From the sequence record MZ443769.1: a stretch of DNA of 64,000 bases. One strand, given 5' to 3'. Positions 1-64,000 of this stretch are shown here, one piece after another. Both the position numbers and the translations under genes were made by a program. The stretch's first letter is position 1; each line of letters begins with the position of its first letter. The notes beneath the pieces are model-generated. The model was not told the origin of the DNA and did no database searches. It was given only the letters and a program-made list of their open reading frames with translations.

Positions 1-2
1 TG

Positions 3-443
3 CGCAACGTCATTATTGCGATCAACAAGTATGACTCGTCGCGTGGTGCGATTGTGAGTTATACGAAGTGGTGGATTCTGAACGCTCAAACCTGTAGCAG
101 TAGCGAACACGAATATGGGATCGCGTATACAATACCGCAGACCCAGCGTAAGAAACTCGCAACAGGTGAAGATACCACTTCACTCAATTTCTCGGTTAGT
201 CTCGATGCTCCGACTTCTGAATCTGATGAAGGACCGGACGCGAGCCTCCATCAAAAAGTGAGTGACCATCATCACTTAGAAGATCACGTCGATAGCGAAA
301 GACGAACCGGAAAGCTGAGACTCTTGATTAAGCGTGTAGACCCGTTGGGTGTCGCTCGCCTCACGATGGATGTGGGTGAGGAGTTCGACAAAGACGAACT
401 GGAATTTATGCGCCGTTACATGAAGTCTCAACGGCTAGCCTAA
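3..443 (+). CDS. RNA polymerase sigma70-family factor, C-terminal part (5' end outside window)
   Basis: Frame is open from nt 3, upstream of the listed GTG at 54, reading RNVIIAINKYDSSRGAIVSYTKWWILNAQ. This matches sigma70 region 2.2-2.4 (LIKAVEKFDxxRGxxFSTYAxWWIRQAI). Confidence 0.7.
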   Translation, partial: RNVIIAINKYDSSRGAIVSYTKWWILNAQTCSSSEHEYGIAYTIPQTQRKKLATGEDTTSLNFSVSLDAPTSESDEGPDASLHQKVSDHHHLEDHVDSERRTGKLRLLIKRVDPLGVARLTMDVGEEFDKDELEFMRRYMKSQRLA

Positions 444-444
444 A

Positions 445-453
445 ACTGTAAAC
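445..453 (+). promoter_or_regulatory. (T/A)CTGTAAA motif, class II putative promoter element
   Basis: ACTGTAAAC 35 nt before the SSB start; the motif recurs in many intergenic regions. Confidence 0.4.
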
Positions 454-487
454 ATTGCGAAAGCAAACTCAATATTGAGGATATATA

Positions 488-1750
488 ATGGCACGTGGAT
501 TTGATAACATCAGCGACAACAGTAAGCGCGACAGCTTACGTGAGTCGGATATCTTTGAGATTTATCCGTTAGCGAAAAAAGCTGCTGGCGGCTGGGTGTC
601 TATTCGTTTACTTGAAACTGACCTGCTGCCTATCAAAAAGCACTGGATCAAAATCATGGGCGGCAAAGACAAAGACAAAGAAATCAAAATCCCACGTCTT
701 TGTGTTAGCTTCGACCCTGACAATGCCGGTAAACCGTTACGCGGTATGAAGTGTCCGTACTGCGGCATTGCTCACGGTAACGACGAATCAGGTGCACCAG
801 CGCAGTACGACTTTAAGTGGTATGCGCAAGCGATTGTTCGTGATGAACAAGAAACTCAGCCACGCAAATTGCCGAAGCACACGAAGCAAGAGCTGAAAAC
901 GAAAAAGAAAGAAAAAGGCTCAGAAAGCTGGACTCCGGTATTTTGTATTCCGCTCACTAACAGTCTGGCTGGTCGTATCAAAGAGCTGGGCGAGCGCAAC
1001 ATTCACAACGTTAAAGACAAAAAGTCTGGCAAGAAGTCTAAGCAAGCGTTTCAGGTCAATCATCCGAAGTACGGCTGTGACATTGAAATCAAATACAACG
1101 CTAAGAAATCTCCTGCCGAGCGTTACTCAATCGAACGCGGTGAGCATAAGCCGCTGACCGAAGAAGAAAAAGAATATCTGACCTGGGACTTCGAAAACTG
1201 GGAAGAGATTTATGATCTTCTCGGCCGTCTGTCAGAAGCAGATGCTCTTGCTGACTTCAAGAAGATGGACGTTCTCGGCGTCGAACCTGATGATAGCGAT
1301 GACGACGAAGACGACGATGACGATGGCATGTCATTGGGCAAGAAAGGTAAAAAGTCCAAGAAGTCTCGCAAAGACGATGACGACGAAGACGACGAGGATG
1401 ACGAAGACGAACGACCGTCTAAGAAATCCAAGAAGTCCAAGCCTTCTAAGTCTAAGCGTCTGCTTGACGATGATGAAGACGACGAAGACGAAGATGATGA
1501 AGACGAAGACGATCGTCCATCTAAAAAGTCCAAGAAGTCTTCTAAGGACAAAAAGTCAGTGAAGTCCAAGAAGTCTAAAAAATCCAGTCGTGACGATGAC
1601 GACGAAGATGATGAAGACGAAGACGAAAAGCCTAAGAAGAAGAAAAAGAAATCTTCTTCTGCTGACAAGTCTTCCGTGAAGAAGAAGAAAAAGAAATCTT
1701 CTGACGACGATGAAGACGAAAAGCCAAAGAAAAAGAAAAAGAAAAAGTAA
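488..1750 (+). CDS. T4 gp32-like single-stranded DNA-binding protein with long D/E- and K-block tail
   Basis: IRLL..HW...RLC...CPYC pattern fits the gp32 His/Cys3 zinc site; adjacent to the recombinase; GAGG RBS; last ~160 aa are alternating acidic and lysine blocks. Confidence 0.7.
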   Translation: MARGFDNISDNSKRDSLRESDIFEIYPLAKKAAGGWVSIRLLETDLLPIKKHWIKIMGGKDKDKEIKIPRLCVSFDPDNAGKPLRGMKCPYCGIAHGNDESGAPAQYDFKWYAQAIVRDEQETQPRKLPKHTKQELKTKKKEKGSESWTPVFCIPLTNSLAGRIKELGERNIHNVKDKKSGKKSKQAFQVNHPKYGCDIEIKYNAKKSPAERYSIERGEHKPLTEEEKEYLTWDFENWEEIYDLLGRLSEADALADFKKMDVLGVEPDDSDDDEDDDDDGMSLGKKGKKSKKSRKDDDDEDDEDDEDERPSKKSKKSKPSKSKRLLDDDEDDEDEDDEDEDDRPSKKSKKSSKDKKSVKSKKSKKSSRDDDDEDDEDEDEKPKKKKKKSSSADKSSVKKKKKKSSDDDEDEKPKKKKKKK

Positions 1751-1762
1751 CTGATCGATCAC

Positions 1763-1793
1763 ATGGGGTGGCATAAGCTGCCCCATTCTTTTC
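1763..1793 (+). terminator. Rho-independent terminator
   Basis: ATGGGGTGGC-ATAA-GCTGCCCCAT then TCTTTT. Confidence 0.7.
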
Positions 1794-1815
1794 TCTAATC
1801 AGGAATTACCTCTCG

Positions 1816-4308
1816 ATGGCCAAAGAGAAGAAAGTAAAAGAACCCAAAGCTAAGAAAGCAAAAGCTGTTGCTTCGGACGATGTGGGTGGAAAAGAGATTA
1901 AGGTGTTTAGTCTCTCAAGCATGATGGACGACACGCTCGATCTCATTGAGAAGAAAACGAAAGTAAGTTCTCAGGATGCAGCGCGTCACGCACCACGTAT
2001 CTCAACTGGTGTGCTCGCTCTCGATATGTATCTCGATGGCGGTATTGTACCTGGTGGCTGGTACACATTCGCAGGCGGTGAGCAGTCCTGTAAGTCTACG
2101 ATGACCATGAGTATCATGGCGTCTCTGATTCGACTGAAATATAAAGGGACCAGCGTAGTATTCGACTACGAAGGTTCAACCGATGCTGACTACGTTGCTG
2201 GTCAGTTGAAAACGTTTGGCGTTACTGTCGATCCGAAAACAATCTTCGGTGTGCGTGATACTGATGGTGGCGGCTGGATCATCAAACCTCAGATCCGCTA
2301 CTACGCACCTGATAACGGTGAGCGCTTCTTCGATTACATGTCGATGCTGCGTCGTCGTCTGCCGAACAAAATCGTTGAGAAAGACGGCTCTGCGTATTAC
2401 GTCTTTGAGAACACCAAAGAGAACGCGAAGAAAGTCGCTGGCTTCTACGATAAGAAGTGGTTCAGTCGTAACAACGAATTCAAAGTACCTGCCGAAGATG
2501 CACACATGCAGGCTATGGTTATCGTTGACTCATATCCGGCCATGATGCCTGATGCTGTCGATGATGACGATGGTTCAAAAGCAATGGCGATGCAGGCGCG
2601 TATGTTCTCTGACGGTATCAAACGTTTCCGTGGCGGTATGCGTCGTAAGATGATGACTATCGTTGGCGTTAACCAGATTCGTCTGAAACCTGCTGTGATG
2701 TTCGGCCCGCCTGAGTACGAGCCGTGTGGTGAAGCGTTGAAGTTCTATTGCTTCGCGTCTGACACTAACATCCGTACTGATCACGGTGTGCTGACTGCAC
2801 CTCAGATCAAAGAGCTGCTGGATGATGGTAAAGACGTTAGCGTTGAATCGTTCGACGGCTTCCAACAGATCGTTCAGGCGTGGAAAGTCGATGACGCTCC
2901 ATTCCCTATCGAGCTGTACGCTGGTGGTCACGCATATGTTGGCAGTGCAGAGCACCGTCAGTTCACGCTGATGCACGACACAACCGATGATGGTATGCGT
3001 GTGTTACGCCCTGAGTGGAACACGCTCAATCAGCTTGCGCAATTCCCAAGCGCCGAAGGCCAGTACGCAGCGTTGCGTGTTGCTAAAGTTGAAGAACTGA
3101 AACAGCATACGCCTGACGTGTATGATGAATCTTCCGCTGCTGTTAAACGCCTACTCGCTAACTGCGATCCACAAAGCAAGCAACTGCCTCTCGTATCTAA
3201 AGGTGATACGACGTATGCAGCGAACTGCCTCGTGATTGATATGGTTGGTGATAGCACTGACCAGTCAGACTTCGAGCTGTGGGTTAAGCACTTCATGAAC
3301 ATCGGTATCTTGGCGTTTGCTGATGCTAACGGTATCTGGTTGCCGGGTCTGCATAAGCATGAGCTGGAAGAAGCCTTAGTTCAAGATGCTCTCGGTGCAC
3401 ACGCAGGTATCAGTGATGCTTCGTCCGCTCGTCAACGTCAGACTCAGATGCTGACTGTGATCGCTGACGTATTCCCTGAACTGACTCGTTACGTCCTCGA
3501 CTACAACCTGACTAACGAGCCTATATATCTGGCTCCTGGTTATGATTTCGCGGAAGCGCTTGACGCAATTCTGCATAAAGAAATCAGCGGTTACGACGAC
3601 CAGTACGATCTGCTGATGACTCAGCTTGCGTACATCGAAGACTGGTACACGGTCTGTGACTCAATCGTTCCTGTTCCGTTCTCTCTTCGCGCTCTCGACC
3701 GTGCTGTTGAGTTCTGGGATGTTAACGTTGCATCAACCTCAGTCGTTATCACGAACAACTTCGCATCGCATAACAGTGACGTGCGCGTTCGTCTGACTTC
3801 TCGCGCTGTGCCTCAGGGCTGGCCTGTGATGAAAGACGCTCACGGTATCGTCGGCGAGAAGTCTGTTACTGTTGAAGGTGGTACTGACCGCTATCGTTTC
3901 ATTGCGGCTAAGACTACCAAGAACAAGATGGGTGGCATCCCGAATCAGCAAACGTGGATGCGTTTGTGGGAAGCAGATGGTAATGGTGAAGCGCGTGGCT
4001 TCGACCCAGTGTTTGACTGCTGGCATTATCTGAAAACCCTGGGCTTGATCAACGGTACGCGCAAGAACTTCAAAATGAAAGCGCCGTGTCCTCTCGCATC
4101 TGATGTTAAGATCGATTGGGACGAGTTCCGTACTTTGATCAACGGTAACAAGCAACAAATCATTGACGTGTGTCGTAAGCTGAAAGTGAAGAAGCCTCTG
4201 TCTCTGCGTACGTGGTGCTTCAAGTTCGTGCAGTCCACACAGGGCAAAGAGATGTTGAAAGCGTCTATCAGTAAGTCGGCTAAGGTCGAAGACGACGAAG
4301 ACGATTAA
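1816..4308 (+). CDS. recA: RecA/UvsX-family recombinase, intein-containing
   Basis: ISTGVLALDMYLDGGIVPG, Walker A GGEQSCKST, Walker B VIVDS, AMQARMFS, NQIR, GEALKFY; about 488 aa after splicing. Confidence 0.9.
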   Translation: MAKEKKVKEPKAKKAKAVASDDVGGKEIKVFSLSSMMDDTLDLIEKKTKVSSQDAARHAPRISTGVLALDMYLDGGIVPGGWYTFAGGEQSCKSTMTMSIMASLIRLKYKGTSVVFDYEGSTDADYVAGQLKTFGVTVDPKTIFGVRDTDGGGWIIKPQIRYYAPDNGERFFDYMSMLRRRLPNKIVEKDGSAYYVFENTKENAKKVAGFYDKKWFSRNNEFKVPAEDAHMQAMVIVDSYPAMMPDAVDDDDGSKAMAMQARMFSDGIKRFRGGMRRKMMTIVGVNQIRLKPAVMFGPPEYEPCGEALKFYCFASDTNIRTDHGVLTAPQIKELLDDGKDVSVESFDGFQQIVQAWKVDDAPFPIELYAGGHAYVGSAEHRQFTLMHDTTDDGMRVLRPEWNTLNQLAQFPSAEGQYAALRVAKVEELKQHTPDVYDESSAAVKRLLANCDPQSKQLPLVSKGDTTYAANCLVIDMVGDSTDQSDFELWVKHFMNIGILAFADANGIWLPGLHKHELEEALVQDALGAHAGISDASSARQRQTQMLTVIADVFPELTRYVLDYNLTNEPIYLAPGYDFAEALDAILHKEISGYDDQYDLLMTQLAYIEDWYTVCDSIVPVPFSLRALDRAVEFWDVNVASTSVVITNNFASHNSDVRVRLTSRAVPQGWPVMKDAHGIVGEKSVTVEGGTDRYRFIAAKTTKNKMGGIPNQQTWMRLWEADGNGEARGFDPVFDCWHYLKTLGLINGTRKNFKMKAPCPLASDVKIDWDEFRTLINGNKQQIIDVCRKLKVKKPLSLRTWCFKFVQSTQGKEMLKASISKSAKVEDDEDD
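2749..3774 (+). mobile_element. Intein (342 aa) in RecA/UvsX
   Basis: Block A CFASDTNIRTDHG directly after ALKFY; block B SAEH; blocks F/G FWDVNV...NNFASHN followed by +1 Ser (SDVRVRL), which restores the RecA ALKFY-S-VR motif. Confidence 0.9.
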
Positions 4309-4321
4309 TATAAACCAATAG

Positions 4322-4349
4322 AGGCGGGCTTCGGCTCGCCCTTTCTTTA
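4322..4349 (+). terminator. Rho-independent terminator
   Basis: GGCGGGC-TTCG-GCTCGCC then CTTTCTTT. Confidence 0.75.
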
Positions 4350-4363
4350 ACAGGAAAAATGAA

Positions 4364-4741
4364 ATGTCAAAAACGTATCTCGCTGATATCGGAAACTTAG
4401 GTCTTATCAAACTGGCTATCAATGCTGACGTTCGCCCTCTGAATATCGAAACGCTCAAAGAGCTGGACTCTGCTGATCTGCCTACTGACCTGAACCGTGT
4501 GTACATCGTTGGTGCTAACGTCGCGCCTGCTATGTTCACTGAACTCGAAAGCTACATCGACCCGTCTGAACTCGTTGCTGACGTTGAGAAAGGTAATATC
4601 GGCAAGCTGTTCAACCGTGATGTTATTCGCAGCGAACAGGTAGACCCTGATATGCTGGCGCTGGTCCTGCTGTTTAGTCCGAACAATGACAGCGAAGCAC
4701 TCGAAGTTCTCGGCTTTGCTGCTGTGAAGATTAATCTGTAA
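4364..4741 (+). CDS. hypothetical protein
   Basis: 125 aa, AGGA RBS, strongly biased codon usage. Confidence 0.85.
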   Translation: MSKTYLADIGNLGLIKLAINADVRPLNIETLKELDSADLPTDLNRVYIVGANVAPAMFTELESYIDPSELVADVEKGNIGKLFNRDVIRSEQVDPDMLALVLLFSPNNDSEALEVLGFAAVKINL

Positions 4742-4744
4742 ATA
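4735..4744 (+). promoter_or_regulatory. TCTGTAAATA class II motif
   Basis: Recurrent motif; followed by 9-bp hairpin GAGCGAGAG-ATTCA-CTCTCGCTC (4752-4774). Confidence 0.45.
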
Positions 4745-4815
4745 CAACACAGAGCGAGAGATTCACTCTCGCTCACATTCAACTCGATAGACCATAAGGT
4801 CAGGAGTATTAGACG

Positions 4816-5535
4816 ATGAAAAGAATTCACGTACAGACATTACCGCTAGACGCACTCAACGGACTTGTTCACGGTTTCCACCACCATGAACGTCACCACA
4901 ATTTCGGTCGGGTCGATGTATCTTTATATTACATGGACGTGACAGCTCAAGCAGCGCAGAACTCCTTGTTCTCTATTTTGAAAAAAGAAAAGCATAACAT
5001 CAAACCTGTGGGTTACGATAGTATCAGCTCTGTTCAAGGTAAAACGCTGCCTGAAATAGCTGGCACTGTGTTATCTACTAGCCTGCTTCACGTTGACCGT
5101 GTATCTATCGCATCTAACCTAAACGACATGTTTGGCAGTATGCGCCGCTCTGGACTCACTAAACAAAGCACAATAACAATTTACGGTGAGCCTGGAATTG
5201 AGAAGCTTATGCACATGGCGAACGACGTTGCATACGCAGCATATAGCGAAGCCGATAACTCCTCAATCCGACTAGGCCATGAAGGTACGACGACAAATCT
5301 TCCGTTAGATACTCTCATGAAACTTATTCTCGATACTGAGAAGAACATTTGTGCTATGATTCATAATTCGCCTGCGAACGTATACACGTTTGGTCCTGAG
5401 CTTACGATCTTGGACCCTGAGTGGTTGTCTAAGTTTCTTTCGTGTGTGAAGCGTACAGGCAAGAGCGCACATCTTCATCCAGAACTTCATCGTAAGTTTT
5501 TTGACGCTGAAATTTCCATTTACGAATTCGTATAA
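4816..5535 (+). CDS. hypothetical protein
   Basis: 239 aa, AGGAG RBS. Confidence 0.8.
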   Translation: MKRIHVQTLPLDALNGLVHGFHHHERHHNFGRVDVSLYYMDVTAQAAQNSLFSILKKEKHNIKPVGYDSISSVQGKTLPEIAGTVLSTSLLHVDRVSIASNLNDMFGSMRRSGLTKQSTITIYGEPGIEKLMHMANDVAYAAYSEADNSSIRLGHEGTTTNLPLDTLMKLILDTEKNICAMIHNSPANVYTFGPELTILDPEWLSKFLSCVKRTGKSAHLHPELHRKFFDAEISIYEFV

Positions 5536-5574
5536 CTGAACACAATGCTGTGTGTAGTCTTTGCCAATTGGCAC

Positions 5575-5604
5575 GGGAGATCATGATGGTCTCCCATTTT
5601 TTTT
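5575..5604 (+). terminator. Rho-independent terminator
   Basis: GGGAGATCA-TGA-TGGTCTCCC then A and T8. Confidence 0.8.
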
Positions 5605-5641
5605 ATTTAAATTCCCAGCATATGTCTTGAGAGTCTGCGCT

Positions 5642-6661
5642 ATGTCTAAAGAAACTTACTTAGAAGTACATGATGCCTATATTGCAAACAATTTCTTGCA
5701 GGATATTCCACGTTCTAAGCTGACAGCTCGCTTCACTGAATATTTGAATCGTGTCAAAGGCGTTGTTCCTTCCAACGGTATTCCTATGGCTGAATTCTTG
5801 CAGTGGGCAAACATGATGCCAGCTAAGGACGAGGAGATCGATTCCCGTAGAATGCTGTTTACGGTTGGCATTGTCTACACGCATTTCATCTGGTCGTTCA
5901 CTAAAGCCTCCTATGTTGTTGAGCGTGACATATGGAAGCATCTTGTCGAGAGCGACTCTCCAAAAATACTACCGTCTGCTACACTCAAGCAACTCCCTCA
6001 CTGGTCTCAGTGGATTGCAGCACCAGTTACTGTCACACACAAAGACAGCAAGTCCGATACATCTTACATAATTGATTCGGATGGTTTCTGGGCGACCTAT
6101 GCAAATTTCAACGAAACAACCCACATGAACCTGGCCTTTGTTGGGTCTATCAGCATTAATAACGACCGTCATATAATGCACATGCAACTTATCTTTGACA
6201 TTACCAAAGATATGGAATTGATTGATGGTTTCGATTGGTTCATGTTTATATTAGGTGAAAATGGAAGTTCACACATAGACCCGAGTACACCAGAAGGTCC
6301 TGTCGTAGCTCGTATTCTTGAAGAATTTATGAAGCCTGTTGTCAACGTTCTTTTGTTCATTGCATCGGAAGTAGACAACATCTACAAGGGAGGTATGAAA
6401 AGGTTTAAACCTCGTAAGCAGGGTAACTCATACAAAGTTATACCAGTGCGCGATGTAAGAGAGTGGCGAGTAGGTACAGAGTTACTTAATGAAATTCGTA
6501 CTTACGAAAACGAAGTAGAGACTGCGAAGTCGCAAGGCCGTCGTGCTCATATACGACGCGGCCATTATCATAACTACTGGTACGGTCCGCGTACTGGTGA
6601 CCGTCAGCTCAAATCAAGATGGGTTCCACCTTGTGTTGTTAGAGGCACCATCGAAGATTGA
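5642..6661 (+). CDS. AcrVA2/FinQ-family-like protein
   Basis: C-terminal AHIRRGHYHNYWYG...RWVPPCVV plus upstream LP.W, GFWA.Y, LLF...D..YKG and G..L..E.R.Y blocks are colinear with AcrVA2 as recalled. Start placed at ATG 5642, after the terminator. Confidence 0.65.
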   Translation: MSKETYLEVHDAYIANNFLQDIPRSKLTARFTEYLNRVKGVVPSNGIPMAEFLQWANMMPAKDEEIDSRRMLFTVGIVYTHFIWSFTKASYVVERDIWKHLVESDSPKILPSATLKQLPHWSQWIAAPVTVTHKDSKSDTSYIIDSDGFWATYANFNETTHMNLAFVGSISINNDRHIMHMQLIFDITKDMELIDGFDWFMFILGENGSSHIDPSTPEGPVVARILEEFMKPVVNVLLFIASEVDNIYKGGMKRFKPRKQGNSYKVIPVRDVREWRVGTELLNEIRTYENEVETAKSQGRRAHIRRGHYHNYWYGPRTGDRQLKSRWVPPCVVRGTIED

Positions 6662-6706
6662 GTTCTATCAACCTCCACGTATGAGCTGTTAGCTCGGAGA
6701 AAAACT

Positions 6707-7468
6707 ATGTCCCGTGTACAAAATGTCTATATCCCTGATGTTGAATCGTTTGAACCTTACGTCCGCTCACTGTGTCACATGGCGCGTATACTCGATCAAA
6801 ATGGTACTAACTACAACAAGATGAAACACGTAGTTGTTATCGGTACTTCTAAACGTATGGCAGAAGCTTATGTGCGACAGCTTCTCGGATCAAAAGACCT
6901 ACCCAGCAATCTTATCTGCTTCGGTTGTGATGAATCACCTGTCAATCACCGCGAGTTCTCTTACATCGGTTCGCATGTCGTGCTGCTGCCTGAATTGAAC
7001 TATGCGTCTGAAAGCGCTTTGGATAAAATCTCACGCCGCGTTATTGAAATGATTTTGAGCCTGAAACAGAAGGACGAAGACACAGAGCTAAAGAATGGCG
7101 CTCTCACTGTCACGTATCAGAATCCAAGAATCTGGTCATGCCTCATTTCATGTGGGGCCGTCATGAACGCGCCGAACTATGCTAACATTCAGTTCCAGAA
7201 AGATTTGGTGTCTTCCATAGGCGTAGGCCAACTCATGGACTGTATGACGAATGAAGACTACCACGAACTTCATGCGCAAACGATCACGATCGGCCTTGAG
7301 TTCCTGTACGTCAAAACCGAATACATTATTGAGAAACTGCACAACCTGCTGTGGTCACTCAGCTCAACAAACAGTGAGTTCAAGGATAAGCACACGGTAG
7401 TCCTGCACGACGATTTCCGTCTGGCCTTATTCGAACAATATCTGCTCTACGACTTCCGTGGGTTTTAA
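6707..7468 (+). CDS. hypothetical protein
   Basis: 253 aa, GGAG RBS. Confidence 0.8.
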   Translation: MSRVQNVYIPDVESFEPYVRSLCHMARILDQNGTNYNKMKHVVVIGTSKRMAEAYVRQLLGSKDLPSNLICFGCDESPVNHREFSYIGSHVVLLPELNYASESALDKISRRVIEMILSLKQKDEDTELKNGALTVTYQNPRIWSCLISCGAVMNAPNYANIQFQKDLVSSIGVGQLMDCMTNEDYHELHAQTITIGLEFLYVKTEYIIEKLHNLLWSLSSTNSEFKDKHTVVLHDDFRLALFEQYLLYDFRGF

Positions 7469-7542
7469 GACTATTCTTAGTCCTGTTCTCTAATTTCTAA
7501 ACGTCGGCAAGTAGTGCTGACGAGACGTTATTGGAGAATAAC

Positions 7543-7803
7543 ATGTGCGGACGTAGCCTAGTACGGTTGAAGTATCTCGCACGGTCCTCGAACTGGTGCA
7601 ACAATAAAGTAAACGCTTGTAATAAGCGGAAGGCGAAGCATGTACAGTGTGAAGAATTTCTGGCAGCCACGAAAGGTTGTAGCACTGTCCAACTCTCGCC
7701 CAGTGTTATCTCGTTCTATTGTAATTCTGAACTGGTCGGTCAGACAGTATGGCATGAAATAGAAGGCGATAATTCACTTCAATTCCGTCTGTTACTCGCA
7801 TAG
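7543..7803 (+). CDS. small Cys-rich hypothetical protein
   Basis: 86 aa, GGAG RBS 6 nt before the ATG; atypical composition. Confidence 0.45.
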   Translation: MCGRSLVRLKYLARSSNWCNNKVNACNKRKAKHVQCEEFLAATKGCSTVQLSPSVISFYCNSELVGQTVWHEIEGDNSLQFRLLLA

Positions 7804-7806
7804 TCT

Positions 7807-7847
7807 AAAGGGCTGTCAGAAATCAATCTGATGGCCCTTTCTCTTTT
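7807..7847 (+). terminator. Rho-independent terminator
   Basis: AAAGGGCTGTCAGA-AATCAA-TCTGATGGCCCTTT then CTCTTTT. Confidence 0.75.
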
Positions 7848-7911
7848 ATACGCTAATTTTTAAACGTATAAACGCGCGGTGTTCCGCTACCTCACTCTAA
7901 GGATATTCATT

Positions 7912-8844
7912 ATGTCTTTGATTAAACTCGAAGGCGTTGCATCTACTTCTGCTGTATCAAAAGCACAGAAAGATGCGGCTGTCTACATGTTCGGTTCTAA
8001 AGGTCACAGCATTGTTGCAGTGCTTGACAAGTTCGCTCGCGCAAAAGAAATTCAGGCGCCGCACCTTGCTGGTATTCTCGCGCTGATGAAAGATGGTGAA
8101 GATGACGAAATCATCAAATTCACATCGTCCGCTGCTGGGAAGAAGTCTATCGTTGCTGCGAAGCAATTCGCTATTGCAAAAACGTTTACGAACGCAATCA
8201 AATACCTGAAACTGATTCGCGTTCCGATGAAGTGGATTCCAGGCCACTCTGATACTGCGGCTGCACGTATTCAACAAACCGAAACTATTCGTGCAAGCAA
8301 ACGCGCTTCTACAAAACCTGAGAAGCCTATCAAGCTTGATAACCCTCATGCACCTGAAGCCGTAGAGCAAGAACAAACCAAAGCGTCTGCCGCTATCAAC
8401 AAGATTTGGGACCTGTCTAAGTTCAAATCAAATCTTCTTGATTCGTCTTGGTCTGCGTTGATCACTGCATTCAACACAGAGTTCAAAGGTCGCTATGTGT
8501 TGAAACTGAACAAGCGTGAAGGTGCATTCCGCATCAACACTCTCAATGGCGGTTACTCTGGTCGTGGTGAAGCATTCCTGTCTGCTGCTTTCGAAAACAA
8601 TTCGTGGGTAATGTTTGCCAACGACCCTGCGACTAAGAGTGCTGCATTCGATAGTTGGTACGTCGGTCCTAAACTGACATTCGCAACAATCGTTTCGTAT
8701 CTGAGCAACGAACTTGCTGGTCCTCATTCCGGTGAGAAGCAAGAGATCGATAAGCTGATCGCTGGCGCTGTTATCTTCCCGCACAATGATCGCTATTACG
8801 ATGCGACAGAAGACCAGCCGAAAAAGACTACTGCAAAAAAGTAG
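7912..8844 (+). CDS. hypothetical protein (zero-frame product of candidate -1 frameshift gene)
   Basis: 310 aa, AAGGA RBS; ends GCA AAA AAG TAG. Confidence 0.85.
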   Translation: MSLIKLEGVASTSAVSKAQKDAAVYMFGSKGHSIVAVLDKFARAKEIQAPHLAGILALMKDGEDDEIIKFTSSAAGKKSIVAAKQFAIAKTFTNAIKYLKLIRVPMKWIPGHSDTAAARIQQTETIRASKRASTKPEKPIKLDNPHAPEAVEQEQTKASAAINKIWDLSKFKSNLLDSSWSALITAFNTEFKGRYVLKLNKREGAFRINTLNGGYSGRGEAFLSAAFENNSWVMFANDPATKSAAFDSWYVGPKLTFATIVSYLSNELAGPHSGEKQEIDKLIAGAVIFPHNDRYYDATEDQPKKTTAKK

Positions 8845-8900
8845 TTACCAGTGCACCTGCTGCATACACTCCTTCGGGGAAAAGCGCAGATACACTGGTA
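8835..8900 (+). other. candidate -1 programmed ribosomal frameshift signal
   Basis: In-phase A_AAA_AAG (8835-8841), stop codon, then stem TACCAGTG (8846-8853)/CACTGGTA (8893-8900) enclosing a cUUCGg hairpin. Confidence 0.55.
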
Positions 8901-9545
8901 GACGAAATCGCAGAAACTCCTGCCAAGAAAATTGCAGCGAAAGGTCTTCGCGAGAAAGAAGAATACTTTGCTGCACTAGCTACGGTGCTAGGTCGTAACT
9001 TGCCTGCATATCGCGTAGAAGCAACGCACGAAGGTGTGACTGTTACACGTGGCTCGAAGGTCAACACTGTGCGTCTCGGCGAAAAAGCTTGGACCATTCA
9101 GATGGGCATCACTGCTAAACTGAAATCACTCGGCGCCAAGTTTGATATCGTTGATCTGCTTGGTATGATTGACAAAGGTATCGCCAGCCCAAAGCTTAAA
9201 GCCGGAGTTCCCGGCCAAGCAATGCCGATGCCTTACTTTGATGCCGTGAAGAAGAACGCGCAAGACGGAACGTATGATACCGTTATCTACATGGAAGCTG
9301 ATCGAATTTATCCTCTGGCGCTCAAGCGTGAAGGGAATATGTTCACAATGAAAGTTTCTATGTTCGGCCCTATTCAGCATTTCATCACTCAAGGTATTCA
9401 GGAGTGTGGTGCAACGCTGACTGGTGTGACGGGTAGATCATTCACGTTCAATGAAGACGATGCCAACGCATTTGAGAAGTGGCTTAAAGCTCAACGTAGA
9501 CCGAAGACGCTTTCGACCAAATATCTGATGCCACAGGCTTTGTAG
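8841..9545 (+). CDS. hypothetical protein domain in -1 frame (possible C-terminal extension of 7912 ORF)
   Basis: Frame is open and protein-like from 8841 (VVTSAPAAYTPSGKSADTLVDEIAE...); the first start codon, GTG 8985, has no SD. Confidence 0.7.
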   Translation, partial: VVTSAPAAYTPSGKSADTLVDEIAETPAKKIAAKGLREKEEYFAALATVLGRNLPAYRVEATHEGVTVTRGSKVNTVRLGEKAWTIQMGITAKLKSLGAKFDIVDLLGMIDKGIASPKLKAGVPGQAMPMPYFDAVKKNAQDGTYDTVIYMEADRIYPLALKREGNMFTMKVSMFGPIQHFITQGIQECGATLTGVTGRSFTFNEDDANAFEKWLKAQRRPKTLSTKYLMPQAL

Positions 9546-9562
9546 TAGCAACTGCTTGAACC

Positions 9563-9591
9563 AAAAAGGGGTGCCTTCGGGTGCCCCTTTT
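9563..9591. terminator. Rho-independent terminator (possibly bidirectional)
   Basis: AAAAAGGGGTGCC-TTCG-GGTGCCCCTTTT. Confidence 0.8.
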
Positions 9592-9668
9592 GCGTCTCTG
9601 TACGCCGTTAAAAGCACTAAAAATCGACCTCATATCGCTACATATAATAGACCGCACATCTGCTGAAC

Positions 9669-9724
9669 TCTGCATATAATAGGCTAAAATAGCGCTAGAT
9701 TTGAGGTACTGAATATGATATACT
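9669..9724 (+). promoter_or_regulatory. class I phage promoter
   Basis: TCTGCATATAAT-AGGCTAAAATAG, 26 nt, then (TGa)TATACT. Confidence 0.75.
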
Positions 9725-9771
9725 GAATGCGAGCAATAATGCTCAATACACTGATTGCCAAGGGGCATAAA

Positions 9772-10140
9772 ATGACTACTTATACATCTATCTATGAAAT
9801 CGCAGAAGCAATCGACGGCGGCCTGAATTCAGAAGAAGTTGCGCAAGCTCTTAACATCACTAAGCCTCATCGCCAAGAAGTTCTGGTTTGTGGTCTGCAA
9901 GAAGACTTCGGTATCTACGCGCCGATGATGAACAGCGATGAAAACTATCTGTTTGCTGACACAGACGATTTGTTCTCTGAACATCTGAAAGGTCAAGGCG
10001 CTTTCACCGTATGCCGCATCTTCACACCAGAAAATGAAATGTTCGATCAAGAAGAAGTCACAGTCGAACAGCTCGGCGAGTTTAATGATTTTGAAACCGC
10101 ACTCGCAGCATTCGTATCTGCTATCAACACAGCCGCATAA
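9772..10140 (+). CDS. hypothetical acidic protein
   Basis: AAGGGG RBS, downstream of promoter. Confidence 0.8.
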   Translation: MTTYTSIYEIAEAIDGGLNSEEVAQALNITKPHRQEVLVCGLQEDFGIYAPMMNSDENYLFADTDDLFSEHLKGQGAFTVCRIFTPENEMFDQEEVTVEQLGEFNDFETALAAFVSAINTAA

Positions 10141-10158
10141 TAAAGACTGACACATAGC

Positions 10159-10201
10159 AGGCAGAAATTCTGATTGTATTTGAACTGCTGCCTGCTATTA
10201 T
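10159..10201 (+). promoter_or_regulatory. class I phage promoter (variant)
   Basis: AGGCAGAAATTC, 25 nt, (TGc)TATTAT. Confidence 0.55.
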
Positions 10202-10250
10202 ATGATCTCTAGCGCAATGACGCGCTCAACACTGAACGAGAGAAAACAAA

Positions 10251-10502
10251 ATGACAGACAAGAAAGTAGTTATTGATTTAGTCGCTGACGTTGCATCGCC
10301 AACAGAAGTTGTTTTTGAAGATGGCCAGAAATCATCTGAGTGGCTTGCGCCTTACGATCTGCGTTTGAACGTGTCGCAAACTGTAGGGCCGAACGGCTAT
10401 CCCGAAGTTGAAATCATCGGCGACGATGCTAATCTCATTAAGTTCTTCGACGAGCAAATGCCTAACTCTGAACTTTCAGAAAACGACTTGCTCGATCTGT
10501 AA
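10251..10502 (+). CDS. hypothetical protein
   Basis: 83 aa, flanked by promoter and terminator. Confidence 0.8.
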   Translation: MTDKKVVIDLVADVASPTEVVFEDGQKSSEWLAPYDLRLNVSQTVGPNGYPEVEIIGDDANLIKFFDEQMPNSELSENDLLDL

Positions 10503-10515
10503 TAGCGCTGCACAC

Positions 10516-10544
10516 AAGAGACGTTACGGCGTCTCTTTTCTTTT
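10516..10544 (+). terminator. Rho-independent terminator
   Basis: AAGAGACG-TTACGG-CGTCTCTT then TTCTTTT. Confidence 0.75.
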
Positions 10545-10569
10545 ATACTAATTGCCAAGGGGCATATTG

Positions 10570-11226
10570 ATGAACGTTTTAAAAACTGCTGCTGACTTTG
10601 ATCGCGCTCTGCATAACGCCGTTGTTCTGAACGACACGACTGAGATTGATCAATTCATCTCTGCGTTGAATAACGAGATCAAACGATCTGATATCGTTCT
10701 GCGTTTAGTTGTTGGCCAAGATCCCTCAGATGAAAATTCTGATCTGTCTGTGGCGCCTACGTATATCTCTGCGGCGCGTGTTGCAAACCCCGAAGAAGAT
10801 CTCGTTTCTATCTATCTGCCTACTAATCATGAATTCTATGCAGACGAATCAATCAACATTACTGGCACAAGCGCTAGTGCAATCTCAATTAATGAATGCG
10901 TCGAAATCAATGACAAGACGATTCAAGAAGTCTGCCGCACATTAGCGAAGTATATCAAACGTCGCCCGCCTCTGCTTAAACTGGCTGACGCTGATCGCTC
11001 TATCATTGAGATGTACAGCGCAGGTCTTATCTCGATGACTGAGCTTGTGCTTGACCTTATGTCACGCGGTATTGGCATTCGTCAAATAACGACAGGCACA
11101 ACTGATGACCCAGCAATCGAAGTCATTGTTCGTCACGGCAAACTCTACTTAGACCTCACACATGATGCAGGCCAAGTCGATGAACACAACTGGCCTGTGC
11201 TGCAATCAGTTGTTGTGCTAATCTAA
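10570..11226 (+). CDS. hypothetical protein
   Basis: AAGGGG RBS in the same 16-bp context as gene 9772. Confidence 0.8.
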   Translation: MNVLKTAADFDRALHNAVVLNDTTEIDQFISALNNEIKRSDIVLRLVVGQDPSDENSDLSVAPTYISAARVANPEEDLVSIYLPTNHEFYADESINITGTSASAISINECVEINDKTIQEVCRTLAKYIKRRPPLLKLADADRSIIEMYSAGLISMTELVLDLMSRGIGIRQITTGTTDDPAIEVIVRHGKLYLDLTHDAGQVDEHNWPVLQSVVVLI

Positions 11227-11234
11227 TTCAATAC

Positions 11235-11253
11235 GCCCTGCTGCGGGGCTTTT
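11235..11253 (+). terminator. Rho-independent terminator
   Basis: GCCCTG-CTG-CGGGGC then TTTT. Confidence 0.55.
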
Positions 11254-11277
11254 ATATTTCTGTTTGAGAGAATCGCT

Positions 11278-11805
11278 ATGAAAAATCAATACCTCATTAT
11301 TCGCATGAAAGCCGCTGACCTGTACAACAACAAATTTTTAATGCGCGGCTTTGATCGAAAACGTATCGAGCAAGTCATCGGTATCGTTGTCGTTGTGGCT
11401 GATGAACACAGCACTTCCCTGAAAGACAACATGTATCACCTGTCCAACGTTGGTGTTGAAATGTTAGTTTCTGATACGCAGCAAAAACATGCGCGACTGT
11501 TCTGGAATGACGAAGACCGTCGTGTGATACAAGATGGTAAAACACTTCTGCCTGCGGATTTACGCAAGACGATTGATTCTATGCTGAACAATCGTATGTA
11601 CCATACAGTAGATACTCAAATACCAGAAGCGTTTCGTGAGTGCCACACTGTGTTTGATATTCCGACAGGCACAGAAATGCGTGAACGCATAAATAAACGC
11701 TTGCGTGATTCGCAGAAGAAAGACGTTCTTGATAAATTCACTGTAGAAGAATTATTGCAGCACCTGAAGAAACGTACAGGCGCTAAAATCACACTCGAAC
11801 TGTAA
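11278..11805 (+). CDS. hypothetical protein
   Basis: 175 aa ORF co-oriented with neighbours. Confidence 0.8.
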   Translation: MKNQYLIIRMKAADLYNNKFLMRGFDRKRIEQVIGIVVVVADEHSTSLKDNMYHLSNVGVEMLVSDTQQKHARLFWNDEDRRVIQDGKTLLPADLRKTIDSMLNNRMYHTVDTQIPEAFRECHTVFDIPTGTEMRERINKRLRDSQKKDVLDKFTVEELLQHLKKRTGAKITLEL

Positions 11806-11821
11806 ATCAAAACTAACCAAT

Positions 11822-11844
11822 AGCCCTGCATGTGTGGGGCTTTT
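11822..11844 (+). terminator. Rho-independent terminator
   Basis: AGCCCTGCA..TGTGGGGCT then TTT. Confidence 0.5.
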
Positions 11845-11861
11845 CTGATCTGGAGAATGCT

Positions 11862-12299
11862 ATGATCTACGAACGCGAAGACCTCGAACAAAAAGACTGC
11901 ACTGAATTACACGCTATTGCTGAACAGCGTGGCTTACTCGCCGACTTCGATGATGAAGACGATGTAGACGAACACCTGCTTATCGGCCTCATTCTTGACG
12001 CACAGAAAGAAGACCTCGATGCTGAGGTCAAAGAGTGTGAAGATCGCGAACGCGAAGAAGACGAAGAGGCAGAAGAAGAATTCTGCGAAGAATGTGGTGG
12101 CATGATTGGCGATGATTGCGATTGCGATAATGAAGACGAAGACGATGATCACTGCGACGAGTGTGGTGAATCGTTCGACAGCCATGAAGGCCTTGATGAA
12201 TTCGAACAAGACGCGCTCGACAAGCAGCGAGCCGAAAATGATCGCGACCCGCTGATCAATCGTCGTGATGGCCAAGACGGCTCTGACGACTACTGCTAA
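11862..12299 (+). CDS. acidic protein with CxxC/CxC motifs
   Basis: GGAG RBS; D/E-rich; CEECGG, CDCD, CDECG suggest metal binding. Confidence 0.8.
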   Translation: MIYEREDLEQKDCTELHAIAEQRGLLADFDDEDDVDEHLLIGLILDAQKEDLDAEVKECEDREREEDEEAEEEFCEECGGMIGDDCDCDNEDEDDDHCDECGESFDSHEGLDEFEQDALDKQRAENDRDPLINRRDGQDGSDDYC

Positions 12300-12343
12300 A
12301 ACGAAGAGACACCAAACGAGTGTTTCAATAACTGGAGAACATC

Positions 12344-12685
12344 ATGGACCGCATGATAATCAAAGTAAGCCCTGACGAATTCAACGCTCGTCAGATTCTA
12401 TTACCTCACGCTTTACCTTTCACTAAAGAAGAGGCTGTTGTGTTTGTCGTAACGAGCACGAACGAGTTTGGTGGTTTGACGTATGAAGACGCATACCTTA
12501 TCACTAAACTCAAAGTGACTGACAACACAACTCCTGGCGGGCCTGCTCAAACGCTTGAAACGCAAGAGTATGGCAAAGTCACATTAGATGAAGCGTGGAA
12601 AATTCCACTCTTGCCTAAAGTGTATATCGTTGAGCCTGTACCTGAACGCGATCAGCGTATCTACTCGCAGACTGAATTCGTCTAA
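12344..12685 (+). CDS. hypothetical protein
   Basis: GGAG RBS, 113 aa. Confidence 0.8.
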   Translation: MDRMIIKVSPDEFNARQILLPHALPFTKEEAVVFVVTSTNEFGGLTYEDAYLITKLKVTDNTTPGGPAQTLETQEYGKVTLDEAWKIPLLPKVYIVEPVPERDQRIYSQTEFV

Positions 12686-12690
12686 CTATC

Positions 12691-12717
12691 AAGGGCTGCC
12701 TAACGGTGGCCCTTTTT
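12691..12717 (+). terminator. Rho-independent terminator
   Basis: AAGGGCTGCC-TAAC-GGTGGCCCTT then TTT. Confidence 0.8.
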
Positions 12718-12721
12718 CGTT

Positions 12722-12731
12722 TCTGTAAATA
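12722..12731 (+). promoter_or_regulatory. TCTGTAAATA class II motif
   Basis: Between a terminator and the ATG at 12762. Confidence 0.5.
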
Positions 12732-12761
12732 CTGCTCACGAACAAACAAAAGGTAATCACT

Positions 12762-13121
12762 ATGCGCCGCTCTTTCATTGTATTTCTTATCTCTCAAGGC
12801 GAACTAAACAACGGTCGCTTCTTTCAACCCAAGATGAAACTTGGTGCAGACCTGCTGGCTCACATTGATTGTGTGTTGCTCGTCGTGCGTGATACCAAAC
12901 ACGTCTACTGCCCTAAGCAGTTTGAGCACCGTGAAAGCGCAGAGCCTGGAATCTATCAGGTTGACTTTGAAGACATGCAAGAAGTCACCACGATGATCAA
13001 TGCTATTCAGGCACTCAAGATGCCTATTGACAGGACTGCACCGATCGAAGAGATTCGCTATTTCTTGCGCACACCAGCACAAGACACAGACCCGTCACTT
13101 GTAACTTATATCGAGGTATAA
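12762..13121 (+). CDS. hypothetical protein
   Basis: 119 aa, AAGG RBS. Confidence 0.8.
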   Translation: MRRSFIVFLISQGELNNGRFFQPKMKLGADLLAHIDCVLLVVRDTKHVYCPKQFEHRESAEPGIYQVDFEDMQEVTTMINAIQALKMPIDRTAPIEEIRYFLRTPAQDTDPSLVTYIEV

Positions 13122-13391
13122 ATGGCATACGATCCACCTAAGCCGAGAACGAATCTCGGTGCATCACTGGCAGCACGTTTTGGTGTTACTTCTGCTGAGA
13201 AGATTGCGAAGAGAAAAAAGATCTACCCGAAAAACAAAACAGCTTCGTCTGCTGTCACTACTCCGATGTATGTTGCACTGACGAAGCTGGCTAATCGTCG
13301 TGGTATCTCTGCTGCCCGTCTTATCGAAAGTCTGTTAGAGCGTGAGCTTACCGCAGAGAACATTCCTTACATTGGAGTTCAAGACGAATGA
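13122..13391 (+). CDS. putative ribbon-helix-helix DNA-binding protein
   Basis: TTPMYVALTKLANRRGISAARLIESLLEREL fits the CopG/RHH pattern (L..LA...G.S...LI...L); GAGG RBS. Confidence 0.5.
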   Translation: MAYDPPKPRTNLGASLAARFGVTSAEKIAKRKKIYPKNKTASSAVTTPMYVALTKLANRRGISAARLIESLLERELTAENIPYIGVQDE

Positions 13392-13753
13392 GTCTGCATA
13401 TTTATTGTCGTCTGTATGGCGTACAGCATCGCTTGCGTATCACGGAGCATGATTTCACACGCACACCTAAAATGGTCACTGTGTGTAACGCAGACTTTCT
13501 CACAATGATGCCTCTTGTTATTGTCGGTGCTGCTTACGACACGTACACGCCGTACAAAATTTTGAAAGCAGGTAAAGCTGATTTTAAGATCAGAAGAATT
13601 GAACGTGTATCGCCAGACAAGTGGCTTTATGTATTCGAAGATTCACAGGGCAATGCGTTCCAAACGTATTTGCAGAGGAGGATGTATGAAACGTATCGGG
13701 ACAATCGTAGCACTCGGCCTGAAAGACAAACAGCCGAAGTCGTGCGACATTGA
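13388..13753 (+). CDS. hypothetical protein
   Basis: GGAG RBS, ATGA overlap with upstream gene. Confidence 0.7.
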   Translation: MSLHIYCRLYGVQHRLRITEHDFTRTPKMVTVCNADFLTMMPLVIVGAAYDTYTPYKILKAGKADFKIRRIERVSPDKWLYVFEDSQGNAFQTYLQRRMYETYRDNRSTRPERQTAEVVRH

Positions 13754-14321
13754 TATAACACCTGTGTCGAAAGACGACGAATGGGGCTCGCTGAGTCCCT
13801 TTCATTTAGGACCATGCAGAACACCTGACGGTACGATGTTCTATAACATGGAAAACCTCTGGCAGTACAGCAAAGTGTATGAAGACCATCTGAACAACTC
13901 TAACGATATCTTTAGTGGTGAAGTTAGTCCAGACTGGTATGCGTGGCATCTCAAAGGTGCTATGTCAAAACAGGCGCATCGTTATCCCATGGGTAAAGGC
14001 CAAAAGCCGTTATTCAGTCGCTGGGGTAATCTGCGTCTTTCTTACGTTCCAGCGCGAAAACAAATCTACGTGCCTGAGTATGCGAAGCTGGTAATTGAAC
14101 AGAAGAAGTTCAAACAGCTCCTCAAAGAATATAAGAAAGGTGCTAACATCGTTGTGCGTGATTATGACACCTACGATATTCATAAAGCATATCCTGATTC
14201 ACGTTCACCTTGGATAAGTGCGATAGAGAATCCCCATAACAAGTTCGGACACTCATTCGTGATCGCGCTTGCTCTCTTATTTCATGAACGACCTCTCTGG
14301 TACAATCAATGGGTTTTATAA
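13686..14321 (+). CDS. DUF6939/NADAR-like protein (putative)
   Basis: Strong GAGGAGG RBS before ATG 13686; LSPFHLGP..., ENLWQYSKVY, HRYPMGKG, ARKQIYVPEY, FGHSFV motifs. Confidence 0.5.
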   Translation: MKRIGTIVALGLKDKQPKSCDIDITPVSKDDEWGSLSPFHLGPCRTPDGTMFYNMENLWQYSKVYEDHLNNSNDIFSGEVSPDWYAWHLKGAMSKQAHRYPMGKGQKPLFSRWGNLRLSYVPARKQIYVPEYAKLVIEQKKFKQLLKEYKKGANIVVRDYDTYDIHKAYPDSRSPWISAIENPHNKFGHSFVIALALLFHERPLWYNQWVL

Positions 14322-14683
14322 AAATCAATCGACAAGGTTGTACGCGCATTGTTTTCCTGACAAAGAAGTATGCGATCAAGATTCCTACTATAACAACGTG
14401 GGAAGGATTCGTTCTCGGTATGCTGGGCAATATGAATGAGCGCAGGTGGAAAGACTCTCCTCCTGAATGGTTTATCTGCCCGCTTCTTTATAGCAATCGT
14501 TTTGGTCTGTTGAACATAATGCCTCGTTGCAGTCCAGTCAAGCATCGAGGTTTGTATCTCACGGAACTGAAACGTATCTGTGTGCTTTCACCTCTGTCCG
14601 ATGAATTCTATATGTCAGACGCAAAGCCTCAGAACTATGGAACGTATAAAGGCCGCATGGTCAAACTTGATTATGGGAGTTAA
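14309..14683 (+). CDS. miniature protein-kinase-like protein
   Basis: G.TRIVF..KKYAIKIP (beta1-3 with invariant Lys), DAKPQNYG (catalytic D-x-K-x-x-N), VKLDYG (DFG equivalent) in 124 aa. Confidence 0.65.
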   Translation: MGFIKINRQGCTRIVFLTKKYAIKIPTITTWEGFVLGMLGNMNERRWKDSPPEWFICPLLYSNRFGLLNIMPRCSPVKHRGLYLTELKRICVLSPLSDEFYMSDAKPQNYGTYKGRMVKLDYGS

Positions 14684-14686
14684 AGC

Positions 14687-15001
14687 ATGATTCAACCTAA
14701 ATACGAATGGCGTATGCGTTTTGAAGACCGTGAAGGTAATCTCAACTTACCTGAGTTACCTCCTGATATCGAAATCTATATCAAAGACAACCTCACGCTT
14801 CAACGCATTCCTGTCTTAGTTAACCGCACAACAATCGTAAGCGTTAACGGTAAGACGTGTGGTTGTTTGCAGTGGCTCGATACTGCTAATCTACTCGTTT
14901 GGTCTTCATTTGAGATCTATCGTTTTACGCTGTTTGTCGAACGAGTCACAAGCGTAACCGCATCTGAGACAACCCTGCAATCTGAACAACTCTGCATATA
15001 A
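14687..15001 (+). CDS. hypothetical protein
   Basis: GGAG RBS, 104 aa. Confidence 0.7.
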   Translation: MIQPKYEWRMRFEDREGNLNLPELPPDIEIYIKDNLTLQRIPVLVNRTTIVSVNGKTCGCLQWLDTANLLVWSSFEIYRFTLFVERVTSVTASETTLQSEQLCI

Positions 15002-15046
15002 TAGGCTAAAATAGCCGTTCACTTCTAGACGCTCCTATGCTATAAT
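14991..15046 (+). promoter_or_regulatory. class I phage promoter
   Basis: TCTGCATATAAT-AGGCTAAAATAG, 26 nt, (TGc)TATAAT. Confidence 0.8.
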
Positions 15047-15092
15047 AGATTCAAGCAATAGTGCCTATAAATCTAACGCTGAGGAGCGTATC

Positions 15093-15536
15093 ATGACTGT
15101 ATATCACATCTCAACTCTGACTTCCCCAGAAGACTTCCTTGAAGCGCGTTTTGGCCACATGGAAAACCTCGTTACTAAAATCAAAGAAGCGTTGAATCGT
15201 CCTGATATCGAAGTGTACTTAGATGCGGACGACGGGCAGATGCTCGAAGAAGCAAACACAGAAGGTCCAGACCAGAAGATTGACGATAGCCTGATCAACG
15301 TTCACATTCGTTATGCAGGTATGTCATTCGATGAATCGACTGAGAAAGGTGTGTGGGATATTCTGCTGGGCGTTCCTCATGTTGATAACGACATGGGCGA
15401 CTGGACGAATTCATACACGCTGTTCATTCTCGATGAAGACATGGACGCTCTTGAGGAAGTTGCGATTGAAAACGGAAATCCTCATATGTTTGAGACTATC
15501 GTTGATCGCATTAACTTCTGGTTACCTAAACTGTAA
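15093..15536 (+). CDS. hypothetical acidic protein
   Basis: CTGAGGAG RBS. Confidence 0.85.
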   Translation: MTVYHISTLTSPEDFLEARFGHMENLVTKIKEALNRPDIEVYLDADDGQMLEEANTEGPDQKIDDSLINVHIRYAGMSFDESTEKGVWDILLGVPHVDNDMGDWTNSYTLFILDEDMDALEEVAIENGNPHMFETIVDRINFWLPKL

Positions 15537-15538
15537 TT

Positions 15539-15577
15539 GATTTGTGAAGGGCCTTCTCTGAGGGCTCTTTGAAAATC
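15539..15577 (+). repeat. intergenic hairpin repeat, copy 1 (RNase III-site-like)
   Basis: GATTTGTGAAGGGC-CTTCTCTGAGG-GCTCTTTGAAAATC; arms nearly identical to the copy at 15929. Confidence 0.7.
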
Positions 15578-15601
15578 TAACCTAAGCTGAGGAGCTTAAC
15601 A

Positions 15602-15928
15602 ATGTCATCATCAACTGAAATCACTTTCTCTTTCTCTTCTCTGACTAGCCTTGAAGTTGTGACAGGCAGTAGTGCTGTTGCCGACTATATGGGCGTGGCT
15701 GCGAATCAGAAGAAAACGTTTAGCAACAAAGAAGCGTTGGACCTGATGCAGAACAGCAACATCATTAGCGCGTTGTCTCGCTTTGATCAAGCGATTGTCA
15801 ATCTGCTGATCGATCAGCAAGAGAGCCACGAAGAACAGCGCAAGCATTATGTCGAACTTGCTCGTGGTATCGATCGTCCTGAAGATGTCCATGCAGGCGT
15901 GTATCTGACAATCAGACACTGCCGCTAA
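15602..15928 (+). CDS. hypothetical protein
   Basis: CTGAGGAG RBS, flanked by the two hairpin repeats. Confidence 0.85.
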   Translation: MSSSTEITFSFSSLTSLEVVTGSSAVADYMGVAANQKKTFSNKEALDLMQNSNIISALSRFDQAIVNLLIDQQESHEEQRKHYVELARGIDRPEDVHAGVYLTIRHCR

Positions 15929-15968
15929 GATTTGTGAAGGGCATTCTAGCGAGTGTCCTTTGAAAATC
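15929..15968 (+). repeat. intergenic hairpin repeat, copy 2 (RNase III-site-like)
   Basis: GATTTGTGAAGGGC-ATTCTAGCGAGT-GTCCTTTGAAAATC. Confidence 0.7.
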
Positions 15969-15995
15969 ACATAACCCGTTCTGAGGAGAACAAAC

Positions 15996-16352
15996 ATGTC
16001 TGCTACTCAACTGCCTATCGACGCTCGCGCTTTTGATGACCTCGATAACATCGGCTTTTTGCATATCACTAACTGCCTGTCGATTATGCTTTCTCGTGGC
16101 GATTTAGAACTCGTCACTGATATTGCAGATCGCACAGTCACTGTTAAGTACCGCACTGGCGCTGTGAACAAACTCGGACACGGACTCATTGTCCTGCGTT
16201 TCCCGTCAGAAGTGCTTCAATCGGATATTCTCGAAGACTTCGAAGTGACCGTTGATAAGAATATTGTGATTCTTATCGAACGCCAGCACAGTTCAGACGC
16301 AACGTTCCAGCGCATTGCCGGCGTGATTGAAGGTCTGATGTACAAACTGTGA
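15996..16352 (+). CDS. hypothetical protein
   Basis: CTGAGGAG RBS, 118 aa. Confidence 0.85.
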   Translation: MSATQLPIDARAFDDLDNIGFLHITNCLSIMLSRGDLELVTDIADRTVTVKYRTGAVNKLGHGLIVLRFPSEVLQSDILEDFEVTVDKNIVILIERQHSSDATFQRIAGVIEGLMYKL

Positions 16353-16416
16353 TTGTTGCTTGCAGGTTCTTACGAGAGCCTGCTGTCAACATAACCCACA
16401 TGCTGAGGAGCATACA

Positions 16417-16635
16417 ATGATGAAATTCCCAACACGCGGCCAGACTTACACACTGCGTCAAATTCTGCTTGAACTGCCTTTACGTGATTCCGCGTTCTTG
16501 CGTTTCTACCCGACTAAAGTTCGTTATGTCGGATCAAGTGAAGCAGATATTCAAGTCATTCAGACTTCTGCATTGAGCGACGAGCATTTGCTGCTTGACC
16601 CTAAGTGGGAAAACAGTGAGTGGACATTCGTCTAA
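16417..16635 (+). CDS. hypothetical protein
   Basis: CTGAGGAG RBS before ATG 16417. Confidence 0.75.
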   Translation: MMKFPTRGQTYTLRQILLELPLRDSAFLRFYPTKVRYVGSSEADIQVIQTSALSDEHLLLDPKWENSEWTFV

Positions 16636-16842
16636 GAGACTTACGAGTGGATTCCTATCTTCCGCGCAAAAGATAATGCAGCAATCGAAGCGCTGTGTAT
16701 TATCGAAGCTTCAACCGAGTCATTCCATCGTAACAACGGGCACATGCACGTATACCCAAAAGGTATGCAGTTCCCGCAGTACGAACCTTATGATGAAACA
16801 GTTCACGCCAGCTATCTTGAGCGTGTAGGCGAATAACAAAAC

Positions 16843-16874
16843 AGGGATGCTCACAAAGGTGGGTGTCCCCTTTT
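16843..16874 (+). terminator. Rho-independent terminator
   Basis: AGGGATGCTCAC-AAAG-GTGGGTGTCCCC then TTTT. Confidence 0.7.
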
Positions 16875-16896
16875 ACTTTCTGTTGAGGAAAAAGCT

Positions 16897-17406
16897 ATGA
16901 CAAATAACACCAGTGCTATCGTTCTGCGTCTCATGACTCACGTTCATCTGATGCACAGTGTAGAGCAGGTCTGCATCATGCAGGACGTTGTACGCATCCG
17001 TCTGTCTGGGATCATGTATGACGTGCGCACAAACGGCCATACGTTCTTAGTGCATGAGATTGAATCCTCCTGCATGTCATCAACTAAGGCAGCGCGAGAC
17101 CTTGAAGAGAAATTGAACGGCGAGCGTGAAGCGGTACCTGTGCACGGTTTAAAGATTCAACCACACTGGCCACCGATTATCGACAAATACACCCAGTCAA
17201 TGTCGCCTCAGTACATTCAAGAATACACGGAACATTGTGGTGGGCCTGACTTAGATGATCTCAAAACAAAAACTATCTGGGTAAGATCTCACTTGCTCGA
17301 ATTCTGGCGAGCGAATGGTCTGAACAATTTCCTCGACCACGTACTCTTTATCGAAGGTCGCATTCGCCGCGACGAGCTGTTCAAAGAAATCCAAAAGCAC
17401 TGCTAG
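16897..17406 (+). CDS. hypothetical protein
   Basis: GAGG RBS, 169 aa. Confidence 0.8.
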   Translation: MTNNTSAIVLRLMTHVHLMHSVEQVCIMQDVVRIRLSGIMYDVRTNGHTFLVHEIESSCMSSTKAARDLEEKLNGEREAVPVHGLKIQPHWPPIIDKYTQSMSPQYIQEYTEHCGGPDLDDLKTKTIWVRSHLLEFWRANGLNNFLDHVLFIEGRIRRDELFKEIQKHC

Positions 17407-17432
17407 TTCACTCATAACAAAAGAAGGACCAA

Positions 17433-17741
17433 ATGAAAACATTTCCGCTTAACTTAGCGGGCTTTGTTGTAGCGATTTATAGTCGCATTAAGTACCGTAG
17501 GGAAAGATTCAAAAACGAAATATTGGACGCGATTATAAAATTGAATCAACGAGACCGTAACCTGTTGTTCATCGTGTTTGATTTAGAAAACAATGACAGT
17601 GGCATAACTGCATTGTCTAACATGAGTCGCAGACAGCTTGCTGACCTGTGTGCTCAAAACTACGTGCGTGTCACAGGCAGAGATTGGCCAGTGTACCACA
17701 CATTCAACCAAGTAGTATCTGCAACTAGAAGATGGGGTTAA
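17433..17741 (+). CDS. hypothetical protein
   Basis: AAGGA RBS, 102 aa. Confidence 0.75.
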   Translation: MKTFPLNLAGFVVAIYSRIKYRRERFKNEILDAIIKLNQRDRNLLFIVFDLENNDSGITALSNMSRRQLADLCAQNYVRVTGRDWPVYHTFNQVVSATRRWG

Positions 17742-17743
17742 TC

Positions 17744-18184
17744 ATGAGCGATATAGATATTCTGATCCGTGAATACCAACGGGCGTATCTGAAAGCGGAA
17801 GCATCACACTGGGGAAACGTTGCGTACCACGTTGAAGATCTTACTGAGTGTTCGATCTACATGCGATTCCGTTCAGGCAGACAAGCTCTGTGGCAGCGAC
17901 CCGTTCTTGTACTCGCAACAATCGACGTGAAAAATCCTGGCAACGGTTTCTTCTCCAAGCTTCTCGCTGAAACGAAAGCCCTGTGCAAAGAACGCGACTG
18001 GGTGCTACAGCTTGAGAACGTGTTGACTCCGCAGTTTCGTCGCTTCCTATCTCGTGGTGGATTCACACCGCAAGGCGTAGACTCTGATTCTGATCATGGC
18101 AGTATGTACTGGTTTCATGATGAAAGCATCCTCAGCACAACACCTATGCGACCTGAGTATTTTGAATTGATCAAACAGCTCTGA
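17744..18184 (+). CDS. GNAT-like acetyltransferase (putative)
   Basis: IDVKNPGNGFFSKLL (motif A-like) and ENV..P.F..FL.R.GF (motif B-like). Confidence 0.5.
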   Translation: MSDIDILIREYQRAYLKAEASHWGNVAYHVEDLTECSIYMRFRSGRQALWQRPVLVLATIDVKNPGNGFFSKLLAETKALCKERDWVLQLENVLTPQFRRFLSRGGFTPQGVDSDSDHGSMYWFHDESILSTTPMRPEYFELIKQL

Positions 18185-18200
18185 ACATTGATAACCACCC

Positions 18201-18230
18201 AAGCACTGGTCTGAAAAGGTCAGTGCTTTT
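18201..18230 (+). terminator. Rho-independent terminator
   Basis: AAGCACTGGTC-TGAAAA-GGTCAGTGCTT then TT. Confidence 0.65.
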
Positions 18231-18251
18231 CCTACATTACTGGAGCACTAC

Positions 18252-19292
18252 ATGACTAACGAAACTGGCATGATGATTGATGAAGATGTTCTTGATTACC
18301 TCGAAGACAGACTCACGCATGAGATGCAAGACATTACCAATGCGTTGAACAACCTGCTGTATGCAAACCGCGCTGTGTTGCAGATATCCCACCTCGAATC
18401 AGATGAAGACATTGCTGCACTGTCTCACGCTGACCTTACGCTGCTGCTCAAGCTGGCTGACCCGAACAGTTCTTACGACAACGTTACTCTGTCTAACAGA
18501 AAGATTCTCGGTCTTGTGTTGAATGCTCTGAACGTTGTAGAGTATCGCCTGCCTACTTATCAATCCACTCTACTGGAGAAACGTGCCTTTGAGCTAAATG
18601 AAGTTCTCATTCTCGACAAGACTGTCGGCCAAGGCGTTATCTTCTCTGCTGCATGGAACTGGCTGCACGGCATTCAAGATGTGAATCTCGATCAGATTGG
18701 ATTCAGTGAAGCGCCTGAGACAGATGGTATCTATCTCGTACTTGATGAACATAAGCAAGTGCGTATGGGCAGACTGTTCCACAACGCAGATGATGGACTT
18801 TCGTTTATTGAGCAACATGCAAATGAAAGTTCTTTGTGGCACAAGGCAGAAGAACTCGACGAAGATGAATTGCCGATCTGCTTACTCACTAACTGGGTTC
18901 TGGTTATGCCTGAAGTAGTACCTACTGTACGTGCAACAGGTGCACCGCTTAAAGCTGCTACTGACTGCACTCGCATCTATGCGTTCGTGACAAACCTCAG
19001 CCCTCACGTTAAGACTGAACTTGTCACACACTTCGCAGGCATTCTTGATCGTGAACTTAATTCCGTTCAAGCGATAGGTCGTCTGTCTGAACTTGACTGG
19101 CAGAACGCAGCCCGCGCAGTTGCTGACGATGTGCTGTTACGCCTGAGTGACCGTACATCTTGGTCTACAGAGAAAGCGTGGCCGTGTTTCGTTGCTGTGT
19201 TAAAGGAGTTGGGCTTCAACTTCGAAACCCATCAGTTCGATGCTCAATATGAGTATGGTGCTAACGATGAAGAACATGATAGCGATTCGTAA
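18252..19292 (+). CDS. hypothetical protein
   Basis: 346 aa, GGAG RBS. Confidence 0.85.
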   Translation: MTNETGMMIDEDVLDYLEDRLTHEMQDITNALNNLLYANRAVLQISHLESDEDIAALSHADLTLLLKLADPNSSYDNVTLSNRKILGLVLNALNVVEYRLPTYQSTLLEKRAFELNEVLILDKTVGQGVIFSAAWNWLHGIQDVNLDQIGFSEAPETDGIYLVLDEHKQVRMGRLFHNADDGLSFIEQHANESSLWHKAEELDEDELPICLLTNWVLVMPEVVPTVRATGAPLKAATDCTRIYAFVTNLSPHVKTELVTHFAGILDRELNSVQAIGRLSELDWQNAARAVADDVLLRLSDRTSWSTEKAWPCFVAVLKELGFNFETHQFDAQYEYGANDEEHDSDS

Positions 19293-19488
19293 AAAGTTAT
19301 ATTTGAATGTGACAGCCTTAGTGCTGTCCTTCATTCTTATCACACTGCTTTGTTGGTCTGACCTAGACGTGTTTGCTTTTGCATACGCTATGCTGCTGGG
19401 TCTATCTCTATTCTGCGCAGGCGTTGCTGTTGGCCGCGTAGAAAAAACAATTGAAGAACTATTTGAAAAGGAAGATCAGAATGGCTAA
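19276..19488 (+). CDS. small two-TM membrane protein
   Basis: Two hydrophobic stretches; overlaps both neighbours. Confidence 0.65.
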   Translation: MIAIRKKLYLNVTALVLSFILITLLCWSDLDVFAFAYAMLLGLSLFCAGVAVGRVEKTIEELFEKEDQNG

Positions 19489-20026
19489 GTCACTCGGCGT
19501 ATACATGACATACGTGTTACGTCACAGTCCGCAATCAATCGGTATTGCTATGGACACTCAGGGTTGGGTATCAGTTTCTGATTTCTTGCAGAAGCAACAA
19601 TGGCACAAGACAAAGACTGTCTCTCTGGAAATGCTGATCGAAGAAGTGGCGAATGACGAGAAAGGCAGATTCGAGTTGAACACAAGTCAGACCAAGATTC
19701 GTTGTGTTCAAGGCCACTCTGTTGAGCATGTGATTCTTAACTTGCAGGACTACATGCCTGAAGATTACCTGTATCACGGTACTGCTGAAAAGAACTTGGC
19801 AATCATCTTACAGGAAGGTCTGAGCAAGATGCGCCGCAAGCACGTTCACATCTCTGACAACCAAACTACTGCAATGCAAGTAGGTCAGCGACACGGCAAA
19901 CCTGTTGTGCTTTCAGTTGACGCCGCTACTATGGCTTCTCATGGATATAAGTTCTACCGTGCAGAGAACGGAGTCATTTTGATTAACGAAGTACCTCCAC
20001 GATATCTTAGGATTGCTCATGAATAA
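19481..20026 (+). CDS. kptA: RNA 2'-phosphotransferase (Tpt1/KptA)
   Basis: YVLRH.P..IG..MD..GWV, RFE, IRCVQGHS, LYHGT, GL..M.R.HVH, G.RHGKPVVL.VDA, ENGV..VPP.YL. Confidence 0.93.
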   Translation: MAKSLGVYMTYVLRHSPQSIGIAMDTQGWVSVSDFLQKQQWHKTKTVSLEMLIEEVANDEKGRFELNTSQTKIRCVQGHSVEHVILNLQDYMPEDYLYHGTAEKNLAIILQEGLSKMRRKHVHISDNQTTAMQVGQRHGKPVVLSVDAATMASHGYKFYRAENGVILINEVPPRYLRIAHE

Positions 20027-20417
20027 AAGATACTATCAATATCTAGGTGGCCGTCGATTTGTCAGATCGCCTAGCGGTACTTGGTACTTCGTGTTTCAAC
20101 GCGATGGTGCTATGGTAACGAACAGCAACGGAACAACGTTCTACCGTACAGGTTCAGAAGTGTGGAAAGATATCACGATGACTGAACGTAACCAACTTGA
20201 ACGCATGTTCGTGGAATCGAGACAAGCCGAACGCAAAGTAATGAAAGAGGAAGATATGCACTGGCTGACCCTGATCCGTGTTCTTATCAATGACTCAATG
20301 ATTGAAAGCAACGAAAACAAGGCCGAATTGGCAGGGCTTTTAGATGGGCTGCGCATAGCGTCATATCAAGAGAAGCTGTCTGATCTAGACACATTATTGG
20401 ACAAAACGTCTGTATAA
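20019..20417 (+). CDS. hypothetical protein
   Basis: AGGA RBS, overlaps the kptA stop. Confidence 0.75.
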   Translation: MNKRYYQYLGGRRFVRSPSGTWYFVFQRDGAMVTNSNGTTFYRTGSEVWKDITMTERNQLERMFVESRQAERKVMKEEDMHWLTLIRVLINDSMIESNENKAELAGLLDGLRIASYQEKLSDLDTLLDKTSV

Positions 20418-20441
20418 AGTGTAAGCACAACCTGTTATACT
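20398..20441 (+). promoter_or_regulatory. class I phage promoter (variant)
   Basis: TGGACAAAACGT, 26 nt, (TGt)TATACT. Confidence 0.55.
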
Positions 20442-20492
20442 ATCAATGAACGCTAGACATTCTGTTTAGCTATTTACATGAGGAACATGTAC

Positions 20493-21854
20493 ATGAAAAA
20501 GATCAAACACACTTTCCGCCTTGCTGACTTGGTTCACATCAAACCAAACACAAAGAAAACCCGCAGTCACTTCGAATCCGATGTTGATGCAATCGTCGTT
20601 GGCCGTGATGATGAAGAAGACAAGTATGACCTTCACATTAAAGGTGTTGGTGTAAGTGCTTGGTACCCAGCAGAAGACCTGATTCTGATCAAACACGATC
20701 AGAGCGAACTGCTTGACCAGTGGGAATCCGGCAACTACGGGAAAAAGAAGCGCAAGATTCCTAAGACGCTGCGTAACTTCACGGCGATTCTGCCTGTGAC
20801 CTGCAACGCCGATTGTTCGTTCTGTCCAGAGAAAGAGATGGAAACGAAAGCTGGCCAGAAAGAATGGCAAGACAATCTGATCGCCTCTATTCTTGCGCAG
20901 GAACATCGCTTCGACCACGTATCAATCAGTGGCGGCGAACCTACTCTGCGTCAGAAATTCCTGTTCGAAACGATCGACCGTATTCTGTCTGAGACTTCAA
21001 TCAAGAAAGTCGGTCTGACTTCTAACGGCCAATTCCTTGAGAAGCATAACAACACTCTGGACTTTCTTGATCGTAACACAACGCTTGAGATGACGAGCAA
21101 GCTGTCGCATCTGAATATCAGTATGCACTCATTCAACCGTGACCGTGCAAACGAAATCATGGGCGTGAAGTATCAGCACAGTCTGGAGGAGCTTGCCCGC
21201 TTCCGTCGTCAGTTAGGTCGCAACGTTAGTTTCCACATTAACTTTGTTCTGAATGAAAAGTCCGATGACTATCAGAAAGAGTTTCTGGCAGCACAAGCTT
21301 TCATGAAAGAGCATCCGTACATTGATGTTGTATTCCGTGTTGACTACAACAACAAAGAGCTGTCGCAAGAGCTGCGCGACTACGCTATGTCCGTTGAAGA
21401 GTATCACGCACAATCTGCTGATGCTGTTAAACGCCGCTTGAAGTTCAAGGCGCCTAAAGTATTACGTCCTAAGCTTGTTCAGAAGTTTGATGGCGTCTTC
21501 GGTCATAACGAAGATCACGAAGAAGGTGCTTGGACAACGGGCTGTCCGTCTTGCTTCACTCACTGTTCTGATTCCGTCAACAATAGTCATGCGTACTTGA
21601 AAGCGAGTTCATACGAACCGAATGAAGATGAAGATGAATACACTGAGATGGTGTTTCACATGGACGGTAAGTTGTACTTCGATTGGTCGCGTGTGGATGT
21701 AGTGCCTGCTAAGAAACCGAAAGCTAAGAAAGTTGTGGCGAAAGCTAAGAAAGAAAAGAAAGAAAAGAAAGAAAAGACTAAACGCGATTGTGTGTACTAC
21801 CCGCGTTCTGGTTGTTCTTATGCTCGTACTGGCGTAGGCTCTTGTCAATTTTAA
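20493..21854 (+). CDS. radical SAM protein with N-terminal SH3-like domain
   Basis: CxxxCxxC (TCNADCSFC), ISGGEP, TSNG, LNIS; start could be 20478, 20487 or 20493 (GAGGA RBS best fits 20493). Confidence 0.85.
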   Translation: MKKIKHTFRLADLVHIKPNTKKTRSHFESDVDAIVVGRDDEEDKYDLHIKGVGVSAWYPAEDLILIKHDQSELLDQWESGNYGKKKRKIPKTLRNFTAILPVTCNADCSFCPEKEMETKAGQKEWQDNLIASILAQEHRFDHVSISGGEPTLRQKFLFETIDRILSETSIKKVGLTSNGQFLEKHNNTLDFLDRNTTLEMTSKLSHLNISMHSFNRDRANEIMGVKYQHSLEELARFRRQLGRNVSFHINFVLNEKSDDYQKEFLAAQAFMKEHPYIDVVFRVDYNNKELSQELRDYAMSVEEYHAQSADAVKRRLKFKAPKVLRPKLVQKFDGVFGHNEDHEEGAWTTGCPSCFTHCSDSVNNSHAYLKASSYEPNEDEDEYTEMVFHMDGKLYFDWSRVDVVPAKKPKAKKVVAKAKKEKKEKKEKTKRDCVYYPRSGCSYARTGVGSCQF

Positions 21855-21864
21855 GGGGATAAAA

Positions 21865-22419
21865 ATGAAACCTGTTGAACATTCCGAAGGTTACTGGGCA
21901 TCTGCACTCTGCCCTCTTCTGCCTACAGCGATTCATAAAGATCGCGCATGGCACGGCAAGAAACAGTTTCTTGCAAAACTTGATCGCGTAGAGTTGCAAG
22001 CGAACCGTGTGCAATTCCGTGGCATCTCTAAATGTCGTCTGTGTAACTGTCAGAACGGTGGCGGTACCTTTGAGTATCTCGGCTGGCGTTGGCCTCAAGG
22101 CTATTCTCATTACATCGACGAGCACAACATCAAGCCGTCTGCTGAGTTCTTTGAATTCGTTAATCGTTGTACAACCGATCCGAAGATCAAAGTAGACGTA
22201 AGCACAGGCGTAACGAAAAAAGAGATGTTGCTTCTGGAGCATGTTGCATGTGCCTATGCAGGCAACGAACAAGTTCGCCTACATGCAATGTATATTGTAG
22301 CTAAGATGCTACGTGCTGAACGCGGCCAGAACATGCCGCACACTAACGTGGTTATTGTTGATGAAAAGAGTAGCGAAGACGAACTCCGCGCTGCTCTGAA
22401 AAGAATGGGAGTCTTATAA
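21865..22419 (+). CDS. hypothetical protein with CxxC and W.WP.GY.HYI..H motif
   Basis: AAGGGG RBS; FRGISKCRLC...NG...W.WP.GYSHYI.EHNIKPS.EF. Confidence 0.8.
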   Translation: MKPVEHSEGYWASALCPLLPTAIHKDRAWHGKKQFLAKLDRVELQANRVQFRGISKCRLCNCQNGGGTFEYLGWRWPQGYSHYIDEHNIKPSAEFFEFVNRCTTDPKIKVDVSTGVTKKEMLLLEHVACAYAGNEQVRLHAMYIVAKMLRAERGQNMPHTNVVIVDEKSSEDELRAALKRMGVL

Positions 22420-22751
22420 TGTATTCTGTTTATTACACTGCGTACCATACGTGGCGCAAACGCTTTTCTATTGTCGTCTTGTTGTTAGTTCTGACTCTGA
22501 TTGCTCAGGGTTACATGAGTCAAACAATGGCGAACAGTTACTGGATGTGGATTGGCATTCTGTACATCATACCGCTTGCTGTTAGTTGGTACTACATGGC
22601 TTTCTATAGTGACTGTCTGATTTCTGATTTGCAGGCAGGAACTCACGTTGTCTGTCCTGGCTATGACAAGTGGAAAAAGCGACACATCGCTTGGTACACA
22701 AAACGTTTTGGCAGCGCACCTCGTATTAAACAGATGGGGGATAATAACTAA
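22419..22751 (+). CDS. membrane protein
   Basis: Two hydrophobic segments, GGAG RBS. Confidence 0.75.
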   Translation: MYSVYYTAYHTWRKRFSIVVLLLVLTLIAQGYMSQTMANSYWMWIGILYIIPLAVSWYYMAFYSDCLISDLQAGTHVVCPGYDKWKKRHIAWYTKRFGSAPRIKQMGDNN

Positions 22752-23077
22752 TGATTACTTTCCTTCTCCGTGCTCTAGGCTTGCGCTACCCCTCAGTCTA
22801 TTGTGCCCTGAACAATATGCGCAAAGATTGTGTGCGTATCTCCTATGACTCTTACGTTGTAAAAAATTCTTCTGGATTGGCCGAAGCAATCAATGACTAT
22901 ATCAAAAATACTTACGATATGGTTAGCCCTAATGATCGTGATACAGCTTCGGCGTTGCGCGTTAATCTTTTAGAAGGTGCAACAAACGTGCATTATCCTA
23001 GCGTTGTGTGGGTGGCGCAGAGTTCATTGGAAATTCTGCATGTTGATTATGATCAATCTGATGCGTACGGAGCGTAG
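22751..23077 (+). CDS. hypothetical protein
   Basis: TAATG coupling with upstream gene. Confidence 0.75.
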   Translation: MITFLLRALGLRYPSVYCALNNMRKDCVRISYDSYVVKNSSGLAEAINDYIKNTYDMVSPNDRDTASALRVNLLEGATNVHYPSVVWVAQSSLEILHVDYDQSDAYGA

Positions 23078-23080
23078 CTA

Positions 23081-23557
23081 ATGAGTCGTCTGTTTACTGA
23101 GAACCACCGCAAGAAACATCACGTTGCTTCAACTGACCCTAAATATCATGGTGCTGAGTGTGAAGCAATCTATCTCAACGGTATGGAGTTGTTGAAAGAG
23201 CATCACTACCTACGCTCTGTGCTGACCAACATAAATATTGTTGCTAGTTCTTCTAGCATCACTAATAAGACAACGCGCAAGACTCGTAACGCTTGGGTGA
23301 AAGCTGTTGCTTCCCTCGCAGACGAACCGCGTAGTCGTGCAACTCTTATTGCTCGGTACAACGATGTTGCCGAGCTGCTGAAAGATGCAAGGCACTCTTA
23401 TTCCGAGTACCACAGCGAACGACACGGCGTGCCTATCCTGTATCACGTAGTCGACCCGCGTATGCAGGTTCTCGTCAAGTGTCACACTCACGGGTATGCC
23501 CGTCACTATATCGACTCAACGGGCATCATCGCAAAACTTAAATATATTAAGGTGTAA
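23081..23557 (+). CDS. hypothetical protein
   Basis: GGAG RBS, 158 aa. Confidence 0.75.
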   Translation: MSRLFTENHRKKHHVASTDPKYHGAECEAIYLNGMELLKEHHYLRSVLTNINIVASSSSITNKTTRKTRNAWVKAVASLADEPRSRATLIARYNDVAELLKDARHSYSEYHSERHGVPILYHVVDPRMQVLVKCHTHGYARHYIDSTGIIAKLKYIKV

Positions 23558-23561
23558 AGAA

Positions 23562-23819
23562 ATGGCTGTAGGCTTTGGACCTGCTGATGGTGTTCAAGAT
23601 ACCATCCACGCAAACTTGATGAATGAACTTGATCGCGTTCGTTCAGAACTTCAAGGTAGTGGTAGCGATTATTGCCATGACTGTGACGCAGAGATTCCAG
23701 TCATGCGCAAGCTTGCAATGCCGAACGCTATCTACTGTGTAAGCTGTCAATCAGATCACGACGGCAGCGCTCACGTTTCCTATAATCGACGTGGTTCGAA
23801 AGACTCACAGTTGAGGTAA
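23562..23819 (+). CDS. ybiI: DksA/TraR-family C4 zinc-finger protein, YbiI-like
   Basis: CHDCDAEIP..RK.AMP....CVSCQ and C-terminus YNRRGSKDSQLR, as recalled for E. coli YbiI; ATG 23562 with AAGG RBS. Confidence 0.85.
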   Translation: MAVGFGPADGVQDTIHANLMNELDRVRSELQGSGSDYCHDCDAEIPVMRKLAMPNAIYCVSCQSDHDGSAHVSYNRRGSKDSQLR

Positions 23820-23821
23820 GT

Positions 23822-24187
23822 ATGGGTATCAGATATATTCCTCGTTGGATTTACCTGAGTGTCAAACGTGTCGTTCTCTCCATAGAATTGAAACTGCTTG
23901 AACGTAAAGTCCAGCGAACGGAAGAACAAAGAGTTGTGTTTGATGCGATTGCGAACATGGGCGTTCGTGGTCATCAAGTCTTGGTTTACTTTGATCGTTA
24001 CTACAAGAAACCTCGTGGCATTAGTCACAATCTTGTTTACTTGTGGCCGAAGAAAACACTGCATCAAGTATTCCACAATAACGGCATTGAAGTGTCAGAC
24101 ACACCTGACTACGAAGTTGCGTTCAACCAACTACTCGACAAAGTATACAGAGAAGATAAGCATGAAACCGACTATATGGAAAGTTAA
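23822..24187 (+). CDS. hypothetical protein
   Basis: GAGG RBS. Confidence 0.7.
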   Translation: MGIRYIPRWIYLSVKRVVLSIELKLLERKVQRTEEQRVVFDAIANMGVRGHQVLVYFDRYYKKPRGISHNLVYLWPKKTLHQVFHNNGIEVSDTPDYEVAFNQLLDKVYREDKHETDYMES

Positions 24188-24521
24188 GTACACGCAGAAA
24201 GATAATCCAAGTAATACACATGACGCTATCTTTTACTCTCAAGAGGACTTTGAGAAATCCGCGTGGTTGCATTCGCTCAACTTCACTGTCGATGTTCAGA
24301 CTTTCATTGAGCTGCCTCTCGATTCGTTTCAATACCCGGACGTTCCAAGCACCACGGAACCTCCGCGTATCTTTAGCGTTAAGCATTACACAGGCGACGA
24401 GCATCCGTCACTGATAGGCATGAAGCAATACTTCCACGTCATTGGTGATCGTGAAGAAGTACAGGACTTTGCTGATATGCTCAACACCGCACTGCTGTGT
24501 GCATCAAAAGTTAAACAGTAG
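24162..24521 (+). CDS. hypothetical protein
   Basis: ATG 24162 (MKPTIWK) in the listed 23898 frame. Confidence 0.7.
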   Translation: MKPTIWKVKYTQKDNPSNTHDAIFYSQEDFEKSAWLHSLNFTVDVQTFIELPLDSFQYPDVPSTTEPPRIFSVKHYTGDEHPSLIGMKQYFHVIGDREEVQDFADMLNTALLCASKVKQ

Positions 24522-24528
24522 GTGAATC

Positions 24529-24864
24529 ATGAACGAGAAATTCGGTGGAATCTCTGACGAAGAAGTGGAAGTCTTCTTGAAGCAGAATGGTTTTATGCAA
24601 GTGCGTAAGCTTGAGACAGGTGAATGGATTGGACTGATGCGCCTAGCATTCACAATGAGCGTGTGTTGTGATATTGATGACATGACACCGTTTCGTTATC
24701 GTTGGTGTTTCAGCGAACTTGCCGAAGCCATGCACTTCTTCGCTGTATGCAAGTCTGTGACAGAAGTACCTGAAGAAGATCGTAGACATTCACTTGCTGG
24801 TCATCGGTACATTGATAAGCCGTTACTCGTTCTGTACAACGAAGTGGGCTTGCCTCGCTGGTAG
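24529..24864 (+). CDS. hypothetical protein
   Basis: AGGTG RBS, 111 aa. Confidence 0.8.
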   Translation: MNEKFGGISDEEVEVFLKQNGFMQVRKLETGEWIGLMRLAFTMSVCCDIDDMTPFRYRWCFSELAEAMHFFAVCKSVTEVPEEDRRHSLAGHRYIDKPLLVLYNEVGLPRW

Positions 24865-24874
24865 TCGATACGAT

Positions 24875-24883
24875 TCTGTAAAT
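24875..24883 (+). promoter_or_regulatory. TCTGTAAAT class II motif
   Basis: Intergenic, about 32 nt before ATG 24916. Confidence 0.45.
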
Positions 24884-24915
24884 CCCCTCTATAACTGTTG
24901 AGTAAGGAAAAGAAA

Positions 24916-25281
24916 ATGATTAAACAACTTCCGAACATCGTCAAAGGTATGAACTGTGACGATGCTGCCGATTACGTCGGACTTCACGAGTACAGCGCTA
25001 CTGTCAAAGGTACGTGGCGTCTCATTCATGGTTTGAGTGCAAGCGGTGAACGGGTCGTTGTCCTGTCCGTACCTCAAGACCATCATGTGCTGCCTGACTA
25101 CAAAGGCGTTCAGACTCTTATCCACTACGGCTTCAAAGAAGTGGACGCTCTGCTTGCGTTGTGTATTCATCGTAACGAGTATGCACAAATGAAGAAGAAA
25201 GACAGAGCTGCCAAACGTAAAGCAGCCGAAGTAAAACAACAACCGCGTCGCAGCGGTCCTGTATCTCTCGACGACCTTTAA
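24916..25281 (+). CDS. hypothetical protein
   Basis: AAGGA RBS before ATG 24916. Confidence 0.8.
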   Translation: MIKQLPNIVKGMNCDDAADYVGLHEYSATVKGTWRLIHGLSASGERVVVLSVPQDHHVLPDYKGVQTLIHYGFKEVDALLALCIHRNEYAQMKKKDRAAKRKAAEVKQQPRRSGPVSLDDL

Positions 25282-25290
25282 GGAACAATC

Positions 25291-26007
25291 ATGACAACTA
25301 AACCTGAACTGAGTGAGTTCGCTAAAAGCGGCCGTATCGTTCGTCAATGTGAAATCCGTCTGGCTCTTGCTGATTGCTATCGGACTCTGCGTGATAACAC
25401 ATTCTTGCAGTCGATTGAATTGCCTGCTGATGAACGTAAAGCATTCAACATGTTCACGTCTACCATGGACGAAGGCGATTGTGTACGCTTCCAATCCATG
25501 GTATCAACGTGCGCCTTCGCCCTCGATAAGTTTTGCAGTGGCGCACTGACTGATCTCTCTAAACTGATCGCGATTCATTATGATCGCTGCCGTGAAGAAG
25601 ATAGCATCCGCACTTCTATCCATCCGCATCAACAAGCTATCATGGCTGATCTTGCGCGTACTGAGAGTGTCACTGTTCATGTGGCCTCTGTTGAGCCTGA
25701 AGAAGACATTCGCACGTTCGTTGCGGCTCTGATCGAATACATCAAAGAGCATCTGGACGAAGAAGACCGCGAGCCGTGTGTAATCGAAATCTGCGAAGCG
25801 CTTGAAGGTGAAGAGTACGATATCTTCGCAGACAAGACCGAAGACGAGATGTTCGCGTTCTTGCGTGAAGCGATGTTTGCCACAGACATTCCTGTTGAAG
25901 ATCTCAAAGAAGATGTTCTGAATGTTATTCAAGGAAACGGCTGGCCTCAAGTGGGTATCTTCGGGGCTGACGAGGCTGACGATGAAAACTACGCACTCGC
26001 TCCTTAA
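25291..26007 (+). CDS. hypothetical acidic protein
   Basis: AAGGA RBS, 238 aa. Confidence 0.85.
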   Translation: MTTKPELSEFAKSGRIVRQCEIRLALADCYRTLRDNTFLQSIELPADERKAFNMFTSTMDEGDCVRFQSMVSTCAFALDKFCSGALTDLSKLIAIHYDRCREEDSIRTSIHPHQQAIMADLARTESVTVHVASVEPEEDIRTFVAALIEYIKEHLDEEDREPCVIEICEALEGEEYDIFADKTEDEMFAFLREAMFATDIPVEDLKEDVLNVIQGNGWPQVGIFGADEADDENYALAP

Positions 26008-26179
26008 TCGTTACTGGCGCGAACTGATCATTGTGATTGTGTTCGCTGCCGTTGCTGCCGCTGTTATTTTTCTTGGAGTAGAAAGCCCTAAGGTTGTCGT
26101 GATAGTGGCAATCATCTGTGCTCTCTACTTCATTGCTGTTCGGGTCTGTAGACCATCTTATGGGGATAAGAAAGAATGA
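25982..26179 (+). CDS. small two-TM membrane protein
   Basis: GAGG RBS before ATG 25982; two hydrophobic helices. Confidence 0.65.
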   Translation: MKTTHSLLNRYWRELIIVIVFAAVAAAVIFLGVESPKVVVIVAIICALYFIAVRVCRPSYGDKKE

Positions 26180-26736
26180 AAAAGAATGAAGTTAAACTGA
26201 GTGCGAAAGATATTGAAGCAGGCAAGAAGCAAATCTTAGACATGTGCCTGCATTACGGTATCACTGTTGAAGCTGGTGGCGTGGGTTATGAAACGCTGTA
26301 CACCGATGACATGGATGAAACGCAAGGCGGCTGGTATTGTTCTTTCGATAAGAAGATGAAAGAGCGACTGCGTGAAGCGCGTGTTACTTCGTGGCAGAAC
26401 ATCGGCATGGTGTCTGATGATACCATCAACGGCTTACTCGTCAATCTGCGTGACTTAGGCACCAAGCTGCGCAATCGCCGCAAAGCAGATCCTCAGACTG
26501 GTCTGACTAAAGCTGAGACTCTGACTAAAATGAAAGTGGCCAACACAAAAGCTGCGGTCAACAAGTTCCACAGCACGGGTGCTCTGACTGATGAAGAACT
26601 CAATCTTTGCATCAAGCATTATCAAACCTTAGAGCAAGCAATTCATGCAGACCAAACACTGCAACTTGCTTGGGCTTATGTGTCGCAGAGTCTAAACACT
26701 CTCGTCCAGTTTAAAGAAGCACGTAAGCGCAAGTAA
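26176..26736 (+). CDS. hypothetical protein
   Basis: 186 aa, ATGA overlap. Confidence 0.8.
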   Translation: MKKNEVKLSAKDIEAGKKQILDMCLHYGITVEAGGVGYETLYTDDMDETQGGWYCSFDKKMKERLREARVTSWQNIGMVSDDTINGLLVNLRDLGTKLRNRRKADPQTGLTKAETLTKMKVANTKAAVNKFHSTGALTDEELNLCIKHYQTLEQAIHADQTLQLAWAYVSQSLNTLVQFKEARKRK

Positions 26737-26738
26737 CA

Positions 26739-26771
26739 TAATGGGAGATCTCGACAAGAGGTTTCCCATTA
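26739..26771. other. intergenic stem-loop (GGGAGA..TTCCC family)
   Basis: TAATGGGAGATCTC-GACAA-GAGGTTTCCCATTA; stem related to hairpins at 5575 and 35469 but no T-run. Confidence 0.5.
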
Positions 26772-26792
26772 GTCATTTCTGGAGCAAATTTT

Positions 26793-27767
26793 ATGAAGTA
26801 CGGATTCGCCTGCAAGCTGATTGATAACAAGGGCAAACAGCCTTTCCCTAATCGCAGTATCAGCTACAAACACTTCGCACCGTTAACTGACGAAGACCAG
26901 AGACTCAAACTGATTGAGATCGCTACGCACAACCTGACAATGTTGCTCGCTATGATTCACTATGTCGGACGCTTGCGTATGGACTTGCGTATGTTCCGCA
27001 TAACAAGCGAACTGCTTCCTCTGTACACGCATCCGAAAGTCAGTGCATTGTATCAAGAGCCTCACATACGATCATTGATTGAACCAATGCTTGCTGCGTG
27101 TGGTCGTGCTGCGCGTACACGTCAAGTTCGTTTGTCGTTTCACCCAGGACAATTCACTGTACTTGCATCTGACCGACCAGAAGTTGTCGTGTCTGCAATT
27201 GAAGAACTTGAGTACCACGCATACTGTGCATATCAGATGGGATACGGCAGAAAGTTCCAAGACTTCAAAATCAACATTCATCTGAGTGGCCGACTCCGTG
27301 CAGAAGGTTTCCGTGCTGCGTTCAAACTCCTGTCACCTCACTGTCGTCGTATGTTGACCGTCGAGAATGACGAGATCACCAGCAGCATCGAAGACGTGTT
27401 AACTCTAGGTGACTTGTGCCCGATCGTCTTGGACGTGCATCATCATTGGGTAATGACTAACGAATACATTCTGCCTACAGATGATCGCGTTAAGCGCGTG
27501 ATAGACTCGTGGCGCGGCGTTCGACCTGTTGCACACTATTCAGTGTCTCGACCTGAGCATGTACCGTCACGTGGTATGCCCGATCAGAACAAGCTGCAAG
27601 CTAACAGAATGCAGTTACGCGCTCACGCTGAATACTATCACAATGAAGACGTAAACGACTGGGTCCGCACTTTCTCTGATTTCGACATAATGTGCGAGTC
27701 AAAAGCTAAAAATCTAGCTCGCTTAAAATTGGTGTATTTTGAGTCAACTCTGCATATAATAGGCTGA
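26793..27767 (+). CDS. uvsE: UV DNA damage endonuclease
   Basis: GFACK, MFRITS.LLP, RLSFHPGQFTVL.S, LEYH, INIH, VENDE, VLDVHHH, HYS, DIMCESKAK. Confidence 0.92.
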   Translation: MKYGFACKLIDNKGKQPFPNRSISYKHFAPLTDEDQRLKLIEIATHNLTMLLAMIHYVGRLRMDLRMFRITSELLPLYTHPKVSALYQEPHIRSLIEPMLAACGRAARTRQVRLSFHPGQFTVLASDRPEVVVSAIEELEYHAYCAYQMGYGRKFQDFKINIHLSGRLRAEGFRAAFKLLSPHCRRMLTVENDEITSSIEDVLTLGDLCPIVLDVHHHWVMTNEYILPTDDRVKRVIDSWRGVRPVAHYSVSRPEHVPSRGMPDQNKLQANRMQLRAHAEYYHNEDVNDWVRTFSDFDIMCESKAKNLARLKLVYFESTLHIIG

Positions 27768-27804
27768 AATACGGCTTGTGCTGTAGGTCGCACCGTGATA
27801 AACT
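27749..27804 (+). promoter_or_regulatory. class I phage promoter
   Basis: TCTGCATATAAT-AGGCTGAAATAC, 26 nt, (TGa)TAAACT; overlaps the uvsE stop. Confidence 0.7.
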
Positions 27805-27858
27805 GTACATGAGCACTTTTGCTCGTTTAGCTTGTCTAAAAAGACATAAGGAAACGCT

Positions 27859-28152
27859 ATGTACACTAATCACATTATCGCAAAGAAACCTGCTGCACCT
27901 CTGACGTATTCAGCAAGCAACACGTATGAACAACGCGACCGCATCTCCTGCATCTGGCCTGGCTGTCTCGATGTTCCTGCTGCAATTAAACGTTGGTGCC
28001 GTGCTCATGAGATTATGATCGATCTCGATTCCTATATGCGCGTTCGATTTCGAGGACGTCGTGCGGATATCCTGACATTGATTGCAACTCACATTGCGCC
28101 TAACAATTCTGAACTGACCGCACGTATCGTCAGCACAATCACAGAGGCTTAA
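27859..28152 (+). CDS. hypothetical protein
   Basis: AAGGA RBS. Confidence 0.75.
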   Translation: MYTNHIIAKKPAAPLTYSASNTYEQRDRISCIWPGCLDVPAAIKRWCRAHEIMIDLDSYMRVRFRGRRADILTLIATHIAPNNSELTARIVSTITEA

Positions 28153-28153
28153 A

Positions 28154-28417
28154 ATGAAAATCGAAAGAATGGAAGCTACCTATGAGTTGCGTGATACGAA
28201 AGCGGCTTTAGTTGAGAAGAGGGGCTTTCGTACCGTTGAGTCGAAGTATGTTGACGGTACGGAGGTTAGATTACAACGGAGAGACCACGAGGTTCTCGAA
28301 CGTATCGTTGTAGGCTACGACAGATTTGGTCGTGCCGTGTACGGGTCACTCGTACCACAACGTTCGTTCGAAGTGCGTGACAGCAAGGACGGCGTACCTC
28401 AAGTGCCAGCTCCCTAG
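28154..28417 (+). CDS. hypothetical protein
   Basis: GAGG RBS. Confidence 0.7.
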   Translation: MKIERMEATYELRDTKAALVEKRGFRTVESKYVDGTEVRLQRRDHEVLERIVVGYDRFGRAVYGSLVPQRSFEVRDSKDGVPQVPAP

Positions 28418-28494
28418 CAAGCTCACAACAAGAAGCCATAGAATATACAAACTCAAAAATAATTCTGTGCTTAAACCTAGTGGGGTGTCACAAA

Positions 28495-28872
28495 ATGATC
28501 GTCATCTGTAATTCTTCGAAAGACTTTTCTTTTGAACGGTTGTCACACGGGGACGCATTTGTTTTTGGAAAGACACGCATGTTACTACGTGCGGACTTTA
28601 TCGTCCTGACCGACAAGAACAATGCTTTCTATGTTATACGCAAATCTGATGTTGTTTGGTCGCCGGAACTTACTGGTGCAACGCAAATGGTGAAAGTCCG
28701 GGCGTTTGCCCAGATTAAACCGTTCGAACTAAACACTGCATGTCCGCAATTCAACAGCCGCGTATACGGAACAGTAGCTTTTCGCAACACGCACTTTGAG
28801 TATCGGTTAAATCACCTACAATATAAACCAACACAGTTCGGAGGTTTACATGGCACGGTATCATGTGTTTAG
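28495..28872 (+). CDS. hypothetical protein
   Basis: GGGG RBS before ATG 28495. Confidence 0.6.
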   Translation: MIVICNSSKDFSFERLSHGDAFVFGKTRMLLRADFIVLTDKNNAFYVIRKSDVVWSPELTGATQMVKVRAFAQIKPFELNTACPQFNSRVYGTVAFRNTHFEYRLNHLQYKPTQFGGLHGTVSCV

Positions 28873-29098
28873 CGCTACCCATCAGTATTACGGCGAAGCT
28901 TACGCTGGGACATATCTTAAAGATATCGACATGGGCGTAACGCTGAACCAAGCGGAGTTCAAGGACTTCGCCTCAGCCAAAACTTGTGCGGATAAATTGC
29001 ATGAGGTTTGCGATATAGGCTGGATTGTCTACAACGCATTTTCTGAAATGCCGATGTACGACACTCGGACGTCTACTGACGAGTCTGTAAATACATAA
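28850..29098 (+). CDS. hypothetical protein
   Basis: GGAGG RBS. Confidence 0.75.
   Translation: MARYHVFSATHQYYGEAYAGTYLKDIDMGVTLNQAEFKDFASAKTCADKLHEVCDIGWIVYNAFSEMPMYDTRTSTDESVNT
29084..29093 (+). promoter_or_regulatory. TCTGTAAATA class II motif
   Basis: At the end of the upstream gene, before gene 29169. Confidence 0.4.
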
Positions 29099-29168
29099 CA
29101 GGCCCGCCTACATCTTCCAGTGTGATGCTTACGGGCTTCACGCAAATTCACTTAAATGAGGTTTTACT

Positions 29169-29678
29169 ATGAAACGTTTTATCACTGCTATCGCTTTTGT
29201 TGTTGCTTCTTCTAACGCATTCGCTTCTGCCCAGTACGTTGCGCCAACAATTAGCGGACTGAACCCAAGCACTGACCTGACTATCACTCATGCACTTGAT
29301 AGTTCTTGCAGCACAAAGCTGGCGACTGCTATCGATCTGCGTGGTGGCCTTGTTGATTTTGCTGTCAACAAGAATACCATCGACACTAAACCTCTGTGGC
29401 CTCTGCTGTGTAGTCCGACAGTTGAAGCCACTAAAGTGGATGTGGAACGTGCGGGGCAAGACATTACTCTGACCTATATCAACCGCGATAAATCAATGCC
29501 TAAGCTGATTATCGTTATGCAGCGCGTCGAATCTGAGAACGACGATGATGCGCCAACGTATCAGATCGTCCGCGTAGGCGATATGAATGCTATGGGCTAT
29601 GAAGAACAAGCGGCACTGCAAGACTGGCTGCTTGATTGCTACGCTGCAACTAATCAAGATTCGTTGGCGCTGAACTAA
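29169..29678 (+). CDS. secreted/periplasmic protein
   Basis: Sec signal peptide MKRFITAIAFVVASSNAFA; GAGG RBS. Confidence 0.8.
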   Translation: MKRFITAIAFVVASSNAFASAQYVAPTISGLNPSTDLTITHALDSSCSTKLATAIDLRGGLVDFAVNKNTIDTKPLWPLLCSPTVEATKVDVERAGQDITLTYINRDKSMPKLIIVMQRVESENDDDAPTYQIVRVGDMNAMGYEEQAALQDWLLDCYAATNQDSLALN

Positions 29679-29980
29679 TGGCTAAAACGAAAACCATGCT
29701 GACGTATTCTAATCAGTTGCAGAAAGATATCTCAAAGCCTGAAGACTGGCAGTTGTTCAAGGCCATGCTGCTTAATCTTCGGCTTGCTGTACTGACTGAA
29801 CCTAAGCCTCATGCTAAAGTGCGTGAACTATGTCGCACTTGGTATAGTGGCGGGAAATATCGAAGCCCGATTTGTGATTCAACCCTTATTCGTTTGTCTT
29901 CAACAAAGAAAGCGCATACGCTGTTAGACGAACTCATTGAACTTTATGTTGGTATTGAGGAAAAGAATGATGACCAGTAA
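29678..29980 (+). CDS. hypothetical protein
   Basis: TAATG coupling. Confidence 0.75.
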   Translation: MAKTKTMLTYSNQLQKDISKPEDWQLFKAMLLNLRLAVLTEPKPHAKVRELCRTWYSGGKYRSPICDSTLIRLSSTKKAHTLLDELIELYVGIEEKNDDQ

Positions 29981-31037
29981 ACCTGTTATGAGTGCAACCC
30001 AAATTGAAAACCGTCGCGTGACTGGTGTGCGCAACAAAGTTACTGCTGCCTTGCAAGGTGGTTTCGATGCAATGCGTGTGCCGCGTCCTGATCAAAGCCA
30101 TGTGCGTGATGCTTTCCGCTTCATTGCTAATCAGGTTCTTCACGCAGGCGCACAGTTCAAGTATGAAGACACTAGGCCGAGTCATGCAGCCGCGTACGAT
30201 ATTATTCGTCAGTACGAAATCAAACTCACTGGACCTCAAGCGCGAATCGCTCGCCCTGATGTTATTGTTGATTTTGAAGATCTGCTGCGTCCGAACTTGC
30301 AAGCAGTCTGGCCGAGCGTTCTGCGTAATCTAACGATCACAAACTCGTTGCTTCGCACTCCAGATTCGAACGTATTCTCTCCTGACCCTGATGCGAATAC
30401 ACAAAACCTGATGAACTCGCTTGCGTTCTGGTTCACTGAACTCGGCTTGAAAAATATGCTTATCGATCCTTCAATCGTTGAGCACACCAACTTAGTATCG
30501 ATCAACGTTGTCACTGCGGCATCGCACTATGATCTGTCTGCGTGTGATTGGGAGTATCGCAACCGTCTCTACGGCCGCTCGTATGAACCTGATACACAAG
30601 AAGTCCCAGACTGGAAAAAGCCAGCACCTTCGAACTGCACCTGCAACACAAGTTCTTATGACGACGATTGTCCTGCTCACGATACAGGCGATGATATTGA
30701 CGATGAAGTTCCTGCTTTCTATACAGACCGATACATCGTCGAATTCGAACACAGCCTGCGTGACGTTGATTTCAACGCTGAAAGGCCTGCACCAGTTGCC
30801 TTAGATTCCGTACAACAAAAACAGCGCTTCAAGAAAGCAAAGTCTAAAACACCTCGTGGCGGCACGTTCGATTTCATGCCTCAATGGTATGTGCTTGATG
30901 AACGTGAAGCGAAAGGCGTATACTTCGCTGTCGTGCTTATGTCTCGTTCTACAGTCGGTATCCCAGTTGTTACTGCGACAACCCGCGAAGCTCTCGCAAT
31001 CGCAGAAGTCCTGCACTCGTTCGAATTCGACAAATAG
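29967..31037 (+). CDS. hypothetical protein
   Basis: GAGG RBS before ATG 29967; internal CTC...C..H stretch. Confidence 0.85.
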   Translation: MMTSKPVMSATQIENRRVTGVRNKVTAALQGGFDAMRVPRPDQSHVRDAFRFIANQVLHAGAQFKYEDTRPSHAAAYDIIRQYEIKLTGPQARIARPDVIVDFEDLLRPNLQAVWPSVLRNLTITNSLLRTPDSNVFSPDPDANTQNLMNSLAFWFTELGLKNMLIDPSIVEHTNLVSINVVTAASHYDLSACDWEYRNRLYGRSYEPDTQEVPDWKKPAPSNCTCNTSSYDDDCPAHDTGDDIDDEVPAFYTDRYIVEFEHSLRDVDFNAERPAPVALDSVQQKQRFKKAKSKTPRGGTFDFMPQWYVLDEREAKGVYFAVVLMSRSTVGIPVVTATTREALAIAEVLHSFEFDK

Positions 31038-31038
31038 C

Positions 31039-31082
31039 AGGTAGAAACAGCGCTCGAAATGAACGCACTTCTATGATATAAT
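31039..31082 (+). promoter_or_regulatory. class I phage promoter (variant)
   Basis: AGGTAGAAACAG, 26 nt, (TGa)TATAAT. Confidence 0.65.
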
Positions 31083-31148
31083 CATAGCTAGAGCATATCG
31101 CTCTCACGTAACCTTTAAACATACGTTAATCAGTAACGGGAATATATA

Positions 31149-31451
31149 ATGGCTCGCACACTCTCACGCAAGAAAGCACTCGCCCTCATGTCTGACGCTT
31201 ACAACTCAAAACACGAACAATACCTTCCACGACTTATGGCGGAAGATATGGAATCGAAACACCTCTTCGAATTCCGTGAGCAAGTTGTCGCTAAGATTCA
31301 GGCGGGCGAGAATCCCTCTAAAGTTGTCGATGATATGATCGATACCGCGATTCGCGTTACTCTGGTCCGTCGTCGCACGAGCAATGACTATAATCCAAAA
31401 CTTTCTGATGTGCTCACCGACGAACTGCGTGATGCACTGCGTAACTTATAA
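31149..31451 (+). CDS. hypothetical protein
   Basis: 100 aa downstream of promoter. Confidence 0.8.
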   Translation: MARTLSRKKALALMSDAYNSKHEQYLPRLMAEDMESKHLFEFREQVVAKIQAGENPSKVVDDMIDTAIRVTLVRRRTSNDYNPKLSDVLTDELRDALRNL

Positions 31452-31459
31452 GGTATAAA

Positions 31460-32020
31460 ATGAAAAGCTACGGTTACTTTTTGGTTCTTAACCACATCGC
31501 ACTCGCGGTTGACAATCCCAGCAAGGAGGCTGGGTTCAAGTCTCTTATCGAACTTGATATGTTCAATCGTGCTTCCTCAATCGTTCTGCCTGATGCTGAG
31601 CCGAAAGGTTTCAAGCTCGCAAAAGATTTGACGGAAGCTATCTATCCTGCGTCTGCTGACGTTCAACCAACAATCGGCCAACGCATGATGATGGTGCAAG
31701 CCCTTCATGACCAAGAAGTAGCCGCACTGTTAGGCGATACAACGATCTTTGTCGCTCATTCATTCACTAATGATGAATTGATGACACGCTTTGGTTTCTT
31801 CTACGACGGTACAGACACTGCGCTGTTCATGCCGTACTACTTGCGCAAACACATCATGGCAGATCAAGCGGTCTTCTGTGAAGGTAAGCTGACGAGTTTT
31901 GATTATGCCTGTTCAAACGGTGCAATCACACCTCATGTCCATTCTTACGGTTTGCTGACTGCGCAAGCTTATGGTCACGATACAATGCCAGCTAAGTACC
32001 GTCACAATTTTCTTCTCTGA
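31460..32020 (+). CDS. hypothetical protein
   Basis: AAGG RBS, 186 aa. Confidence 0.8.
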   Translation: MKSYGYFLVLNHIALAVDNPSKEAGFKSLIELDMFNRASSIVLPDAEPKGFKLAKDLTEAIYPASADVQPTIGQRMMMVQALHDQEVAALLGDTTIFVAHSFTNDELMTRFGFFYDGTDTALFMPYYLRKHIMADQAVFCEGKLTSFDYACSNGAITPHVHSYGLLTAQAYGHDTMPAKYRHNFLL

Positions 32021-32034
32021 CGGAGGCCGCACTC

Positions 32035-32481
32035 ATGGGTGTAGTCAAAGGTATCACATCGACTGAGTTTCCAGCTCGCGACCGCGACGAGTATTCGCAA
32101 GTCATTATTCAAATGTCTGACGGTACATTCAGCGCAACGCTAATGCGACGAGATCGTACGGAGCCGCTGAATACAATCTGGCGTATCGACGGCGACTGTC
32201 TGCCTGAAGAATTCTTTCAAGGCACTCGCCCTCTGTATGTGTCTGCATCGTATCTGCAAGACAACGGCAAGAGCTTGTTAGTTGCAGCAGGTCCGAATGA
32301 AGGTCTGTTCTGCGAAGTCTGTTTTGATTTTGATTTGAAGTCAAAAGTTGACGGCGTTGTTCTTACACACCGTGCTAACCAAACAATCATTCAGATTCTG
32401 AGCGGACCTCATGAAGGTCGCATCGTCAGTTCTGCTGAGTGTCAATATTCAATTCTCCCATATAAAGGAGTTAAGCTGTGA
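32035..32481 (+). CDS. hypothetical protein
   Basis: GGAGG RBS. Confidence 0.8.
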   Translation: MGVVKGITSTEFPARDRDEYSQVIIQMSDGTFSATLMRRDRTEPLNTIWRIDGDCLPEEFFQGTRPLYVSASYLQDNGKSLLVAAGPNEGLFCEVCFDFDLKSKVDGVVLTHRANQTIIQILSGPHEGRIVSSAECQYSILPYKGVKL

Positions 32482-32660
32482 TCAAGTTTAAAGTTCTCGT
32501 AATCTCTACCGTTGTCCGTGGCTGTGAGTCGGGCGCAGGTGTCAGTCAGACCGTGCTGGACTTCGACACAAAAGAAGAGGCTGATACTGCCGCAGATCGA
32601 ATCAACGGCACAAAGTCCGTAGAGTATTACTTAAAGAATCAGGCTATCCCACTCTACTGA
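32478..32660 (+). CDS. small hypothetical protein
   Basis: AAGGAG RBS, GTGA overlap. Confidence 0.7.
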   Translation: MIKFKVLVISTVVRGCESGAGVSQTVLDFDTKEEADTAADRINGTKSVEYYLKNQAIPLY

Positions 32661-32673
32661 TTTAGGTGATGCT

Positions 32674-32937
32674 ATGAGCAAAGGTAATTTCATGAAGCGC
32701 CTTGAAGCGGGCGAGACGTTCTACATGTACGTGTCTGGAAAAGACTGCACTCCAATCGCTCTTGGTCACGATGCTAATATTACGGACTTGCGTGTTGCTA
32801 TAGGCGGACTTGCGTTTGCTCACAACCTCAAGAAAGTAAAAGTATCTTTTAGTCGCAACATCATGGCAGACCCTGATGGTGTTGTGTATTTCGATATCGT
32901 TCAAACAATCACTGTTAAAAAAGAAAAGGTGTACTAA
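32674..32937 (+). CDS. hypothetical protein
   Basis: AGGTG RBS. Confidence 0.75.
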   Translation: MSKGNFMKRLEAGETFYMYVSGKDCTPIALGHDANITDLRVAIGGLAFAHNLKKVKVSFSRNIMADPDGVVYFDIVQTITVKKEKVY

Positions 32938-33473
32938 TGCAATTTCTCGTTAAGCCAGACCTGAATCGTTACCCAGATTTCATCGTACCAAAGCGTGGCT
33001 CTGCGCAAGCTGCTGGTATTGATCTGTTCGCTCAACAGGATATGATCATTACTGCTGATACTGAGCTGTTCGACCTGGGTTTTCAAGCTGCTGTGCCTGA
33101 TGGTTACGTTGCTATTATTTTCCCTCGTAGTGGTCTTGGCGCTAAGTTCAATGTGCAACTGTCGAACACTACTGGCGTTATTGATAGTGACTATCGTGGC
33201 GAGTGGAAAGCTGCTATTCATCTCGGCGGTAAAGGTACGCAAGTCGATCAACTTGATTGGCTGAGCGCTGCGTATCTGCAATCGGACATGGACGAATTCC
33301 CTGACCTCGACGATGACGAAGATCAGAAAGCATTGCTGATCAAACGCGGCGAAGCTTACGCACAGGTACTCTTCTTTGAAGTGCCTCTGATGGAAGTTGC
33401 GCTGGCCGAAGAACTGCCTGATACAGAACGCGGTGATGGTGGCTTCGGTTCTACAACTGCACCACGTGTCTAA
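32937..33473 (+). CDS. dut: trimeric dUTPase with acidic insertion
   Basis: Motifs AAGIDL, PRSGLG, GVIDSDYRGE, AQ, RGDGGFGST. Confidence 0.95.
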   Translation: MQFLVKPDLNRYPDFIVPKRGSAQAAGIDLFAQQDMIITADTELFDLGFQAAVPDGYVAIIFPRSGLGAKFNVQLSNTTGVIDSDYRGEWKAAIHLGGKGTQVDQLDWLSAAYLQSDMDEFPDLDDDEDQKALLIKRGEAYAQVLFFEVPLMEVALAEELPDTERGDGGFGSTTAPRV

Positions 33474-33690
33474 TTGGCCAGCGATAGCCATCGCGTATTA
33501 TCTCGTTGGTTGTGTTATGGCTTATCGTGATTTCAAAGTGGCTAGTGCGGAAGTCAAGAAAGATTCTTACAAGACAACCATTCTTGGCAAAATGCCTCGA
33601 TATAAAATTGTTTTGTTAGCTCTGATGATTTCCGCCATCGTGGTGTTCATTGATATCCCCACGTGGCCATTTAGGAAGAAACGTTCTTAA
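33466..33690 (+). CDS. small membrane protein
   Basis: Two hydrophobic segments; GTG 33466 overlaps the dut stop. Confidence 0.6.
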   Translation: MSNWPAIAIAYYLVGCVMAYRDFKVASAEVKKDSYKTTILGKMPRYKIVLLALMISAIVVFIDIPTWPFRKKRS

Positions 33691-33738
33691 ACACGAAGGG
33701 TCCTTCACTGGGCCCTCATTTATCGTAATATAAACACT

Positions 33739-34053
33739 ATGAGAAAGAAAACTTGCTTGCTGCCACGAGAGCGTAAAAGCCCGCTAAAGAACATGCGCGC
33801 CTATCTCGCATTTCTCGCCCGGAAACCCAATGATAATCGCAGAGTATTAGAAGCGTATTGCAATGCAGCGTTAGCTCAAATGCGCCGTGACAGATTCTTT
33901 GTTGGCAGGCTCTTTGCTCATAAAGTGTATACGAAGTCGAACAAGGTCGCATACACAGTTGTCTGGATTGACCCATACAACTACGACTGTCTTGTTCTCA
34001 ATCACAGAGAGAGGAAAGTAGAATTTAAAAATCTATATGGCCTGATTCTTTGA
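33739..34053 (+). CDS. hypothetical protein
   Basis: 104 aa, basic. Confidence 0.6.
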   Translation: MRKKTCLLPRERKSPLKNMRAYLAFLARKPNDNRRVLEAYCNAALAQMRRDRFFVGRLFAHKVYTKSNKVAYTVVWIDPYNYDCLVLNHRERKVEFKNLYGLIL

Positions 34054-34092
34054 TTAGGTCCTAGCGCCTACACACTAGGAGATATTCCAAAA

Positions 34093-34770
34093 ATGTTAGT
34101 TATCATCAACAATCGTACCGACGAGGTAATGAACCGCCTGAACGTAGCAGTATGGGTTTGTGTGGCATTCGCGTTTGCTCTTTTAATAGCGTTACGCATT
34201 TCGCCATCATTCGCCAGTATGTCTACAGGCATCGAGAAACCAATTGATGTTTCGTCCGCAGTGTCGCTTGATGCCTCCCATCGAGTGGCTAAACAATACA
34301 AGGAGATGGCTGCATCTGAGCAACAAGAAGAACGAAGGCGAGAGAAATCCCTGACGAAAGAACGCCTTCAACAATTGTATGCACACCTGCCGCACCCGTC
34401 AGACCTAGGCAAGCAAATTGATTTGGCCGCAGCAAAGTATGGAGTAGACGCAAAACTCGTCCTCTCTATCTGCGTGTCCGAGTCGCATCTTCGTGCTAAA
34501 GTCAGAAACAAATCTGGTGCTACTGGCTTATGTCAGATAATGCCAAAGATGCACGGGCGTAGTTCACGCGAGTTACTTGATTACCGTGTTAACGTTGATC
34601 TTGCAGCACGTATCGTTTCAGATCTTACCAAGCAATGCAAAGGCCGTCGTGCCTGTGTGATTCAATCTTACAACACTGGCTGGGGAGCATACCTGAAGGG
34701 TGCGCGAGCGCCACAATACTTAGCTAAAGTACAGACCGAGTATCGCCGCAAGCATACTCCTTCTTCCTGA
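34093..34770 (+). CDS. lytic transglycosylase (SLT domain) with N-terminal hydrophobic segment
   Basis: AAAKYGVD.KLV.SI..SES (catalytic Glu), GATGLCQIMP, YRVNVDLAA, SYNTG, YL.KV. Confidence 0.88.
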   Translation: MLVIINNRTDEVMNRLNVAVWVCVAFAFALLIALRISPSFASMSTGIEKPIDVSSAVSLDASHRVAKQYKEMAASEQQEERRREKSLTKERLQQLYAHLPHPSDLGKQIDLAAAKYGVDAKLVLSICVSESHLRAKVRNKSGATGLCQIMPKMHGRSSRELLDYRVNVDLAARIVSDLTKQCKGRRACVIQSYNTGWGAYLKGARAPQYLAKVQTEYRRKHTPSS

Positions 34771-34784
34771 GAGGATATAATACA

Positions 34785-35459
34785 ATGAATATTCAATTCG
34801 CAGACCTGTGTAAGTTGCAGCGGGAAATATTAAAGCCGTTATCTCCGAATCAAGAGTTCGCTCTGGTTCAGTTGCTCGTTGACGAAGACTGTGCTGATGA
34901 AGTTGCTGGCATCATTGAAGTGATGTTGAAAGAGCATGACCACACAGAACGTCTGTATAGTGCTTGGTTGGAATCGTCTAAGCACACAAACGTTGTCCCG
35001 CTGATCGTTCCTGTTATTGACAGTGAAAACATCATGCGTGACATTCTCAACCGCGATAATAGCACTCTCGGTCTGGCGGACAGCTTGCGCCACGTTCTTG
35101 ATGAAGCACACATCCGCATGTTGCGTACTGCTGAATCTCAAACAGAACTGCTGTCTGTATCAACTACTGGTCCTGCACTGACTGTTGATTATGTTGTTGG
35201 CTGTATGCTCGACGCTCTTAATGAAAGTCTGATGCCTATTGCAGTACGCCCTACTCAGGAACAACGTGCTTCGCGTAAAGAGAACCTGCTGTCATTCAGC
35301 AAACTCAAAGCACTCGACCTGTTCTCTGGCACACTCGATTATAGCCGCGCACTCCGCCCTACTCCTGAACATCGTCAGGAACGTATGCAGATTGCCGCTT
35401 CAATCGCACACAGTGCTGGTAAATCAAACGAAGATTATTCCTTCGTGTTTGAACGCTAA
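34785..35459 (+). CDS. hypothetical protein
   Basis: GAGGA RBS, 224 aa. Confidence 0.8.
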   Translation: MNIQFADLCKLQREILKPLSPNQEFALVQLLVDEDCADEVAGIIEVMLKEHDHTERLYSAWLESSKHTNVVPLIVPVIDSENIMRDILNRDNSTLGLADSLRHVLDEAHIRMLRTAESQTELLSVSTTGPALTVDYVVGCMLDALNESLMPIAVRPTQEQRASRKENLLSFSKLKALDLFSGTLDYSRALRPTPEHRQERMQIAASIAHSAGKSNEDYSFVFER

Positions 35460-35468
35460 GTAAAACTC

Positions 35469-35499
35469 AACGGGAGACCTTAACTGGTTTCCCGTTTTT
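35469..35499 (+). terminator. Rho-independent terminator
   Basis: AACGGGAGACC-TTAACT-GGTTTCCCGTT then TTT. Confidence 0.75.
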
Positions 35500-35530
35500 C
35501 ATTCTTGTACGAATTTTTGAGATCAACCAA

Positions 35531-36472
35531 ATGACTAAAATGGTTACTATGCCGTGGGCAACTTCTGAGCAACGCAATGACTTTTTCTCTACGCAAGTAC
35601 GGCAGTTAGACTTACATCCTGTGTGGAGCTATGTCGAAGTGCAAAACAATCCTCAGTGGAAAGGTGACCCGCTGCTTCACCACATGCACTATCATTCGAC
35701 AGAGCACATGAAGCAGGTAACTGCACTTGCATTGTGGATGCTGACAGAAGAAATGCAGTACGCATGGCAGTATGAAAACGGTGCGCTGCCGCTGGCCGTC
35801 GCGTGTATGTTCCACGATATGCACCACTCACTTGGTCGTCTTAATGATTCAGGCAATATTCTCATTGCCAAAGATGCTTTCAAAAAGTATCTGACCTTCT
35901 GTACAGACCAACGTATTATTGATCAGCAAGAAATCATTCTTGAACTGATTGGCATTACCGAATTCCCTTACATGAAGAACAGACAGCCGAAGAATCTGAT
36001 TGAGCGCTGTATTCGTGATGCAGATATTCTCTACGGTATGCAGGATGACGCAATGGACGTAGTGCTATTTGCTCTGCGTCGTGAAGTGAATCGCAGCGTC
36101 AATACTAATACGCGCTACAACCAAGAACAGTGGGCTACAGGCCGTGTTGACTTCCTCATGTCCGTTGAGATGTACACACCTACTGCGAATGCAATCATGG
36201 CCTGGGCATTAGCTGAGGATAACGATCACAACCATCAATCTAAGATTGATAGCTGGGCGAAAGAGAATGTATACTTCCGTGATACGACTGCACACCAGCT
36301 AAAAGCTAATGACGTGTTGTTCATTGATACGCAGGAAGACAGTACTCCGAAACGCCGTCTGATCGAAAGTGTTGAGACAGTTCATCCATACCTGAACATA
36401 TACTTCCACGACGGCTCTGCTATCTCGCTGCGTGATGGAGAGAGCTGCGTGGTATGCGAAAGACGCAAATAA
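35531..36472 (+). CDS. HD-domain phosphohydrolase
   Basis: YHSTEH...ACMFHDMHH...IRDADIL: H...HD...D metal ligands. Confidence 0.8.
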   Translation: MTKMVTMPWATSEQRNDFFSTQVRQLDLHPVWSYVEVQNNPQWKGDPLLHHMHYHSTEHMKQVTALALWMLTEEMQYAWQYENGALPLAVACMFHDMHHSLGRLNDSGNILIAKDAFKKYLTFCTDQRIIDQQEIILELIGITEFPYMKNRQPKNLIERCIRDADILYGMQDDAMDVVLFALRREVNRSVNTNTRYNQEQWATGRVDFLMSVEMYTPTANAIMAWALAEDNDHNHQSKIDSWAKENVYFRDTTAHQLKANDVLFIDTQEDSTPKRRLIESVETVHPYLNIYFHDGSAISLRDGESCVVCERRK

Positions 36473-36517
36473 TAGGCTGAAATAGAGGTTCAGCAAACAC
36501 CTCATATGTGATATAAT
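36463..36517 (+). promoter_or_regulatory. class I phage promoter
   Basis: AGGCTGAAATAG (36474-36485), 26 nt, (TGa)TATAAT. Confidence 0.75.
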
Positions 36518-36546
36518 AATCAGACACACATAAAGAGAGAAATAGA

Positions 36547-37239
36547 ATGAGAACTTTAAAACGAATCAACATCGGCTCAGATACTAACTTTTTTGCGCTT
36601 AACGCAATCGTCGTACCTGTCGCTGCAATCTACATGGACGTCACTATGACGGAGTCAGGCAAAGAACTGAAACTACCTGTACGTGTTGACCCGAACGTAT
36701 CTCCTGAATCCATGTCGATATTTGTTGAATACAAACTGGATATTCCTGTGCTTGCCTGTCATCCGATATCTGATACCGAGTTCTATACCGAGATCGGATT
36801 TACGTCAGTTAATGCTCGTCGTTTTAATCTTGAACACAGACGTGTCTCGCCTATCGCTTACATGGGAATGCTGCCTGACGTTACCGAATCTGATGTTGGG
36901 GATAAACGATACGTTGCGCCTTTATCAGTTTATCAACTTCCTGAACGTACAGACATTCCTAAACCATTTTCAAAGGTCCGCAGATACGGCGCTGTATTGC
37001 GTACTGATTATTTGCACACACCACTTCTTGATGCTATTGATGACGAAACGTGGGCCGCTCGTTTGCTGGAGCCAACAGGTATGATGTGGTCTGAATTTCT
37101 CGAAGGTGCGACAAACGGTAGATTCACACCAGCCGATGATTTGTCTGAATGCTTCGGCGATCTGGATGCGGAGTTTGTACCTGAGTCTGACCTAAAGTAT
37201 CTTGTAGGTCTTAAAGTTAAAAATCGAATGAAGGACTAA
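36547..37239 (+). CDS. hypothetical protein
   Basis: 230 aa downstream of promoter. Confidence 0.8.
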   Translation: MRTLKRINIGSDTNFFALNAIVVPVAAIYMDVTMTESGKELKLPVRVDPNVSPESMSIFVEYKLDIPVLACHPISDTEFYTEIGFTSVNARRFNLEHRRVSPIAYMGMLPDVTESDVGDKRYVAPLSVYQLPERTDIPKPFSKVRRYGAVLRTDYLHTPLLDAIDDETWAARLLEPTGMMWSEFLEGATNGRFTPADDLSECFGDLDAEFVPESDLKYLVGLKVKNRMKD

Positions 37240-37241
37240 TC

Positions 37242-37460
37242 ATGATGCACGATTTGTATAAGGTAAGTGCTATCCTGTTCTACGCGCTAGGTGCTATGGC
37301 ATTCCTTGCACATATCGTAGGCTTCATGAAGAACTGGATGAAGATAAAAGAGATGCGCCAGAAGAGTCGTGACAAGCTGAAAAAATCAGTAACGCCTATG
37401 GCAGCAATTCGTCGTCGTCTTAAACAAGCAAAGCGCGATACACTGCGCAATAAGAGGTAA
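37242..37460 (+). CDS. single-TM small protein with basic tail
   Basis: AAGGA RBS; hydrophobic N-terminus. Confidence 0.7.
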   Translation: MMHDLYKVSAILFYALGAMAFLAHIVGFMKNWMKIKEMRQKSRDKLKKSVTPMAAIRRRLKQAKRDTLRNKR

Positions 37461-37464
37461 TGCT

Positions 37465-37797
37465 ATGACAACCAAACAACGTAACAGTCAGTATATCCGA
37501 AGTCGTGTGATGTTAGCCCTCGATGCAATGTTCGCACGTAAGCAAGAGCAGAACCTCGCTGATGATACAGCGTTCTCCGTGTTACAGACAGACCTACTTC
37601 CTGTTGGGGAAATGATGTTCAGAGATGCCTCAATGATTGAGCGGTGTCTGCAAAGTCCACACTTCGTTAATCTCTACGGCGCGTATACAATCACTCCTGC
37701 GCGTAATCAAAAAGACGAGCGCGTTGTTGTTTTCGTTCGTGTGCCTGATATTGATGACGTAGTGCAAGTGGAGGTACTGAACGATGGAACAAATTGA
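37465..37797 (+). CDS. hypothetical protein
   Basis: GAGG RBS. Confidence 0.8.
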   Translation: MTTKQRNSQYIRSRVMLALDAMFARKQEQNLADDTAFSVLQTDLLPVGEMMFRDASMIERCLQSPHFVNLYGAYTITPARNQKDERVVVFVRVPDIDDVVQVEVLNDGTN

Positions 37798-38326
37798 TAT
37801 GTTCGCTTTCGGAGAAGCGCAATCCGTGACACGATTCTCTGAGTACCACAACCCTGCTATTTCTGATGATGATCGTGCGAGGACTTGGCGTAAAGCACAA
37901 GCAGCCTTTGGTGCTGGACCTGCTGGCAGCCCTATTCGTGTTGAAACTCTGCACAAACAAGTTGGCCGTGTACATGAATTCGTTATCGTTCCAAGCGAGT
38001 TCTTCCGTGCAAAGATTGCACAGAACATGGGTGAGCCTCGTGATGCAGATGACCAGACCTACTTAACTAACCTGTATACGCATACAGAAACAGTTGGTGC
38101 GTTTGTCCGCGACTTTCTTGAGTACGAACAAGACATGGGCCTCGTAGGCTGTATGCCGTTATTCACGGCTGCTACGATATATGAAATCCGTCTCGTCATG
38201 TTCTGGCATTTGAATAAACTTGAAACAGTAGACGACTGGACTGCATGGGTAAAAGCAGTTAGCGACTACATCGATCAAGAGAAGTGTTTCGAAATCCACA
38301 GTTCGACTGAACTCTATTCCAAATAA
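37784..38326 (+). CDS. hypothetical protein
   Basis: GGAGG RBS. Confidence 0.8.
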   Translation: MEQIDMFAFGEAQSVTRFSEYHNPAISDDDRARTWRKAQAAFGAGPAGSPIRVETLHKQVGRVHEFVIVPSEFFRAKIAQNMGEPRDADDQTYLTNLYTHTETVGAFVRDFLEYEQDMGLVGCMPLFTAATIYEIRLVMFWHLNKLETVDDWTAWVKAVSDYIDQEKCFEIHSSTELYSK

Positions 38327-38363
38327 GCCGTAATGCTCACGGGCATTATACAGGAGATACAAA

Positions 38364-39662
38364 ATGTTATTCGATATCCGTAAGAACTTACTCATGGTTC
38401 GTGTTGTTATGGGCGGCCAGCCTGTATACAACTTCTACAATGCGTGTGGTCGTGAGTATCAACTCACTGGCCTAGTGTGGAAAGAAATTGTAGAGCGTCA
38501 GTTCTCTGGTAGTCTGAACGTACAAACTGCGTGGGGTCAAAGCGTCCGCATTGATCGTCAGACTTTCATCTTCGACGAATCGGGTGACATGTTGATTCGC
38601 CTGTATGTAGGTCCGTACGGTTCAATTGATGTACCTGTCGCTGATGTGACTAACGGCAATTCTATCTTCAACGTGATTGACGGTGTGTGCATTGAAGACT
38701 CAATGCGTGGTGATATCCGCGCCCACCTGCGGGCAACAAACAGACCTGTTGAAAACATTGTCTGGTATCATGATATGTCTGATACTGAGCTGCGTATTGT
38801 GCTCAAGAGCTTCGGGCAAGGTCCGATGCGTATCGACAAAGCTGACACAGAAGGTCTGCATAAGATCTGGGAAACGTTTATCGAACGCCACGATGACGTG
38901 TACAAATACACGCACAGAGCAATCGGTATTGAAGACGATGAAAAAATTCCTGCTGATCTGCGTCCAGAAAATCTGCGTCCGATTTCAAAACGTGCTATGG
39001 CTCCGAATAAAACCGTTGAGCTGATGAACGTTGCTCTATTTGACATACTCAAAGTCATGGCCATTATTCCTGTAGATGCGGAGAATGGACTTGATCGCCA
39101 GCAGTTGCATGACATTGTTTTCGAGTGGTACAAGTCGCTTGAAGATGATCGCCTGCCTACGTACTTGAGAAACCCTCAGTTCACTGTCAATTTCATCTAC
39201 GGTATGTTGCCCGACTATGATTGGAAAACAATCAATGACGAGACAGAAGACTATCAACAATCTCTCGTCCGCGCTGCGCTTATCGAGCTGGAAAAAGAAT
39301 TCGAATTAAATCCACGCCCAGAATTGAAGCAGACTGGTGCGTGTAAGCTTCCTGAGCTGAGGCTTCTCTCTGATGTGAAGTGGGCTATAGTGCGCCGCGT
39401 CTTACGCACTATTGAGACACGTTGTGCTTTGGGTCATGACGTACTTCGTATCGGCATCCCAGACGTTCTCAAACTTCTTGCGCAAGATGCTGTATTGTCC
39501 TCGCTGCACAAAAGCCAGCTTGTGACTCTTGCTAGTGCTTTAAGCCACTTTGAAGCAGCAAAACAAAATACAGAATACCTGAAAGAACTAATTACATATG
39601 CGGCGCTGAACATAGAACGTCTTTCAGATGAAGCCGAAGAAGAGGAAGAAGAAGACGAGTAA
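38364..39662 (+). CDS. hypothetical protein
   Basis: 432 aa, AGGAG RBS, acidic C-terminus. Confidence 0.85.
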   Translation: MLFDIRKNLLMVRVVMGGQPVYNFYNACGREYQLTGLVWKEIVERQFSGSLNVQTAWGQSVRIDRQTFIFDESGDMLIRLYVGPYGSIDVPVADVTNGNSIFNVIDGVCIEDSMRGDIRAHLRATNRPVENIVWYHDMSDTELRIVLKSFGQGPMRIDKADTEGLHKIWETFIERHDDVYKYTHRAIGIEDDEKIPADLRPENLRPISKRAMAPNKTVELMNVALFDILKVMAIIPVDAENGLDRQQLHDIVFEWYKSLEDDRLPTYLRNPQFTVNFIYGMLPDYDWKTINDETEDYQQSLVRAALIELEKEFELNPRPELKQTGACKLPELRLLSDVKWAIVRRVLRTIETRCALGHDVLRIGIPDVLKLLAQDAVLSSLHKSQLVTLASALSHFEAAKQNTEYLKELITYAALNIERLSDEAEEEEEEDE

Positions 39663-39711
39663 GCTTCTTCCGATTCACACTCAATCATACCTAACATTGT
39701 AGGGAACAAAA

Positions 39712-40143
39712 ATGGTACAGTTTAATAAAAAGATTCTTGTAGTTGACCGCGTGTCTCTCGTAATGAATGACGAAACTATTGCTGCGTGGGGAATAGCTGC
39801 TGGTGCTGATCGTGAAGGCGCAGCGACTAACACTGCCCTGATACTCGGTAAGCTGCAACGTGATATCGCTTGTTCGCTTTATACGAACCATCCAGAAGCT
39901 GCGCTGCGTGGAGAAATTCTCTGGACCTCTTACGGTAGCGTGTCACTGCAAGGTCTGTTCGTCATTGCGTCTAATGCTGACAATGAACTCCTCAACTCTA
40001 TCGAAGATCAGGATTACCTGTGCCATCTTCGTAGCATTCAGGAAGTTGCCACTGCCTCTGGTTTTAACGTCAACATCCAGCGCGTTCAAACGTCATTCCC
40101 GATCAACACAATCGAAGTACCTGCGTCTCTCTTAAACTCCTGA
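39712..40143 (+). CDS. hypothetical protein
   Basis: AGGGA RBS. Confidence 0.8.
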   Translation: MVQFNKKILVVDRVSLVMNDETIAAWGIAAGADREGAATNTALILGKLQRDIACSLYTNHPEAALRGEILWTSYGSVSLQGLFVIASNADNELLNSIEDQDYLCHLRSIQEVATASGFNVNIQRVQTSFPINTIEVPASLLNS

Positions 40144-40152
40144 GGTGATATC

Positions 40153-40452
40153 ATGACAACAAAGACAATGACAGTACCGAATGCTGTAATCGTTTGCGCC
40201 ATGCGTGAGTCTAGTTCTTTCATGGGTCAGAAAGCAGACGGCTGGGTTTATCTGCCAAGCAAAGAAGCGCTCGAACAATTCAAGAAACACATTGAACAAC
40301 ACAAGCGCATTGAGGAGTACAGCTACATTGTGAGCATAGACCTCAAAGTAATCAATGAAGCGGGTATGCTGCAACTCGCGGACTGCATCAACGACGAAGA
40401 TGATCGCCCGTGGCTGTGGTCGAATGATGACTTCTCTGTCAAGCTGTGGTAG
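40153..40452 (+). CDS. hypothetical protein
   Basis: GAGGTG RBS. Confidence 0.8.
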   Translation: MTTKTMTVPNAVIVCAMRESSSFMGQKADGWVYLPSKEALEQFKKHIEQHKRIEEYSYIVSIDLKVINEAGMLQLADCINDEDDRPWLWSNDDFSVKLW

Positions 40453-40460
40453 CTATCAAG

Positions 40461-40516
40461 TCTGCACAAAATAGGCTGAAATAGCGGTATCAATAAAAGC
40501 CTCAATATGATACAAT
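40461..40516 (+). promoter_or_regulatory. class I phage promoter
   Basis: TCTGCACAAAAT-AGGCTGAAATAG, 26 nt, (TGa)TACAAT. Confidence 0.75.
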
Positions 40517-40568
40517 AGAAGCGTAGCAGATGCTGCGCTTTTTACTTTATAGTCTGAGGAGACTCGTT

Positions 40569-41033
40569 ATGTTAGAACCAATCAAATTCAATCAGTCTGA
40601 AATCGATCTGCAAGACGCAATCATGGAAGTAGCTGTGAGCAACGTTATCAAGCTGACACCTAACTGGACTGATATTTGTCTTGCTGCTGCCCGCCTGTAT
40701 CTGACAACCTGCGATATGCTTAACGGAACAATTCCTGAAATCCGTTTCATTCATAACGGAAAGTCTACTCGCCTTGAGTACCGTCTCAAAGAAGTTGAAG
40801 GTACCGAAGAGTTTGAAGCTGACGCTGCGGACATTGAAAAGCAGAAAGCAATTCTCGACGCGATGTTTGACACTGCTGAGAAATCAGAAGACGGATTCAG
40901 TTACGGCGACTTGCTGATCTGTTCGGGTCGTTTGTTTATGATTGGTTATGACGGTCTTGCTGGAACCAAAGACGTTCTGAAATTCCGTCACAACAAAAAG
41001 AACTTCACTATGCACCTTGTTGAGGCCAAATAA
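40569..41033 (+). CDS. hypothetical protein
   Basis: GAGGAG RBS before ATG 40569. Confidence 0.8.
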   Translation: MLEPIKFNQSEIDLQDAIMEVAVSNVIKLTPNWTDICLAAARLYLTTCDMLNGTIPEIRFIHNGKSTRLEYRLKEVEGTEEFEADAADIEKQKAILDAMFDTAEKSEDGFSYGDLLICSGRLFMIGYDGLAGTKDVLKFRHNKKNFTMHLVEAK

Positions 41034-41666
41034 ATGGAAACCTATTTCGTACTCAAACGTCACATGCGCGATAGCCGCAGCCTTGCATTCTTCCACGACG
41101 ATAAGTGTCTGGCGATGTTCTCAACACGCTTGATGCAACGTGTTCAAGAAATTCTTGAGCTGCCTACAGTTATGTCCACAATCGTTTGGGCAGACGACAA
41201 AGAAACGCACAACCGTCTGCTGATCGTTGACCGCTCATTCATAACACGCGACAACGAAATGCGCACTAACTTTGAACTGTCGATGATCACTTCGCCTGCT
41301 GGCCGTCCTGATTATTCGATACCTGTTGATGTGTGTCGTATGCACGACGGCATCACACCGTACATCAAAGAGATTCGCATTGAACAGGCGATTGCTCAAT
41401 TCATGCTGAAAGAGATTCAAACTCTGCTGCTGTCTGAACCTAAAGAAGACGACGAAGACATGTATGAGTCTCTTTTAGACGGCGACGAAGTATCGGACAT
41501 AGAATTCTCTCCTGAGTTCCTGCGTCAGGAAATTGCCGACGGCTATCGCACAGAAGACTACATGCTTCGCCTGAGCATTGAAGACGTATTGGAGATACAC
41601 GACAAAGAAGTCGGAGTATTCATGCCAGAGCACGAAGAACAAGACCAAACACCTTTCTATTATTAA
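41034..41666 (+). CDS. hypothetical acidic protein
   Basis: GAGG RBS. Confidence 0.8.
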   Translation: METYFVLKRHMRDSRSLAFFHDDKCLAMFSTRLMQRVQEILELPTVMSTIVWADDKETHNRLLIVDRSFITRDNEMRTNFELSMITSPAGRPDYSIPVDVCRMHDGITPYIKEIRIEQAIAQFMLKEIQTLLLSEPKEDDEDMYESLLDGDEVSDIEFSPEFLRQEIADGYRTEDYMLRLSIEDVLEIHDKEVGVFMPEHEEQDQTPFYY

Positions 41667-41677
41667 GGCAGTACAGA

Positions 41678-41869
41678 ATGAAAACAACAAGTGACCTTGT
41701 CAAAGAACTCAAACAACATGGCGTCTTGATTATTGAAGACCACATGAAACACACTCTGCCTGATTTAACTTTCACGCTTGATTGTATGTGTATCACTTAT
41801 TCGAAGCGTGAAATTGAAAGTACCAAACTAGGCCGTGTTGTTCGTATTCGAATGATGGCAACACACTAA
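41678..41869 (+). CDS. small hypothetical protein
   Basis: AAGG RBS. Confidence 0.65.
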   Translation: MKTTSDLVKELKQHGVLIIEDHMKHTLPDLTFTLDCMCITYSKREIESTKLGRVVRIRMMATH

Positions 41870-41891
41870 TACATGCGGTTTGCCTGACGTG

Positions 41892-41940
41892 CCTCACACT
41901 CAACCACGCATTTGCGGGTGGCATAGTCGGGCTCTTTTTG
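41892..41940 (+). terminator. long hairpin terminator
   Basis: GCCTGAC-GTGCC...GGCAT-AGTCGGGC then TCTTTTT. Confidence 0.55.
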
Positions 41941-41993
41941 AAATGTGTTTGTTTGACGCGCATTACATAAAGATAAACCAACAGGAGGCTGTT

Positions 41994-42332
41994 ATGAACA
42001 GATTTACCGCAGTATCGAAAGACGCACAAATCGTTTTGCTGAGTTGCGCTCTCGCAGGCACGCTGAACATTCTAGGCAGAGAACATCAAGACGGCGGAAA
42101 GCAGGTATTCGAATTCACGCTTGCTAAAATTGGCCTCGCACCAGACGAGTTCAAATTCATTCTTGATCAAATGTCGTCTGATGTGGAAGAGGAAGTCAGA
42201 TCTGTTACTGGTCTGCCTGACGAAGACGAAGACACCGCGTCTGATTTAGACACTATGGAAGACAGCCCGAACAAAGGCGAATACGATACAAGCCGCATGA
42301 ACAAAGATGGCTGGGAAGATTTAGACCGCTAA
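41994..42332 (+). CDS. hypothetical acidic protein
   Basis: AGGAGG RBS before ATG 41994. Confidence 0.8.
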   Translation: MNRFTAVSKDAQIVLLSCALAGTLNILGREHQDGGKQVFEFTLAKIGLAPDEFKFILDQMSSDVEEEVRSVTGLPDEDEDTASDLDTMEDSPNKGEYDTSRMNKDGWEDLDR

Positions 42333-42339
42333 TGTGAAG

Positions 42340-42395
42340 TCTGCATAAAACAGGCTAAAATAGAGGTTGAGACATATATCAACACCTGTTATACT
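42340..42395 (+). promoter_or_regulatory. class I phage promoter
   Basis: TCTGCATAAAAC-AGGCTAAAATAG, 26 nt, (TGt)TATACT. Confidence 0.75.
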
Positions 42396-42400
42396 TATTA

Positions 42401-42525
42401 GACAGCGAGACATATATGTGTTGCTGAGTTCGATTGATAGCTTTTAGCTGTATGTGAACTTTTCCCCCGCATACAGCTCTTTTTAAAGTGACTTGATTGA
42501 GGTTGCTTTAAAAAGACCAGCTATT
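42401..42525 (+). ncRNA. candidate small structured RNA
   Basis: ORF-free interval between two tandem promoters with three hairpins (42403-42426, 42446-42478, 42479-42515) and closing helix ATAGCT/AGCTAT. Confidence 0.4.
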
Positions 42526-42530
42526 TGATG

Positions 42531-42585
42531 TATGCAAAAAGTTGGACGAAATAGCGGTTGTGCAAAATGCTCTGCCTGCTATACT
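42531..42585 (+). promoter_or_regulatory. class I phage promoter (variant)
   Basis: TATGCAAAAAGTTGGACGAAATAG, 25 nt, (TGc)TATACT. Confidence 0.65.
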
Positions 42586-42650
42586 TATATCTCTAGCGCA
42601 ATATCGCGCACAACGTAGTATCTCATATACAATACTGAGGAGTATTAATC

Positions 42651-44231
42651 ATGGCTATCGAAACTAACACAAATCTGGTTGGCAAAACTATCGTTCTGTT
42701 GGACGGCACTAAAACTAAAATCACTGATGCAATCGCGTCTGGTTATAAAGTGAAAAGCCGCACAGCCCGCGTATCAACTCGTTGTGTAGTTAAAGACGGC
42801 GCTCACTTCCGTGAAATCGAGCGCATGAACATGAGCCAGTTAGAAGATACAGGCGAAGGTTACGTGAAAGTGAAAGACGCGAAAGCGACCAAGTCTGCTA
42901 AGACCGCGAAAGCTGAAAAGCCAGCTAAGACCGCGAAGACAACCAAAGCAGAAAAGAAACCTGCTAAGCCGTCTAAGAAAGACGAACCTGCTCCGAAAGT
43001 TCGCAGCAAGAAAGAAAAAGAAGCGAAGCAACAAGAAGATTACTTGAGCCTAGCAACTGCGATCATTAAAGGCGGCAAGAAAGTTGCGCCTGTCGAAATC
43101 GAAGCAACCGACGCTGAACTGACAGACGCGATTGCAAAACGTCTGGTAGATGTTCTCGAAAATACCGAAATCGCCCGTGTAGCTGCTGATAACAAAACGC
43201 CGATCGCAAACGCAATCGCAATCACGTACGGCGCTGAGTTCGCCGAAGAAGCTAACGTGCTTCAAATCACGTTGAACCTGCAATACGCTAAGCCTGTCGT
43301 ATCAGCACCTGAGCCTGAGCTGGACGAAGCTGTTGCTCGTCGTGCTGCTAAACTCGCCGCTAAGAAAGTGGGCAAGGTGTTGGCGAAAGCAATCAAAACT
43401 GCATTCGACCTCGAAGATGCAAACGACCTGCTGCCTGGTACCGTGTTGCTCAAAGCAGAAGAAGAGTTTATCTTCTGCGGCGAAAGCGCGAAACATGCAG
43501 GCAAAGCGCTGCTGTACAAAACAGCCGACGATAAGTTTGCGTCTGTCGCTGCTGATGCTCTGACTGAATACGAAATTGTTCAGGAAGAAGCTGAGGCAGA
43601 AGAAGAGGAAGAAGAGGAAGAAGAGGAAGAAGAGGAAGAAGAGGAAGAAGAGGAAGAGGAAGAGGAAGCTGATGAAGACCTCGATGACTCTGACGCTTAT
43701 TCGTACATCGCCGTTGATAAAGACCAGCTTGCACTCGTTAACAAGAAAGTGACTGCTAAGTATCACGCTGCAACCGCTGAACGTTTCGGCGTTAGCGAAG
43801 AAGCTCTGGTCCCTGGCCTTGTCGTTACAGACGGCGACACAACGTTTGCTTATCTGGGCTTCGATAGCAAAGGCGGTATGCTCGTCATTGACAACGAAGC
43901 CGAAGATCAAGATGTTCTGTGCTACTCAAAAGCAGACATTAAATCTCTGGTAGACTTCTCGCCAGTAGTTGGCGAAGAGGGCGAAGATGATTCGGACGAC
44001 GAAGAATCTGCTGATGACGAAGAATCTGCTGATGACGAAGAGGAAGAAGAAGCAGACGAAGAAGAAGAAGCGGATGATGACTTCGACTTCGGCTCTGATA
44101 TCCCGTCAGAAGATCTTGAAGACCTGACCGCGGATGAACTGCGTGACCGTGTTGTTCACTTAGGTCTGTCTACTCAGAAGAAAGCAGATCGCATGGACGA
44201 AGACGAACTCCGCGCTCTGCTGACTGAATAA
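42651..44231 (+). CDS. acidic low-complexity multidomain protein (paralog of 44317)
   Basis: GAGGAG RBS; N-terminal LLDGT domain, AKAEKP linker, poly-Glu, two repeated beta domains, C-terminal helix-extended-helix-like motif. Confidence 0.9.
   Translation: MAIETNTNLVGKTIVLLDGTKTKITDAIASGYKVKSRTARVSTRCVVKDGAHFREIERMNMSQLEDTGEGYVKVKDAKATKSAKTAKAEKPAKTAKTTKAEKKPAKPSKKDEPAPKVRSKKEKEAKQQEDYLSLATAIIKGGKKVAPVEIEATDAELTDAIAKRLVDVLENTEIARVAADNKTPIANAIAITYGAEFAEEANVLQITLNLQYAKPVVSAPEPELDEAVARRAAKLAAKKVGKVLAKAIKTAFDLEDANDLLPGTVLLKAEEEFIFCGESAKHAGKALLYKTADDKFASVAADALTEYEIVQEEAEAEEEEEEEEEEEEEEEEEEEEEEEADEDLDDSDAYSYIAVDKDQLALVNKKVTAKYHAATAERFGVSEEALVPGLVVTDGDTTFAYLGFDSKGGMLVIDNEAEDQDVLCYSKADIKSLVDFSPVVGEEGEDDSDDEESADDEESADDEEEEEADEEEEADDDFDFGSDIPSEDLEDLTADELRDRVVHLGLSTQKKADRMDEDELRALLTE
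43602..43655 (+). repeat. (GAAGAGGAA)x6 tandem repeat within a 23-Glu run (43599-43667)
   Basis: Read directly from sequence. Confidence 0.9.
43998..44033 (+). repeat. 18-bp tandem repeat x2 (DEESAD)
   Basis: GACGAAGAATCTGCTGAT twice. Confidence 0.9.
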
Positions 44232-44256
44232 GCTGTACTCACTGTAAACTGATATG

Positions 44257-44285
44257 ATAGCGGTCTATGATGGCCGCTATACTTT
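44257..44285 (+). terminator. hairpin/terminator
   Basis: ATAGCGGTC-TATGAT-GGCCGCTAT then ACTTT. Confidence 0.55.
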
Positions 44286-44316
44286 GACTAATCGCGCTGA
44301 TTGAGGAATCACAACT

Positions 44317-45552
44317 ATGTCAACTTCAAACAAAATGTTATTGAACGCCCGTGTACGTCGTCTTGATGGTACTGTTACTCACATCAACAAGATCAATACT
44401 AACGGTTATAGCACTGATGCCAAGGGGCCTCAGATACCTGTTAAGCGTCTCGTTCTTGCAGGCAAATCTTTGAAAGAGATTGAAGCGCCGTTCGCAAAAG
44501 ACGAGTGCATCATCTCACAAGGCGTTACAGTCAAACTGAACAAACGCCAGCAACGTGAACTCGCAGATAAAGCGCTTGATGAAAAAGCGTTGCGTCCTGA
44601 CTTCGGTAGCTTAGTGTTTATCGACCCTGACACAGGCAAAGCGACTGACGGCAAGAAAGTGAAAGTGAAAGCTGGTGCGAAAGAAAGCCTGAAAGAAACG
44701 CGCAAGCATAACAAAGAGCCGAAAGTTAAGAAAGCAGAGAAAGTTTCTGCCAAGAACGATCTGAAAGATTCGCTCGACCTGATTGACGAACGTAAGGCAC
44801 CTAAGTCTGCGCTCGTTGAAATGCTCACTGCTACACTCGAAGGCGATACGACGAAAGAACAGCGCAAGCAATTCGCTGATGCGTTTGGTATTGACTGGAA
44901 AGCTGCTAAGAAGCTCGGTGGCAAGGGTATCGTTAAGCAACTCGGACGTAAAGCTGCGCAAGCCGCTGCTGACAAGCTGAATGCTACTGTGACCTCTGAT
45001 GCGTTCATTAAGCAGATGCCTCCTGAGTTGAAGCGTCTGATGCGTGAAGGTTCGCTTACTCTGAACAAAACACAGATTGAGCGTGTACTGTCTGCGCTTG
45101 GTCTTGATACGAAGTTCTATGCTATCGCAATGCAGAACTTCCTGGGTAATCTGACACTGGCCATCAAGCCCGAAGAAGTGAAGACTACGCAGAAGAAAAA
45201 GAAAGCTGCACGTCCGCAATACGCGACTGATAAAGATGCGAAGCGCCGTGTAAAGAAGATGACAATAAAGCTGCTGGCGCCTGATGCGAAAGGTATGAAG
45301 ACTGCTAAGGCTCATTTGAAACAGGCAAAAGCAATCTTAGCCTCTAAGCTGGGTATCGCTACAAAAGATATTAAACGCGGTCTGATTGTGTATCACAAGA
45401 ACGGAGTTGATTACATGTTCGTTGCCTGTGATGTACGCGGTCCGATCTTCATCGACAAAGATGGTGACCCGGCAGTGTATACTTACGCGAACCTGCAAGA
45501 CACGTTCGACTTCACACTGACGCCAACCTCTGAGCTGGACGCCGCTGTATGA
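44317..45552 (+). CDS. lysine-rich multidomain protein (paralog of 42651)
   Basis: GAGGA RBS; N-terminal RLDGT domain and C-terminal beta domain resemble those of 42651. Confidence 0.9.
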   Translation: MSTSNKMLLNARVRRLDGTVTHINKINTNGYSTDAKGPQIPVKRLVLAGKSLKEIEAPFAKDECIISQGVTVKLNKRQQRELADKALDEKALRPDFGSLVFIDPDTGKATDGKKVKVKAGAKESLKETRKHNKEPKVKKAEKVSAKNDLKDSLDLIDERKAPKSALVEMLTATLEGDTTKEQRKQFADAFGIDWKAAKKLGGKGIVKQLGRKAAQAAADKLNATVTSDAFIKQMPPELKRLMREGSLTLNKTQIERVLSALGLDTKFYAIAMQNFLGNLTLAIKPEEVKTTQKKKKAARPQYATDKDAKRRVKKMTIKLLAPDAKGMKTAKAHLKQAKAILASKLGIATKDIKRGLIVYHKNGVDYMFVACDVRGPIFIDKDGDPAVYTYANLQDTFDFTLTPTSELDAAV

Positions 45553-45938
45553 AAACATCTGAAATAGTTTTGACAGGTGTATTTGCTCAACTGTATGCGC
45601 GGCTAGCAATGGCCGCCATCAATAAAGTTCACATCTACTACATGGACTTAGCACCTGTAGTGTTCGGTGTGCAATTCAGTAAGATGGATAACTCGCAAGT
45701 AGAAGCTGTCTGGCAAATGCTGCGTATGTCCATGCAAATGGATATGCAACACAATAGACCGCCGCTCGCTGCGCTGTTTGTCAGTCGCGCTTCTGAGTTA
45801 AAGAAACCTGGCCGCTCATTCTTCAATGAGTATGAGAAGATTACAGGAATTAAGCTCTCCTACGAAGACTGGCAGAAGCTCGTTGAAGAAGTATGGGCGC
45901 ATTATTCGATGCAAGATTTCGTTGGAGAGCAATCATGA
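45549..45938 (+). CDS. hypothetical protein
   Basis: ATGA overlap with upstream gene. Confidence 0.75.
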   Translation: MKTSEIVLTGVFAQLYARLAMAAINKVHIYYMDLAPVVFGVQFSKMDNSQVEAVWQMLRMSMQMDMQHNRPPLAALFVSRASELKKPGRSFFNEYEKITGIKLSYEDWQKLVEEVWAHYSMQDFVGEQS

Positions 45939-46414
45939 AAAAGTTAAAAATCAAATCGTCAATCAGTCGCGGTGGTTACAAGCCGAAGTCTGATGACGAA
46001 GCCCGCAAGCTGGTAGTTGAGTTTATTCTCGGTACTATCGGTACTGCACCAACTGTTCTGAGCCAGACGTTAGTTCTGAACGTTGCGAACTATAACTGGC
46101 TGACGTCAATACCTGATACTGCTAAGCCTACGCAATCGAATCAATCAGTGTTGCATAAAACTGTAAAAGAACTTAATGAGTTCTGTCGATTGAACAAATT
46201 TCCACTGGGCTTACTAATTATGCCCCACACATCATCGAGTGACTATAGCGGTGATGAAGTGATAGCAATCCCGTGGAAACATGTTGCGGCGAATTCACAA
46301 AGTCAGTCCGCTGTTAATTCGATTTTCGAAACAGTGATCGCTGATGGATATCCGCAGTTCGTAGCCGATGCAAAAACTTTGCACGTAGACGTAGAGGGTA
46401 GCGATGTTTTATGA
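45935..46414 (+). CDS. hypothetical protein
   Basis: GGAG RBS before ATG 45935. Confidence 0.8.
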   Translation: MKKLKIKSSISRGGYKPKSDDEARKLVVEFILGTIGTAPTVLSQTLVLNVANYNWLTSIPDTAKPTQSNQSVLHKTVKELNEFCRLNKFPLGLLIMPHTSSSDYSGDEVIAIPWKHVAANSQSQSAVNSIFETVIADGYPQFVADAKTLHVDVEGSDVL

Positions 46415-47684
46415 TCACGTATTCACGCATGACGAGCGGCAGGCGTTGCTGCTCCTTGCTGAATCATTCTTTCTGGTAAAAACTGAATGTCCCGACTATC
46501 TCAAAAAGTCTAAGCACTCGATTGAGATTCGACACACGATTAATCATCGTGGGAAAGAACGCCGGTCGGGTCACATTGTAACGTCATTCGTTCCGCGTAT
46601 TCACATGAGCGTTATTCAGCGTCTTGTTCGTGTGATTCGTGACGACTACGATATCCGCGCAGCACATCACCTGAGCAAGTTGTTTGAACTCGGACTCGGC
46701 GTGCCGAAGCAACGTGACATTGCACTTTACCTGAGTGACTACTCAAAAGAAGCTGACCCGAAAGGTGTGGGTATGAAGTATATCCGCAAGCTGATTAATG
46801 AGTATCACCGCAAGTATCGTCGCAGCATGGCAGGTAGTCGCTGGATTATGCCAGCCGCGTATACTGCGAACATGATGCACATGCAGTCTTTCATTCACTT
46901 GAAAGAGAACGGTTATGCGAAGCAACTCAAAGTGCCTGATGGAATACCTGTGGTTCTCGTGTACAACAACACGAACCATGAGCGTTCTGAGTTTACTTTG
47001 TGTGACGCATTCATGATAAGCCCGCTGGGTTTCCCTGTACCGTTCGCGCAGATTGCATTACGTCCTGAATTCAAAGCTGTGCCGAAAACGTTTTGCTCGA
47101 AAGCACTTCGCGGTCGTGGTATGTACAGCATGGTGATGGGTGTTGTTCATTGGTCTGATACTGATTCCGTGAAGCACTTCCGCGAACTGATGGAAATTGA
47201 TGCTGATAGCTATCTGTCATTGCTCGATAGTGAACAGTACATGGACCGCCGGTCTCCTGAGTATCAAGCGCTGTGTGACAAGCGCGCCGAGTATAACGAA
47301 CAACGTGTAGAGATGAATGAAGTCCTCGCTAAGTTCGGAACTACGAAGCGTATTCTTAAACCCGAGCAGCAGGCTAAGTTAGACCGCGCTCTCAAGTTCT
47401 TCGCAGACCGCAAAGACTTCCTCAAGGAGTTTGATCAGTTTGAGAAGAAAGAACAGCACAAGGCAGCGAAGCAATTCGCAGTAGCCAGTGCGCAGTTCGC
47501 AGCAATTGACTGTGGTACTATCATGGACCGCACAACGTATATGGCGGTCAGTACGACACTCGATAAAGTTCACCACATTCTTGGGAAGTGGGGATTTACT
47601 ACTGTCGATACTGTTAATGCTAGTTTGAAACACTCACTCATGACTTACGGCGAATCAAAAGCAACTCGTCGCTGGTCACTATAA
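46404..47684 (+). CDS. hypothetical protein (one Sel1-like repeat possible)
   Basis: 426 aa; AAHHLSKLFELGLGVPKQRDIALY resembles the Sel1 consensus A..LG.MY..G.GV..D...A. Confidence 0.8.
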   Translation: MFYDHVFTHDERQALLLLAESFFLVKTECPDYLKKSKHSIEIRHTINHRGKERRSGHIVTSFVPRIHMSVIQRLVRVIRDDYDIRAAHHLSKLFELGLGVPKQRDIALYLSDYSKEADPKGVGMKYIRKLINEYHRKYRRSMAGSRWIMPAAYTANMMHMQSFIHLKENGYAKQLKVPDGIPVVLVYNNTNHERSEFTLCDAFMISPLGFPVPFAQIALRPEFKAVPKTFCSKALRGRGMYSMVMGVVHWSDTDSVKHFRELMEIDADSYLSLLDSEQYMDRRSPEYQALCDKRAEYNEQRVEMNEVLAKFGTTKRILKPEQQAKLDRALKFFADRKDFLKEFDQFEKKEQHKAAKQFAVASAQFAAIDCGTIMDRTTYMAVSTTLDKVHHILGKWGFTTVDTVNASLKHSLMTYGESKATRRWSL

Positions 47685-47706
47685 CCTTTATCTGAGGAGA
47701 TATGTA

Positions 47707-50700
47707 ATGTCTGATAACAACGAAAACTTGGGCGCATCAAGCCGCTTCGGCACGGAGTTACAACAACAAGTGACGAACGAACAACGTCGCGCTAACTCTG
47801 CTGAAAGTGGTACCGTACATCGCAGCACTATCGTGGTGCTGACTACCCTGAACTCGAACGAAAAATATTCGTACATGTCTGCCGACGAGCAACTGCACGA
47901 AAAGCCTATCATCGGTAAAATCATCGACCGTCTGCCTGCGCTGATCGAACGTGCATCAGGTCCGTCTGCTGATAAGAACAGCGCGTACTATCTGCTGCAT
48001 CCGAACAACGGTGTACCGACCAGCATTGATGAACGTGTTAAGTTCGGTGACTCGTTTGCTGCTATCGTTTCATATACTGTAAATAAAGCAGTATCAGAGA
48101 TGCACGGTACGCTGTCGCTTGCGCTGTTTGCTGCTGTGGATTCTTCTGACTTGTCAGACTTAGCTGCTGAGTTCGGTATCCACGCAATCGCAATCGTGCC
48201 TGCTGATAATAGCGGTGTGTTCATCAAAGCACTGACTGAACAACTCGAAGCGCTGCAATCTGTAAACGTACTGAGCATTGACGACACTGATGGTACTCTG
48301 GACCGCGAAGTGATCGACTACGCTGCTCTGCCCGGCAATCCAGTAACTGTGGTATCTGGTGCTGTGCGTACTTTCATTACGCAATCTATCGGTGGCGAAG
48401 TCATCGCTGCAATCCCAAATAACGGAGAGTTCAACGTGAAACAAAACACAATCAATCCTGCGCCAGTCGATCTTGAAGAAGACTTCGATAATGAAGACGA
48501 AGTTGAAGATCAGCAGGAAGACGGTGAAGAAAGTCCTGCGTCTGGTGCCGAGCTGTTCGGCTTCAAGTCAGAAACCCTGACCACTGAACAGATGACCGAA
48601 GCTCTGGAAGCTGTCGGTTATGATTGTTCCGAGTTCGCAGAAGATGAACTGCGTGTATCGTTCGAAACCGAACAGGCGTTGTACCTGTCTAAAGAAGACG
48701 ACGCTGCGGAAGAAGAGTCTGATGAAGAAGAATCAGACGACGAAGAAGAAGAAGAAGCGGAAGAAGAAGCGGAAGAAGAATTCGATCCGTGCGCTTCTCT
48801 CGCTCAACTGCTGGCCGAAGAATCTTTCGACCGCCGCGCTCTGAAAGTCCTGGTACTGTCACAAGAACTGAAAGTGTTCAAGTCTGACACCGAAGAAACT
48901 CTGGTAGCGAAGCTGCTGGAAAACGTTGAAGACGCAACGCAGCAAGAGCTGTTTGAGCTGGTATCAACGTTCGTTGAACTGCTGGGTGAACGTGAAATCG
49001 AATGCCCTGCGCTGACTGCTGCGATCTCGTCTGACGACGAAGACACATCAGGTGATGACTCTGACGACGAAGAAGAGTCGGAAGAAGACGAAGACGAAGA
49101 CGAAGAATCAGAAGATGATTCCGAAGAAGCGCCTGTCTCTGACCTGACCTCTGTAACTGATCCGCTCGACTACTTCCAGTTTGCTGGTGGTGAACTCGAA
49201 CATCATCACCGTCTGGCCGCTGTTGAAGCGATGGGCGAAAACGTTGAAGGCCTGAACATCATTCAGGTAATGAAAGCGTTCAACCGCATTCAGCAACAAA
49301 CCAACGCAATCGAAATCACCGGCCTGTCCGTCAACGCTGATGTAGACGATGCAGAAGACGCGGGTCTGGAAGATCAGATTCGTGCGATTCTCGAAGCGAA
49401 CGAAAGCGGTGACGACGACGACACTGCAATCGAAGATCTGTGGACGCTGCTTGACTGCGCATCTGATGATCAAGACGCTACCATGATTGACGATATCGTT
49501 GCGTCTGGTACCGAAGAGCGTCACGCTACAGCTCTGCAATCTGCCGCTGAAACCTACGGCGTGGACATTTCAGAAATGTCTTACGAAGAAGGTCTGCTCG
49601 CATTCCTGGCCGAGTTCTTCGCTGAAGGTGATGCAGAAGAAGAATCCGAAGAAGAGTCGGATGAAGAAGAAGCGGAAGAAGCTGATGACCGTGAAGGTTA
49701 CGAAGCCGATACTGCTGAAAACGCATCGAGCCTGCTGTTCCTGAAAGATATCGACAAGTCAAACCCAATCGGTCCGATGCTGTCTGTTGATATGGCGCAA
49801 GCGCTGATCATCAACTTCACGCTGACTGATGGCCGCACGTACACTGATATCGAAGCTGAACTGAACGACGTTAACGATGTTAACTACCGCATTCCGTTCA
49901 ACGTAGGCGCTGCTGATAAAGCTGCCGGTTCTATGCACGTACCTGCCGGTATCATCGTTGATGTTATTCAACGCGCTGGCACCAGCCGCTTCTTAGCTGA
50001 TCCGAAAACGTTCGACGTTGGTTCATGGGCTGAAAGTCTGGAACAAACTCTCGACGCTGAGATTCAGAACTCTATCTACGAAGGCCGCATCCCTGATGGC
50101 GCTGACCCGCAGGAAGCTGGTGTTGTAGTCGGTGACTTCATCGACGAAGACGAGCTGGAAGAAGCTGCCGAGCTGGGTATTGACCCAAGTCAGTTTGACG
50201 AAATGGGTACTGGTGATCATCTGCCGATTGCGAGCCTGTACAACGCACACACTCGCGTTCGTCCGGTTAACGATGGTGATAACTACATCGTCGCTCACAC
50301 CACTGTGTTGAACGTTGCACTGCCTGGCTTCTGGGGCGCTGAGTCTGCTGAGATTGTTGGCCGCATGATTCAAGCTGCTGTCAATCGCGTTATCAGTAGC
50401 ATCGCAGATCGCACCGACGTTAAAGTCTACGCTGCGTTCACTCTGGAAGCTGCTGCTCTGCTGAACAATAGCAACCTGTTCGCTGCTATGTCTGTGCTGC
50501 GTGACATGGAACGTGTACAAGCGTACTCTGCTGCTGACGCCGCTGCGTTCACTGAAACGGATGACGTGATCGAAACTGCATCTGCTCTGGATGATCGTGA
50601 CCTGCCGTTCACTGTCCTGACTTCTGGCATTGCACAAGCAACGTTCGAAAACGGCGGTGACCTGACTGTTCTGGTACCATGCTTCGAAGAAGAAGCTGAG

Positions 50701-50739
50701 TACGAAGACGAAGCCGAAGACGACGGCGACGACGAATAA
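47707..50739 (+). CDS. very large acidic protein (1010 aa)
   Basis: GAGGAG RBS; apparently folded segments separated by D/E tracts; basic residues scarce in the C-terminal two-thirds. Confidence 0.92.
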   Translation: MSDNNENLGASSRFGTELQQQVTNEQRRANSAESGTVHRSTIVVLTTLNSNEKYSYMSADEQLHEKPIIGKIIDRLPALIERASGPSADKNSAYYLLHPNNGVPTSIDERVKFGDSFAAIVSYTVNKAVSEMHGTLSLALFAAVDSSDLSDLAAEFGIHAIAIVPADNSGVFIKALTEQLEALQSVNVLSIDDTDGTLDREVIDYAALPGNPVTVVSGAVRTFITQSIGGEVIAAIPNNGEFNVKQNTINPAPVDLEEDFDNEDEVEDQQEDGEESPASGAELFGFKSETLTTEQMTEALEAVGYDCSEFAEDELRVSFETEQALYLSKEDDAAEEESDEEESDDEEEEEAEEEAEEEFDPCASLAQLLAEESFDRRALKVLVLSQELKVFKSDTEETLVAKLLENVEDATQQELFELVSTFVELLGEREIECPALTAAISSDDEDTSGDDSDDEEESEEDEDEDEESEDDSEEAPVSDLTSVTDPLDYFQFAGGELEHHHRLAAVEAMGENVEGLNIIQVMKAFNRIQQQTNAIEITGLSVNADVDDAEDAGLEDQIRAILEANESGDDDDTAIEDLWTLLDCASDDQDATMIDDIVASGTEERHATALQSAAETYGVDISEMSYEEGLLAFLAEFFAEGDAEEESEEESDEEEAEEADDREGYEADTAENASSLLFLKDIDKSNPIGPMLSVDMAQALIINFTLTDGRTYTDIEAELNDVNDVNYRIPFNVGAADKAAGSMHVPAGIIVDVIQRAGTSRFLADPKTFDVGSWAESLEQTLDAEIQNSIYEGRIPDGADPQEAGVVVGDFIDEDELEEAAELGIDPSQFDEMGTGDHLPIASLYNAHTRVRPVNDGDNYIVAHTTVLNVALPGFWGAESAEIVGRMIQAAVNRVISSIADRTDVKVYAAFTLEAAALLNNSNLFAAMSVLRDMERVQAYSAADAAAFTETDDVIETASALDDRDLPFTVLTSGIAQATFENGGDLTVLVPCFEEEAEYEDEAEDDGDDE

Positions 50740-50751
50740 GCACAAGCCTGC

Positions 50752-50779
50752 AAGCGGCTCTTCGGGGCCGCTTCTCTTT
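50752..50779 (+). terminator. Rho-independent terminator
   Basis: AAGCGGCTC-TTCG-GGGCCGCTT then CTCTTT. Confidence 0.75.
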
Positions 50780-50794
50780 GAAGGAAATGTGTAA

Positions 50795-51643
50795 ATGTCA
50801 GAAGCAAAGCAAGACAGTATTGACCACGGCGCAAAGCTTGCTGAATTGATTGGTAAGCAAAGCGCAGACTACGACAAGCTGCATTACAGCTACGTTGAAG
50901 TGCGTGGTAAGAACATGGACTTGGAAGAAGAACTCGCCGAGTCCACCAGACGTGAAACGAAGCTGCGCCTCGAAGCGCGTAACACGCAGCGTCTTAACCG
51001 CGACCATGCGATTCGCCTCGAACGTATCATCGAGCAAGAACGTGGTGATAAGGTTGATGCGCAAAACGAAAATGCTCGTCTGCTTGTTCAGATCGATAAG
51101 CTGAACGAAACTGTAAAACAGAAGCATGTAGAGCAAGCGTCTGTTGTTCTGCAAATGATAATGTCAGAATCTGTCAGGCAGTTCGGTAATGTTGTTCAAG
51201 CTGTATCTCACATGTTCGTCAATCGTCGTAAGTCAAAAGCCGACGCAGCCATGCAATCCGCATTGCTGATGGACTATGTGACTAAACAGCCTTCACTGTA
51301 CCGCACTGTTGCGCAGTATTACAACTCAATCAATCTGCCTGTACCAACCGCAGCCGCGTTGAAGTTGCAAATGATTGAGCACGTTAAACTGAACGCGCAT
51401 CTGTATCTCAAAGACCCTGATATTCAAGCCTATCGTGAAGCATTGATTATCATGGTTACGCAACCGACTTCGCAAATTAATCGCAGCCGCATGATGACCA
51501 GTGTGCGTGATGGTTTCGACTACATCAATGTTTTCGATGCTGGGTTCGACGTAGCTATTCTGTCGGACAATACTTCGTGGGCAGCAACACTGTCTGACTC
51601 GCTGTTAGATATTTCGGGTCATCTTATCAGCGCGAATTTTTAA
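50795..51643 (+). CDS. coiled-coil-containing hypothetical protein
   Basis: AAGGA RBS; N-terminal heptad-like stretch. Confidence 0.85.
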   Translation: MSEAKQDSIDHGAKLAELIGKQSADYDKLHYSYVEVRGKNMDLEEELAESTRRETKLRLEARNTQRLNRDHAIRLERIIEQERGDKVDAQNENARLLVQIDKLNETVKQKHVEQASVVLQMIMSESVRQFGNVVQAVSHMFVNRRKSKADAAMQSALLMDYVTKQPSLYRTVAQYYNSINLPVPTAAALKLQMIEHVKLNAHLYLKDPDIQAYREALIIMVTQPTSQINRSRMMTSVRDGFDYINVFDAGFDVAILSDNTSWAATLSDSLLDISGHLISANF

Positions 51644-51688
51644 TCTGTAAAAAATATTCGTAAAGTAATCTGTAAACACTAATTGAAG
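51644..51688 (+). promoter_or_regulatory. tandem TCTGTAAA class II motifs
   Basis: TCTGTAAA at 51644 and AATCTGTAAACACTAATTGAAG at 51667. Confidence 0.55.
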
Positions 51689-51738
51689 TTCACACTGAGC
51701 AACTCGCTCAACCGCATAAATCTGGAGCATTAAAGAAA

Positions 51739-52299
51739 ATGGCAAAAGCTACTAAAGGTACTAATCTGGTTCCGACCATTGTTTCCCGTATCGCAAAGAA
51801 AGCTGGTTCTATCGGAACTACCAAAGTTAAGCCAACTGATCTGCCGCACGACATTCTGATTGAAAGCGTTCACGCTTCTGAAATCGTCGGTTTCATCACA
51901 GACCGTTCTGCTACCAGCGTAACGATTCGTCACAAACGTGGCCACGGTTCTTCTGCTCAAATCGTTTCTACTTTCGGTCCTGGTCAACTGCTGACTGTTC
52001 TGGGTGAAGCCGGTTCTCACGGTCAAGTCCGTGCAATCGTGACTGCACCAGTGTGTGAGCTGAAAGGTTACACTGTTAAATTCGACGGCGCAATCATCAT
52101 CGCCACCTCAATCGAAACGGGCGAAGTGATCAACGTTAACACCAACCTGCCGGGCTACACTGTTCGCGCTACTGTTAACGAAAACGCTGCTGCTAAAAAG
52201 TACGGCACTGCTGCGCCAGTTAAAAACAAAAAAGTTGAAAAGTCTGACAAAGCCGGTAAATCTGCGAAAGCGATTAAAGGCGGCAAAGTAAAAAAGTAA
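51739..52299 (+). CDS. hypothetical beta-rich protein with Lys-rich C-tail
   Basis: GGAG RBS; strong high-expression codon bias. Confidence 0.9.
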   Translation: MAKATKGTNLVPTIVSRIAKKAGSIGTTKVKPTDLPHDILIESVHASEIVGFITDRSATSVTIRHKRGHGSSAQIVSTFGPGQLLTVLGEAGSHGQVRAIVTAPVCELKGYTVKFDGAIIIATSIETGEVINVNTNLPGYTVRATVNENAAAKKYGTAAPVKNKKVEKSDKAGKSAKAIKGGKVKK

Positions 52300-52336
52300 C
52301 GGCGTCTGACGAAGACTTTTAATAGTCTCTGACGAA

Positions 52337-52415
52337 TCTGTAAAGAATGATTATGCAGCAACATAAAAAATGTGTTGCTGCCGAATACAAACGAATCTGT
52401 AAATCTTAATTGAAG
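52337..52415 (+). promoter_or_regulatory. tandem TCTGTAAA class II motifs
   Basis: TCTGTAAA at 52337 and AATCTGTAAATCTTAATTGAAG at 52394. Confidence 0.55.
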
Positions 52416-52451
52416 CAATAACGCTTCTCGAACTCAAAGGAAATTCGTATC

Positions 52452-53228
52452 ATGGCTAAAGCTAAATCCGCAAACGCAGCAACTCTGGTTCTGGCATCTA
52501 TCTTCGGTGTTGTTGTTGAGAACGCCTCGAACGAAGAGATTCAAAAGCTGCTGGCAGACGCGGGTCTGACTGTATCCGGTGGTAAAGTTGTTAAAGGCAA
52601 AGCTGCTAAAGCTGAAAAGCCTGCTGCTAAAGGTAAAGGCAAGAAAGCTAAAGCGCCGACCGTTGCTGAAATCGTTGCAGCGGTGAAGGAAGAAGAAGAA
52701 CTGGACATCTCTGCTGTGAGCGAAGATGATCTGCGCGCCGCAGTTGTGAAAGCTAAACTGGCCGCTGCCAAGAAAGCAAAAGCGCTGGACGAAGACGATC
52801 TGCGCGAACTGCTGAACGAAGCAATGGGCGTCGAGTCAGAGGATGACGAAGACGAAGAAGAAGAGGACGACGAAGAAGAAGAGGACGAAGACTCTGACGA
52901 CGAAGACGAAGACGACTCTGATGAAGAGGACGACGAAGACGACGAAGAAGAGGATGAAGACGACGAGGAAGAAGAAGAGGACGAAGATGACGAAGACGAA
53001 GACGAGGACGAAGATGAACTCGACCTTGATTCGCTCGACGAAGACGAACTCCTGGCCCTCGTGATCGAACACAAGCTGGCGCCTAAGGCGAAAGCTAAGA
53101 AAATGGACGAAGACGAACTGCGCGAATTGTGCGAAGGTCACTTCGGCGGTGATGACGAAGAAGAAGAGGACGAAGACGACGAAGACGAAGACTTCGACGA
53201 TGAAGACGAAGACGAAGACGACGAATAA
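52452..53228 (+). CDS. extremely acidic protein with two helix-extended-helix-like motifs
   Basis: AAGGA RBS; ~60-residue D/E tract flanked by (L/M)DEDELR.L motifs. Confidence 0.9.
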   Translation: MAKAKSANAATLVLASIFGVVVENASNEEIQKLLADAGLTVSGGKVVKGKAAKAEKPAAKGKGKKAKAPTVAEIVAAVKEEEELDISAVSEDDLRAAVVKAKLAAAKKAKALDEDDLRELLNEAMGVESEDDEDEEEEDDEEEEDEDSDDEDEDDSDEEDDEDDEEEDEDDEEEEEDEDDEDEDEDEDELDLDSLDEDELLALVIEHKLAPKAKAKKMDEDELRELCEGHFGGDDEEEEDEDDEDEDFDDEDEDEDDE

Positions 53229-53443
53229 GTCCTGACTCCCGGTCGCTGCCCTTCAAAGTAGAGATGCTTGCGAAGGGCTAATATTCGAGAAGAAGTTTCG
53301 AATATTTTTAGTAAAATGTTTTAAGTTTCCTGTACATCGTATGCTGATTATAGTAATGTACGAGTACAGGGAATTACCTGAATTGAATTTTGTATTTCAT
53401 CCCGCGACAATACTCGCACAAAACAAATTGAACGGAGTTTATC

Positions 53444-54007
53444 ATGAGCAACAAAAAAATCATCAGCGGTCTGAACAAAAACCTGAAAGCCATCGCCAAA
53501 TCTGAGCAGGCGCTGTCTAAGACCGTCGCGTCTACTTCTAAAGAAATCGAAAACCTGGGCGCACAACGTGCTGGTATCGAAGCGCAGATCGCAGAACTGA
53601 GCGGCGTTGCTGCTACACCGGTTAAAGCGGGCAAAGCTGCTAAAGCCGCCAAAGCTGAGAAAGCCGCTAAGCCTGCTAAAGCTGACAAGAAAGCCGCGAA
53701 AGCTGAAAAGGCCGCTAAGCCTGCTAAAGCAGATAAGAAAGCTGCTAAAGCTGAGAAAGCCGCCAAGCCTGCTAAAGCTGACAAGAAAGCCGCCAAAGCT
53801 GAAAAGCCAGCTAAAGCAACCAAAGCAGATAAGAAAGCTGCTAAAGCTGAAAAACCTGCCAAGGCCGGTAAAGCTGCTAAAGCAGAAAAGCCGGGCAAAG
53901 CTGATAAAAAAGCTGGCAAGAAAGTGAAAGCTGAAAAGCCTGCTAAAGCCGGTAAGAAAAGCAAGAAAGCTTCCGAGTCCGAAGACTTCGACTTCGACAT
54001 GGAATAA
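53444..54007 (+). CDS. histone H1-like (Hc1/AlgP-type) basic protein
   Basis: GGAG RBS; N-terminal coiled coil, AKAEKAAKPAKADKKA repeats, acidic C-tip SEDFDFDME. Confidence 0.85.
   Translation: MSNKKIISGLNKNLKAIAKSEQALSKTVASTSKEIENLGAQRAGIEAQIAELSGVAATPVKAGKAAKAAKAEKAAKPAKADKKAAKAEKAAKPAKADKKAAKAEKAAKPAKADKKAAKAEKPAKATKADKKAAKAEKPAKAGKAAKAEKPGKADKKAGKKVKAEKPAKAGKKSKKASESEDFDFDME
53635..53950 (+). repeat. degenerate ~48-bp coding repeats (AKAEK(A/P)AKPAKADKKA)
   Basis: About 5-6 imperfect units read from the translation. Confidence 0.8.
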
Positions 54008-54038
54008 AAAGTAATCGCTGAGGCGGTTGCTTAAATTT

Positions 54039-54071
54039 AAGAGGGCAGCGCTGACGGGCGTTTGCCCTCTT
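54039..54071. terminator. stem-loop after H1-like gene
   Basis: AAGAGGGCAGCGC-TGACGG-GCGTTTGCCCTCTT. Confidence 0.6.
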
Positions 54072-54107
54072 GTCGTATCTAGCACAATTTTTTTGAAGGA
54101 AGTTCAA

Positions 54108-54605
54108 ATGACATCCGATGAACTTAACAAACATGAAGCAGGCGTTATGTCTCGGCTCGATGCGATTCCAAAGGCATCGGAACCACAAAAGAAACCTTCT
54201 TACTTCGAACTCGTATCACTCCGCATCGAAGCGTCCGGTCGTCTGGCTCGCGCTCTCTTCACTCTGCATTCTGCAAACGTTATCAGCATGAACTTAGTGC
54301 ATGACTCGGCTGAGCAAGAAGCTCTGGCAGTTGCTGAAAAGCACTGGGCTGATATCTGCAACGGCCTTGTGCCTGTACAAGACGGCACAGGCACAGTCAA
54401 GCTACGCGCTGATCTTCCTGCATGTATCGAAGCGTTTCGCATCGTCGTTATGGAATGCGCTCAACGTGCTACACTCGATAAAGAATGCAGAGAGAAGATG
54501 GCTCATGGCGAAGGCTTTAAGCTGCTGACTCAATCCACTCAACTCTCCCTTCCTGTTAAACATACCTGCAATGAGGACTGCGATCATGGCACAGAAACTA
54601 TCTGA
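54108..54605 (+). CDS. hypothetical protein
   Basis: AAGGA RBS before ATG 54108. Confidence 0.8.
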   Translation: MTSDELNKHEAGVMSRLDAIPKASEPQKKPSYFELVSLRIEASGRLARALFTLHSANVISMNLVHDSAEQEALAVAEKHWADICNGLVPVQDGTGTVKLRADLPACIEAFRIVVMECAQRATLDKECREKMAHGEGFKLLTQSTQLSLPVKHTCNEDCDHGTETI

Positions 54606-55119
54606 GCAAATCAACCGTTACTTCAATCTGATGGAATCCATCCGTAAGCAACTGTTTCGCGTTATGCCTATCTCTGACCGTTACCTGTGCATCGTGAGTT
54701 TCAGTACGCAGTATCAAGCGGTCATGAGCGATCTGGTGAGCAAAGAAAGCCTGCTGCCTGTTAAGCTGCTTGATGGTCTGACGGGTTCGGAGCTTGTTGC
54801 GTACGGTACAATCATGCAGGCAATCGAACAGTGGGTTGTTGCTGGTATGCAAGGTGATTTCCCTCTCGACCAGCGTCAGGATGTTTACTCTGAGTATCGA
54901 CGTCTCACTACTGATGCAGAGCAGGAATCAACTGAACCTCAAGTCGCAGTGGTTCGTGCTGATACTCATACACGCGCTGCTATCTTACGCATGTCATTCG
55001 CCTCGCTCGTTGAAGCTGCATCCGACCTAGGTATCTGCCACGATGTTCAGACGAAAGATCTCAAACACAAAGATCTGCAAGCTGCCGTTCTTAAACACTT
55101 AGGCATGGCTGCAGCCTGA
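54586..55119 (+). CDS. hypothetical protein
   Basis: GAGG RBS before ATG 54586. Confidence 0.8.
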   Translation: MAQKLSEQINRYFNLMESIRKQLFRVMPISDRYLCIVSFSTQYQAVMSDLVSKESLLPVKLLDGLTGSELVAYGTIMQAIEQWVVAGMQGDFPLDQRQDVYSEYRRLTTDAEQESTEPQVAVVRADTHTRAAILRMSFASLVEAASDLGICHDVQTKDLKHKDLQAAVLKHLGMAAA

Positions 55120-55351
55120 TGCGGAAGAACGTGATGCACAGGATATCGACAATATCAAAACAACGATTCTGTCTGCTACCGATGATGAACTCCGTGTTAT
55201 GTGTGCTGAGGCTCATGTAGTCGCTCGGAAAGAACTGCGCCTTGTCGGTCGTGACGAGATGATCAGCCTGTTGTTCATTCACCATGACATTGAAGAAGAA
55301 GACGATGATTGCGGATGTGGCGAACTAAGCTGCATCTGTCACGCTCGCTAA
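55103..55351 (+). CDS. unlisted protein-like open frame lacking a canonical start
   Basis: 82 codons (...PDAEERDAQDIDNIKTTILSATDDELRVMCAE...DDDCGCGELSCICHAR) in the +1 frame of the upstream gene; first ATG only at 55199. Confidence 0.5.
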   Translation, partial: AWLQPDAEERDAQDIDNIKTTILSATDDELRVMCAEAHVVARKELRLVGRDEMISLLFIHHDIEEEDDDCGCGELSCICHAR

Positions 55352-55352
55352 G

Positions 55353-55408
55353 TCTGCATAAACGAGGACGAAACGTGAGTAGCGTTTAGTACCAGTCTGT
55401 GCTATAAT
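55353..55408 (+). promoter_or_regulatory. class I phage promoter (variant)
   Basis: TCTGCATAAACG-AGGACGAAACGT, 26 nt, (TGc)TATAAT. Confidence 0.7.
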
Positions 55409-55478
55409 GTCATGAGACAAGTAGTGTCTGAATATGCTAATATCGAGTGGTAACGCTACTCACTTGGAGAATACGAAA

Positions 55479-57518
55479 ATGGCCAAAGCGCCTAAAGCGG
55501 TTAAAGTTAAAAAATCATCGGGCGGCGATGGAAGCCAAGAAGGCTTCGTCATTGCAGAAGGCCTTGATGGAATTAGGCTGAATCCCGGAATGTATATGGG
55601 CGAACGTGGTTCTGACATGGCTTATCGCGCAGTCAAGGAACCTACTGATAACGTCTACGATGAATTGATGGCGGGCCGCAACAAAGTTCTTGAGGTTGTT
55701 ATCGACTATGACAACGACCTGAACGTTGTAGCGGATATGGCAAAAGGTATTCCGACTGACTTCAAGAAATTGAAAGACGGTTCGAAAGAAACGATCATGA
55801 CCGCAGCATTCAGTCGCGCACATGCTGGTGGCAAGTTCAACGACCAAGCATATAAGACCTCTGCTGGTACTCACGGCGTAGGCGTTGCAGCACTGAACGC
55901 AATCTCAAGCAAACTCCGCGTATGGTCTATGTACAAAAGTGGTTGTGCATATCAGATGTGGGAATGCGGTGTTGCTAAGTCAGGCAAAGATCCGAAGCAA
56001 GTTAAGTCCGTCGATAAAGATGTTATGTCGTTGCTGCGTGAAAAGAAACACAGCAAGTACGGAACGATTGTTGCGTGGACTCTCGACCAGACCGTCGTAT
56101 CTGCTGACGTGCAACGTGGCAAGAAGCTCGCAAAGAACTATCGTCATGCTGAGCCAGACCCTGCACGTATCGGCGAGTGGCTGCGTAACATGTCGCTGCT
56201 CAACCCAGGTTTCGAAGTACGCCTGACGCTTATCAAGAAAGGTAAGCGCAAAGAATTCACGTTCCACAACAAGAAAGACCTCGCACATATCGTTAAGACG
56301 ATGGTCGAAGAACGCGAACTGGAAACAGTCGGCAAGCCGTTCGTATTCAAATCAGATAATATCACTGCTGCCCTTGTGTGGACGAATCACCCAGACACTG
56401 ATAACTTCCTGTCTTTCGTTAACACGAGCCCGACAGTCGATGGTGGCTGGCACGTTGTAGGTTTCCGTGATGCACTGTTTGATGCTATCAAGCCGTACAT
56501 GAAAGAGCCGAAAGCTGCGAAAGGCAAGAGCAAGAAGAAACTTGCATTCAAGCAAGAAGACTTGCTTATAGGTCTGACTGGTATGTTCGACTGGCGTATG
56601 CACGGCGCACAGTACACCTCACAGGTTAAAGACAAGCTGGCCTCGCGTATCGAGAAAGATGTTTACGAGTTGATGAAAGACCAGCTTGTGAAATATTTCA
56701 AAGACAACAAGAAAGTTGCAACGACGATCATCAAGCGCGCCGAAGCAATGTCTAAAGGCCGTGATGAACTGTCTGCTGTCGTCAAGTCTATGGCTGACAC
56801 GAAGAAGAAGCTGAAAGGTAACGCACTGCCTGCTGACCTGATCACTGCTCTCAAGTGTAAGCCGCATGAACGTGAACTGATTATCGTGGAAGGTGATTCA
56901 GCAGGTGGTACAGCGAAACACGCACGTAACCCTGACTATCAGGAAGTGATGCTCGCTGGTGGTAAACCGCTGAACGGTCTGAAAGCAACTCTCGCTGCCG
57001 TGTTGGTTCACAAAGAAGTCCAGTCAATGCTGGTTTCTCTGGGCGCTGACTTGAAATCGTTAGACCCGAAAGCTGAGTTCCCTATACTGAGCACGAAGAA
57101 CTTGCGTGTGGGCAACTTGCTTCTCTTAATGGATGCCGACCCAGATGGTTTCCATATCGCAACGTTGTTCATGGGCGTTATCTATCGCTTGCTGCCTGAC
57201 TTGATGAAAGAAGGTCGCGTCTGGATTGTCGATGCCCCTCTGTATAACGTGATGCACAAAGGCATTCACTACGGTGGCATGACATTCGATGAATGCCGTG
57301 CAATTGCACCAGCAGCAATCAAAGACAAAGAAATTGTACGTGCAAAAGGCTGGGGTGAAGTTGAACCTGATGTACTCGAAGCGATTGCATTCAATCCGAA
57401 GACTCGTCGCTTGATTCGCGTTAACCCATTCGCTAGTGTTGAACAAGAACGCTGGTTCCGTGGTGTTGTCGCAGAAGATGCTGTGCACCGTCGTCGTTTA
57501 CTTGGTCTGGAGTCTTAA
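55479..57518 (+). CDS. gyrB: type IIA topoisomerase subunit B (GyrB/ParE-like)
   Basis: IRLNPGMYMG, E..DN..DE, D...GIP, HAGGKF, GTHGVG.AALNA (GHKL ATPase); EGDSAGG, GK.LN, DADPDG.HI (TOPRIM). GGAG RBS before ATG 55479. Confidence 0.93.
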   Translation: MAKAPKAVKVKKSSGGDGSQEGFVIAEGLDGIRLNPGMYMGERGSDMAYRAVKEPTDNVYDELMAGRNKVLEVVIDYDNDLNVVADMAKGIPTDFKKLKDGSKETIMTAAFSRAHAGGKFNDQAYKTSAGTHGVGVAALNAISSKLRVWSMYKSGCAYQMWECGVAKSGKDPKQVKSVDKDVMSLLREKKHSKYGTIVAWTLDQTVVSADVQRGKKLAKNYRHAEPDPARIGEWLRNMSLLNPGFEVRLTLIKKGKRKEFTFHNKKDLAHIVKTMVEERELETVGKPFVFKSDNITAALVWTNHPDTDNFLSFVNTSPTVDGGWHVVGFRDALFDAIKPYMKEPKAAKGKSKKKLAFKQEDLLIGLTGMFDWRMHGAQYTSQVKDKLASRIEKDVYELMKDQLVKYFKDNKKVATTIIKRAEAMSKGRDELSAVVKSMADTKKKLKGNALPADLITALKCKPHERELIIVEGDSAGGTAKHARNPDYQEVMLAGGKPLNGLKATLAAVLVHKEVQSMLVSLGADLKSLDPKAEFPILSTKNLRVGNLLLLMDADPDGFHIATLFMGVIYRLLPDLMKEGRVWIVDAPLYNVMHKGIHYGGMTFDECRAIAPAAIKDKEIVRAKGWGEVEPDVLEAIAFNPKTRRLIRVNPFASVEQERWFRGVVAEDAVHRRRLLGLES

Positions 57519-57519
57519 T

Positions 57520-57822
57520 ATGCGCGGAACTAACTTCCCTGTAGTACATGGCACAGAGCACTGGGAAATGCCTTTGCTCGACTATCCAGACATTGTATCA
57601 CCTGAGTTAAGTGCGAAGCTCGATGCGTCACTTGCAGAGATTCGTCAGATTGCTGCACGGAGTGGAAAAGAAATGAAACAGAACGAAGCATTCATCGGTA
57701 TTCAAAGCACAGCACAGAAGAAAGATGTTGTTGCCGTGCGTGTGCTCAAAGCTCGCAAGCCTGCCACTGACTCAATGTGTGTGATGGCGAAACTCGCAGC
57801 ACTACCTAAAGGAGCGCAGTGA
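57520..57822 (+). CDS. hypothetical protein between topoisomerase subunits
   Basis: GGAG RBS before ATG 57520. Confidence 0.7.
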   Translation: MRGTNFPVVHGTEHWEMPLLDYPDIVSPELSAKLDASLAEIRQIAARSGKEMKQNEAFIGIQSTAQKKDVVAVRVLKARKPATDSMCVMAKLAALPKGAQ

Positions 57823-59474
57823 TGGCGATTAAGCCGAAGAAAGTCAAAGTAGTGAAGTCCACTGCTGTCGCTAAAGTAAAGCCTGCGAAGTTGAAAACGA
57901 AAGTAGTTGCTGTCGATGACCTGCCGAAGAAAAAGAAAAAGAAAAGCAGTGACGTTGCAACTTCGACTGGTGTTATGACCTCGATGTACCCGATGATTGG
58001 TCAAGACCCGAAACTTATTCGTGACGAAAACCTCGCGGACTTCACTAAACGCGCTCTGTTCCAGTACGGTTCATACGTTGTTGAAGACCGAGCTATCGCT
58101 GACTATCGTGACGGCCTCAAGCCTGTGCATCGTGCATTACTCTGGTCGTTGTGTGACTTAGGCTTACGTCCTGGTGGTGCGTTCAAGAAAGCTGCTCGTA
58201 CTGTTGGTGATGCGTTAGGTAAGTATCACCCACACGGTGACGCAGCATGTTACGGTGCGATGGTAACGATTGCAAACACAGTGCCGCCTGCTGTTGCTGG
58301 TCAAGGTAACTGGGGTGACCCTGTAGCACCTGCCGCTGCGATGCGTTACACAGAAGCGAAAATGAGTAAGTTCGCTGGTAGCTTCCTGCTCGACACTGAC
58401 TACCTCGAAGTAACACCGATGGTGGACAACTTCTCGAACGATATGAAGCTGCCTCTGTATCTGCCTGCTCTGTTGCCGTACATGCTGTTCAACGGTAGTG
58501 TGCCTGCGCCAGCATACGGCGTGAAGTGTGGTAACCCATCGTTCAGCTTTACGTCTGTTGCAAAAGTCGTGTGCGATATGCTGGAAGGCAAAGAGTACGA
58601 TGCGAAGAAGCTCGCTAAGACTCTCAAGATCAACCACGAGTACGGATGTAAAGACGTAAGCTCTGATGCTGATTACTTGAATCTGATGACAACTGGTCGC
58701 GGCAAAGTTACATACGAACCGCTGATGAAGATTGACGAGAAGAACAAGACAGTCACCGTTCAGACCTACGTGCCACTGGGCATGGCTAACACAGCAGGCA
58801 TCACGAAGAAGCTGATGAAGATTGCTGAGTGGCAGGGTGTTGTGTCTGCATCGAATGCGAGTTCGAAGAAGAACAAAGACTCTGGTCCATGGGGCGCAGC
58901 GTTCGCAATCAAGTGTCGTGGTAGTGAAGACCAGTTGTATGAGATCGCGACCAAGGTTCAGAAAGAAGTAACAGCCGCTGTGAACTACTCGCTTGGTGTT
59001 ACGATTCGTCGTGCTGATGCAGCGAACAAGTTTAAATACCTGTCGTATGTCGAATACTTCAAAGCGTGGATTGCGTATCGCATTAAGCTGGAAGTTGCGA
59101 TGCTCAAGAACAAGATGGCCAAAGCAGAGAAAGCCTTGCACTTGCAGCAAGTATATCTCTGGTCAGTAGACAACATGGACAAGCTGCTCAAAGCTCTGCC
59201 TAAAGTGTTAGTCGCTGCTGACCCTGATGTTGCGCTGTCGAAAGCCTGTAAGCTGCCTGTTGAAGACGCGAAGATTATCCTCGATCGTCAAGTGCGTAAG
59301 CTTGCGAAACTTGAACGTGCTGGTCTGCTGTCTAAGATCAAGGAAATCAAATCTGAGATCGCTGAGTATAAAGCAGGCCTGAAAGAGCCTGGAAAATATG
59401 CCGCTGCTGGTACTGCCGCAAAAGTTAAGGCTTACCTGAAATCACCTGATGATAAGATGCCAGTCGGTCTGTGA
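57819..59474 (+). CDS. gyrA: type IIA topoisomerase subunit A (GyrA/ParC-like), no C-terminal pinwheel
   Basis: RAI.D.RDGLKPVHR, KKAAR.VG...GKYHPHGD, GQGNWG, AAAMRYTE (catalytic Tyr); 551 aa. Confidence 0.93.
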   Translation: MMAIKPKKVKVVKSTAVAKVKPAKLKTKVVAVDDLPKKKKKKSSDVATSTGVMTSMYPMIGQDPKLIRDENLADFTKRALFQYGSYVVEDRAIADYRDGLKPVHRALLWSLCDLGLRPGGAFKKAARTVGDALGKYHPHGDAACYGAMVTIANTVPPAVAGQGNWGDPVAPAAAMRYTEAKMSKFAGSFLLDTDYLEVTPMVDNFSNDMKLPLYLPALLPYMLFNGSVPAPAYGVKCGNPSFSFTSVAKVVCDMLEGKEYDAKKLAKTLKINHEYGCKDVSSDADYLNLMTTGRGKVTYEPLMKIDEKNKTVTVQTYVPLGMANTAGITKKLMKIAEWQGVVSASNASSKKNKDSGPWGAAFAIKCRGSEDQLYEIATKVQKEVTAAVNYSLGVTIRRADAANKFKYLSYVEYFKAWIAYRIKLEVAMLKNKMAKAEKALHLQQVYLWSVDNMDKLLKALPKVLVAADPDVALSKACKLPVEDAKIILDRQVRKLAKLERAGLLSKIKEIKSEIAEYKAGLKEPGKYAAAGTAAKVKAYLKSPDDKMPVGL

Positions 59475-59478
59475 TTAA

Positions 59479-59488
59479 TCTGTAAATA
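59479..59488 (+). promoter_or_regulatory. TCTGTAAATA class II motif
   Basis: Directly after the gyrA stop, adjacent to a class I promoter. Confidence 0.5.
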
Positions 59489-59492
59489 CAAG

Positions 59493-59549
59493 TCAGCATA
59501 TTCTAGGACAGAATATGGTCTTGTTATTGTGTCACAAAAGTGTTATAAT
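59493..59549 (+). promoter_or_regulatory. class I phage promoter (variant)
   Basis: TCAGCATATTCT-AGGACAGAATAT, 27 nt, (TGt)TATAAT. Confidence 0.6.
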
Positions 59550-59819
59550 AGCAGAGTTAAATAGAACCCTAATGTTGGGAGATAGAGGGGTTCTACTTCT
59601 TCCCATTAATCAGGAGGTGCAATACGGCACATATCGACCTTGCGTATTACAATGAGTCACTAAGTGACCAACCGCCAGTTTCGCTGGAACGCGAACAAGA
59701 GCAATACTATAATCGACCCACGAAATACTAATATGTAGTTGCAGCATTTAGTATTCGAAGTGTCGCTAGGACCTAGGGTATGGTCCTCAACTCTTAAAGA
59801 AGTTTGGAAAAAATCCACA

Positions 59820-61088
59820 ATGAAAAATATGGTAAACAACCTTAAGGCTGGCGTTCAGACTGTTAAGACTGAGCTTGAGAAATTGTATAACGGTACGAAT
59901 CTCAAACGTCACCATGTTGTTAAAGTATTGGGTATTCCATCTGCTAGTTTGGCAGAGCTTACAAAAGCATTAAGAAGTAACACGTTTAAGTCATACCCCG
60001 ATGTAATCGAATTACGTGATTCAGTACGCACTACAACCACAACCTGCCTCAACCTGTCAGAACTCGTAGCGACTGGTAAGATCAAGCCGCGTGAGCTGAT
60101 GGTAAAGCTTGGTGAAATTGTGAAATCGTTCTCTGCCGATATTGCATTGGCCGATGCGTGTATCGCTTATTTGCCTCAATCCAAAAAGTCATTGTCTCTC
60201 GATGACCTATCAGAAGATGATCGCAAGGACTTGAAGAAAGTCTCGCAGCATCTGACTGATATGGAGAATCAAGTAAACGATCAGAAAGCTATTCGCCGTG
60301 AAGAACGTGAAGACGCAGCAACAGCAAAGACTGGCCGTGTGCTTCAACGTTTGAAAGCGAAATACTTTCACAAGGTCCCAAGAAAGTTCAATAGCTCCAT
60401 TCAAATTCTACAATTGCCTGTAATGGCTCGATTCGGAACACTCGCCATGAGTCCTGAGTCACTGTCTCGTATGGGATTCAAAATTGAAACTGCTGGTCTG
60501 CACTCCACCCCGAGTTCTGATCTTGGTATCATCTTTGAAAACCAACTTCTAATGTTCTTTCGTATGTCAGATGCGAAAGCAGTTGCAGAAGAAGAGGCCA
60601 GTCGTTACAAGAGTCGTGATGGTACCCTCGTAGAACGTAAACGCCTCCAGAAAGAACGCAATGCCGAACGTCGAGAACTCAAGAAACTGAATGCGCTTTT
60701 GGAAAAGCAAACAGCCTTGAAAGTTCGTCGTAAGATACAAGCGCAGATCGATTCGAGCCAAGCAGATATCGACGATATCACAGCACAGCTTGACGATATG
60801 GATGCGAAGGTTCGCGTGAGTAACTCTAACGCCCGTGTTCATCGTGTGATGACAACGAGCAACGACCATGCGATGTTGAATTACCTTAACCCGATACTCG
60901 ATACACTCAACGAGAAAAGCTCAAGCACTCTTGGTCTTTTCACCACAATGCCGTTACGTGGTATCATGCCCGATGCAGACGTGCATGTTGCTTGGATTAT
61001 GGAGAAATCAGCGATCAACCTTCTGCTGCGCCACACAGGCGGAGATGTGAAGTTGCAGAACTGGTTTATGCCTTGGTCTAATGGCTAA
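59820..61088 (+). CDS. coiled-coil-containing hypothetical protein
   Basis: About 422 aa from ATG 59820; long heptad region in the C-terminal half. Confidence 0.85.
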   Translation: MKNMVNNLKAGVQTVKTELEKLYNGTNLKRHHVVKVLGIPSASLAELTKALRSNTFKSYPDVIELRDSVRTTTTTCLNLSELVATGKIKPRELMVKLGEIVKSFSADIALADACIAYLPQSKKSLSLDDLSEDDRKDLKKVSQHLTDMENQVNDQKAIRREEREDAATAKTGRVLQRLKAKYFHKVPRKFNSSIQILQLPVMARFGTLAMSPESLSRMGFKIETAGLHSTPSSDLGIIFENQLLMFFRMSDAKAVAEEEASRYKSRDGTLVERKRLQKERNAERRELKKLNALLEKQTALKVRRKIQAQIDSSQADIDDITAQLDDMDAKVRVSNSNARVHRVMTTSNDHAMLNYLNPILDTLNEKSSSTLGLFTTMPLRGIMPDADVHVAWIMEKSAINLLLRHTGGDVKLQNWFMPWSNG

Positions 61089-61620
61089 CGAAAACCGTTT
61101 ACCTGCGGAAACTTCTGGTGAGTTAACACGGTGTATCATCTGCGGCAAATTCAGTCGCTCGATACATTATCACCATACAGTTCCCCGCTCACTGGGTGGA
61201 GAAGATTCTCTTCAAATCCCAATAGACGGTGACTGCCACACAACGCTACATGCGAAAGCAGAAGCTGTGGTCAGTAAGTTGGCTGGTAACCGTAAAAAAG
61301 CAATTGGTCAATTCTGGCATGATCCAGAAGTAGAGCAACGTGCTGAAATGTGGCTAAGTATTCTGGTCGATGCTATGATTAACCCACCGGTGCAGCCGGG
61401 ACAGAAAGAAGTGCTGCTGCCGATGATTAAGGTTGATCTAGAAACCAGAATGGCTTTAGAATTGTTGAAGCGCGACACTCCTGGCATTACTAATATGAGC
61501 CAAGTGTTGCGGTACTGTATCGAAACAACATTGAAGGTTAAGGGGTTAAAAAATGGCGATTCAAAAAATGCGCACACTGGACATCAAAGCACTCGTAAAA
61601 AGCGAACTGAGCTGTGGTGA
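61081..61620 (+). CDS. HNH endonuclease-like protein with possible C-terminal RHH motif
   Basis: CIIC...HYHHTVPRSLGGED....DGDCHTTLH; C-terminal IKVDLETRMALELLK...NMSQVLRYCIE. Confidence 0.7.
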   Translation: MANENRLPAETSGELTRCIICGKFSRSIHYHHTVPRSLGGEDSLQIPIDGDCHTTLHAKAEAVVSKLAGNRKKAIGQFWHDPEVEQRAEMWLSILVDAMINPPVQPGQKEVLLPMIKVDLETRMALELLKRDTPGITNMSQVLRYCIETTLKVKGLKNGDSKNAHTGHQSTRKKRTELW

Positions 61621-62413
61621 TTGCCGTGGTCTGACGAAAGATGCACTTCTCCCAAGTGCTGAGAAACCTTGTGCAACTCAAGGCCAACTCGCAGACTCGA
61701 AGATCTGCCGCCACTATCGTTCTGATAGTCAATCGCTGACAGATCTTATGCAGAGTTCAGGCAACGAGCTTGTTGCGCTGTTTAACCTGTTCAAGAACTT
61801 TTCTGATAAAGATTTGCGCGTAGTTGCTGGTCTGCTGTTAGCTGAATCTAAGACACGCCGTCACGGTGTTCGTCTGGGTCAAGCTGTATTCGTTCGCTAT
61901 CGTGGACGTGAGACTCGTAACTACTTGAACAACTTCATGGCAGCCCGTGTGCTCGACGTGGATGACAACTCGATACGCCTGATTTCCGAGAAAGGTGATG
62001 TTGTGTTGACGTACACAAACGCAGGCTTTGCAGGTCCTTCCGTATATACGAAAGCCCAGTTTGCTAAACTCCGTAAAGAGATGATCAAAGAAGGCAAGTT
62101 GATCGACCCTGAACGTGAGATTAAGACTTCTAAGCGTATGCTACCAGAAGAAAGCAATGTCAACTTCTCTGCACCGAGTTCACTCGATGGCTTCTCACTT
62201 CCTATGATGGGTGAAGTCGTGAAGGGTAAAGGTGCGAAGCGTAAGGCTCGTAAGACCAATACGCTGGTTGATATCGTAAGCATGATTGAAAGTGGTCATG
62301 ACATGGGCGCAGAGCAAGACGAGTCTGGTGTAATGTCGTTAGGCAGTAACAGCTATCGCCGTAAGAATAAAAGCCGTGGCGGTATTGTTGAGCTTGGCGA
62401 CCTTGACGATTAA
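61553..62413 (+). CDS. hypothetical protein with N-terminal Cys cluster
   Basis: AAGGGG RBS; CGDC...C...C. Confidence 0.8.
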   Translation: MAIQKMRTLDIKALVKSELSCGDCRGLTKDALLPSAEKPCATQGQLADSKICRHYRSDSQSLTDLMQSSGNELVALFNLFKNFSDKDLRVVAGLLLAESKTRRHGVRLGQAVFVRYRGRETRNYLNNFMAARVLDVDDNSIRLISEKGDVVLTYTNAGFAGPSVYTKAQFAKLRKEMIKEGKLIDPEREIKTSKRMLPEESNVNFSAPSSLDGFSLPMMGEVVKGKGAKRKARKTNTLVDIVSMIESGHDMGAEQDESGVMSLGSNSYRRKNKSRGGIVELGDLDD

Positions 62414-62472
62414 TTCGAAGTACACAGCAAACAAAACAATCTGACAAAAATATACGATTAGGATCTCGGAAA

Positions 62473-63603
62473 ATGATCGCAGAAGAACAAGACTTAAATT
62501 CCTTCCTTTCCCAGCGTTTGAACCTCGTTGAGGGTTCTGCTGAATTTCGTAAAGTATACGCTGCAACCGTAAGATATGTCGGCAGCGGTTATAAATCTAT
62601 CGCGGGGTATCATCGTGATTTGCAGGCAGTAGTTGACTTCAAACAATTTGAATTCACAGCCGCTGACCTGCGTATTGATCTTTCTTCTATCTGTCGGTTC
62701 ACGCTCAAGATGCGTTTCTTTGTACTCGCTGTTTGTTTCCACAAAGAGCCTCAAGAAATCATTCAGAAGTATGCGTCTTATGGTCTGTCTAAGCGCGAAG
62801 CAGTGCTTGCATGGAACACGCTACTCAAGTCTGATGATGAACGTAAAACGATTCGTCGCACAGCAAAAGCAAAACACAAAGGTCTGGTGCTCGCAATGGT
62901 TAGCAGCCGCGAACTCCGTGTGCGCCTCGACCAAACATCAAGTCTGTTCGCAGAGCTTCATCGTAATGCGAAACGTCTGGTGCGTAAAAACTTGCAGTGG
63001 GTTAGCCTGTCGCACAACATTCCAATCGCTGATCTCACCTGTGATATCATGTGTAAGGTGTTGCTGTCTTATTATCAATCGCTCCCTAACAAATTCAGTG
63101 AGGCACATCAACTCAACTATCTCCGTGCATCGTTGACCAACCGCATCAACAACATGAACAACTACTACAGCGCAGAGAAGCGCCGTCGTATGCACAAAGT
63201 GGGTGAAGACAAATACGAGATCATTGTTATGTCTGACAATCAGATGTGGCATGATCCGAATGACGATTCATCTGCCTCGTACGAGGACATGTTGGGTTCT
63301 GATGCTCGCGTACACACGGAGCAAATGGAAAACTCCCTTACTATTAATCGTCTGCTGGTTGATGCAGAAGGAACGAAGCGCCACCGCCTGTACACGACTG
63401 TGCTTGGTCGTGACTGTGCTGATTTTACGGAATACTTGCGCGAGAACGGAATGCTGAAAAACACCATGACCTGTGCGACTGAATGGTTCATGGCTAAGCC
63501 TTCAAAGTTCATACGCAAGACGCTGGCAAAATGGTTGGACGTGAGTATCACTTCAATCAATGCTGGTCTTGATACGTTACGCGGCTCTCTACAAGCTGCA
63601 TGA
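62473..63603 (+). CDS. hypothetical protein, possibly divergent sigma-like factor
   Basis: 376 aa. Internal DL...I...L..Y.......NYLRASLTNRINN....EKRR resembles sigma region 2 of ECF/ComX type. Confidence refers to the function; the CDS itself is clear. Confidence 0.4.
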   Translation: MIAEEQDLNSFLSQRLNLVEGSAEFRKVYAATVRYVGSGYKSIAGYHRDLQAVVDFKQFEFTAADLRIDLSSICRFTLKMRFFVLAVCFHKEPQEIIQKYASYGLSKREAVLAWNTLLKSDDERKTIRRTAKAKHKGLVLAMVSSRELRVRLDQTSSLFAELHRNAKRLVRKNLQWVSLSHNIPIADLTCDIMCKVLLSYYQSLPNKFSEAHQLNYLRASLTNRINNMNNYYSAEKRRRMHKVGEDKYEIIVMSDNQMWHDPNDDSSASYEDMLGSDARVHTEQMENSLTINRLLVDAEGTKRHRLYTTVLGRDCADFTEYLRENGMLKNTMTCATEWFMAKPSKFIRKTLAKWLDVSITSINAGLDTLRGSLQAA

Positions 63604-63992
63604 GAGGGTACTTGAAAGTGATGCACAAAGCAATCATCAACACTGACGTGGAGCGTTCTGCTTTAGCTCTGTTCAGTCGTCCTCAGTTAGACGAGGACTA
63701 TAAGCGTACCGTATTGTATCTCGTATATAAGACTGTAAATCGTAATGGCATGATGCAAGTCAGGCGTCTTGTTTTTGAGATCAACAAAGCATATGCGATC
63801 AACAAAGAAGATGTGAAGTCTGCGATCAGTGCGCTCAAAGCACCGTTCGCTTTCAACGCTCTGAATATCTTTGTACCTCGCGCGGATGCTAATACCAACC
63901 AAGTGTGTAGGGTTAACTCTGGTCCTGAGATCGAAAGCTGGATCTCAGAGGTAGAAGTGATGTACCCTCACCTAAGTCGCATGTTGCAGTAG
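63600..63992 (+). CDS. hypothetical protein
   Basis: ATGA overlap; alternative start 63618/63621 after GAGGG. Confidence 0.75.
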   Translation: MRGYLKVMHKAIINTDVERSALALFSRPQLDEDYKRTVLYLVYKTVNRNGMMQVRRLVFEINKAYAINKEDVKSAISALKAPFAFNALNIFVPRADANTNQVCRVNSGPEIESWISEVEVMYPHLSRMLQ

Positions 63993-64000
63993 GGGCGTAA

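Follow-up and report, generated by a model that had tools for sequence, protein, structure and literature searches.

Introduction

The anti-CRISPR protein AcrVA2, encoded by a prophage of Moraxella bovoculi, binds an LSKT peptide that is conserved at the N-terminus of Cas12a. It is the first case in bacteria of a protein that reads a polypeptide as it emerges and causes destruction of the corresponding mRNA. In the preprint describing this mechanism, AcrVA2 recognizes the N-terminal polypeptide of Cas12a in a process that depends on translation and is independent of promoter and codon sequence, and the cas12a mRNA is lost, mainly in its 3′ part (AcrVA2 preprint). The mutations W79A and D89A weaken the protein, with the D89 change causing a moderate loss of function, and the mutants H286A, R288A, and H291A retain Cas12a binding while down-regulation of both mRNA and protein is abolished (AcrVA2 preprint). 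According to a 2026 review summarizing a 2026 paper, the C-terminal part of AcrVA2 associates with polysomes as well as ribosomes, and an enzyme of the cell is recruited to carry out the cleavage.

Homologs of AcrVA2 are carried by plasmids and megaphages, mostly where Cas12a is absent, and its authors accordingly considered that other targets are possible and suggested that the family serves in conflicts between mobile elements (AcrVA2 preprint). The plasmid protein FinQ, for example, lowered the mRNA of F transfer genes (AcrVA2 preprint). AcrVA2-like proteins in huge phages have likewise appeared in earlier published work, and ORF43 of Shewanella phage vB_SbaS_Y11 was published as a putative AcrVA2. 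Thus, it is already known that AcrVA2/FinQ family members occur in phages whose hosts are not known to carry Cas12a, and the question of their targets has already been posed. The locus described here adds a new observation, which is the exchange of a single gene of this family, as a cassette, between phage backbones whose flanks, where compared, show 99% identity.

A full-length AcrVA2/FinQ family member in a jumbo phage

The DNA analyzed, called the window throughout, is a stretch of 64,000 nucleotides from record MZ443769.1. It matches the final 64 kb of the genome of Erwinia phage pEp_SNUABM_52, the 3 kb that were tested being 100% identical. The phage, a member of Sasquatchvirus Y3 with a genome of 261,095 bp, infects Erwinia amylovora, and vB_EamM_Y3 is 98.9% identical. 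The gene of interest is as follows.

5642..6661, plus strand: AcrVA2/FinQ-family gene of 339 aa, from its open reading frame and translation; pEaSNUABM52_00248, called a 'hypothetical protein' in GenBank

The reading frame is intact from the ATG at 5642 to the TGA at 6659-6661. A longer frame with a TTG start extends from 5561, but this frame would span a terminator-like hairpin (see below), and the N-termini of homologs align with the ATG. For these two reasons, the ATG at 5642 is taken to be the right start, and the start given in GenBank is identical. The 64-kb window holds no second copy of the gene.

Sequence and structure searches place the encoded protein in the AcrVA2/FinQ family. With the single protein as query, phmmer returns the AcrVA2 chain 7ci1_A at an E value of 1.5e-7, with query residues 71-333 aligned co-linearly to chain residues 67-316, and AcrVA2 (7ci1/7ci2) is the only real match to a PDB sequence. 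A nine-sequence profile built from close homologs reaches AcrVA2 at 3.4e-14, where chain residues 255-317 are matched within the C-terminal part. The AlphaFold2 (AF2) model of the 339-aa protein (pLDDT 83, pTM 0.84) matches 7ci2_A in Foldseek at an E value of 3.1e-13 with a probability of 1.00 and a TM score of 0.48-0.54. AcrVA2 chains are the sole significant Foldseek matches in the PDB, the next match having an E value of 0.28. Identity to AcrVA2 over the structural alignment is 17-18%, and at a TM score near 0.5 the domain arrangement of the modeled protein may differ from that of AcrVA2. Fold matches to ribosomal proteins were insignificant (E > 1, probability at most 0.44), and mimicry of a ribosomal component was rejected on this basis.

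Plasmid FinQ is found by tblastn at an E value of 1e-8, with 23.8% identity over residues 78-333, and the finQ-annotated matches lie on 500-plus conjugative plasmids of Escherichia, Salmonella, and Shigella. Sequence, fold, FinQ, and the extent of the family (see below) are four independent lines of evidence. Collectively, these results establish pEaSNUABM52_00248 as a full-length member of the AcrVA2/FinQ family with firm homology to AcrVA2. A preliminary description of this DNA, made from its letters and open reading frames, had proposed the likeness to both proteins, and each is now recovered with the window's own protein as query, AcrVA2 by sequence and fold and FinQ by tblastn. All six peptide strings quoted in that description occur in the 339-aa translation, and the similarity to AcrVA2 greatly exceeds what chance would give.

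Established family collections offer less guidance regarding this protein. Scans of local copies of Pfam-A and NCBIfam assign it to no family, and a PADLOC scan gives insignificant matches only. It matches PHROG 6160, an unnamed family, at an E value of 7e-95. A precomputed Pfam label, PF26125, is attached to all nine of the close homologs found by a word-indexed protein search, and a literature search found no mention of this accession. An exhaustive profile search yields 2599 representatives at E ≤ 0.001 and only nine at E ≤ 1e-30, which indicates that the jumbo-phage proteins are a small, distinct branch of the family.

Conserved and variable parts of the protein

Three parts of the protein can be distinguished by their conservation and predicted structure, and the most conserved of these carries a short histidine-containing motif.

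5642..5839, plus strand: N-terminal helical part, residues 1-66, with AF2 helices at 3-15, 24-37, and 49-55
5840..6391, plus strand: middle part, residues 67-250, in the AF2 model comprising a helix with W84, a patch at residues 101-125, a variable beta-sheet, and a long helix
6392..6658, plus strand: C-terminal part, residues 251-339, the most conserved according to the profile match and the identities between allele groups
6548..6565, plus strand: H-I-R-R-G-H motif (H303, R305, H308), aligned to AcrVA2 H286, R288, and H291

The C-terminal part corresponds to the region of AcrVA2 that is needed for mRNA down-regulation and is reported to associate with ribosomes. The three motif residues aligned with those whose mutation inactivates AcrVA2 are invariant in 12 jumbo-phage alleles, and among 157 family representatives H303 is kept in 156, R305 in all, and H308 in 156. 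Near-invariance of these residues across so many members argues for one common activity of the C-terminal module. Of the two other mutated AcrVA2 positions, W79 aligns with W84, which is kept in 150 of the 157 representatives, and D89 aligns with E94 in a column that holds Asp in 106 representatives, Glu in 21, and other residues in 30, so that it is acidic in 127. At this second position the window's protein retains an acidic residue, but a different one. Within the patch at residues 101-125, P111, L118, P119, and W121 are found family-wide, with P119 present in 157 of 157.

Conservation is distributed very unevenly along the protein. Identity between allele groups is 58% over residues 300-339 and 45% over residues 101-125, compared to 9-20% over residues 126-250 and 10% over residues 1-30. 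Residues 1-66 as a whole have no sequence alignment to AcrVA2, since the HMM alignment begins at residue 71, and show 10-21% identity between allele groups. As far as can be judged from these alignments, the conserved C-terminus and the variable N-terminal and middle parts match the effector and recognition modules proposed below.

Genomic surroundings

The genes around this locus all lie on the plus strand, in the order RpoD-like sigma factor, SSB, UvsX, two genes designated up2 and up1, the AcrVA2-like gene, and further genes of unknown function. Neighbors are named as annotated in Yoloswag, pEa_SNUABM_5, and pEa_SNUABM_17 and according to Pfam, PHROG, and PDB scans. The features of the immediate neighborhood are listed here.

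1816..4308, plus strand: UvsX/RecA-like recombinase, the conserved left anchor (Pfam RecA, PHROG 97, PDB RecA; 58-78% identity to relatives)
4364..4741, plus strand: up2, 125 aa, hypervariable in a comparison of relatives
4816..5535, plus strand: up1, 239 aa, hypervariable or exchanged, with 18-35% identity between most genomes and missing in some relatives
5539..5573, plus strand: conserved non-coding block with a small hairpin (22 nt, ACACA...TGTGT arms), its core invariant in 10 genomes
5575..5604, plus strand: terminator-like hairpin and T-run, the hairpin at 5575-5595 having 9 pairs, 5 of them G-C; kept in 10 related genomes
6707..7468, plus strand: dn, 253 aa, starting 45 nt past the AcrVA2-like gene and probably co-transcribed with it
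7807..7840, plus strand: next terminator-like hairpin, the probable end of the transcription unit, two more genes past the AcrVA2-like gene

The products of up1, up2, and dn have no match in Pfam, PADLOC, or the PDB and no PHROG function. Scans of Pfam, PHROG, PADLOC, and the PDB also reveal no acr or aca gene, HTH regulator, or known anti-defense gene adjoining the locus.

The preliminary description proposed that the gene is its own unit after a strong terminator. The upstream half of this proposal agrees with the terminator-like hairpin at 5575..5604. The remainder does not hold, because no terminator was found between the AcrVA2-like gene and dn, and the next terminator-like hairpin lies two genes on, at 7807..7840. 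The lack of an intervening terminator makes it probable that dn is co-transcribed, and the AcrVA2-like gene probably heads a three-gene unit, as predicted from the sequence. A search of positions 4200-8000 found no sigma-70-like promoter, compared to 6.4 expected from shuffled sequences.

The conserved non-coding block upstream of the hairpin is unique in the window and is present even in genomes where the upstream gene is missing. Rfam gave this element only an RprA-like match below threshold, and its consensus fold is almost without covariation, so no RNA is proposed here.

A fixed slot with exchanged alleles

Twelve genomes were compared, representing Sasquatchvirus, Alexandravirus, Yoloswagvirus, Rivsvirus, and unassigned relatives. 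In each of the 12, and thus across four jumbo-phage genera, the AcrVA2-like gene is present in single copy at the same position. Among these genomes, protein identities are 76-100% for the sigma factor, 67-100% for SSB, and 58-100% for UvsX. The AcrVA2-like proteins fall into three allele groups that share 25-35% identity with each other. The group that includes the window's allele has internal identities of 35% to 95%, of which those between the window's protein and the remaining members are 35-56%.

The clearest case of exchange is provided by phages pEa_SNUABM_40 and pEa_SNUABM_23. After rounding, identity is complete for the sigma, SSB, and UvsX proteins of the two phages, and their up2 and dn proteins are 99% identical, whereas their AcrVA2-like proteins share 32% identity. 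In a comparison covering 17 kb of flanking DNA, the two genomes are 99.3% identical until 18-24 nt before the start codon and again 98.9% identical from about 100 nt (about 32 codons) before the stop codon onwards. Between these two breakpoints, within the body of the open reading frame, there is no alignable DNA. Two further isolates carry the S40 cassette with 99.4% identity, and S23 and S31 share the backbone without carrying the S40 cassette. Similar breaks are seen in the pairs S33/AD1 and S1/S17, where the right end lies 40-45 nt before the stop codon. Furthermore, the sequenced alleles have different leaders between the T-run and the start codon. From these breakpoints and differing leaders, the exchanged unit is defined as running from the upstream terminator, at its left edge, to the conserved C-terminal coding segment, at its right edge.

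The two preceding genes, up1 and up2, are likewise variable or absent, and their patterns show no relation to which AcrVA2-like allele is present. The three genes up2, up1, and the AcrVA2-like gene together make up a small exchange hot spot within an otherwise conserved block.

Rates of substitution help to distinguish between exchange and rapid change. The dN/dS ratio inside allele groups is 0.05-0.10, close to the values for flanking genes, which indicates that the alleles are functional and under purifying selection. Positive selection acting across the gene as a whole was rejected on the same values. In the allele group of Alexandra, AD1, S1, S35, and S23, dS in the body of the open reading frame is 1.6-3, compared to 0.4-0.8 in the flanks, and the last 85 codons have a dS of 0.24-1.25. 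The excess of dS in the body over that in the flanks implies that this part of the gene derives from older lineages than the backbone that carries it. Allele diversity at this site is thus a product of old alleles and exchange, not of rapid amino-acid change.

Host and target

Erwinia amylovora has been described as carrying CRISPR-Cas of type I-E and a remnant array of type I-F, and that description makes no mention of Cas12a (PMC9004355). Resting on this published account of the host, a target other than Cas12a is a reasonable inference for the window's protein. E. amylovora is a genetically uniform species, and this uniformity sits oddly with the existence of many specificity alleles, unless the natural hosts of these phages are broader. 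The AcrVA2 authors drew the same inference of a target other than Cas12a for the whole family, megaphages included.

Proposed mechanism and alternative explanations

The evidence can be combined into a proposal in which the protein would act as a ribosome-linked mRNA silencer directed by a nascent peptide. Through its conserved C-terminal module, the protein would stay attached to ribosomes during translation and, by recruiting a host enzyme, would set off decay of the mRNA being read. Recognition of the emerging polypeptide of one particular target would fall to the variable N-terminal and middle parts. This target, which would be specific to the allele and not Cas12a, would be a host defense protein or another host-interaction protein that varies among natural hosts, with a defense factor being the most likely choice. 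Variation of the target among natural hosts is considered most likely because near-identical phages carry deeply divergent alleles that are swapped as one cassette, and cassette exchange of this kind argues for allele-specific targets. Ribosome association, mRNA decay, and the target are all transferred by analogy from AcrVA2, a relative with 17-18% identity over the structural alignment. The TM score near 0.5, the Glu at the D89 position, the retention of the gene in every genome sampled, and the lack of an adjoining acr-associated regulator or known anti-defense gene also speak against the proposal. The chain of steps as a whole seems slightly more likely than not.

A more far-reaching form of this proposal would regard the slot as a site for interchangeable specificity cassettes, each joining a common, conserved, ribosome-linked decay module to a differing peptide-recognition domain so that related jumbo phages silence different host proteins, perhaps those of defense systems, while the chain is still nascent. 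Specificities would then be traded through recombination events whose limits are the upstream terminator on one side and, on the other, the C-terminal coding segment that is conserved. This extension is put forward tentatively and might well prove to claim too much. If it is true, the AcrVA2 family would constitute a naturally modular, polypeptide-addressed gene-silencing system.

Other explanations must be weighed against a host-directed silencer. The protein might instead serve conflicts between mobile elements, as FinQ does, by silencing genes that belong to plasmids or prophages resident in the same cell or to phages infecting it at the same time. FinQ is homologous and is reported to lower transfer-gene mRNA of F, a role of this kind was suggested for the family by the AcrVA2 authors, and allele exchange among co-circulating phages fits targets that vary between competitors. 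However, a lytic jumbo phage has limited need for conjugation control, and identity to FinQ is only 24%, such that this explanation seems unlikely.

A similarly low probability is attached to a function in the phage's own program, in which the protein would regulate phage gene expression or would shut off the host by eliminating a single conserved mRNA. Retention of one copy in every genome examined, at a constant place in the block with sigma, SSB, and UvsX, would be expected of such a factor, as would strong purifying selection and the lack of a second copy in the window. The block is one of replication and recombination genes, a setting that would suit a housekeeping function as well. Yet slow co-evolution would be expected of a factor and its single conserved target, and here alleles with 32% identity sit in backbones with 99% identity. 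The large excess of dS in the body of the open reading frame over that in the flanks also speaks against this view, as does the finding that two adjacent genes behave as exchangeable accessory genes.

It is also conceivable, although rather improbable, that the family fold has been reused here for another biochemical activity unrelated to translation-coupled mRNA decay. The fold resembles no enzyme and identity to AcrVA2 is low, both of which leave room for this idea. Against it stands the observation that 157 divergent members show almost no variation at the residues that AcrVA2 cannot lose by mutation without losing its activity. Finally, a classical anti-CRISPR that down-regulates Cas12a, as AcrVA2 does, shares with the window's protein its family, fold, and important residues, but this role is very hard to credit in a phage for whose host type I-E and a type I-F remnant array have been described, with no mention of Cas12a (PMC9004355), in a family most of whose members occur where Cas12a is absent (according to the AcrVA2 authors), for a protein whose expected target-recognition parts are not alignable to those of AcrVA2 or are very divergent from them, and at a locus with no other acr or aca genes nearby.

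The locus sharpens the question of what the family targets, because the gene is always kept and is constrained, yet is swapped between phages that are 99% identical over 17 kb of flanks. Natural pairs of isolates that differ at this position, at least within the 17 kb compared, offer a route to new targets of the family.

Comparison with known systems

The closest characterized system is AcrVA2 of the Moraxella bovoculi prophage. The two proteins are of similar length (about 322 compared to 339 aa), have the same fold, and are co-linear over residues 71-333 of the window's protein. Both have the conserved W, the LP.W and GFW patches, and an H-x-R-x-x-H motif of identical spacing, and both are encoded by mobile elements. 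They differ in that the first ~70 residues and the middle sheet of the window's protein are not alignable to AcrVA2, and in that the position of D89 is occupied by Glu. The carrier also differs, being a lytic phage of 261 kb instead of a prophage, without an AcrVA1-like neighbor and with a host that has no reported Cas12a.

FinQ is a homolog with a target other than Cas12a, and the genes it targets are reported to have lowered mRNA. Unlike the protein described here, FinQ is plasmid-borne (on IncI-type and related plasmids) and acts on F transfer genes. The present gene resides in a 261-kb phage genome with no conjugation genes in its neighborhood, which sets it apart from fertility inhibition of the FinQ type. 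ORF43 of vB_SbaS_Y11 is, by its published description, also comparable to the window's protein, in that it is a phage-encoded family member whose host is described with type I-E and no Cas12a, although its carrier is a siphovirus of 63 kb.

Same-family homologs are present in jumbo phages of Klebsiella, Serratia, and Salmonella. Agricanvirus Special G gp231 (annotated 'putative protein FinQ') and RisingSun gp126 ('putative mycothiosynthase') belong to the same family and are found in a different neighborhood. Among jumbo-phage homologs, fold matches in BFVD reach TM scores of up to 0.88. Identity to the window's protein is below 25% for the jumbo-phage homologs outside the syntenic group and 25-56% within it. 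The homologs of Alexandravirus, Yoloswagvirus, and Rivsvirus belong to the same family and occupy the same slot after the genes for sigma, SSB, and UvsX.

A non-coding block with an invariant core ahead of the terminator

Directly before the hairpin and T-run that separate the AcrVA2-like gene from its upstream neighbor, there is a short non-coding element whose conservation sets it apart from the genes around it.

5539-5573: non-coding block of 22 nt, its arms reading ACACA...TGTGT, and then a small hairpin
5575-5604: terminator

Genome comparison revealed that the core of this block is unchanged across 10 genomes, whereas the genes on either side share only 25-56% identity. The block occurs once within the window, and it is kept in genomes that lack the upstream gene. 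A search of Rfam returned only an RprA-like match, which at 27.6 bits falls below the gathering score of 70, and almost no covariation, if any, was seen in the element. The block could serve as a regulatory site, or it could form the body of a small RNA reaching as far as the terminator.

Several of the intergenic gaps in the 4200-8000 region hold terminator-like hairpins. A scan of the same region for sigma-70-like promoters yielded none, with shuffled sequences averaging 6.4. Because a gene for an RpoD-like sigma factor of the phage itself lies just upstream of the window start, the phage may use promoters of a different kind.

Genes upstream of the AcrVA2-like gene

Three genes precede the block on the same strand as the AcrVA2-like gene.

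1816-4308 (+): UvsX/RecA-like recombinase, 830 aa
4364-4741 (+): gene without assigned function, 125 aa
4816-5535 (+): gene without assigned function, 239 aa

The latter two, just upstream of the AcrVA2-like gene, are likewise hypervariable or exchanged among genomes that are similar elsewhere, and their variation does not track that of the AcrVA2-like allele. Both pEa_SNUABM_40 and pEa_SNUABM_23 lack the 239-aa gene. Family and structure searches with both genes produced zero matches. These genes may represent further host-interaction functions.

For the recombinase, the PHROG alignment covers the entire protein yet uses no more than about 480 positions of the profile, a difference that implies approximately 350 inserted aa. 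The top RecA-core match ends near residue 314. One possibility is that this candidate insertion is an intein, but Pfam reported no intein domain in the protein. The corresponding gene of pEa_SNUABM_17 carries an additional insert of about 1 kb.

Annotation and origin of homologs

The annotation of three phage homologs of the AcrVA2-like protein looks wrong in part. Judging from the aligned leaders, the start in Dickeya phage AD1 (annotated 8031-8957) appears to be too far downstream, and that in Alexandra (annotated 7902-8954) appears misplaced, upstream of the terminator. RisingSun gp126 is labeled a "putative mycothiosynthase", but belongs to the AcrVA2 family by sequence and fold. Outside the named phages, the nearest homolog shows 56% identity and is recorded as part of a metagenome-assembled genome of Raoultibacter sp.; the 9-kb contig that carries it is probably a mis-binned jumbo-phage fragment.

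What the first reader, a model, noticed from the sequence alone, without database searches (positions are those of the whole stretch)
8835..9545. Candidate dnaX-type -1 programmed frameshift fusing two ORFs into a ~544-aa protein
Seen: ORF 7912 ends GCA AAA AAG TAG, an in-phase A_AAA_AAG heptamer (8835-8841) directly before the stop. Four nt later a perfect 8-bp stem (TACCAGTG 8846-8853 / CACTGGTA 8893-8900) encloses CTGC/GCAG and a cUUCGg hairpin. The -1 frame runs stop-free from 8841 to 9545, and its 48 codons before the listed GTG read as natural protein (KKVVTSAPAAYTPSGKSADTLVDEIAETPAKK); that GTG has no SD. Established: A_AAA_AAG plus a 3' stem drives efficient -1 frameshifting in E. coli dnaX and IS elements. 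Inference: two products (310 and ~544 aa) at a fixed ratio, in a gene that is not in a tail-chaperone context. Alternative: one A missing from the homopolymer (sequencing error or mutation).
Basis: partly seen in the sequence, partly recalled or inferred. Interest (0 to 1): 0.8.

Follow-up and report, generated by a model that had tools for sequence, protein, structure and literature searches.

The report
Unannotated -1 frameshift in phage gene
Two neighbouring "hypothetical" genes of an Erwinia jumbo phage are most likely one gene, read partly through a ribosomal -1 frameshift at a classic slippery site. This would give a short and a long protein; it is a new example of a well-known mechanism, in a gene of unknown function.

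Summary
The window is Erwinia jumbo phage pEp_SNUABM_52 (100%) / vB_EamM_Y3 (99.7%). ORF 7912-8844 ends in an in-phase A_AAA_AAG followed at once by TAG. A 57-nt stem-loop (8845-8901, -22.3 kcal/mol) follows, and the -1 frame stays open to 9545.

Thirty related phages of other genera have both halves in the same reading frame; four fetched ones annotate one CDS. The 48 codons before the annotated GTG hold no start codon, yet they encode conserved helices that are confidently predicted as part of a folded domain.

The cassette is kept in five independent assemblies, which form three Y3-like lineages. Against the most diverged lineage, 6 of 6 substitutions in the start-less stretch are synonymous third positions of the -1 frame.

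The stem-loop occurs only where the shift site occurs: -20.8 to -23.5 kcal/mol, against -9.4 to -16.5 in 14 relatives. One distinct metagenomic relative carries another in-phase heptamer (C_CCA_AAG) plus its own hairpin at the same kind of linker.

Verdict: -1 ribosomal frameshifting is in use and gives products of 310 and 544 aa. It is not annotated in GenBank, the protein's function is unknown, and efficiency is unmeasured. It is a new member of a known kind.

The parts
7912..9545 (+). Whole recoded gene unit. GenBank annotates it as two hypothetical proteins, pEaSNUABM52_00251/00252 = Y3_249/250. Products would be 310 aa (0 frame) and 544 aa (0 frame followed by the -1 frame).
   Evidence: The two halves lie in the same reading frame in 30 related phages; four fetched examples annotate one CDS.
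7912..8844 (+). 0-frame ORF (310 codons plus TAG). It holds a conserved, mainly helical N-domain (about residues 1-150), a second variable module and a Lys/Ala/Thr-rich linker.
8835..8841 (+). In-phase slippery heptamer A_AAA_AAG.
   Evidence: It is identical in Y3, L020/L024 and L021. The motif class is among the most efficient in E. coli (PMC4066793; PMC5009743).
8842..8844 (+). 0-frame stop codon TAG, directly 3' of the heptamer.
8845..8901 (+). Extended stem-loop, the candidate 3' stimulator. Lower stem 8845-8853/8893-8901, middle helix 8857-8863/8884-8889, apical hairpin 8869-8879.
   Evidence: -22.3 kcal/mol, z -3.6; top 0.4% of windows; p 0.024 against synonymous recoding; stable only in lineages with the site.
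8841..9545 (+). -1 frame coding segment of 234 codons plus stop. AlphaFold2 predicts two domains, about residues 8-115 (nt 8862-9185) and 125-225 (nt 9213-9515). The annotated GTG at 8985 lies inside the first domain.
7807..7850 (+). Terminator-like hairpin plus T tract upstream of the gene.
9563..9592 (+). Terminator-like GC-rich hairpin plus T run downstream of the gene. No such + strand element lies between the two ORFs.
   Evidence: Read. Windows here are among the most stable in the 64 kb. The strict scan did not call it.

Best explanation
One mRNA, bounded by terminator-like hairpins, carries a single modular gene. Most ribosomes read 7912-8844 and stop at TAG, giving a 310-aa protein.

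A fraction slips back one base on A_AAA_AAG while the two Lys-tRNAs occupy the P and A sites. The slip is helped by the stem-loop, whose first pair sits about 11 nt from the first P-site base, at the mRNA entrance. Those ribosomes continue in the -1 frame to 9545 and make a 544-aa protein that adds two further folded domains.

Shown here: the signals, their conservation, the selection on the -1 frame, and the lineage-specific hairpin. Inferred: that slippage is ribosomal, what its efficiency is, and whether the short/long ratio is adaptive or is a compensated, fixed frame change in what was once a continuous ORF. The protein's function is unknown. It belongs to a domain-shuffled family confined to Erwinia, Dickeya, Yersinia and Salmonella-associated jumbo phages.
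For: 1. The heptamer is in phase, with TAG directly after it.

2. The -1 frame has no start codon for 48 codons. Yet tblastn homology to relatives begins at residue 1-9 of that frame. In 30 related phages both halves lie in the same frame, and the four fetched examples annotate a single CDS.

3. Window against L020: 6 of 6 substitutions in 8845-8984 are third positions of the -1 frame and synonymous, while 0 of 6 are synonymous in the other two frames. That gives p about 0.0014. Over the whole -1 segment, 17 of 20 substitutions are synonymous.

4. AlphaFold2 of the -1 product has mean pLDDT 87.5. Residues 11-50, which lie upstream of the annotated GTG, are helices with pLDDT above 90 inside domain 1.

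5. The cassette is identical in the Swiss isolate Y3, the Korean isolate, JGI contig L021 and SRA contigs L020/L024. It stays so despite amino-acid changes or a whole module swap just upstream.

6. The hairpin is unusually stable: z -3.6, top 0.4%, p 0.024 against synonymous recoding. The homologous 60 nt fold at -20.8 to -23.5 kcal/mol in the three variants with the site, but at -9.4 to -16.5 in 14 relatives.

7. L019, a different lineage, has an in-phase C_CCA_AAG one codon before its stop, a -1 ORF whose homology starts 6-13 codons later, and its own hairpin.

8. The literature supports the motif. V_VVA_AAG heptamers shift about 0.3% alone and up to 54% with a strong 3' structure (PMC4066793). 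Shift-proneness rests on the single tRNA-Lys (PMC5009743).
Against: - No protein, ribosome-profiling or RNA data exist for this gene.
- The selection test rests on 6 substitutions and one pairwise comparison.
- The three lineages that carry the cassette are close (at most about 3% divergence), so the site is young.
- The stem arms are invariant, so there is no covariation.
- The spacer is 3-4 nt, shorter than usually described for 3' stimulators.
- There is no 5' Shine-Dalgarno-like stimulator.
- All more distant relatives manage with a continuous ORF, so the arrangement could be a tolerated or compensated single frame change rather than an evolved two-product design.
- L019 is a single assembled contig with no relatives that share its site.
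- An in-phase A_AAA_AAG plus stop also occurs by chance at 52290.
Confidence: 0.8

Rival explanations
1. The gene simply carries one fixed frame change, a real mutation in the Y3-like lineage. Under this reading the downstream half is a young, not yet decayed remnant, and the heptamer and hairpin have no role.
For: Every more distant relative has a continuous ORF. Frame changes arise preferentially in base runs, so a run at the junction is expected. The carriers are closely related. L025 shows that plain frame changes do occur in this family: it has two, with no in-phase heptamer.
Against: All 6 substitutions in the start-less stretch, and 17 of 20 over the -1 segment, are synonymous in the -1 frame. 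The cassette survived a module swap directly upstream. An unusually stable hairpin is present only in the carriers. The -1 frame has stayed open for 234 codons.
Confidence: 0.1
2. The frame is changed at the RNA level. RNA polymerase slips on the A run, so that a share of transcripts encodes the long protein directly.
For: The site is a homopolymer. Transcriptional slippage is a known alternative route to the same products (PMC5009743, title and abstract).
Against: From general knowledge, not tested here: a run of six is shorter than the runs usually associated with efficient slippage. This model gives no role to the in-phase register, to the adjacent stop or to the lineage-specific 3' hairpin. 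The L019 site has no long run of one base.
Confidence: 0.05
3. The second ORF is translated on its own, from the annotated GTG at 8985 or from a non-canonical start, as GenBank implies.
For: Both GenBank records and automatic gene callers annotate a 186-aa ORF from that GTG.
Against: No Shine-Dalgarno-like motif precedes the GTG. Homology, the synonymous-only substitutions (three of them within 35 nt of the stop) and confident helices all lie upstream of it. There is no ATG, GTG or TTG between 8790 and 8984 in that frame. A product starting at the GTG would lack three helices of its domain.
Confidence: 0.03
4. Sequencing or assembly error in the base run.
For: Homopolymers are error-prone on some platforms.
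Against: The run and stop are the same in two isolates sequenced in different countries and in three independent public read sets or metagenomes.
Confidence: 0.02

Closest known systems
E. coli dnaX (tau/gamma) -1 frameshift
   Same: It has the same heptamer A_AAA_AAG, decoded by the single tRNA-Lys, and a simple or extended stem-loop just 3' as stimulator (PMC5009743).
   Different: dnaX also uses a 5' Shine-Dalgarno-like stimulator, which is absent here. In dnaX the shifted ribosomes stop almost at once and make the shorter product; here they make the longer one. The proteins are unrelated (no Pfam match). The spacer here is shorter.
IS3-family / IS911 OrfA-OrfAB transframe fusion
   Same: A_AAA_AAG is the commonest heptamer in these elements. 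The 0-frame stop lies close to the site. The -1 ORF has no start of its own, and the shift makes a longer fusion protein. The 3' stimulators are stem-loops, three-way junctions or pseudoknots.
   Different: This is not a transposase and there is no IS context. IS911 also has a 5' stimulator.
Tailed-phage tail assembly chaperone gpG/gpGT
   Same: A phage gene near whose 3' end a minority of ribosomes shift -1, producing a C-terminally extended protein at a set ratio.
   Different: The genomic context is different: the neighbourhood holds a RecA-domain protein and small unknown genes, not the major tail and tape-measure genes. There is no family match. The site is not conserved across the wider family.
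Phage T7 gene 10A/10B, and C-terminal accessory domains added to phage structural proteins by frameshift
   Same: A -1 shift near the end of an ORF adds extra C-terminal sequence to a fraction of the molecules (reference list of PMC5009743).
   Different: The motif type and stimulators differ. It is not known here whether the protein is a structural one.
Halothiobacillus neapolitanus carboxysome cso2 frameshift
   Same: A bacterial -1 shift that is driven by a 3' stem-loop, apparently without a 5' Shine-Dalgarno stimulator.
   Different: The protein is unrelated and the gene is cellular, not phage.

Membership tests
Bacterial-type -1 programmed ribosomal frameshift cassette | In-phase X_XXY_YYZ heptamer that lets both tRNAs re-pair in the -1 frame. 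| tested here: met
   A_AAA_AAG at 8835-8841 is in phase with the ORF that starts at 7912.
Bacterial-type -1 programmed ribosomal frameshift cassette | An overlapping -1 ORF without its own initiation signal that nevertheless shows a coding signature. | tested here: met
   There is no start codon in 8790-8984. Homology begins at residue 1-9. All 6 substitutions there are synonymous in the -1 frame. The stretch is predicted as confident helices.
Bacterial-type -1 programmed ribosomal frameshift cassette | A stable RNA structure 3' of the heptamer. | tested here: met
   Hairpin at 8845-8901: -22.3 kcal/mol, z -3.6; top 0.4% of windows; p 0.024 against synonymous recoding; absent from 14 relatives without the site.
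Bacterial-type -1 programmed ribosomal frameshift cassette | A spacer of roughly 5-9 nt between heptamer and structure. | tested here: inconclusive
   The spacer is 4 nt, or 3 if the G-U pair forms. The first pair lies about 11 nt from the first P-site base. Whether that still stimulates cannot be computed.
Bacterial-type -1 programmed ribosomal frameshift cassette | Conservation of the cassette among relatives. | tested here: met
   It is kept in three Y3-like lineages from five assemblies. It is absent from other genera, which have a continuous ORF, so conservation is shallow.
Bacterial-type -1 programmed ribosomal frameshift cassette | The transframe protein is observed. | not testable with these tools
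   No proteomic data were found. The Y3 paper is not held, and the AD1 paper has no proteomics.
dnaX-type signal specifically | A 5' Shine-Dalgarno-like stimulator upstream of the heptamer. | tested here: not met
   No GGAG/AGGA-like motif lies in the 25 nt upstream, neither in the window nor in L020.
dnaX-type signal specifically | The protein is DNA polymerase III tau/gamma, and the shift truncates the product. | tested here: not met
   There is no Pfam family match for either half. Here the shift extends the product by 234 residues.
Phage tail assembly chaperone G/GT | A position between the major tail and tape-measure genes, and membership of the chaperone family. | tested here: not met
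   The neighbours are a RecA-domain protein and small unknown ORFs. There is no Pfam or PHROG match.
IS3-family OrfAB | Transposase domains and an IS context. | tested here: not met
   No Pfam or PHROG transposase match. The locus is syntenic across the phages.

The most novel reading that the evidence does not exclude
-1 frameshift cassettes (heptamer, stop and a newly evolved hairpin) may have arisen at least twice, independently. Both lie at inter-domain linkers of one domain-shuffled jumbo-phage protein family whose ancestors had a continuous ORF. One is A_AAA_AAG in Y3-like phages; the other is C_CCA_AAG in the L019 lineage. This would be a caught-in-the-act example of how recoding is born. 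It would also be a way for a phage to set the proportion of molecules that carry the C-terminal modules.
Probability: 0.35. Interest if true: 0.6.

Novelty: new member of a known kind. Interest (0 to 1): 0.45.

Why it matters
Practically, two GenBank records (and RefSeq) mis-annotate this gene as two hypothetical proteins, the second from a false GTG start. The real long product is 544 aa and has four modules.

Scientifically, it adds a documented candidate for -1 frameshifting outside the tail-chaperone slot of a tailed phage, in a jumbo phage. It comes with an unusually clear evolutionary contrast: sister genera have a continuous ORF and no hairpin, while the carriers have heptamer, stop and hairpin together. 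That contrast is useful for studying how recoding signals originate.

The mechanism itself is textbook, so the surprise to a specialist is moderate.

Tried and rejected
Function searches all came back empty:
- Pfam and PHROGs for both halves and two relatives.
- A PDB profile search.
- Foldseek against PDB. Foldseek against BFVD found only uncharacterised relatives.
- The AlphaFold2 model of the first half was too poor to use (pLDDT 48.8).
- There is no internal sequence repeat between the modules.

No Rfam family matches the region.

Searches for more carriers mostly failed:
- IMG/VR returned only the known phages plus one metagenomic relative with a continuous ORF.
- Two metagenome scans and one genome scan found nothing.
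- The L019-type split has no second example.

Literature: the Y3 description is not held. The AD1 paper has no proteomics. No paper links jumbo phages of this group with programmed frameshifting.

Considered and rejected:
- Sequencing error, because five independent assemblies agree.
- Independent initiation at the GTG.
- The UUCG-type loop as a conserved feature, because it is substituted in Y3 and L020.
- The heptamer-plus-stop pattern as evidence in itself, because a chance twin sits at 52290.
- The second hairpin at 8933-8975 as a lineage-specific element, because the contrast with relatives is only modest.

Full report
**Identity of the window.** Megablast places 7800-9700 at 100% identity in Erwinia phage pEp_SNUABM_52 (MZ443769, Korea). 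It is 99.7% identical to vB_EamM_Y3 (KY984068, Switzerland). Both are 261-kb jumbo phages of the genus Sasquatchvirus that infect Erwinia amylovora. Both records annotate the finding's ORFs as two separate hypothetical proteins: 7912-8844, and a 186-aa ORF from the GTG at 8985.

**The observation.**
- The ORF from the ATG at 7912 ends GCA AAA AAG TAG, so A_AAA_AAG (8835-8841) is in phase as X_XXY_YYZ, with the stop directly after it.
- Four bases later an 8-bp stem (9 bp with a G-U pair) encloses a second helix and an apical hairpin.
- RNAfold gives -22.3 kcal/mol for 8842-8905, z -3.6, with no shuffle of 200 as stable.
- The -1 frame is open from 8790 to 9545. Its first possible start codon is the GTG at 8985, which has no Shine-Dalgarno-like motif.

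The heptamer with its stop is not remarkable by itself. The + strand of the window has ten AAAAAAG, three of them in phase. The one at 52290 is also followed directly by a stop, but its -1 frame closes after nine codons. The hairpin, in contrast, is in the top 0.4% of all 60-nt windows of the 64 kb, a set that includes the terminators. It is also more stable than 97.6% of synonymous recodings of the same peptide.

**What relatives show.** I searched the two halves separately and never joined them.
- Both halves hit the same set of Erwinia and Dickeya jumbo phages (Alexandravirus and allies). In all 30 distinct non-Y3 phages listed, the two hits lie in the same reading frame. This is my arithmetic on the coordinates.
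- In the four relatives I fetched, both hits lie inside one annotated CDS, of 270 to 690 aa.
- The alignment shows a conserved N-domain of about 150 residues, a variable number of shuffled middle modules joined by Lys/Ala/Pro-rich linkers, a conserved module that begins with a Y-T-P-S-G-K-S motif, and in some phages a further C-terminal module.
- In the window that conserved motif, and the 40 residues after it, are encoded in the -1 frame between the TAG and the annotated GTG. No start codon exists there.
- AlphaFold2 of the -1 product gives mean pLDDT 87.5 and two domains. Residues 11-50, which lie upstream of the GTG-encoded residue 49, form three helices of the first domain with pLDDT above 90. 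The annotated start would therefore cut a domain.

**Is the arrangement kept, and is the -1 frame used?** A search of the large protein collection with the first half found three informative sequences.
- P0001/L021 (JGI metagenome 3300029799) differs from the window at 15 of 945 nt, including amino-acid changes a few codons before the site. It keeps the heptamer, the stop and the start of the stem.
- P0003/L020 comes from SRR29211247, with an identical contig L024 from SRR29211246. It is a Y3-like phage whose first roughly 480 nt of the ORF are 99% identical to the window. Its middle modules have been replaced by unrelated ones. Homology resumes about 8 nt before the heptamer, and the heptamer, stop and both stem arms are unchanged.
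- Between the window and L020, the start-less stretch 8845-8984 has six substitutions. All six are third positions of the -1 frame and synonymous there, and none is synonymous in the other two frames. The chance that six hits all fall on that one codon position is (1/3)^6, about 0.0014.
- Over the whole -1 segment, 17 of 20 substitutions are synonymous.
- Y3 differs from the window at four positions in the gene, and the site is identical.

Five independent assemblies therefore agree, which excludes a sequencing error. The -1 frame has also been under purifying selection since these lineages split, including where it can be reached only from the upstream ORF.

**The hairpin travels with the site.** I folded the homologous 20 codons around the conserved motif in every locus fetched.
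- The three variants that carry the shift site fold at -20.8 to -23.5 kcal/mol. Against synonymous resampling that is z -2.5 to -3.0, p about 0.01.
- The 14 relatives fold at -9.4 to -16.5 kcal/mol, z -1.9 to +0.6.
- The 3' arm lies in the conserved T-L-V-D codons and the 5' arm in the variable linker. The pairing was thus made by the linker sequence of this lineage.
- The arms do not vary among carriers, so there is no covariation evidence.
- The apical UUCG-like loop of the window is not conserved.

**A possible second, independent case.** P0004/L019 (DRR494324) is 55% identical to the window's first half and belongs to another lineage.
- Its ORF ends one codon after an in-phase C_CCA_AAG.
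- The overlap with the -1 frame is only 25 nt.
- The -1 frame runs 244 more codons. It is homologous to the interior of single-ORF relatives from its residue 6-13 on, which is upstream of both possible start codons.
- A hairpin follows two bases after the heptamer (-22.6 kcal/mol, z -2.4). The homologous stretch is less structured in five relatives: -7.0 to -13.6 against -19.5.
- C_CCA_AAG and A_AAA_AAG are among the three most efficient heptamers measured in E. coli (PMC4066793).
- L019 is a single contig with no relative that shares the site, so this case is suggestive only.

As a control, the homologue in L025 (ERR13298114) has two frame changes inside conserved modules. Each leaves a long frame overlap (262 and 223 nt) with no in-phase heptamer. 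That is what ordinary indels or read errors look like in this family.

**Mechanism.** The best explanation is ribosomal -1 slippage on A_AAA_AAG, stimulated by the 3' hairpin. It would yield a 310-aa product and a 544-aa product from one mRNA.
- The gene pair is flanked by terminator-like hairpins and has none between its two ORFs.
- According to the literature read here, such heptamers shift about 0.3% unaided (up to 3.7% in the best 3' context) and up to 54% with a strong structure.
- The strength of the dnaX stem correlates with efficiency, and a stem-loop can act without a 5' stimulator.
- Shift-proneness rests on a single tRNA-Lys reading both AAA and AAG. That Erwinia shares this property is my inference from its being in the Enterobacterales.
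- The window encodes no tRNA. The rest of the phage genome was not scanned.
- The spacer of 3-4 nt is shorter than usual, and there is no Shine-Dalgarno-like element upstream, so the efficiency cannot be guessed.
- It is also open whether the short/long ratio is an adaptation or whether this is 'corrective' frameshifting of a fixed frame change, a class recognised in PMC5009743. Both readings involve the same mechanism.

**Comparison with known systems.** The signals match the bacterial -1 frameshift cassette. The heptamer and simple 3' stem are as in dnaX. In layout, though, it is closer to IS3-family OrfAB or phage gpG/gpGT: the stop is adjacent, the -1 ORF has no start, and the fusion product is the longer one. 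It is not a member of any of those protein families, and it is not in a tail-chaperone context. I found no paper that reports this site.

**Function.** The function remains unknown. There is no Pfam, PHROG, PDB-sequence or Foldseek match beyond uncharacterised jumbo-phage relatives. The conserved N-domain with shuffled C-terminal modules is the family's only clue.

**Verdict.** It is a new member of a known kind, of moderate interest. The main value lies in correcting the annotation and in the clean picture of a young recoding site.

Noticed in passing
window 52290-52299: A second in-phase A_AAA_AAG is followed directly by a stop (TAA), at the end of ORF 51739-52299. The -1 frame closes after nine codons, so it is a chance twin of the finding's motif at a Lys-rich C-terminus.
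   Followed up: yes
window 8933-8975: A second stable hairpin lies about 92 nt 3' of the heptamer, inside conserved coding sequence (8925-9000 folds at -25.4 kcal/mol, z -3.1). It is kept in L020. It is only modestly more stable than the homologous stretch in relatives, so any role is unclear.
   Followed up: partly
L020 953-3015 (SRR29211247), identical to L024 (SRR29211246): A Y3-like phage in which the middle modules of the first ORF were replaced by unrelated ones. The N-domain, the shift cassette and the second ORF stayed 97-99% identical. The 3' edge of the swap lies about 8 nt before the heptamer.
   Followed up: yes
L019 3001-4646 (DRR494324): A distinct lineage with an in-phase C_CCA_AAG one codon before the stop, a hairpin of its own and a 244-codon conserved -1 ORF. 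The next gene carries a Phage_tail_beta Pfam hit. This arrangement is a singleton in the protein collection.
   Followed up: partly
L025 2501-4073 (ERR13298114): This homologue has two frame changes inside conserved modules and no in-phase slippery heptamer. It looks like ordinary indels or read errors and served as a negative control.
   Followed up: partly
window 1816-4308: An 830-aa ORF, annotated 'RecA protein' in Y3, matches the RecA Pfam model only over residues 234-313. The rest is unassigned.
   Followed up: no
window 54013-54090, 36394-36460, 41875-41940: These are the most stable 60-nt folds in the window (down to -28.2 kcal/mol). They are presumably terminators and were not examined.
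   Followed up: no
L018, L019, L022, L023, L025 (two to three genes upstream of the homologue): In relatives, a gene upstream of this family carries a precomputed AcrVA2-like Pfam hit (PF26125). The window's counterpart (5642-6661) gave no Pfam hit at E <= 0.001.
   Followed up: partly
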